Shown in pieces: positions 1 through 64,000 of a stretch of DNA of 64,000 nucleotides. The stretch spans positions 27,220,001 through 27,284,000 of the forward strand of contig CM097885.1 in the NCBI GenBank assembly GCA_044892525.1, given 5' to 3'. The first letter of the stretch is position 1; the number at the start of each line of letters is the position of its first letter. This DNA is from Schmidtea polychroa. Taxonomy: Eukaryota. The notes below the pieces were generated by a model. It did no database searches and was not told the origin of the DNA. It saw only the letters and a program-made list of their open reading frames with translations. Made by a program: the position numbers and the translations under genes.

Positions 1-192
1 TATTAATAAAAGTTTTTTATTATTTTGGTCACTATTGATCGGTTTTCGTTTTTAATAATATTTAATTTATTTTCATTTTGACAAAAGATCAAAGATTTAA
101 TTTCTAACCAACACAAATCTTTTGTCAAAAACCAAAATAAATTATAATAAATATTATAATAAATTCATCTATTAATGAGACCTTTCATTTAA

Positions 193-434
193 CCACTTAA
201 TGTACGTGCCCGTGCATTATACGGGCGCATCTTACTGGCAATTTTGTACGCGCCCGTGACATAGACGGGCGAACATTATATTTACTTATGATATTTACGT
301 ATAGCGTGTTTATAACGTGTTGTTTGAATTGTTTAATTATTTAATATTTTTGAATGACTTTCTTTATTATATTATTTTTTTTTTGACATAAAGTTTTTGA
401 CACAAAATTCAAAATAAATGTGTACATTAAGTGG
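193..434. mobile_element. Non-autonomous piggyBac-type MITE
   Basis: 13-bp TIRs CCACTTAATGTAC/GTACATTAAGTGG, TTAA on both sides, and two internal palindromic repeats (gcccgtg..acgggcg). Confidence 0.85.
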
Positions 435-441
435 TTAATAA

Positions 442-983
442 TGTTAATTTGATTTTTTAATTATTAATAACTTGATGTTGAAAAAAGTTGTAAACAATTA
501 ATTGACATTTAATCAAAATTTATATTAAATATTTAATAATAATTTTATGGTTAATAATAATATCAAACAATTTGTCATTAATCAGTGCACTCGAAACGAT
601 TCAGTTGTAAAAATTTGTAGTATTCAATATACACTAGTAGTTCTATTGTTATTTGTGAAAAATTAATTAATTAAATAAATATAGTATTAATTTGATTATA
701 ATGATTATACTCAAAATAAATAAGAAATAAATAAACGTGAACATTTTATTGCCGAAATTAGTAATTATTTTAGAAAATCGCTAACTGGTTTTGTTTAAAA
801 AGAATAAAGAAGAAAGGCAGTTTTTGATTTTCTTAAAAATAAATTTTTATTTAATTTGTCTTATTTTTATATGCAAAACATTTATGATTTAAGAACACAG
901 AGAGTCAGAGATAATCAAACTGTTATTCGGTGATAATTAATATATATAATTAAAATAGACAACCGTTGAATTATAAATTAACA
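442..983 (+). mobile_element. Probable degenerate solo LTR
   Basis: TGTTAATTT...AAATTAACA ends. The segment aagaacacagagagtcagag resembles the terminal part of the LTR at 52788-53845. No matching TSD found. Confidence 0.35.
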
Positions 984-1076
984 TAGAAATGTCAAGGTCA
1001 TCCTAATTGACAAAAAGTCCTTATCTTTATTGAGAACTCTGCTTAATATATTTCACATATTTCTTTAATATTAGAC

Positions 1077-1325
1077 CAGTGGTGGCCAACACAAATCAAT
1101 TGAAGGACAAAATTTTCGGGAAAATACTATCACAGGCCACAATAAATTCATTTAAATAAATATAACTCGTTTTTACGATTCAAGTAAACTTAGAATCAAT
1201 TTTTTAAATTAAAAACATGCTTAATTCGAATATGAAATCTAAAAAAGACAATTATTGATTTGATGTTTAAAATTGTGTCCGGGCCACATCAAAACGCTTC
1301 GCGGACCACCGGTTGGCCATGGCTG
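1077..1325. mobile_element. hAT MITE (same family as 15123-15372, opposite orientation)
   Basis: TIRs CAGTGGTGGCCAAC / GTTGGCCATGGCTG; 8-bp TSD TATTAGAC on both sides. Confidence 0.9.
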
Positions 1326-1674
1326 TATTAGACCAATGATTTTATATACGTTCGACATAATTTTGCCCCTGTCTTTTAGTTGATCCTTGTAAAACTGCAA
1401 AGTGGAATAGTAAATTTCAATATAAGAATAGTAAATTTCAATATGAGAATTTTATTTTGATTTAAAAAAATTTAATTTTGATACAAAATATTTGAAATTC
1501 AATTTATTAATTCAATTAATTCAATTTATTTTACTTACCAAACCCTTCCTAAGTAATATTCCAGTTATAAATATTCGTAAATTTAAATAAAATAAAGTTT
1601 TAAAAAGTTCCATAATTACCAATTAATTTATTTTACAAGTAATTGTAATTAAAACGAAACAACAATATAATTAC

Positions 1675-10271
<8,597 letters not shown>

Positions 10272-13200
10272 CTAAAAAGCTGTAATTTTCTCTGTCATAA
10301 AATTAAAAATATTTTATTATTTTTAAAAATATATTTTAATTTTACTATGGAAATATAATTTAAAACAAATAAAGAAATTTATTCATTTTCAAAGGTTAGA
10401 GGCATTTTAATAATTAATATTTAATAAAACATATTAGTGTAATTAGTAAATAAAAAGTAATTAAATAATCACAGTAGTTTGATAATCAATATATTTGATC
10501 AAAAATTGCACAAATTTATAAAAAAATAATGAGATAATCTTAGTTTATATTAAAAAGAAATCAGTGGTGAAATTTGAAAAAAAAATTTATAATCGTAGCT
10601 ATCTATAATTATTAAAAATATTTGAATCTCTTTATAAAACGTGTTTTATCAATTGAAGACTGTATTTATTTCAAAAAAAAATTATTACCGTCGAACGAAT
10701 TACGGAACTATTATTCGATATAGTAGTGGTTTATGTATCATACCGTTGGACTAGAACTCGGGATATTTTGATTTGTTTAAATTCATCAAAAAATCAGTGC
10801 AAATGCAGCTTTATTTTCATTTAAAGTGCATGATAATGCATCAAATAGCACAAGATTAAGGAAATGAGACTTTAAGGATAGTAAAACAAGTATAATTAAA
10901 ATGACACAACACAAATATTTGCAATCACCAACATAGTTCAGAGAGATATACAATGCATTTCGTAAGTCTCTCCATGAAAATCATAAGAATTTATAAAAGA
11001 TAAAATAGTAATGGGGAAATATTTGAAAAATAATATGTCATAATTTATATGCGCTTAAAACACTAAGAATGATGGACGCAGAAAATACATAGTGTAAATT
11101 AAATCAATTTGTTAAACTAAAGAAATTTAGAATTAGAAGAGTTTTTGTGATCGGCAATTCTAATATTTTGTAACTGATGGGATTTATCACTCGTAGTAGA
11201 ATTTGATAGCATCTAATAGTAAATGGTAATGAATGAGTATGTGCGCGTATACATAAAAGGTTTAATAAGATTGAGACAAAGTAGTCGAACAACTTAAAAT
11301 TTTTTAAATTAAAATCATAAAAACAACATTTATTTAAACAATACATATACCATTAATAAAAGAAGATTTGGTTTGAACATTGACATAATTCTGATTCTTT
11401 AATTACTAGCGTATATCAAATATTTAAATTATTATGGTGGCTCTAACACTTGGTGGGTTACAGGTAGACATCATTTTGCCTATTCGAGCTATACAATGAT
11501 GCTAAACCGCTTTATACCCGTTGAGTGATCAACTTTGGAACTGTATCAAGTGGGTGAGTACCAGCAAAAATTGATCATACCTTTGTATACTATAATAGTC
11601 AGGCACTCTAGCGGGTTCACGGACTGCCGATAGAAGGCCTGTGCCCTACTTTCATTTAGGTCCCTAGCTCACTAATTGCTCGTACTCCTGCTTCTACTCT
11701 TACTGTAGCATTTATTTTTTATAAACGACACGAAATATTGCTTAAATACATGAATAAATTTATTTATACACTATAGACATCACACAAGTTTTTATTATAT
11801 ATGATTCTTGGCCAGAATAGTTTTGTATGCATCTTGATCTGGGCTTGCTCTGCTTTACTGGGGCGTTTTCTTTTCGGAGTGGTTGTTTTGCGATTTCCGT
11901 CATCTCGATCGCCATCTGTCTGACTTGATTGGTCACTGTTCGATCGATTATGGACTGCTTTACTTGTGTTTCCAGATGTTGGAGTTCCAACCGAAGCGCC
12001 TTTATCTCTACCTGATATTGAGTAGTCTGAAGTTGTAATTATTGTATTAACCTCATGCGTTTGTTCATCTCTGTGGGACTGAACCAGGTACTTTCAAGTT
12101 TTCTGAAACGTCACTTGAATTTGTCAATCCGACCTCTTAATTCCTAGTTCTGTTTCAGCGCTGTCTCCTTGTCCACGCGCAAATTCTCTATTAGCTGTAT
12201 CACTGAATGATAGTAAGGGATAAAAGATAATTTATTGAGATTTAATTCTATTCTGGTCACCATGAAAATAACTCCAGCATTGTGGACGCATTGATTCGTG
12301 CTCTATTCTAGTGAACTCATCCATCACTTAATCTTGCGCCCCGTCTTCAGGCGCGAGTGTCACAAGTCGCCAGTTGAATCCACCAATGCTGAAGGCAAAG
12401 AGGAAATAACTCGAACGACCAGTGCAGAATGTGAGACAACGGGTGAAGGCAGCGGACTTGAGCAAACTACTGGTTCCGGAAATCCTGCCTGAAATGGACC
12501 TTGATATAAACGGGATGATCATTTCTCTAAACATGGCAGGAAATCTTTTTGAGCTGGACGAACTATTGGCAGAGGCTGAACTTGATAATTGAAAATTTGA
12601 TGTTTTGTGTTATTTTTATAACCTGCCTTTATTATAATATTAGTCATTGAATTTTCTTCTTAAATTTTAGTTATTATTTATTAGTGTGAAATAATTATTT
12701 TTTCAACTCTATTAGGAAATCGTTAATCCCTACTTATGAATATATTAGTAATTTTATTTTGATCAGAGAACGAACACTGTGTTAATTCTTATATCATCAA
12801 TATTCATAGTTTTCTCATTTTTTCCTTTCATCAGCACTCCAGAACCCGTCCAGAAAGTTCAATGAGGAGTAGTTTTAGTAATAAAGCTCATCTGCTCATT
12901 GGCTTTCGATTATTATGTACAGCACCAACATTGTCATTACCATGGGTACATAGATAGATTTTAAATAGTCACGAAAGCCTATATATCGATATTTCACTAT
13001 CTAGACCATTGCACTAATATATTTATCTTGATGTATTCTTTCCCAAAACGCCAACATATTCAAAAAACATGTAACATGCACTTTTAAAAAGATGACTTTC
13101 TCAGAAGAGTTTTTATATGAATTTGGAAGAGTTCAGCGCTCGAAGTACAGCTTGGAAGAAATGCTTGGATTTTAACTATTTATTTTTTATAATTTTTGAT

Positions 13201-13834
13201 AAATTCTTGTTAAAAATCATTTTCACTATATTAAAAATTTCTTTACTAAATCTTTTAAACAAATTTTACTTTAAAGTTCACCATAAATTATTGTTTTTAA
13301 ACCATTTGGATGAAATTTTCTTTGAAATTTTCGTTCTTTAAGTTCTTTCTTTTCACTGGCTTGGACCCAATAATTATGGGTAGGGTTGATAAAAAATCTC
13401 CAGCGGAATTTTTAAATGCTCAGATGTGGTTTGACAAATTTTCTGCTAATGGATTAATAAGATATGTGAACGTCTCAAGGAGTATGGGAAGGATGTTACT
13501 GAGAATTTACAATAATAATAAAATACTTTTATAGTTTAAATGTTTAATAAATATTTAATCAAAATTATCTAATTAAATATTATAAAACTTACATTCGTCG
13601 TATTTTATCTGCTTTCATTAAAAAAAATTAATGTTCATTTCAGTGTTTTCTTTCATACAAAATTTCAACATATAATAATGATACAATTTGAGAAATGGAA
13701 AAAGTACCCCAAAGACTACAAATTAAATAACTTTACTCATGGTGTTTAAATAATCGAAGTTAACCGCGTGATTTCATTTATTTGTGGTTCCTAAAATAAA
13801 ATTTCTATATTTTGTATTTAATTCTTATAGTTTT

Positions 13835-14255
13835 ATGCTTCGACCAAAAGCACTCTGTAGCACTCTGAATCATTATGTTGGTGCAGGAGTAGTTTTAATA
13901 ATATTATTTACTTCAGAGGGTATATTATTAGCACAATCTAATGTTAATTCAAATGGCGAGAAAACCAAAGCTGCAATTGTTGCTAACATTTGGAATATAT
14001 ATCAAAGACAGCAAGATAATGTGACAATTGTATGCTTATTTATTTAGAAACATGTTATTGCTGTTTTTTAAGGATGACCAAATTCAAGAACTCTTAATAG
14101 AGTTTGAACTTGGTAAATTAGCTATCAGTAAAGTTGGGAATGTTTTATTGTGTGTTTGTGGATCCGAAAATTCAGAATTTGGAATGATAAGAGCAAAAAT
14201 GGTCACCTTAATTGACAGATTAACTGAACCTCTTAGTAAATTAACGGGATTTTGA
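13835..14255 (+). CDS. LAMTOR2: Ragulator complex subunit LAMTOR2 (p14, roadblock/LC7 fold), 2 exons, 125 aa
   Basis: MLRPKAL...EGILLA...AAIVANIWNIY / ...GKLAISKVGNVLLC...FGMIRAK...LTEPL matches LAMTOR2. Exons 13835-14029 and 14073-14255 are joined in frame across a 43-bp GT-AG intron. Confidence 0.92.
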
Positions 14256-15122
14256 TTAACTTTATTTTCCATTGATTAACATTGTGTCATTCTTTCATAA
14301 AGTTTTGTTTTGTTGTTTTGAAAATTCCAATAATTTATAATTAAATAAATCGCTAAATTAACTTTGTTGTTTGTATGATGTTCTTTATATTCGGTGTGAA
14401 CTGAAAAATACAATAAATTGCTTCTTGGAAAATTAAACAAATCAAACAACAGATCCGTAAATACTATAGATATTGTTTGAGAGCTTTGGAAGTGTTAGTG
14501 TTTGGAACTTTGTGTTATATTTTTAATACAAATAAGGAATATGAGTTAAAAGAATTTTGTAAATTTTGGCAAGAAATTTGGTGATGTAGCGTCAACTGCA
14601 GTTACCTTTAAAAAGATTTTGTGGTTTTCAGACTACATAAAGAATCACAGAAGTTGCATTTTAAAAGCAAATCTCCTATTTCAAGACTGATCTGTATTTT
14701 TTGCAAAGATGGACAATTTCTTATTAAATGTTTTTGACGGAAACAGTTAAGGTGATTTTCTGTTATTTATTCGTATTTTGAAAGATTTTTTTCTTTCAAA
14801 AATAATATTTTATTCATCAATATTAACCCTTTCACTGTCTTGAGTATCATATGTGATGCTCACACCGTTTCAATGAGACGCCCGTGCATCATATATGATA
14901 CTCAAAACCCCATCCACTAAAATAATTCTAATTTTATGATTCGTCGTATTAAGGTTACCTTACTTTATGTGGGTGTATGAGGAATACATACGTTTTCTTT
15001 GAAGCTCTTGGCATACAATTTTATGGGAAACTTACCAATTTATCAACTGTTTATCAATTACTTGCTTTTTTAATTTTTATGTTGTAATGAAAGTGAATAA
15101 AACATTTTTATACCATTTATTG

Positions 15123-15372
15123 CAGCCATGGCCAACCGGTGGCCCGCGAAGCGTTTTGATGTGGCCCGGACACAATTTTAAACATCAAATCGATAATTGT
15201 CTTTTTATAGAATTCATATTTGAATTAAGCATGTTTTTAATTTAAAAAATTAATTCTAAGTTTACTTGAATCGTAAAAACGAGTTATATTTATTTAAATG
15301 AATTTATTGTGGCCCGTGATAGTATTTTTCCGAAAATTTGGCCCTTCGATTGATTTGGGTTGGCCACCACTG
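15123..15372. mobile_element. hAT MITE nested in the piggyBac element
   Basis: TIRs CAGCCATGGCCAAC / GTTGGCCACCACTG; TSD ATTTATTG; near-identical to 1077-1325. Confidence 0.9.
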
Positions 15373-15570
15373 ATTTATTGTAATAAAAGAACAAAAAGTT
15401 TATTTTTAAGCAATTAACATTCCTAAATTAAAAAAATTGCTTTATTCGAGGGAAAAAAATGTATTGTCACAATAAAATAATACACCAAAGAAACTAAATT
15501 GATTTCTTTATTCAAAATAATAATAAAAAGTTTATTATATAATAAAGTTACATACTTAGTGCATTATAAA

Positions 15571-17292
15571 TTACTTGCCATGATTTTCATTGAAACATGT
15601 CAGACAAAACGCTTTCTAGCACGTAAGGCAATGTGTTGCAACTTGTTTGGTTTTTTTCTGAGCTTTTTCTCTGCCTTCATTCTGGGATATTTTTATCGTA
15701 GCACGACTAACATCTTTTGCGAACAATTTTGTTTGCTTCCTGTGTTGGAATTTGGGTCAGCTGATGATTTTGAGTTGGTCCAACTCTGATACTACTAGGA
15801 ATATTAACTCCAATCAGAGCCAATGCAACAGATTTTGTGAAGTCAACAAGAGTATTTTTTTGGGACTATAATATTTATTATGAATGACCCAGCTATCCAA
15901 AATCACCGTGCTGAGTAGCTGAAAAATAACCTTCCTATACCATTTCACACTTTTTCTTGCCGGGCTGTAATATTCAATCATTTGATCCGATAAGTCAATC
16001 CCACCTTTGACTCTGTTGTAATCCACAATTATTGATGGTTTCAATACTGATTCGCCACTTCGATTCCTTTTTCCTGTTTCTATCTTATCTGTTCCATGAA
16101 ATGTGGAAATGAGGAGAATTTCTCTCTTGTCTTGATATTTGACAATTCTGATTCCTATGTCATTAGATGCTCCCTTTATTTCACCCTTCTTCAATTTCAT
16201 TTTCTTCAGATTTTCTGGTAAGTTTCTGCGATTTCTTTTCAAAGTCCCACAGTATTCAGTATCATTAGCCTTTAGATATTTTGCAAGCTCGATACTACTA
16301 TACCAATTATCGGCGACAAACAACCTTCCACAATTTAGGAGTTTTTCTCCAAGGTCGATGATAACAGATCCTGAATGATCTAATCCTGGTCGTTTATTGC
16401 CTGAACCTTTTCCACAATATACTGAAGCATTCCAAATGAAACCGCACATATCACATAGCTTGAAAATTTTTATGCCATATTTGTGGGACTTTCCAGGATT
16501 GTACTGCCTAAACAAAAGCCCACCACGATGAGAAATCATAGTTTCATCAACAGAAATTTCTTCTCCAGGTGTGTAAAGCTGTTGAATGTTGGAGATTATC
16601 ATGCCCATAATGTTTGGAATTTTATGCAACCTGTCCCCAGGTGTGACAGTGTCCTTATTGCTGAAATGCCAATTTTTTAAAATCAATCCAAATCGATTAT
16701 ACGCCATTTGAATGTGATGGAATAGTGGATGAAAAAATATTTGATCCTTTTTCCAGTAATCTTCAATTCTAGGAAATTTCAGAAGTCCTGTCACAATAAT
16801 AATTCCAATAAATTTCTTCATTTCAACTTCTGTAACGTCCTGCCATTTATTCATTCTTGCTCCTCGAGAAAGCCTAGTCTTTGCTAGAAACTGTTGGGCA
16901 TACCTATTCGTCTCGGTAACCATTACTTGAATAATATCACTGTCAAGCATTTGCTCAAAGACCATAGTTGGCGTAACTTCATTTGCTGTAATTCTTTTAT
17001 GAAGTCCAGAATTTCCATTAAAATTTAACTTGTCTTTCCTAGTCAAATCCATGATTCAATTATCAGTTGAAGGTACTGCACTTAAAACAGACTGATTAAC
17101 TGGATGAGGATTACTAGTCTCTTCTTCTTCACTTGAGGAAGATGACGATGTATTTGATTCTTCAACGGGTTCAAACTCATCCTCACTGCTATCTCCCATA
17201 TCATCCAGGTTGGAATTTTCATCACTGCTAATGTCATACTTGTCTAAAAGTTGAGCGAGTTCATCTGGCGTATAGTTTTTTCTCCTTGCCAA
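15571..17292 (-). pseudogene. piggyBac (PGBD4-like) transposase pseudogene
   Basis: SVDETM, VADNWYSS and GGIDLSDQ DDD motifs. In-frame TGA at 17056-17058, frameshift near 15850, and TAG stops inside the C-terminal Cys-rich domain (RC*SC...HCLTC*KAFCLTCF..H). Confidence 0.9.
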
Positions 17293-17723
17293 TTTTAAAG
17301 GGCAATAATAAATCTGTTGTAGAGTATTTTATCTTAATAATAGATGACTTTTCCGAAGATTGTCATATATATACTATATAGTGTTATTGCACCACATTTT
17401 GTAAGGCCTCCACACACGTTCGAACTTGCTTGTCAACCATCAGTCACCTTCAATTAGATTACACCATTAGATTTATTGCATCATCTCTTATAATAACTGA
17501 GAATCATATTTGATACACAGAGCGTACCATGAATAACACATTAGTTATGCGCTTGAGAATCACATATGATACTCAGGTTTTTTTATTTCAGAGTATATGA
17601 AACAGTATGCTCAACAACTTCACTTTTTTTCTTGTTTGTAAAGTACTTTTTATTATACGGACTGTGACGTCACAGGCCAGTCATCGAAAATGGGCTAGAC
17701 ATTGAAAGAGTTAAAAGCAACTA

Positions 17724-17939
17724 CCGTAATTTTCATTAGATAGTATCACCCTAAAAATTAAAATTTTTATTTGTTCAAAACACATAAATTTTATTATAAA
17801 AATATTATTACAAATATAGATGAAATACAAATATGAAATTTTTTCCACATTTAACATTTTTTAACAGGAAGAGAATTAAAGAAAAAAATCGACTTAAAAT
17901 GTGTAATTTTAGGGGGATACTATCTAATGAAAATTATGG
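17724..17939. mobile_element. TA-flanked MITE (pogo/Tc1-like)
   Basis: Inverted ends of about 35 bp (ccgtaattttcattagatagtatc / gatactatctaatgaaaattatgg), flanked by TA. Confidence 0.7.
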
Positions 17940-19584
17940 TAGTTGGTTTTTTATATTAGACGGAAGCATTGAGAAATCTTCGGAAATTCTTTACGAGATA
18001 AGAAACCTTTGTTTTGAAAGATGTTTTCTGAGAGAGTTTGTTGCTTAATTATGGATCTGAGATCATTTTCTAGAGAAAAAATATTGTTGTCAAGATCGAT
18101 AGAAAAATTGAAATATTGGAGTATACTCGGTATTTGAAGTTTGAAAGATGATTGTATTTTTCTGCAATTTTCGAAAATCTGGGGTAAGATTTTGAGTTTA
18201 TCGCGAAGCCTATTTATTTTCTAAGACTTTCAAGTGAAGCGTTCCTCATAACTTCTGATTTTTTTTGAGATCTTTTAGGTTGCTCAGTTCTAAGAAGAAG
18301 TTTTCGTGTATTTTTGGGAAAATGTGGATAAATTTGTTGGGAAAATCAGAATTGAGCTTGAGCTCTTAGTGATATTTAAAGATGCTGAATCAGGTTGTAT
18401 GATTTCTAAATCGAATCCATTAAAGAGATAAGAAGTTTATTTCTAATAACACGTTTATTAATTTGTTTGACGAGTTTCTAAAATATAATTTATTATATAA
18501 ATAAAGATTTCAAAATAAAATTGTATATACAAACATTGAATAATTAACTTATAAGTCCCGCAAGTAATACAAGTATTTTAAACCCTTAGATGACACTTTT
18601 TGAATTTACATGATTTTATGCACAATAATATTATTGTTTATACCCAATGTGGTACTCTCTTGAACTCGTGTAAAGAGATGAAAGACAGTCTGTCCAATGT
18701 GGCAAGGCATCCTTTACAAATTCAATGATATGCACGATCTGAAGACAGACAAACTGAATCACAGATTTATTCCTGAAAATGTCACGAAACTTACAATACT
18801 TTAAAACCATTTTAAATTTCTAAAACTTTCAGAAAATTACATTATAACAGAATCAACAATTTCACTCAGTGCCATTTTTTTAAATACTATCAATTATATC
18901 TATTGCAATACTTTATGTATTAGTCAGAGGAACACTCTCAATGGTGGTAATCTAACAATTATGCCTGCGTAAATTGCTCTTTTGTCTAAATTGTCAGGCG
19001 AATTACGCTCCACCGGCAGAATAGTGAGACGTTTTCTGATAATAATCAGTTACTTTAATCTGCGAACCACCATTGGATGTGACAAAACAACACTTGTTTT
19101 CTCTGCAACTACGGAAGCCATTTCTGACTACAAAGTTTGTTGTTACATGCCACAGCATTAAACAAGACGTTTTCTGGATCAGATAGGATTGAGTTTTTTC
19201 TATTCCAGGATTCTTTCCTCTTTTGAGTTGATGAAACATAACCAATCAACTTTTGTTTAGCTTTTTTCTGACCGAACGAATGCTTAATCCAACTGCAGAA
19301 GCGATATCTTTACCCGACAAAATTGTTAATCTCATTAGTTACTGTAATACGTCTTTTCGATCCATTATAAGGGTATTTTTTTAAACCTTAAAAATAATTT
19401 ATAACCTTGATTAATAAATTTATAACTTTGAATAATATTGTAAATGGAATTTGTGTCACCAATCACATTCTGCTTATTAATATATTGCAAATATAAATTT
19501 CAAAAAAGGTAAATTTTTATTCCTAAGAAAAATTATTATTTATTGCTGTTTTATTATTTTTAATAATATTGTTATTGTATTATT

Positions 19585-19705
19585 ATTGTATTTATTAAAA
19601 AGCTTGACTATGAATCAGTAAATATATCGATGTTTTTGATATTGTGAATATCAAAAACATCGATATATTTACTGATTCATAATCAAGCTTTTTAATAAAT
19701 ACAAT
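19585..19705. repeat. Near-perfect 121-bp palindrome (59-bp arms, GTG loop)
   Basis: Arms 19585-19643 and 19647-19705 differ at one position; a related half copy lies at ~44095-44185. Confidence 0.9.
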
Positions 19706-19964
19706 GTCAATGGAAAAGAAATCAGTGATGAAATTTGAAAAAAAGTTCTTATAATACTATTATTAATATTGTTATTGTTATTATTATTATTGTTATTATT
19801 CAAAAGAAATAACAAATGAATTAAAAATCGAGATTTATTTTCAATAAAGTAAAATACATTTACTGCTTAAAATAAAAACGAATACAGTTCGGTACAACTG
19901 GGTTCAGTCAAAATGAATATATTTCATATTGTCACGTAACACTGCTAATCGCAATTGCACAAAA

Positions 19965-50420
<30,456 letters not shown>

Positions 50421-51354
50421 TTTTAAATTTTAAAATAAATTTAATATTTTAGTCAATTTCAAGACTAAAAACTGTTTACATGTTATTAAAGTAAAACAAA
50501 TATTTATCAAAGGATGATTATTCTAAACCATTAATAAAAACAAAGAATTTTTTTCAAATTAGTTTTAAATAGATTTCCTAATCCTAAAATATTGGTTTTT
50601 AAAAAGTTTTTGTAACTTTAGAAGTTTTAATTTATATGTCAAAGGATATCATGGCAATAAATGCTGAACATGATTACAAGTATTTTTAGTCATAGCGTTT
50701 TCGTTCAAAATCAAGATCATTATTAAGAAATTTAATAAATTTTCTGAATGGATTATGAAATTGAATTTTTTTTCAGTTCAGATATCAGAATAGATACATT
50801 TTTTGTCTTTACTTCTGGTTGTCTTAGATATTGACTTAGGTCACTATTACATCTGAGACTATCGCAATAATTCATTAAATTGCAACTATGAATCTGCCAC
50901 AAGCAACTCTGGCTCTGTGCATAATGACTAGAACTAGTTCTTGTGCTTCACTTACTCACTGATATATTGATAGAAGGAACATCAATCTCAAAATCTAGGG
51001 ATTACTAGGATTACCCGCATCCCTTTATGAATGGTATTGGTACTTAGGTGATGTGTTATTTCAATGCTCTAGGGCTGCTGCTAGATTTATCGTTGATTCT
51101 TCACTAAATGCCTTCATGATTATTTTACTTTCCATCCTTGAACCCACGGCAGCAACCATGTTGGTAATATACCCACCGGTTGAAAATAAATGAGCAGGTG
51201 AGTTCCACTGCCTTAACTACTCCTCATTGCACTCTCATTTTCAGGTTCATAACTGCAGATAGAGGGTCTTATGTTAATTTATTCTCACGCATTCATTTGT
51301 CGCTTATTCTTCATTTTTTACATTTAATTATGGTCCTACTTGTTTGATGTTAAT

Positions 51355-51725
51355 TGTTATATTTTTATTTGAAAGTCGGTTCTCTCTCTGACTCCTCGTG
51401 TTTTTATTCAACCAAATAGCTCGAAACCCAACACAGAATAATTTTATTCAATCTTTTTCACAATTAAAATTTGTAACTATTTGCACCTTTCTCTGATCTT
51501 CTAGTTTCTGCTCTTCTCTTTTCCCTTTCTCTCTTTTCGACAAACTGGCAGCTTGCTCATTTTTGAGCTCTGTTTTTATATTGTTTATGAGAGGCTAATT
51601 ATCTAGAGAATTGCACTTAATTATGTCCCCGTCAATATTTGAGTGTTTTTTGATTGTTTTAATTTGTTTACCAATGATTAGGACTTTTGTTTTTTTATTC
51701 TTTTTCTCCACTTTTCGTCATAACA
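51355..51725 (-). mobile_element. Short degenerate LTR related to 52788-53845
   Basis: TGTTAT...ATAACA ends; aagtcggttctctctctgactcctcgtg nearly matches 52809-52835. Confidence 0.5.
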
Positions 51726-51849
51726 TTTTCGTAACATTCGTAATTAATTTGAATATGGTAAATAAGATCAATAATCATTCTTAATTTTTATTTATTTTTG
51801 GGGGAGCAACAAAATAAAAACATTAAAGCATATAAAAATTGATTATTTT

Positions 51850-52764
51850 ACTTATTTTTTCAATTTCTTACAATGGATATTTTTGAGTTGACCGAGCTTA
51901 CAATGAATGGAGAGGATACACTCGAATTTATACTAAAAGATGGGTTGATATGACGTTTAAATTACTGTGACGGTTGTTGAAGAAACAGGAACTTAGAGCA
52001 TAGTAAAATTCGATGCGGAATACATGGTAGATGGTGTTGTAGTAGTAGAAGTTGCCACCTATCAGAATCTATTTTTAAGAATAGTATTTTTGAAGGAAAT
52101 CACATGCCATTAAGAAAATGCCTACAAATCATGTATTTAAGGGCTATGCTATTGCCAATTGCACAGATGTAATTGAAAGAACGACACGATGAAGAGAGCG
52201 TGAATAACTTTATTAGCAAGTTTCTTATGTATGGATGCAGTTGATGTAACTGAACATCTCGGAAAATTGGTGGACCAGTTGAGATTGTTGAAATTGATGG
52301 AAGTCATGTGCTATCAAGACGAGATGGAAGAGGGAAGATCCTATCCGGGGAAAGATATTGGATAATTGGTGTGATCTGCAGGCTTAAAAAACAAGTAAGG
52401 TGCATCTTTGTACGTAATAAAAGAATTTCATCCAAGCAAATGTCTTAACTGGAACGACCATCATGACCAACAAATGGATAAGTTATACAGGACTTAGTGA
52501 TTATGACTATATACATAAATTATTCAGTAACCTTCGTTGATTATCTACAGCTCCTATTCATACTCAAAGTATTAAAAGATTTTGGCGAACAGTTAAAAGT
52601 GTTCTTCATCCTGTCAACAATTTTGGATTGCTTAAAAAAAACCTTGGTGCCTCTAATGTTTATAAAAGATTTGCTATGTATTTACGAATAAATAAACTCA
52701 AATAACTTATTTCTTTTAATGTTTTAAAAATATTTTTACCCCCTCCCTAAACCCGGGTTCTACC
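51850..52764 (+). mobile_element. Degenerate Merlin (IS1595/ISXO2-like) DNA transposon
   Basis: GGPVEIVEIDGSH..GKIL..YWIIG, GTTIMTNKWISY and IHTQSIKRFW remnants; right end cccgggttctacc. Confidence 0.7.
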
Positions 52765-52787
52765 TTTTATTAATAATTTCTTTTATT

Positions 52788-53845
52788 TGTTGGGTTTTGG
52801 ATTATTTCAAGTCGGTTCTCTCTGACTCCTGGTGTTCTTTAAATTAAAACAATGAACGACCCAACGTATATTGAAACAACAGGTTCACAAATTATTATCA
52901 CTCTACAATTACCAATCAAAGTTTTATACGATTCTCCGCTCGGCGTTGATGCTTTGCAAACAAACAATATTCACCTTTTGATCCTTTAGTTCTGTTGACT
53001 CTCGTTTTCCTCGGTTTCTGTTTGGTTTGATCCCTTTTCGCCTTTCCGTATTCTTAATTCTATTTCTTCTTTTCCCTACCTCCCTAATTCGTTTATTAAC
53101 TTTTCCTATCAACTGATTCTTCGAACCCTAGCTGAGGCAGAATGCCGATTTTCTCTGATTTTCCCTTTGCTTATATACTCCTCGAAATCAGGATGACAAA
53201 TGGTTATTGCCGAGCCAATCTTTCGTTTGACATTTTCTCCTACGTGTTTGCTTCGGCTGTCATCCATAATGGTCCAACGAATCCAGATAATTAATGCCCC
53301 TACCAGTCTTCCTACGCGCGCTATCTTCTCCTTACTCTTTTCCCATTAATCATTGTGTCAAACTAATGGGCCCAAATCTTCCTTTTGTTTGCCTTTCTTC
53401 TTGTTTACCCAGCTCGGGTTTCCTTTATCTATCGGGTTCTCCATTGGCTCGGGTTTCCCATTAGCTCGGGTTTTCCATTAGCCAATTAATTAATTAATTA
53501 ACGTTTTCTGTTTTCATACGTTTGAATGTTTTTCGACCCTTCCTAACCCTTTTCTGATAAATCCCTAACCATCATCTTGTTGACCATTAGCTACTCTATA
53601 CCTGTCCCGTTTTCCCATTCGATTTCGATGATTTTTCCATTTATTGATTTTTCTCGGATTTCCGGATTCTCGCCTTTCGTAATTGCCTTTTGCATTTTCT
53701 AATACTGTTTCCATCGCACTTTCCTTTACTATTAATTCTGTGCACGATCCCGCTTTTATTTGCCATTTTTCCTCGCTTACTTTCCAGTTGAATTATTATC
53801 CTAAATTTTATTTAAATTTTTAATTTTAATTTACAGACCTCAACA
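52788..53845 (-). mobile_element. 3' LTR (1058 bp) of a Ty3/gypsy element
   Basis: TGTTG...CAACA termini; immediately preceded on the minus strand by a polypurine tract; related solo copies at 2430-3208 and 51355-51725. Confidence 0.85.
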
Positions 53846-53858
53846 TATCTCCCCCCTT
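53846..53858 (-). promoter_or_regulatory. Polypurine tract (AAGGGGGGAGATA) abutting the 3' LTR
   Basis: The minus strand reads TCGAGGACGAAAAAATTTTTTTAAGGGGGGAGATA|TGTTG. Confidence 0.85.
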
Positions 53859-55667
53859 AAAAAAATTTTTTCGTCCTCGAAATCTATGTTTTGCTGTGAT
53901 TATGTATTATTATTATTATTATTGTTGTCATTATTATCACTATTATTATTATTATTAATATTACCCTTATTATTATTATTACTATTTATCCGAATTATTA
54001 CTTCAAGATATAGACATTTTAATTTTTCAGATTAATTTTATATTTTAATTGCTCTATGAATTAATTAATTATTGATTTTATTGGTTTTAATTATTTTAAA
54101 TTATATTTAAAGTTTTTAGTTATTGCAATAATCGACTTTCAAAATTCATTTTCCAAAAGACCTATTAATTTCCCATTTGCATTTGTCGATATTCCTGTAG
54201 CCAAAACGTCACTCTGAAATGGATCCACAGTCCAATTCTTATTTGCGCAATTGTTTTTATTTTATTTTTGTTTCACTGAAATAAAAATGTACTCTCACAG
54301 TTTCATTTCATTTTTAGTAATACAGTTTTCAAAAGACTTATTTATGGTGTCGACTATAATTTGCCCCTTATTTTATTATACATTTTAAAATTATAAGTTT
54401 GATTTAAAATTTATAAATTAAAAATTTCAATCCTATAAGCTTCAGGATAAATTTCACATTGTGTAATTATATATATATTTTTTTTTTTGTAGAGAAATAT
54501 AACAACATTTCGATGCCTTTGTTATAAACCCAAAAACATTTTCTGTTTGAATTGAAAAAAATGGTTTTGATTTTAAATATATTCTAATTGTATTAATTTT
54601 ATCAGACATTTCTAATCAATGGGAAAATTTTTTTTTCTCTCTTCGATATATTCGGCTTCGTGCAATTGCCGATCATGGACTCAAAACGCCTTGGAAAAGA
54701 GATAAGATAAATTTTTTTCGTCGTGTAAACCGAGATTGGCCAATGTAAACAAAATAGAGGTGATTAATGGGATTTGCTGATTAATTTTTGTCAGAAAGGA
54801 AATAAAATGTACAACACCCAATCAGTTTGCAGTTGTATGTATGTAATGGTAATGAAATTATTTCTCTTCATAAAGAGCAATAAAAATAAACTACACATTT
54901 GATTGGCCATTTGAAAGAGAGAAAATATAGCCTACTGATTTGTATTTAAAAATCGATTTTCGCTAACGAATTATTTAAAATACATTTATTTTTTTTATAT
55001 TAGAGTTTATTTCATTCACACTTATTTATGGTTGACGATTGGGTTATAAAAACCATGTATGCTACCAAACGTCGAAGAAGAAACACAAAATGGTTAGATT
55101 AATTTTTTTTTGTATTAATTGTATAAAAATTCGAATTATTCTCAGTTATTGATTCTCTATCAAAACCGATGATTGATAAGTTGGGGAAAAATCGATATGC
55201 ATTGACAACAATAAATTATGAGAATTATAGCACAGGTTTGAAATATATATTTATCTAATCTGTCGATCAAATCTCAGAATTCCAGCTCAAATCGGAGGTT
55301 CAATAAAATAATGAAAATTTTTTTTTTATATTCTGAAATATTTTTAACAAATGACTTTTTTTTTTGGGTTTATTAATTTATATTTTTAAGATTGAAGTAG
55401 GTTTATTATTTATTCAATTTATGTAACAATTATATCTGATGTTATGAAATATCGGCAATTATAAAGCAATTCAATGATTTGTATAAAATTGTTATTAATC
55501 CTGTTATTTATTAGCATGAGGATTTGAGTGGATATAATAATATTTAGGCATTTGAGTAATGCTTGCAAATTATAATTGGAAATTATTTGAAAATTACCAA
55601 AGAATAATAATATTTGCAGTTCCCTGAAATGTTAGAGATTTAAATGAGAAATAAACTTGAAAAATTA

Positions 55668-55695
55668 CTACTACTATTATTATTACTACTATCCA

Positions 55696-55753
<58 letters not shown>

Positions 55754-55872
55754 TATTGTTACAATTATTACTGTTATTACCACTATCATTACCATCATTA
55801 TTATCAATATTATTATTTTATCAATATTATTATTATTATTATTATTATCAATATTATTATTATTATTATTTA
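55668..55872. repeat. (TTA)n-rich microsatellite
   Basis: Direct observation. Confidence 0.9.
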
Positions 55873-55899
55873 TCACAATCCTACTCCAATTATCGCAAT

Positions 55900-56056
55900 T
55901 ATCGGGACGTCTATTAATTGAGGGAAATAATTTTTATCGGGACGTCTATTAATTGAGGGAAATAATTTTTTTATCTGGACGTCTATTAGTTGGGGTAAAT
56001 AATTTTTTATCGGGACGTTTATTGAGGGAAATACTTTTTATCTGGACGTCTATTAA
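55900..56056. repeat. Tandem array of ~35-bp units (atcgggacgtctattaattgagggaaataattttt), about 4.5 copies
   Basis: Direct observation. Confidence 0.9.
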
Positions 56057-56699
56057 AAATTAATAAATCAAGTAGACTAACGACAGTCTGGTCAGGTTAT
56101 TGTTATGTGGTGAGAATAAAAGAAATTTTTAATAGTATCTGATTAAATTATATTTTGTTACAATTTGCATTTTTTACAATTTTTGTGTGCGAGTTTATGA
56201 ATTCATTAATTGATTAGACTGGCGCCTTTGGTGGAAATCAACAGTAAAATTTATTGAAAATTTCTTATACTATATTAGTAGCGCGATGATATTAGCTGTG
56301 GTTGTTGTTATTGTTCAAGATGAATACGGTTTACCAAGAATATGGATAATATTGTGGTTAATAACAGAGTTGAGCAGTTGATGGGATATGCTTGTGTGTC
56401 TGTCTGTGTGTGTCTTTATGGTTTGATCGATTTTTATGTGCAAAATATTTGTCTAATTTATTCCCAGTCGCAAGGTAATTTATTTATTCTTTTTATTTAT
56501 ATTTTTTCTTTCATCATTATTACCATTATTATTAATATTATAATTTAAAATAATTTTTTGTTATTAATAACTTATTGGTTTATTTCGCTCGCAGCATGGT
56601 AAAAAGTTAATCTCCCCCGCACCGACCGACTCATGATATCACTTGTTTACTCAGCCTGATAAGGTATCTGCGATGAACATTAATATTCCGAATGAATTT

Positions 56700-56845
56700 T
56701 TTACTTATCCTGCGGTTTTTGACGTAGCAGATACTGATAGGCTCTATAATTAATTACCCTGTGGTTTCTTAACGTAGCCCGTGCTGATAAGCTTTCTAAT
56801 TAATTACCCTGTAGTTTGTTAACGTAGTCTGTACTGATAAGTGTT
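56700..56845 (+). repeat. Three ~49-bp tandem repeats with ACGT and GATA motifs, upstream of a TATA box
   Basis: Unit cctgtggtttcttaacgtagcccgtgctgataagctttctaattaattac; CTATATAAG at 56846-56854. Confidence 0.8.
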
Positions 56846-56973
56846 CTATATAAGTGTCTGCTTTACCACTTTTCGTTAGTTTTGTCTTGCCAATCTTGAA
56901 GTAAGCATTTTATATTTTATTTTTCTTTTTCATATTTTTTTTTGAATTTTAGTAACGCCATCCCTCAATTACT

Positions 56974-57686
56974 ATGGACGTAAGTGATTACTTGTCTTTT
57001 GTTATTTTTTTTTTGTTTTTGTGATTCTTTTTACCATGCTGTCCTCAACTATTAGTAATGCGTTCCCTCATAGCAACCGAACATTTGCAATCGCTGTCCA
57101 GGGTAGCCAAACCCCGGTGATTGCAAGTGCTCGTGTTGCTTATTAAATTAACTTATTGATGTTTATTAAATTAACTTATTTACTTTTTAATTTTAATTCG
57201 TTAATTTGTTTATGCAACTACCTACACTCATGTTTTGGGTCATATATTTTTGATTTTTGATTTTGTATTTATACTAAAAGCAAACCTCTAATTACAGCTA
57301 CTCGTATTTTTCTGACAATTTTAGCCGTATTTATACTTATTTATCAATTACTTCCCTGCACTAATTATTTGTCGAGGGCGCCATGGTACGGAGTTTTACA
57401 TAGTATTTATTTCATTTTTCTTTTCAACCCTTACTATTTTAGGCTGTCCCAGAACCTAAGTTTGAGCATCTCGATGTTATGCAATGGTTATTTGACTGCC
57501 ATACTAACAGGTTTATTTAATTTCTTTTTAAGGGTCCCCTTGCCACCGCGTCGAAAGCGATTGAAACGTACCTTTGCCTGTGTGGATACAGGCAGTAGGT
57601 TTGAAAGACGCCCGCCTTGCAATGTACGCAGGGAATGGGACTGTGGCATCCAAAGTCCCGTTCTGTTGGACTCTGATGACGAATAA
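56974..57686 (+). CDS. Predicted antisense spliced mini-gene (~67 aa; basic NLS-like PPRRKRLKR, acidic tail)
   Basis: Coding pieces 56974-56979, 57443-57486 and 57533-57686 join in frame; GT-AG introns, one with TACTAAC; AATAAA overlaps the stop codon. Confidence 0.5.
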
Positions 57687-58215
57687 AACTTTGAATAAAT
57701 GTTCAGCATACCTTTGTTTTTAATTTATGCTAGAAAGGGTGGGGTAGTTGTGTCCCTCTTCGTGAATAGTCTTTGTTACTACTAATGTGAAATTATTCCC
57801 TACTTATTTATAATTTTGTTCTCTCGCCCCAGTGGGTTACCCATTGCTATATAGTTATGCTAATTCATTAATTACTAATCAGCCATGCTCATTTAAGGTA
57901 GTCATTTCATTATTTGCAACATTTATTTGAGTTATTCTATTTGCTCGTTTTTCTTTATTATTCATTTATTTAATTTATCACTTTTTTAATTATTTGTTTA
58001 TATCAATTTGTTTATTCATTTGATTATTTACTTGGTAATCTACTTATTTTTTTATTTAACTATTATCTATCACTGCCAATTATTTCTTTATATCAATTTG
58101 TTTATTTATTTGATTATTTGTTAATTTACTTATATTTATTTAACTATTATTTTTTTTTCCCGAGGACGAAAAACACCAACAGGGTCCGTTTAAATAATTT
58201 ATTTTTTTAGTCTAA

Positions 58216-58452
58216 TTAATTTATCTCACCATCATCTTCCGATTCCTCTATTTCTTCTACTCTCATTCGAAACATCGCGAAATCGGCTTCGTGTTGAAAC
58301 AATAAGATTTCCAAACGGTCCAACCGCCTTTTCAGACGGAAGTTTTCTTCCTCCAAATCTGTTATTCTGCCCTGCATGCTACGAAACTTTTGCTTTAGTT
58401 CTTGCGTACTTGTTTTACACTCTTTGCATGACATCTCCGAGGCTTCTTGCAT
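58216..58452 (-). CDS. 78-aa leucine-zipper/coiled-coil accessory ORF downstream of pol
   Basis: Heptad L19-M26-L33-L40-L47 with Asn37 at an a position, N-terminal CxxC, acidic C-terminus; splice acceptor ttaatttcag 3 nt upstream of the ATG. Confidence 0.55.
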   Translation of the reverse strand: MQEASEMSCKECKTSTQELKQKFRSMQGRITDLEEENFRLKRRLDRLEILLFQHEADFAMFRMRVEEIEESEDDGEIN

Positions 58453-58626
58453 TCTCTGAAATTAAATGATAGTCATTTTTTTGTATCACTCTTTATTCGC
58501 AAAGCATCAACACCTCGCTTCGAATCTCAAACAAATTACACAGTTCATCCTATGGTACTTATAAAACATGCACATTGTTAATATAAATGTAATATATTTT
58601 TATACACTATTCATGCAGATCACAAT

Positions 58627-61600
58627 TTATAGTCTTGTCTCATAATATGAATATGATGGTGGTTGAAGGATAGTTAGTTGTCTCTCTTTTACACATATCA
58701 AGATAGTGATGATTATGAAGGTTATTGATAAGATGAGAAAACCTGTTATTAAAATGTAAATGAGATATTCACAATAGTTGATTGTCAAATCCGAATTTAT
58801 CATCATTAGTTTATTTGAGTTAGGTTTTGTCGTCTCTTGGGTCGGTAATTGGAAAGGTGATGTGGTTGTATCTGATTTTCGTTTCGATTCATTGATTGTC
58901 TTGACTTCCACGAAAACTGTTTGCCATCTGCCTGGTTCGGTTATCCATCGCTGATATTTAACTGTTAATTCCCATGCCGTCTCTAAATCAGAAGTGTAAA
59001 GTGTAAAAAAATGATTACCGGCATCTAATATAGTCAGGGTTTTTTGTTTGTAGATAATAACAACTCTTTCATCATTTCCTGATTTTCTATATATCGTTAC
59101 CGGTCCATTTCCAACACTCAGGGTTATACGATTTGACTCGTCTCTGAGATAGATAGACTGGGTCTCACTCTTAAATCGTGACCATTGGTTTCTCACTACC
59201 GTTCCATTTTCGAGGCATATGTTCACGTAGTAGTTTGCATTAACTGAATAATTTTGATTCATTTTCAATTTCTCGTAGCGGATAAATGATTTTCGCGAGT
59301 TAAGGGTGTCAACATTTAACCCTTGAAATGTGATTCGCACTTTCACCAAGTCCACTGGCTTCCAATATATATTGATTCCATTTATCTCTGGTTCTATTTC
59401 GATCAAGTTTCGCATCTCTTTTGTGTGCACTTCTATCGGAATTTGCGTGTACCACTTTGACATGTTCTGTCTCAACAGCCATTGGTACTTGAAATTTGGC
59501 TTTAACTTTCGTACTGCAAATATATCTTTATCATAATTCAGTTCTACCACTGGTGCCGTATTGTCTAGTAAATCAATAATTTCTATTTGGTCTGCGATCT
59601 CGCATTTACAGCTCCATGCCATATTTGTTAGAGTGGAATATATATGTATTTTCTCCATTCCTCGGATTTTGCTTACCGCATATGGTAAGTCAATCTTTTT
59701 GCCGCTCGCAACTGTTATTAACATCAGCATTATTGCTACATATAATATCTTATTGATGTAGCTGACTGGTGTTGGATTTTTCGTGAATTTCTGTTTCAAT
59801 TTTGTTTGACCCGTTACTTTATTCTGCTTGGATCTTAAGGGGTATCTAGATTCATCTTCCTCTGGCACTAGTTTACATCGATTTGCATGCACAATCATCG
59901 GGTTAGCCTTTTTGCTCCTGAATGGTAATAACTTCAAATTGGTTTCGGTGGTGTCGCACACTTTGTAGGGTCCTTTAAATGGTCTTTGCAATTTAGGCGA
60001 TAAACCTTTGAGAGGTTCCGGCCTGTTCAGATATACTAGATCTCCAATCTTTATGCCATGCGCATGTGCTTTTTTATCGTAGGTTTCTTTATATTTCTCT
60101 TGGTTGTGCTTTATTGTCAAACCGGCTTTAGTCCATACTGACTGCATTCTTTCTTGCATCAATGCTTTATAATCGGGTATCTCCATATATTGTGAAATTG
60201 GTGGTTGGAATTTGAGATCAATCGGCATATTATTTTTCCTTAAATACATCAAATAAAAAGGGGTCTCACCTGTACTTTGATTTACTGCATTTCTGTAGGC
60301 AAATAGACACGGCTTTATGAAGTCGTCCCAATCTTTCTGTTTTCGGTTCACATATGATGAGATCATATTTATCAGTGTCCCATTAAATCGTTCCACTAAT
60401 CCATCAGTTTGTGGATGATATGGTGACGTATTCAATTTCCAAATTCCAAATAGGTCTGTGATTGATTTGAACATCTCGCTTTGAAAGTTCTTTCCTTGAT
60501 CAGTTAACAATTTCTTTGGAGTACCATAGCGAAATATTATGTTTTCCACAAATATTCTAGCAATCGTGTCTGCTTTTTGGTTTGGAATAGCGTATGCCTC
60601 TGGCCATTTGGTAAAATAGTCACAAAAAACAACAATGTATTTGTTTCCTTTTGTTGTTTCCGGTAATGGTCCCAGAATATCCATTGCCGTCATCTCCATT
60701 GGTGCTGCGGGTACTGGCATCGGTTTTAATGGTACTTTAATCTTTTTACCAGTATTTCTGCGGGTGATGCATACTTTGCAACTGTTACACCAATTTTTCA
60801 CGTCTTGCTCCATTGTTGGCCAAAAGTATTTCAATTTTAATCTTGATAGCGTCTTGCGCGTTGACAAATGACCTCCCAACGCTCCATCATGATACTGCAT
60901 CAGTAATGCGTCTCTGTGCTTGGCTGGTATAATAATTAATGCTTCCCCATTTTTCCAACATTTAAGTATTCCATTATGAATTACATATTTGCTGTTTGCA
61001 TCTGTAAGTCGTTTCCAGTCTTGTTCTTTTCTTATTTTGACCGCTTGTTCCATAAATTGTTTTAATTCACTATCGTTTTCCTGATCATTTTGAAGTTCAG
61101 ACATATCATTAACAGCTTTGATTGCAGCGAATATAGTACCTTCCAATTTTTCAGGTGTCCCTTCACTATTACTTTCTGGGATTCTCGACATTGCATCTGC
61201 GTTCGCGTTAGCTTTACCTGTCCGATATTTAATCTCAAAGTCGTATTCTTGGAGGGCAATCGACCATCGTATTAATTTACTGGCTGAATCTCTGTGTTTC
61301 ATTAACCACTGTAATGGATTATGATCTGTATAAACAGTAAATTTTCTGCCCAATAAATATTGTCTAAAAGTAGTAATTCCATACACTAACGCTAACGTTT
61401 CCTTTTCAATCGTTGAGTAGTTTTTCTCGTGAGGCCTCAGTGATCGGCTTGCGTAGGCTATTACGTGGTCCTTTTCACCTTCAAATTTTTGTCCCAATAC
61501 CGCACCCAATGCAACGTTGCTTGCATCCGTCATCAAGATAAATTGTTTCGTAAAATCTGGACATCTTAATATAGGAGTTGTCACTAATTTCTCTTTTAAT

Positions 61601-64000
61601 ATATTGAAAGCATTTTGTTGCATTTGTCCCCAAATAAATTTATTGTTTTTCTTTAGTAACGTATTCAATGGTTGTGGGATATGAGAGAAATCTTTTATAA
61701 ATTTTCTGTAATAGCTTGCCAAACCTAAAAATTGTCTAACCTCATCGGCATCTTTTGGTACTGGGTACTCTTCCACTTTTTTGATGTTATCTGGATTAGT
61801 TTGTAACCCTCGCCGTGATATTATATGTCCTACATAAATCACTTCTGCTTTGCCCCATTCACATTTCGATGGTTTGATTTTTAATTTTGCACTTTTGAGC
61901 CGTTTAAATACAGTTTCTACATCTTTCAGGTGTTCTTCGAAATCATTTGAAAATATTATTATATCGTCGATATATACCAATGCATGTCGAATTCCTCGTA
62001 ACACATAATTCATTCCTCGTTGGAATGTAGCTGGGGCTCCTGTTAATCCAAATGGTAACACATTAAACTCATACAGTCCTTTGCCATCCGAGAACGCCGT
62101 CTTTCCTCTATCTTCCTCTTTTACTCTAAATTGATTGTACCTTTTGTTTAAATCAATAACAGTGAAATATCGTGCCTCTCCCATTTGATCGAACATTTCT
62201 TGAGGTACTGGAATTGGATAAGTGTCTTTCCTCGTAACTTGATTTAGCTTCCTATAATTTACGCAAAATCGTAAGTCTCCATCCTTTTTCTTAACTATCA
62301 CTATTGATGAGAAGAATGGTGACGCACTATCTCGAATTATTCCAAATTCCTTCATTGCTGTAATCTGTCTATCACTTTCATCTTGATGAACGTAGGGGAT
62401 TCTGTATGGCTTTATTTTTATTGGAGTTTCATCTAATAACGGTATTTCATGCTCAATTACATTGGTTAGACCTAAATCATATTCGTGTTTGGCAAAGATA
62501 TCTCGGTATTTTCTCAACAGTTTTGTGAATTCCTTTTTCTGCATCTCATTTAAATCATTGCTTACCACTTCAGGCTCCTTGTACACCTTGACGTTTCTTG
62601 GTATTTTACAATTTGTTTCAATAGACATTTTTGATAATTTTCCCAATTTTGTTTTTGGGTGTAACTGAACCGGTTTCTTACTGCTATTCGTTATATGGAC
62701 TGGTACTATCTGATTTTCCACTTTAACAACTTCGTCACATATCGGTAAATCATATTTTTCGACTAGCGTTTGATTTGGTTCGAATATAAAATCACCATCA
62801 TCCACACTCATGGTATTTGCACAATATACCATCTCCGATTGTGGTGGTATTGTCAATGTCTGATTCACAAACACTTCACCTGCCCTGTGAATTATTTCTC
62901 CTGTTTCTCTTGCTATCAAATTACCTGTCTTTAAGTCAAGTGAGACTCCGTCCAGCTGCTCTAATATATCCATACCGATCAGACATCGTACTGGGCTTCC
63001 CTCCATTATGAGCGCATCGTGCGCTATTATTCGATCTCCAATATGGAATATGACGTTAAGTTGTCCAATTATGTTTAATTCATTTTTTGATAATGACCTC
63101 ACTATTTCGTCGGTAGGCTTTATTCGCATTTTCTCCTTCGCGTTTAATACATTTTCCGATATTATTGTGTGACTAGATCCCGAATCGACTAAAGCTTCCA
63201 CTTTATGTTTGTTCATTTGTATAAATATTCGGGGTTGCTTTCCTCTTTTTGTTAATGTCATCAATGAGTAGTTGCATGGTAAGCCTAACATATTTTTTCT
63301 CTCGATCTCTGCGCTAGAAGGCTCGATTCTCTCTCCTACCATTCCTTCACATTGTAATGCGATGTTTTCCACTGGTTTCATCTCTCGTAATCGATCAACT
63401 GGATACACTGGTGCTGGTTGCATAAATGATTTTGGTATACACAATTTTGTAAACGTGTCTACGCTACTCGCATTCAACAGTGGCTCTTGTAAGATTTGAT
63501 AAGTTCTCAACGCTTCTTTATTCATTCCACTTAGTTCTTGATTGTCAACATATAACGGTGCACTATCACCCTCGTTGTCATTGTCATTGTTCTCGTCTCT
63601 TGAAGGGGTAGTACTAGCGTAGCTCACCTTTTTCTTCTTTAATATTCTCGCTTTGAGTATCTCCAACTCCTGATATTGATGATGAGTAATGAAGAATCTA
63701 GCCAATAATGGTATGCAACCAATTACTAGTTTCCACGACCAACCTGTGATCGCGTATAATCTGTGTGTTGACAGGATCTGCGACATTATTACTTTGATTA
63801 CAACACATATTACATAAATTCCAATCAATCCGGCACATGCTTGTCCAATGAACATAAACTTTCCCCAGATCTTTTTCATTGTATTATACGTCGCTTTCTT
63901 GTAATGATATGGAGTTAACAAATACTCGTAATTTACCTTCCCACTTCCGCTTGGGAGAATTGTATCTACCATTTCCATTATTACTCTCTCTTTCTTTGAT
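58627..64000 (-). CDS. pol: Ty3/gypsy polyprotein (>1790 aa, open past the window end): viral-glycoprotein-like TM region - PR - RT - RNase H - IN(GPY/F) - type I membrane protein
   Basis: PR ALVDSGS (D at 63186-63184); RT LPFGL/YIDD; RNase H TDAS, EKETLA, YTDH, ADAMSR; IN HHCC (HDGALGGH..CKVC), MDILGP, TDQG, VERFNG, KGPYKV. The frame is open from 64000 (SKKERVI) into the listed Met. Confidence 0.95.
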   Translation of the reverse strand, partial: SKKERVIMEMVDTILPSGSGKVNYEYLLTPYHYKKATYNTMKKIWGKFMFIGQACAGLIGIYVICVVIKVIMSQILSTHRLYAITGWSWKLVIGCIPLLARFFITHHQYQELEILKARILKKKKVSYASTTPSRDENNDNDNEGDSAPLYVDNQELSGMNKEALRTYQILQEPLLNASSVDTFTKLCIPKSFMQPAPVYPVDRLREMKPVENIALQCEGMVGERIEPSSAEIERKNMLGLPCNYSLMTLTKRGKQPRIFIQMNKHKVEALVDSGSSHTIISENVLNAKEKMRIKPTDEIVRSLSKNELNIIGQLNVIFHIGDRIIAHDALIMEGSPVRCLIGMDILEQLDGVSLDLKTGNLIARETGEIIHRAGEVFVNQTLTIPPQSEMVYCANTMSVDDGDFIFEPNQTLVEKYDLPICDEVVKVENQIVPVHITNSSKKPVQLHPKTKLGKLSKMSIETNCKIPRNVKVYKEPEVVSNDLNEMQKKEFTKLLRKYRDIFAKHEYDLGLTNVIEHEIPLLDETPIKIKPYRIPYVHQDESDRQITAMKEFGIIRDSASPFFSSIVIVKKKDGDLRFCVNYRKLNQVTRKDTYPIPVPQEMFDQMGEARYFTVIDLNKRYNQFRVKEEDRGKTAFSDGKGLYEFNVLPFGLTGAPATFQRGMNYVLRGIRHALVYIDDIIIFSNDFEEHLKDVETVFKRLKSAKLKIKPSKCEWGKAEVIYVGHIISRRGLQTNPDNIKKVEEYPVPKDADEVRQFLGLASYYRKFIKDFSHIPQPLNTLLKKNNKFIWGQMQQNAFNILKEKLVTTPILRCPDFTKQFILMTDASNVALGAVLGQKFEGEKDHVIAYASRSLRPHEKNYSTIEKETLALVYGITTFRQYLLGRKFTVYTDHNPLQWLMKHRDSASKLIRWSIALQEYDFEIKYRTGKANANADAMSRIPESNSEGTPEKLEGTIFAAIKAVNDMSELQNDQENDSELKQFMEQAVKIRKEQDWKRLTDANSKYVIHNGILKCWKNGEALIIIPAKHRDALLMQYHDGALGGHLSTRKTLSRLKLKYFWPTMEQDVKNWCNSCKVCITRRNTGKKIKVPLKPMPVPAAPMEMTAMDILGPLPETTKGNKYIVVFCDYFTKWPEAYAIPNQKADTIARIFVENIIFRYGTPKKLLTDQGKNFQSEMFKSITDLFGIWKLNTSPYHPQTDGLVERFNGTLINMISSYVNRKQKDWDDFIKPCLFAYRNAVNQSTGETPFYLMYLRKNNMPIDLKFQPPISQYMEIPDYKALMQERMQSVWTKAGLTIKHNQEKYKETYDKKAHAHGIKIGDLVYLNRPEPLKGLSPKLQRPFKGPYKVCDTTETNLKLLPFRSKKANPMIVHANRCKLVPEEDESRYPLRSKQNKVTGQTKLKQKFTKNPTPVSYINKILYVAIMLMLITVASGKKIDLPYAVSKIRGMEKIHIYSTLTNMAWSCKCEIADQIEIIDLLDNTAPVVELNYDKDIFAVRKLKPNFKYQWLLRQNMSKWYTQIPIEVHTKEMRNLIEIEPEINGINIYWKPVDLVKVRITFQGLNVDTLNSRKSFIRYEKLKMNQNYSVNANYYVNICLENGTVVRNQWSRFKSETQSIYLRDESNRITLSVGNGPVTIYRKSGNDERVVIIYKQKTLTILDAGNHFFTLYTSDLETAWELTVKYQRWITEPGRWQTVFVEVKTINESKRKSDTTTSPFQLPTQETTKPNSNKLMMINSDLTINYCEYLIYILITGFLILSITFIIITILICVKERQLTILQPPSYSYYETRL

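Follow-up and report, generated by a model that had tools for sequence, protein, structure and literature searches.

The closest described counterparts of the locus analyzed here are antisense genes of Ty3/gypsy elements such as Grande gene23 and Boty brtn, a nearer precedent than the complex retroviruses to which an earlier sequence-only reading had likened it. Among those viruses, HBZ of HTLV-1 is spliced and has a bZIP domain, and bovine leukemia virus has antisense transcripts with a microRNA cluster. HBZ is nuclear and antisense (PMC11963269). In Ty3/gypsy elements, additional antisense ORFs located after pol and before the 3' LTR, termed aORF-3R, are known from maize Grande (gene23), rice RIRE2, Silene Retand and PvRetro13, according to the available part of a review (PMC7264820). 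As far as that part extends, gene23 is driven by a promoter of its own, located upstream, and its product is nuclear, Rev-like roles have been proposed for plant antisense ORFs, micropia has non-coding antisense RNAs, and the function of antisense accessory genes of LTR retrotransposons is an unanswered question; it describes no introns for aORF-3R and calls for a search for spliced antisense transcripts (PMC7264820). Outside plants, a Boty-like Ty3/gypsy element of Botrytis cinerea carries the antisense extra gene brtn (Zhao et al. 2011, as cited in the available parts of PMC8365987 and PMC4227169). Domain layouts have been published for planarian Burro/GYPSM1 elements (PMC6431247) and for Platyhelminthes GAG-ENV-POL errantiviruses of the HSV/gB type (PMC13524379), and in the main texts of these two papers, to the extent available, the word "antisense" occurs 0 times.

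The gene studied here lies in a 64,000-nucleotide stretch of Schmidtea polychroa DNA (the window), inside a young, 17.2-kb, Burro-like Gag-Env-Pol Ty3/gypsy element that is bounded by a 4-bp target-site duplication. On the minus strand, the window contains the 3' LTR (52788-53845), identified by comparison with the 5' LTR, and the adjoining polypurine tract (53849-53858); the 5' LTR lies beyond the window end, at about G000:C1:27288968-27290033 in neighbouring DNA that we added, and the LTR pair is 99.4% identical. A single frame of 3290 codons encodes Gag-Env-Pol, and its 3' part (58627-64000, minus strand) spans the fusion glycoprotein end, PR, RT, RNase H, IN and a C-terminal extension up to the pol stop at 58627. 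The full order runs through Gag, zinc knuckles, ubiquitin-like and BCL2-like matches, a chuvirus-type fusion glycoprotein, PR, RT, RNase H and integrase to the C-terminal extension. PF03732, PF00098, PF24664 and then PR-RT-RH-IN share one frame, in which the fusion glycoprotein stands after Gag and before Pol. The ubiquitin-like (PF00240, E 2.7e-4) and BCL2-like (PF00452, E 0.024) matches are both below the Pfam curated cut-off, and their order is as published. This one-polyprotein arrangement, from Gag to PR-RT-RH-IN, is that of Burro/GYPSM1 and the flatworm errantiviruses. Unlike Burro-1 to -4, which exceed 30 kb and carry MATH, BIR and ankyrin domains, the element has no Pfam match to any of those three in the N-terminal 1000 aa of its polyprotein, and its length, half that of Burro-1, sets it apart from that element. 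A query with the polyprotein's C-terminal part gave no match at E 1e-30; after the integrase, 58627-59750 (minus strand) encodes a second membrane-protein-like part.

Searches of the same genome with the gene region returned 435 DNA candidates and 404 protein candidates, or about 400 copies, and 66 of 70 fetched copies continue into the pol end, which places the region within the element, as had been claimed from the sequence, and not in single-copy host DNA. Diversity among copies is about 0.03, as befits a young family. The rest of the 3' internal region (53850-56550) contains ATT tracts and 35-bp repeats (55896-56056), and the copies align poorly upstream of about 56550, where variable cargo sits beside the conserved gene. 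Elsewhere in the window we noted an LTR-like piece (2642-3211), about 70% identical to the element LTR and belonging to a related family with 2568 candidates, a PF13843 (DDE_Tnp_1_7) transposase frame (15814-17055), a hAT transposase interrupted by a stop (22179-24053) and a dynein heavy chain exon (7032-7850).

The gene is on the plus strand, opposite to the polyprotein, between the pol stop, 0.9 kb away, and the 3' LTR, 3 kb away. A putative enhancer (56656-56842), its function inferred, holds four GATA-type CTGATA[A/G]G sites, three of them in 50-bp tandem repeats; they make up 4 of the window's 5 plus-strand sites, and 66/67 copies have 2-4. Next comes the TATA box of the predicted antisense promoter, CTATATAAG (56846-56854), identical in 29/29 copies, followed after 29 nt by a conserved Inr-like TTAGTT (56876-56881); this site and the predicted non-coding exon 1a together occupy 56876-56900, with the TATA-to-donor length fixed in 67/67 copies. 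Predicted intron 1 (56901-56952; 52 nt, GTAAGC..TAG) measures 46-56 nt among copies and keeps GT and AG in 67/67, and predicted exon 1b (56953-56979), with ATG GAC at 56974-56979, is of fixed length in 67/67. Predicted intron 2 (56980-57442; 463 nt), from the donor GTAAGT at 56980 to the acceptor at 57442, varies widely in length. Then follow predicted coding exon 2 (57443-57486; 44 nt, length fixed in 66/67), predicted intron 3 (57487-57532; 46 nt, nearly always 43-49 nt among copies), which includes a branch-point-like TACTAAC, and predicted coding exon 3 (57533-57686, counted to the stop TAA at 57684-57686; length fixed in 67/67). The last acceptor is AAG in the studied copy and CAG in 28/29 other copies. 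An AATAAA overlapping the stop varies in some subfamilies while that at 57694-57699 is identical in 29/29 copies, making the latter the likelier poly(A) signal. At the level of DNA anatomy, direct reading thus confirmed every signal that had been listed from the sequence (TATA box, Inr-like site, splice signals, ATG GAC, TACTAAC and the TAA within AATAAA), and the exons translate into the 67 aa that had been given for the spliced product.

The strong donor motif GTAAG[T/C] occurs twice on the plus strand of the 4.8-kb 3' internal region, both times as a predicted donor, and 0 times on the minus strand; together with the frame-specific selection described below, this goes beyond a chance pattern. 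According to the available part of a study of Schmidtea mediterranea, intron sizes in that species peak at 45-85 bp (PMC13594981), a range that includes introns 1 and 3, the latter at its lower edge. The suggestion that the short introns resemble those of the host fits these two, whereas intron 2, at 463 nt, is not a short intron; a scan of the 64-kb window found no host short introns for comparison. A further micro-exon had been proposed near 57298, where the AG is absent in at least 11/67 copies, which leaves that micro-exon unsupported. A better candidate is 57377-57385, which contains a second in-frame ATG (57383-57385) and may either form a micro-exon of 9 nt or close an alternative first exon. 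It is followed by a 57-nt GT..AG intron (57386-57442), with ATG, GT and AG kept in 67/70 copies, and the second start preserves the reading frame in either role. The sequence-only reading had mentioned neither this second start nor the GATA-type sites nor a hairpin in intron 2. Exon 1b is linked to the start of this hairpin by three or four degenerate repeats, each about 20-27 nt long (56953-57090); about half of the copies have lost one of them to a 13-bp deletion that leaves the stem untouched.

We assessed conservation in 70 copies, 30 picked by DNA similarity and 40 by exon-3 protein, all chosen by similarity to the gene region, so that element copies without the gene fall outside the count. 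In 59/70, none of the six splice ends is lost and both the ATG and the 67-codon frame are preserved; conservation of splice sites and frame in other copies had been suggested as a check. All 30 DNA-picked copies retain the 67-codon frame, with coding exons measuring 6, 44 and 151 nt; one has lost the ATG and one the last acceptor. Across 67 copies, a set that omits the rearranged or truncated L039, L060 and L071 and that we used for exon and intron lengths and dN/dS, non-modal lengths number 0, 0, 1 and 0 for the exons and 46, 38-51 and 35 for the introns, a contrast that is partly expected, since the exons are GC-richer and composition alone predicts fewer indels in them. Conservation of GT and AG discriminates poorly, as 44/92 other GT/AG are kept in at least 65/67 copies.

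The frame itself is more telling. In the 30 DNA-picked copies, dN/dS is 0.22 (0.08-0.50) for the spliced frame; the remaining five frames give 1.05, 1.05, 0.58, 0.59 and 1.19, and the pol end gives 0.27. In the pooled set, which is biased by exon-3-protein picking, the spliced frame has 0.14 and one of the reverse frames 0.36. We removed 9 further near-duplicates for tests of variants, hairpin and tail motif, and in these 58 copies, against a mutation-type-matched null, shared variants were silent in 13/21 cases (6.8 expected, p=0.005) and singletons in 15/42 (10.9 expected, p=0.09), the shared-versus-singleton contrast being borderline (p=0.05-0.06). Shared third-position changes were silent in 11/11 cases; exon 2 alone is uninformative, with 2 silent and 3 replacement shared changes. 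Two competing ORFs were rejected. An unspliced ORF from the ATG at 57474 (57474-57686) is open through to the tail in just 12/58 copies, and because it mostly closes before the tail, the frame needs intron 3 removed; a minus-strand ORF (57488-57709) is open in 49/58, but the reverse frames lack clear selection in the 30 DNA-picked copies. As judged from the aligned copies, the spliced frame is under purifying selection that is specific to that frame. With 59/70 copies intact, exon lengths fixed while introns drift and a frame-specific dN/dS, the locus is likely a real accessory gene, and we consider a real, spliced, protein-coding gene quite probable. Annotation based on long open frames misses such genes; here every coding exon is at most 51 codons long.

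We found no counterpart of the antisense gene in family B (70% nucleotide identity in pol, 2 loci) or family C (43% amino-acid identity, 8 loci), so the group as a whole can do without it and it is confined to a single family. Two family B copies (L075:2650-5300 and L078:3800-6300) are 97% alike in pol and have different DNA between pol and the 3' LTR. Family C (L080-L095) has a 3050-aa Gag-BCL2-Env-Pol frame; a second frame of some 700 aa follows with an overlap, and the 3' region is short. In the element itself, the pol stop is followed on the sense (minus) strand by a 78-aa coiled-coil-like ORF with an acidic tail (58216-58452), outside the spliced gene; with 467 genome candidates and dN/dS of 0.44-0.46, it is probably a second accessory gene, which we regard as putative. 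The genome also has dozens of Bcl-2-like matches (G000 C1:50168106-50168414, C1:34775875-34776186 and others) whose frames, about 175 aa long, contain a single in-frame TAG; they may be a mobile family in which the stop is read through or is common to the members.

RNA data comprised two contig sets and a roughly 2% share of two single-cell runs from a related organism; none of the predicted splice junctions was among the 15 of 31 joints listed from these sources. Intron 3 was read unspliced (depth 127 and 80 at 57515), one X1 contig spans 57097-57514 without splicing, crossing the intron-2 acceptor and intron-3 donor, and the oligo-dT run has no plus-strand 3'-end peak. From poly(T) loose ends, we infer that most of these reads are genomic (minus) strand RNA, where splicing is not expected. 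In X20, minor-strand reads cover the exons at a depth of 4-9 and positions 57058-57361 at 0-0.5, and they extend past the TATA box and the poly(A) signal too. We did not count the X20 depth peak at 57438-57741 as mRNA, because the poly(T) loose ends found at 57415 suggest that priming took place internally on the genomic strand. Nor did we take six molecules beginning at 57336 to mark a start site, since most copies have about 21 additional letters there. A separate X20 opposite-strand peak at 58122-58277 has an A-rich loose end and may be low-complexity cross-mapping or another antisense RNA.

The lack of a spliced read among the joints listed would fit a passively captured host gene fragment, or a chance pattern in a young family with GC-rich blocks kept for genomic-strand RNA structure. 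The youth of the family and the differing 3' cargo of the two family B copies agree with this account, as does exon 3, which folds better than shuffles (z -2.6 and -3.3), reaching -3.3 on the minus strand. Neither version, however, predicts that shared variants, which arose during element replication, should still be mostly silent in one frame, and no host counterpart was seen, though own-genome searches were filled by element copies. We consider this explanation unlikely, though slightly less so than the other alternatives.

A second set of alternatives turns on intron 2, which contains a pre-miRNA-like hairpin (57072-57140; 69 nt, 28 bp) that folds on both strands, at -38.5 kcal/mol (z -6.9) on the plus strand and -38.4 (z -6.3) on the minus strand. 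It is the strongest fold of the 4.8-kb 3' internal region and was found in 69/70 copies. As a stem-loop in the 60-80-nt range that is stable beyond shuffles, it resembles a pre-microRNA; it matches no known pre-microRNA family, with 0 Rfam matches at E up to 5. Two common polymorphisms exchange C-G and U-G pairs on the plus strand and keep the pairing, and no double compensatory change was found among the copies. One-sided pair types favour the plus strand as G.U in 13/18 cases (p=0.05) and shared ones in 7/9 (p=0.09), variants by which the plus-strand hairpin appears weakly favoured.

If the gene is real, its protein could instead be Rev/Rex-like, its arginine-rich patch binding this stem-loop on the genomic strand and aiding nuclear exit or packaging of unspliced RNA. 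The small protein has a basic central part, the hairpin lies in the 3' internal region and folds as well on the genomic strand, and such roles have been proposed for plant antisense ORFs, according to the available text of the review (PMC7264820). Against this stand the one-sided changes that retain G.U pairing on the plus strand, a protein in which no nuclear export signal was identified and sister families that replicate without the gene, and we find a Rev/Rex-like role rather improbable. About as improbable is an antisense unit that is chiefly RNA, a spliced transcript hosting the microRNA-like hairpin or forming double-stranded RNA with the genome and the peptide secondary, for while the hairpin's rank as top fold, its pairing-preserving polymorphisms and the non-coding antisense RNAs of micropia (PMC7264820, available part) fit such a role, the frame-specific excess of silent changes needs a protein, and the hairpin has neither a double compensatory change nor an Rfam match.

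We therefore return to the reading of the locus as an accessory gene of a Burro-like Gag-Env-Pol Ty3/gypsy element, with a selected frame, a predicted TATA promoter of its own, a spliced mRNA and a 67-aa protein that is likely nuclear, which we think is probably correct as a whole. Exon 3 encodes a basic NLS-like patch, a predicted beta-hairpin and a C-terminal acidic tail whose short sequence fits a SUMO-interacting-motif (SIM) pattern. The tail motif is unchanged in 54/58 copies and conservatively changed in 3 more. AlphaFold modeling of exon 3 without an alignment was poor (pLDDT 65.7, pTM 0.31), with the beta-hairpin weakly predicted. Queries with exon 3, in place of the spliced 67-aa form, found no homologue in Pfam, in a word-indexed search of 27-88 aa proteins, in the ESM Atlas or by phmmer over 1.84 billion proteins. 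The predicted product is likely a small nuclear regulator.

The mechanism that we propose would build on a demonstrated base of position, copy number and frame-specific selection. Packaged genomic RNA is the opposite strand, and the spliceosome is blind to antisense introns; because the packaged RNA is the other strand, these introns would escape splicing and pass through reverse transcription intact. This logic, invoked in the sequence-only reading, is established, and the unspliced reads agree with it. The GATA-repeat enhancer and TATA box would drive a plus-strand transcript independent of the LTR, and the second start (57383) may yield a near-identical protein. SUMO is linked to silencing in other animals. 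At the weakest step, which we put forward tentatively and on motif evidence, the basic patch would take the protein to the nucleus, where its acidic SIM-like tail would bind SUMO or the element's own ubiquitin-like domain and blunt SUMO-dependent silencing. In planarians, Burro elements are silenced under SMEDWI-2, a nuclear PIWI protein, according to the available part of PMC8532177. Cutting of the intron-2 hairpin to a small RNA is conceivable but doubtful. The complete scheme, in which a GATA enhancer, two starts and introns give a dual output of a 67-aa nuclear SUMO decoy against PIWI/SUMO silencing and an intronic microRNA, is quite unlikely. Should either the tail's SUMO binding or the small RNA from the intron be borne out, the gene would be a counter-silencing device of an invertebrate endogenous retrovirus-like element. 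The family is high-copy and recently active, and public single-cell runs contain reads of a close relative. Planarians offer RNAi, and their nuclear PIWI control of Burro is known (PMC8532177, available part), so that the question can be tested in an animal.

Set beside the known systems, the gene shares with aORF-3R the slot between pol and the 3' LTR and the orientation antisense to gag-pol. It is likewise present in most copies and conserved as the element proteins are (dN/dS 0.22 versus 0.27 for the pol end), and likewise has no database homologue (exon-3 query). Where gene23 has its own promoter, here a TATA box and Inr-like site are conserved, with few minor-strand reads and no junction among the joints listed; where gene23 has a nuclear product, here a basic patch suggests one. 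Unlike aORF-3R, the gene belongs to an animal host and an envelope-carrying element and has three predicted spliceosomal introns, a 67-aa product and an intronic hairpin; we found no sequence similarity to aORF-3R. Boty brtn is likewise an antisense extra gene of a Ty3/gypsy element outside plants, although its host element is fungal, carries a chromodomain and lacks env, unlike the planarian element; if brtn is spliced, the intron-bearing design is already in print. With HBZ and bovine leukemia virus, the gene shares a spliced (here predicted) antisense unit in the 3' part of the provirus, a small nuclear (here predicted) product and a hairpin RNA in the same region. Unlike HBZ, its TATA box, at 56846, lies 3 kb inside the element and not in the 3' LTR, exon 3 has no Pfam match and hence no bZIP, and the lineage is unrelated; the gene is not a member of the HBZ-type deltaretrovirus antisense genes. 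If the dual output were true, the complex-retrovirus design of HBZ plus a BLV-like microRNA would have been reached independently in an invertebrate Ty3/gypsy element. The literature searched, with most subscription papers and some supplements outside it, contains no description of this antisense gene and no intron-bearing antisense gene in an animal envelope-carrying element. Together, these comparisons place the gene in a slot where antisense genes are already known from plants and Botrytis, as an animal, intron-bearing variant that is new within the literature searched.

Follow-up and report, generated by a model that had tools for sequence, protein, structure and literature searches.

Burro elements of planarians encode a single polyprotein comprising Gag, ubiquitin/SUMO-like and BCL2-like domains and an env that lies in frame between gag and pol (Arkhipova & Yushenova 2019, PMC6431247), and BURRO1, a relative of the element analyzed here, is tissue-specifically derepressed on PIWI loss (PMC8532177). 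The GAG-ENV-POL order has also been reported in flatworms, nematodes, and bryozoans (Chary & Hayashi, eLife, PMC13524379), and Smed_errantivirus_2 is listed there with 215 copies. In nematode gag-env-pol metaviruses (Sacco et al. 2022, as cited in PMC13524379) an RNA-virus glycoprotein serves as Env and precedes pol. Membrane proteins of another kind are represented by sORF2 of the MDG1 group (PMC11952523), a short accessory transmembrane protein that occurs in LTR retrotransposons without Env and has been linked to cell-to-cell transfer.

The element analyzed here is an env-bearing Ty3/gypsy (Metaviridae) element of a planarian that is related to the Burro elements. It was detected in a 64,000-nucleotide stretch of Schmidtea polychroa DNA (the window), where a single stop-free frame of 1,790 aa (63999..58627, minus strand) runs off the window edge; all features of the element given below are on the minus strand. 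Pfam assigned aa 18–136 of this frame to Monjiviricetes_fusion (PF24664; E 2.5e-13, above the cut-off), followed by a protease (aa 254–351), a reverse transcriptase (aa 569–727), an RNase H (aa 790–919), and an integrase (aa 1024–1210), which is the PR-RT-RH-IN order of Ty3/gypsy elements. In window coordinates, the C-terminal end of the chuvirus-type fusion glycoprotein occupies 63592..64000 and includes a transmembrane segment (63763–63864) located by a hydropathy scan. A cytosolic linker without a Pfam match (63241..63591) connects this anchor to the aspartic protease (DSG; 62947..63240), which is followed by the reverse transcriptase (YIDD; 61819..62295), the RNase H (61243..61632), and the integrase with its HHCC motif, DDE core, and GPY/F region (59905..60930). 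A dUTPase-like segment between PR and RT, as reported for Burro, had no Pfam support in this polyprotein. Downstream of the integrase, the hydropathy scan revealed an internal signal-type stretch (59701..59772), which has small residues at −3/−1 and a predicted signal-peptidase site, and a strong transmembrane segment (58675..58788). The ectodomain between them (58882..59700) is predicted to form three tandem beta-sandwich domains and is joined to the membrane by a Thr/Ser/Pro-rich stalk (58789..58881), and the frame closes with a short cytoplasmic tail that carries a class I PDZ-binding-type ending, and the stop codon (58627..58674). 

Addition of the genome sequence past position 64000 recovered gag, the primer site, and the 5′ LTR, and the frame then reached 3,290 aa, the window frame being its 3′ part. 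In this copy, an in-frame stop lies ~40 codons after the probable start. From LTR to LTR the element measures 17,243 bp. Its LTRs (1,058–1,059 bp, with TG...CA ends) are 99.4% identical to each other; the 3′ LTR (1,058 bp) is located at 52788..53845 and the 5′ LTR outside the window (L031:6972-8030). The insertion is flanked by a 4-bp target-site duplication (52784..52787), the identical four bases being found outside the 5′ LTR, and contains a polypurine tract (53849..53858) and, as its primer site, a match to host tRNA-Trp(CCA) (L031:6947-6964). A tandem array of tRNA-Trp(CCA) genes with a 284-bp period, the primer tRNA of the element, was observed elsewhere (L073/L074; G000:C4, from 55.02 Mb) and accounted for 99 of the first 100 listed matches.

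The upstream part of the polyprotein begins with a Gag that contains a capsid domain and CCHC knuckles (L031:5696-6499). It continues with ubiquitin-like segments (L031:4394-5071; E 3.6e-5 for one domain, plus a second similar segment) and a Bcl-2-like domain (L031:3554-3877; E 0.007 in this copy and E 6e-6 in family B), both domain matches scoring below the Pfam cut-offs. These domains, together with an acidic linker, lie upstream of the glycoprotein, whose remaining ectodomain and signal sequence extend to L031:3553. The full-length glycoprotein matched PF24664 with E 3e-73, and a PDB profile search with it found no relative. The Bcl-2-like domain immediately precedes the Env signal sequence, which, once cleaved, could act as the membrane tail anchor of this domain.

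The domain order is Gag, ubiquitin-like, Bcl-2-like, fusion glycoprotein, PR-RT-RH-IN, signal peptide, ectodomain, transmembrane segment, and tail. The initial annotation, made from the window, had described one frame with a membrane anchor, PR-RT-RH-IN, and a second signal/ectodomain/transmembrane module, and ORF, Pfam, and hydropathy analyses agreed with this description. Its suggestion that the hydrophobic stretch belongs to a glycoprotein was supported by the PF24664 homology. It had also noted that Gag does not adjoin PR: no CCHC knuckle occurs upstream of PR inside the window, and the knuckles were found ~1,500 aa further upstream. The proposed order of gag, glycoprotein, pol, and second surface protein proved to be that of one polyprotein and is conserved in copies and families. 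What did not hold was the view that the whole architecture is new, because an in-frame env between gag and pol had been published (PMC6431247, PMC13524379), for the same family in the supplement of PMC13524379. The Env sequence differs from that of Smed_errantivirus_2 at 2 of 251 residues when compared by eye, so env-before-pol has already been published for this very family.

The element shares its gag-env-pol order and chuvirus-type env with Smed_errantivirus_2 and the GAG-ENV-POL “HSV/gB-type” errantiviruses (PMC13524379); the gB label for Env, and with it a putative class III (gB-like) trimeric fold, is taken from that study. Like the nematode metaviruses cited there, it has an RNA-virus glycoprotein as Env before pol. 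With Burro/GYPSM1 it shares the single polyprotein with Gag, ubiquitin-like and BCL2-like domains (the latter two below Pfam cut-offs here), an in-frame env, and PR-RT-RH-IN (PMC6431247). Unlike Burro, which exceeds 30 kb and encodes a polyprotein of ~4,900 aa, it is 17.2 kb long with a 3,290-aa frame, and ankyrin, BIR, and MATH domains, which are features of Burro (PMC6431247), gave no Pfam match at E ≤ 1 in its polyprotein. The Burro review, as far as its available text goes, names no membrane protein after the integrase, whereas ankyrin-bearing elements of the genome studied here have one. In the main text of PMC13524379 the terms “fibronectin”, “accessory”, “attachment”, and “additional domain” are absent, and no second membrane protein after the integrase appears in the accessible text. 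The likeness to MDG1-group sORF2 (PMC11952523) extends to an accessory transmembrane protein in an LTR retrotransposon, but sORF2 is short and belongs to elements without Env, whereas the protein described here is a ~355-aa FN3-like part of the polyprotein that occurs alongside Env. In the papers listed by literature searches, titles and abstract beginnings mention no FN3 or second membrane protein after the integrase, and figures or supplements of earlier papers may annotate one. Hence, both the element family and its gene order are known, and the FN3-like post-integrase membrane protein is apparently unreported.

Single-sequence word searches with the post-integrase module retrieved no relatives. 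One relative outside the element, P0002 (410 aa, 20% identity, E 7.7e-7), was recovered by an alignment-based search as well as by an exhaustive search; it originates from one 2.8-kb contig and also has a signal, a transmembrane segment, and a tail. Metagenome contigs searched with A1 and P0002 yielded no relatives. A search of the element's own genome with P0002 (102 of 881 candidates listed) exposed further families; the 22 loci that were read all proved to be copies of elements. The module is present in six families (A–F; 26 loci read), with ~35–47% identity to the module of this element.

Based on a 13-row alignment, the ectodomain was modeled with a mean pLDDT of 73 and a pTM of 0.57, with most of domain 1 at pLDDT 42–69; folding of the single sequence gave a pLDDT of 33. 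The top Foldseek match in the PDB was fibronectin III 10–12 (E 3e-7), and most listed rows were FN3 arrays, with Tie2, CD45, integrin beta-4, and gp130 arrays in lower rows and IFNAR also among the fold matches. An independent aligner, VIA, gave Z 8.9 and an rmsd of 2.4 Å over 77 residues for domain 2, and Z about 9 with an rmsd of about 2.4 Å per domain for residues 96–185 and 184–271, where a Z of 8–9 barely exceeds VIA's stated common range. Whole-chain TM-scores were low (0.2–0.35), and domain 1, which had low pLDDT, was barely aligned by VIA. Hhalign detected homology between domains 2 and 3 (P 83%, E 9e-6). Since the best VIA row for domain 3 was a bacterial surface glycan-binding protein, we regard this domain as FN3/Ig-like rather than proven FN3. 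Atlas assigned an fn3 score of 0.94 to the remote homologue P0002. Pfam fn3 matched 0 of the 13 module members, PDB sequence searches with the module gave no match, and the BFVD fold matches consisted of FN3/Ig arrays from phages and giant viruses, none of them a specific relative. A weak Pfam match of the module to beta-propellers was dropped in favor of the predicted model, in which domains 2 and 3 model as fibronectin type III-like folds.

The C-terminal module had 109 scored genomic matches at 95–100% identity among 1,353 candidates. Fourteen of the 109, counted by eye, lay in open frames of at least 3,000 aa and the other 95 in shorter frames. Single contigs of two public studies cover positions 58169–64000 and 58087–64000 at ~98% identity. 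The 109 scored copies, the 14 long frames, and these spanning contigs from two studies show that the element is not an assembly artefact. Family A is large and young, and the element is recently active. Contigs of four runs were not counted as evidence of expression because they may represent DNA rather than RNA.

The second module is under purifying selection. Ectodomain dN/dS was 0.12–0.29 in the 7 informative of 14 pairs, with bootstrap intervals below 0.5; the remaining seven pairs were uninformative, five being saturated (A–C, A–D, C–F, A–F, and A–E) and two having too few changes (C–C2, 0.75; E–Edel, 0.31), with intervals that span 1. Within family A, pN/pS was 0.26 for the module (15/15 loci), 0.21 for env (14/15), and 0.14–0.16 for IN and RT (11/15 each), gapped or truncated loci being dropped. 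The flanking modules, which the initial annotation had allowed might be a one-off, recur in copies and families, and the second one is selectively maintained. Derivatives that lack pol but hold env and the module in one frame were found in three families, with three different junctions: four loci read in family A share one junction (L002/L020, L006/L027, L011, and L022), three in family E share another (L051, L053, and L054), and one was read in family B (L035). The family A joint also occurs in run X1. Because the module or env was used to find these loci, their occurrence is subject to selection bias, and the information lies solely in the retention of the frame.

Searching for other env families by motif yielded 692 matches. 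From the first 100 of these as listed, one locus was read for each of five motif variants. Integrase identity between these five distant loci and the present element is ~50%, and an upstream env was confirmed in 4/4 loci checked. A signal-type stretch, an ectodomain, a transmembrane segment, and a tail follow the integrase in all five, with ankyrin repeats intervening in three; ankyrins were found in lineages H and I, and the module of the L062 copy contains a frameshift. Trees of IN and env, which comprise elements of this genome only and have long branches and a root placed for drawing only, contained three deep groups (A–F, G, and H/I). Between these deep lineages Env is 36–40% identical, whereas the second ectodomain differs in size and is no longer recognizable by sequence. 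No match to the G/H/I ectodomains was obtained with the A1 profile, Pfam found no credible family in them, and hhalign scores against the A–F ectodomains were near those of shuffled controls; an FN3-like motif was seen by eye only. These comparisons do not establish homology between the distant ectodomains and the A–F module, so the position may have been conserved and its function have varied between lineages.

Signal and transmembrane segment are kept across nine families and the tail motif in eight. We take a class I PDZ-binding-type motif to be [ST]x[VLI]-COOH. This pattern terminates 11 of 12 tails (8/9 families plus P0002) compared to 2.3% of polyprotein positions, where each family is represented by one or two copies and, because the families are related, the matches amount to approximately four independent observations rather than eleven. 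The motif was absent from the single copy read in family D, and individual copies have altered ends (L033, L045, and L049). Two env-less gypsy elements that were met by chance, a small control, end at the integrase.

We consider it very probable that the post-integrase product is a real, selected membrane protein released by signal peptidase. According to standard ER biology, the single polyprotein would cross the ER membrane twice, each signal stretch sending the following ectodomain into the lumen and each transmembrane segment bringing the chain back to the cytosol. The two glycoproteins would be released at their N-termini by signal peptidase and the cytosolic parts excised by the protease of the element, and Gag, Env, Pol, and the FN3 protein would thus be made in equal amounts. 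As a type I surface protein in its own right, the FN3 protein may then assist spread: the ectodomain would engage a partner on the cell surface or in the matrix, and the PDZ-type tail would dock the protein at junctional or polarity scaffolds, so that budding or transfer between cells takes place at sites where the fusogen is able to act. These steps are derived from the sequence and the predicted structure, and we tentatively favor such a role in adhesion or localization during spread of the element, giving it slightly less than an even chance. Retention of the slot and the tail motif alongside a changing ectodomain is easier to reconcile with a variable outward-facing ligand anchored to a constant scaffold inside the cell than with a fixed chaperone of Env, but does not discriminate between adhesion and modulation of the host.

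Host modulation is the alternative that fares best, and we regard it as not much less likely than the adhesion role. On this view, the element captured a mimic of a receptor or adhesion protein; the FN3 protein would serve as a decoy or interfere with signaling at PDZ scaffolds, so that the cell expressing it survives or escapes notice. Host signaling is a frequent target of viral PDZ-binding motifs, and retention of the tail motif while the ectodomains change beyond recognition would suit this function. An FN3 ectodomain with stalk, transmembrane segment, and short tail follows a cytokine-receptor-like plan, to which weak Atlas leads (0.87) point, and gp130, IFNAR, CD45, and Tie2 are among the fold matches; the same polyprotein also carries Bcl-2-like (apoptosis) and ubiquitin-like cargo. 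A role directed at the host is less easily reconciled with the tail, whose 15–20 residues include no signaling domain, and with the distribution of the module, which was found with env in all env families sampled but not in the two env-less elements.

As a further alternative, the FN3 protein would be an obligate partner of the fusogen in the two-component envelope suggested by the initial annotation, binding Env directly to assist its folding, to prime it, or to trigger it. The gB protein of herpesviruses depends on partner glycoproteins, and both co-translation in equal amounts and retention of the module with env in the pol-less derivatives of three families are in line with such a partnership. 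We nevertheless find it improbable, because a second ectodomain that changes past recognition next to an Env that stays 36–40% identical across deep lineages is unlike a fixed partner. A functionless passenger host fragment or one-off chimera would fit the breakage somewhere in most copies (95/109 scored matches in frames under 3,000 aa), as expected after insertion, but this reading is hardly credible given that dN/dS is well below 1 and that the signal and transmembrane segment have been kept in nine families and the tail motif in eight.

Returning to adhesion and localization, a more specific reading, which we put forward as a conjecture that may well fail, is that the planarian gag-env-pol elements are an endogenous-virus lineage whose second surface protein, a host-like FN3 scaffold with a PDZ-binding tail, has been swapped or remodeled between lineages as a tropism module for the chuvirus-type fusogen, acting in particle attachment or at cell-to-cell transfer sites. 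If true, fusion and attachment would in this retroelement be divided between two proteins, one on either side of Pol. Chuvirus/gB-type envelopes are found in retroelements of many animal phyla, and a conserved second surface protein is a testable candidate for the choice of target cells. Elements of this kind are numerous in an animal used as a stem-cell model. With the protein described here, the cargo known from LTR elements comes to include an FN3-like membrane protein that has a PDZ-type tail, and the “Pol” frames in question are seen to end in ~380 residues that do not belong to Pol.

Further reading frames were observed in and near the elements. A small ORF downstream of the polyprotein (58216..58452, minus strand; ~78 aa) with a coiled-coil look is open in 14/15 family A loci and 46–48% identical in family C, which makes it a candidate accessory gene. 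A 141-aa plus-strand ORF (57261–57686) was rejected as a gene, being open at full length in 0/14 other family A loci; within this region, families A and C share 55% translated identity over a ~46-codon stretch at ~57530–57686, which may be coding on either strand. In the long 3′ region, a GT..AG stretch of 53 bases (55091–55145, plus strand, antisense to the element) was skipped in two runs. Separate ORFs 3′ of the polyprotein were seen in families B and G (L035:5767-7224, minus strand; L059:1673-3025 and L062:1648-3999, plus strand). By eye they look like DEDD-type 3′–5′ exonucleases; Pfam gave no supporting match. After the polyprotein of an ankyrin-bearing element, an ORF at L068 (~1000–1800, plus strand) has by eye a RING/zinc-finger (TRAF-like) look. 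Adjoining the insertion, an exon-like frame in the window (49995–50429, minus strand) has what we take to be an SH2-domain look and is probably part of a host gene. On the other side, a second, env-less and broken gypsy element (L032, window-equivalent 72031–75760, minus strand) lies ~2 kb upstream of the 5′ LTR.

Follow-up and report, generated by a model that had tools for sequence, protein, structure and literature searches.

An in-frame class III, chuvirus-like glycoprotein between Gag and Pol of a planarian Ty3/gypsy element

The window analysed here, a stretch of 64,000 nucleotides, ends inside a minus-strand reading frame in which a stretch resembling the end of a viral glycoprotein stands upstream of a retrotransposon protease, and this raises the question of what the stretch is and what it may do in such a position. 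According to the original prediction, the segment at 63680–64000 resembles the C-terminal anchor of chuvirus-type glycoproteins; the peptide quoted for it proved to be the exact minus-strand translation of 63999–63682. Comparison of the last 133 codons with Pfam yielded PF24664 (Monjiviricetes_fusion, E 3.4e-14; score 52 bits, the cut-off being 27), matched at profile positions 512–606 of 653, and no other family at E≤1; thus, the likeness noticed by eye is real. The same profile matched the segment together with its upstream continuation at E 1.6e-91. The GWSWKLVIGCIPLL stretch is less hydrophobic (Kyte-Doolittle maximum 1.4) than the helix at 63861–63763 (maximum 2.5). The basic KARILKKKK run described as following the hydrophobic stretch was present, but at about 63654–63628, just past the segment and approximately 35 residues beyond the strong helix. 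Considering these matches and the structural ones given below, the segment almost certainly forms the membrane-anchoring terminus of a class III glycoprotein resembling those of chuviruses and herpes gB.

In the adjoining sequence the frame runs 1500 codons further beyond the window, and a hydrophobic signal followed by a Cys-rich ectodomain was found there, as the original prediction had called for (Table 1). The ectodomain lies between this signal and the TM helix, all signals and helices having been called from hydropathy alone. An AlphaFold2 model of the ectodomain was built from 13 aligned sequences, including P0003, an apparent gene-model chimera that was kept in the alignment; P0010 likewise appears to be such a chimera. 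The model reached a pLDDT of 60.6 and a pTM of 0.44, with 226 of 541 residues below 50 pLDDT. A Foldseek comparison with the PDB listed 35 rows, every one of them herpesvirus gB, the best at E 6.6e-12 with a TM-score near 0.25. Against predicted viral structures, the first eight rows had E about 2e-27 to 2e-25 and 17–21% identity; seven of them were glycoproteins of the chu-like, qin-related, xinmo and similar kinds, and the eighth had no name. Since the model is weak and its matches have TM-scores of 0.2–0.45 with an rmsd of about 30 Å, only the fold class is supported; at this level the fold matches speak for a class III protein with likeness to chuviruses, but do not single out a donor. Sequence-only PDB searches of the ectodomain stayed below threshold (gB at E 0.07). 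Pfam gave no match to a viral polymerase or nucleoprotein in the element frame, and a single-protein query, which reaches close relatives only, returned no relatives among viral contigs. No RX(K/R)R furin site occurs within the element frame, and according to the available text of PMC13524379 this site is not always retained in gB-type env.

The glycoprotein belongs to a 17,243-bp (17.2 kb) LTR element on the minus strand that extends past the window end. Its single frame encodes, in this order, Gag, a ubiquitin-like part, an acidic stretch, a Bcl-2-like domain, a signal, Env, a TM helix, PR-RT-RH-IN, a second signal, a lumenal part and a TM helix; within the window it comprises 1790 aa including the Env anchor and is free of stops through PR-RT-RH-IN down to 58627. 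The predicted placement of Env N-terminal to, and in frame with, Pol of a Ty3/gypsy element was thus borne out. Classification in Ty3/gypsy (Metaviridae) is based on the PR-RT-RH-IN order, the LTRs, the primer site, the polypurine tract and the target duplication. The two LTRs are 99.5% identical (four mismatches and one gap), and the 4-bp target-site duplication of this copy has 4-bp counterparts at copies L014, L018, L020 and L026. The primer-site tRNA was found with a looser tRNA pattern, a stricter first pattern having given none. The ubiquitin-like and Bcl-2-like matches are weak, each below the Pfam cut-off, yet concordant, and the corresponding Bcl-2-like part of the third family described below matched at E 2.1e-6. 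Because of the early stop in gag, this particular copy cannot yield the full polyprotein from its first ATG. The GC content of the window is approximately 28%.

Table 1. Features of the element in 5′ to 3′ order. Positions beyond 64,000 are window-extended coordinates.
Feature	Position	Strand	Basis or remark
5′ LTR	68972-70030 (window-extended)	-	
tRNA-Trp primer site	68947-68964 (window-extended)	-	18/18 bases complementary to host tRNA-Trp 3′ end (plus CCA)
Gag, two CCHC knuckles	67690-68619 (window-extended)	-	
In-frame stop in gag	68500-68502 (window-extended)	-	40 codons into gag of this copy
Ubiquitin-like stretch	66895-67071 (window-extended)	-	E 6.6e-5, under Pfam cut-off
Bcl-2-like domain	65586-65830 (window-extended)	-	E 0.0035, under Pfam cut-off; PDB Bcl-2 E 0.008
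Hydrophobic signal before Env	65485-65550 (window-extended)	-	hydropathy
Env ectodomain, 539 aa, 14 Cys, one sequon	to 65478 (window-extended)	-	PF24664 E 1.6e-91
Final 46 residues of Env ectodomain	63862..64000	-	frame continues past window end
Env ectodomain end, membrane-proximal region, TM helix and second, weaker hydrophobic stretch	63680..63999	-	PF24664, translation
Predicted Env membrane anchor, strong hydrophobic segment	63763..63861	-	hydropathy maximum 2.51; conserved in sister family
Basic run KARILKKKK, predicted cytosolic side	63628..63654	-	translation, hydropathy; topology inferred
Aspartic protease	62947..63240	-	gag-asp_proteas E 7.2e-8
Reverse transcriptase (YIDD)	61819..62295	-	RVT_1 E 1e-31
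RNase H	61243..61632	-	RT_RNaseH E 3.7e-40
Integrase (H2C2, rve, C-terminal part)	59892..60930	-	E 5.6e-20 and 1.2e-11
Post-integrase module, in frame	58627..59766	-	signal 59766-59701, lumenal 311 aa, TM helix 58776-58678, short tail, stop
3′ non-coding region, 4.8 kb	53846..58626	-	no sense ORF of 100 aa
Polypurine tract	53858-53848	-	
3′ LTR, 1058 bp, TG...CA	52788..53845	-	

The element is one of many. The anchor segment had 698 candidate places in the genome, and the 40 that were scored were all 97–100% identical; an exact 24-base motif at the integrase end occurs 200 times, and the family has about 200 copies. Open frames of at least 3334 aa were found at nine of the 68 candidates scored with PF24664, one of the nine being marked as having a stop within its match, and one copy matched the entire 3290-aa query within a single frame, while all ten copies taken from the segment search were broken or deleted somewhere. 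The part from env through the linker was intact in 28 of the 30 top-scoring loci, a count that, like the variant set, is biased towards intact env since the loci were chosen by best HMM score. This variant set consisted of 28 copies, namely 27 of the 30 loci (three were dropped as possible duplicates) and the present copy. Shared env variants comprised 10 non-synonymous and 45 synonymous changes, compared with 71 and 56 among singletons (Fisher p 2e-6). The ectodomain is 70% identical to that of a sister family in the same genome, with 14/14 Cys retained and pN 0.18 versus pS 0.76, and the anchor segment is 72% identical (pN 0.17 versus pS 0.87). These substitution patterns indicate that env is under purifying selection. 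Single contigs covered the element almost end to end in two of four sequencing runs, which may be RNA.

The sister family (14.5 kb, 806-bp LTRs; the copies examined were broken or deleted within Pol) is 80–83% identical to the element in RT, RH and IN and 33–41% in the ubiquitin-like, Bcl-2-like and post-integrase parts (38% in the post-integrase module). Two further families were located with env relatives as queries: a third of about 13.5 kb with frames of 3058–3090 aa, and a fourth that measures 35.5 kb, has LTRs of 5 kb and encodes 4791 aa in a frame including MATH, three CCHC and ankyrin. Their env sequences are 40% and 36% identical to the one described here, respectively, and their RT 53% and 52%; the IN of the 35.5-kb family is 54% identical. 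In all four families one frame encodes a Bcl-2-like motif followed by the signal, env with its anchor, and Pol, and beyond the integrase each of them ends in a variable stretch flanked by a hydrophobic signal and a TM helix. Since env is common to all four, it most likely predates their split.

The lumenal part of the post-integrase module (311 aa) is beta-rich with four sequons, and the module is possibly a fibronectin-III-like type I membrane protein. Most named matches in the Atlas were FN3 or cytokine-receptor proteins (0.84–0.88), which we take as a lead only, and Pfam fn3 appeared in one of five post-integrase modules at E 0.14, not above threshold. A PDB profile search with the module gave no PDB match, FN3 included, a single-sequence fold of the lumenal part reached a pLDDT of only 35, and profile comparison with the module of the third family was negative (probability 0.3%). 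The only homologue found for the lumenal part was one protein (P0005, 19% identity, E 7.7e-7). An RSE1 propeller match in Pfam (E 0.01) was below cut-off and was set aside.

Some copies bear deletions that lead into this module. A 2.9-kb RT-RH-IN deletion is common to four of ten copies, which retain env and whose frame stays open into the post-integrase module; its junction occurs 26 times in the genome, whereas the undeleted form is counted 200 times. In the sister family, a comparable deletion that preserves the frame but has other breakpoints is present in one of two copies. As two in-frame events would arise by chance in 1 of 9 cases, a non-chance pattern in the two families is suggestive only. 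Splicing was rejected as the origin of the RT-IN deletion, its junctions having short microhomology and no GT-AG ends; the contigs of the four runs, which may be RNA, contained no GT-AG joint over the ORF, contigs being prone to drop rare forms. Neither the post-integrase membrane module nor the deletion forms were found in the text passages covered here, which came from PMC6431247, PMC13524379, PMC7642597, PMC13465017, PMC8532177 and PMC13238120.

The polyproteins of alphaviruses and flaviviruses are threaded through the ER membrane. We propose that the polyprotein of the present element is threaded likewise and that Env mediates the fusion of enveloped particles, a reading to which we assign a probability of roughly 0.8. 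Four hydrophobic segments would alternate in such a way that Gag, Pol and the tail are cytosolic and the two ectodomains lumenal. Gag and the cargo would remain in the cytosol until the internal signal starts translocation, and cleavage by signal peptidase would separate Env from Gag and its cargo, leaving the Bcl-2-like domain tail-anchored by the signal. The Env ectodomain would then fold and trimerise in the lumen, and the 63680–63999 segment would halt translocation and send the chain back to the cytosol. This would require an odd number of membrane passes: one, made by the strong helix, or three, if the weaker stretches beside it span the membrane as well. PR-RT-RH-IN would therefore at first form the tail of Env on the cytosolic side. 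Once Env gathers where particles bud, the protease would dimerise and release Gag and Pol, and Gag, Env and Pol would be supplied at 1:1:1 with no need for splicing or frameshifting. Downstream of the integrase, the second signal would direct the export of another type I membrane protein.

Env might also have been kept for another role, such as membrane tethering of Gag/Pol, intracellular budding or receptor blocking against related elements. Purifying selection does not specify function, and the RT-less derivatives retain env, both of which would suit such a role; tethering, however, needs a helix only, whereas the full ectodomain, its 14/14 Cys and the complete class III layout have been kept, and we therefore consider this explanation unlikely. 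The original prediction had proposed that a Ty3/gypsy element acquired the chuvirus-like glycoprotein in an independent capture. The best structural matches are indeed glycoproteins of chu-like viruses, and the captures by BEL/Pao elements that the prediction invoked as precedent are described in the available text of PMC7642597. A recent, separate event is nevertheless improbable: identity to the best viral glycoprotein is only 17–21%, qin- and xinmo-like viruses score alike, no relative was present in the viral contigs as far as close relatives are concerned, and env is common to three other families at 36–70% identity (RT 52–83%), so any capture predates them. That a passive endogenous viral fragment or an assembly chimera lies beside pol has nothing in its favour except the odd layout, and it is hardly conceivable for an env that is in frame, present in hundreds of copies, selected and found in four families, with near end-to-end single contigs in two of four runs.

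Beyond the fusion-protein reading, a bolder one may be formulated, which we regard as speculative and rather doubtful. The planarian elements might be true enveloped viruses with a two-protein entry system, consisting of a gB-type fusogen and a fast-evolving FN3-like attachment or immune-decoy protein; their Bcl-2 mimic would be tail-anchored by the Env signal, and the RT-RH-IN-less derivatives, arising separately in two families, would spread like defective interfering genomes. Were the post-integrase module a second surface protein, the entry system would be more virus-like than credited, and if the proposal is true, cell-to-cell movement of invertebrate gB-type env elements would be open to study with RNAi and proteomics. 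The element illustrates clearly the joining of a class III fusogen to Gag and Pol in one frame of a gypsy element.

Both the in-frame env between gag and pol and the family itself have already been published, and the layout is not new. For Burro, giant gypsy elements of planarians, an env placed in frame after gag and before pol was described in 2019 (PMC6431247); the available text gives the polyprotein as Gag, Ubi/SUMO-like, BCL2-like and env in frame before PR (citing Grohme et al. 2018), and Burro1/GYPSM1 as longer than 30 kb with an ORF of approximately 4,870 aa, MATH, BIR, ankyrin and three CCHC. Accessible parts of PMC13465017, PMC8532177 and PMC13238120 also cover Burro elements, the first of them citing a functional study of Burro1. 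The present element resembles them in its single ORF, the position of env and the ubiquitin/SUMO-like and BCL2-like motifs upstream of it, but differs from Burro1/GYPSM1 in having 17.2 kb, 1.06-kb LTRs, 3334 aa and two clear CCHC. Pfam gave no match in it to MATH, BIR or ankyrin, nor to a dUTPase between PR and RT, where a spacer of approximately 200 aa has no match at E≤1; the published call of a dUTPase-like stretch at this place in Burro, as worded in the available text, used HHpred (PMC6431247). The description of Burro1 is fitted by the 35.5-kb, 4791-aa family of the same genome, which shares env (36%), RT (52%) and IN (54%) with the element.

The closest published entry in the accessible part of PMC13524379 is Platyhelminthes_Rhabditophora_Smed_errantivirus_2, placed there in Ty3/gypsy as a GAG-ENV-POL element of configuration C1a with an HSV/gB-type ENV and 215 copies. 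Its 251-aa ENV segment is identical to the present frame at 249 of 251 positions, above a threshold of 98% identity, as compared by eye over that segment alone, and the family described here appears to be the same. The 200 matches of the integrase-end motif fit the 215 copies. The published table, as available, shows neither an LTR nor a primer site (tRNA type "none"), whereas 1.06-kb LTRs and a tRNA-Trp site were found here, and neither the organisation in a single frame nor the cargo of Bcl-2-like and ubiquitin-like parts nor the post-integrase module comes up in the accessible text. That text argues for ancient inheritance of gB-type env within gypsy lineages. The BEL/Pao element Anakin, as described in the available text of PMC7642597, is likewise a retrotransposon with a chuvirus-like glycoprotein, but it belongs to another superfamily and host, while here the glycoprotein is encoded in a single frame with gag upstream and protease downstream of it. 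With the glycoproteins of Jingchuvirales/Monjiviricetes and with herpesvirus gB, the present Env shares PF24664 and the class III fold; it differs from them in its low identity (10–21%) and in being fused to Gag and Pol.

The polyprotein of the 17.2-kb Ty3/gypsy element continues in frame beyond integrase into a membrane module, whose equivalents were present in all four element families; it is possibly fibronectin-III-like, a resemblance that we treat as a lead only. The Bcl-2-like motif was likewise retained in four of four families, and the Env signal, the hydrophobic segment ahead of the Env ectodomain, directly adjoins the Bcl-2-like domain and could serve as its tail anchor.

Several copies of the element outside the window (stretches L016–L019, L026–L027, and L032–L033) had lost RT-RH-IN through a common in-frame deletion of 2.9 kb, the junction of which occurred 26 times across the genome. 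In the sister family, one copy (L067–L069) carries a comparable in-frame deletion that arose independently.

An exon-like ORF in the window matched the N-terminal region of dynein heavy chain; the element may sit in or near a dynein gene. The window also contains two transposase ORFs, a DDE_Tnp_1_7 type, which we take to be piggyBac-like, and a hAT type interrupted by one stop. A second gypsy element with broken RT-RH-IN lies immediately upstream of the 5′ LTR. Elsewhere in the genome, tRNA-Trp genes form a tandem array with a spacing of 284 bp, and the tRNA-Trp pattern, allowing one mismatch, gave 893 matches genome-wide.

Features in the window and in other stretches (L) of the same genome
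Feature	Position	Strand	E-value
Dynein heavy chain N-terminal ORF	window 7032-7850	-	2e-15
DDE_Tnp_1_7 transposase ORF	window 15814-17055	-	3e-82
hAT transposase (BED finger, dimerisation domain)	window 22179-24053	+	
ATT microsatellites and 35-50-bp tandem repeats, within the element's 3′ non-coding region	window 53880-56060 and 56700-56850		
Post-integrase module (signal, 311-aa beta-rich part, TM)	window 58627-59766	-	
2.9-kb RT-RH-IN deletion (equivalent)	window about 62660-59770		
Bcl-2-like domain, past the window's end	L011 7830-7485	-	
Second gypsy element	L012 8031-9998	-	
Burro1-like element, 35.5 kb, frame of 4791 aa	L094-L099, G000:C1 107.067-107.103 Mb		
tRNA-Trp array	L101, G000:C4 from 55.022 Mb		

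Additional ORFs accompany the polyprotein in two of the related families. The third family (13.5 kb; L082–L087) carries one of 500–600 aa 3′ of the polyprotein, and the Burro1-like element has five (269–533 aa) downstream of its long frame. The env of the Burro1-like family gave near-equal scores among the 94 copies scored.
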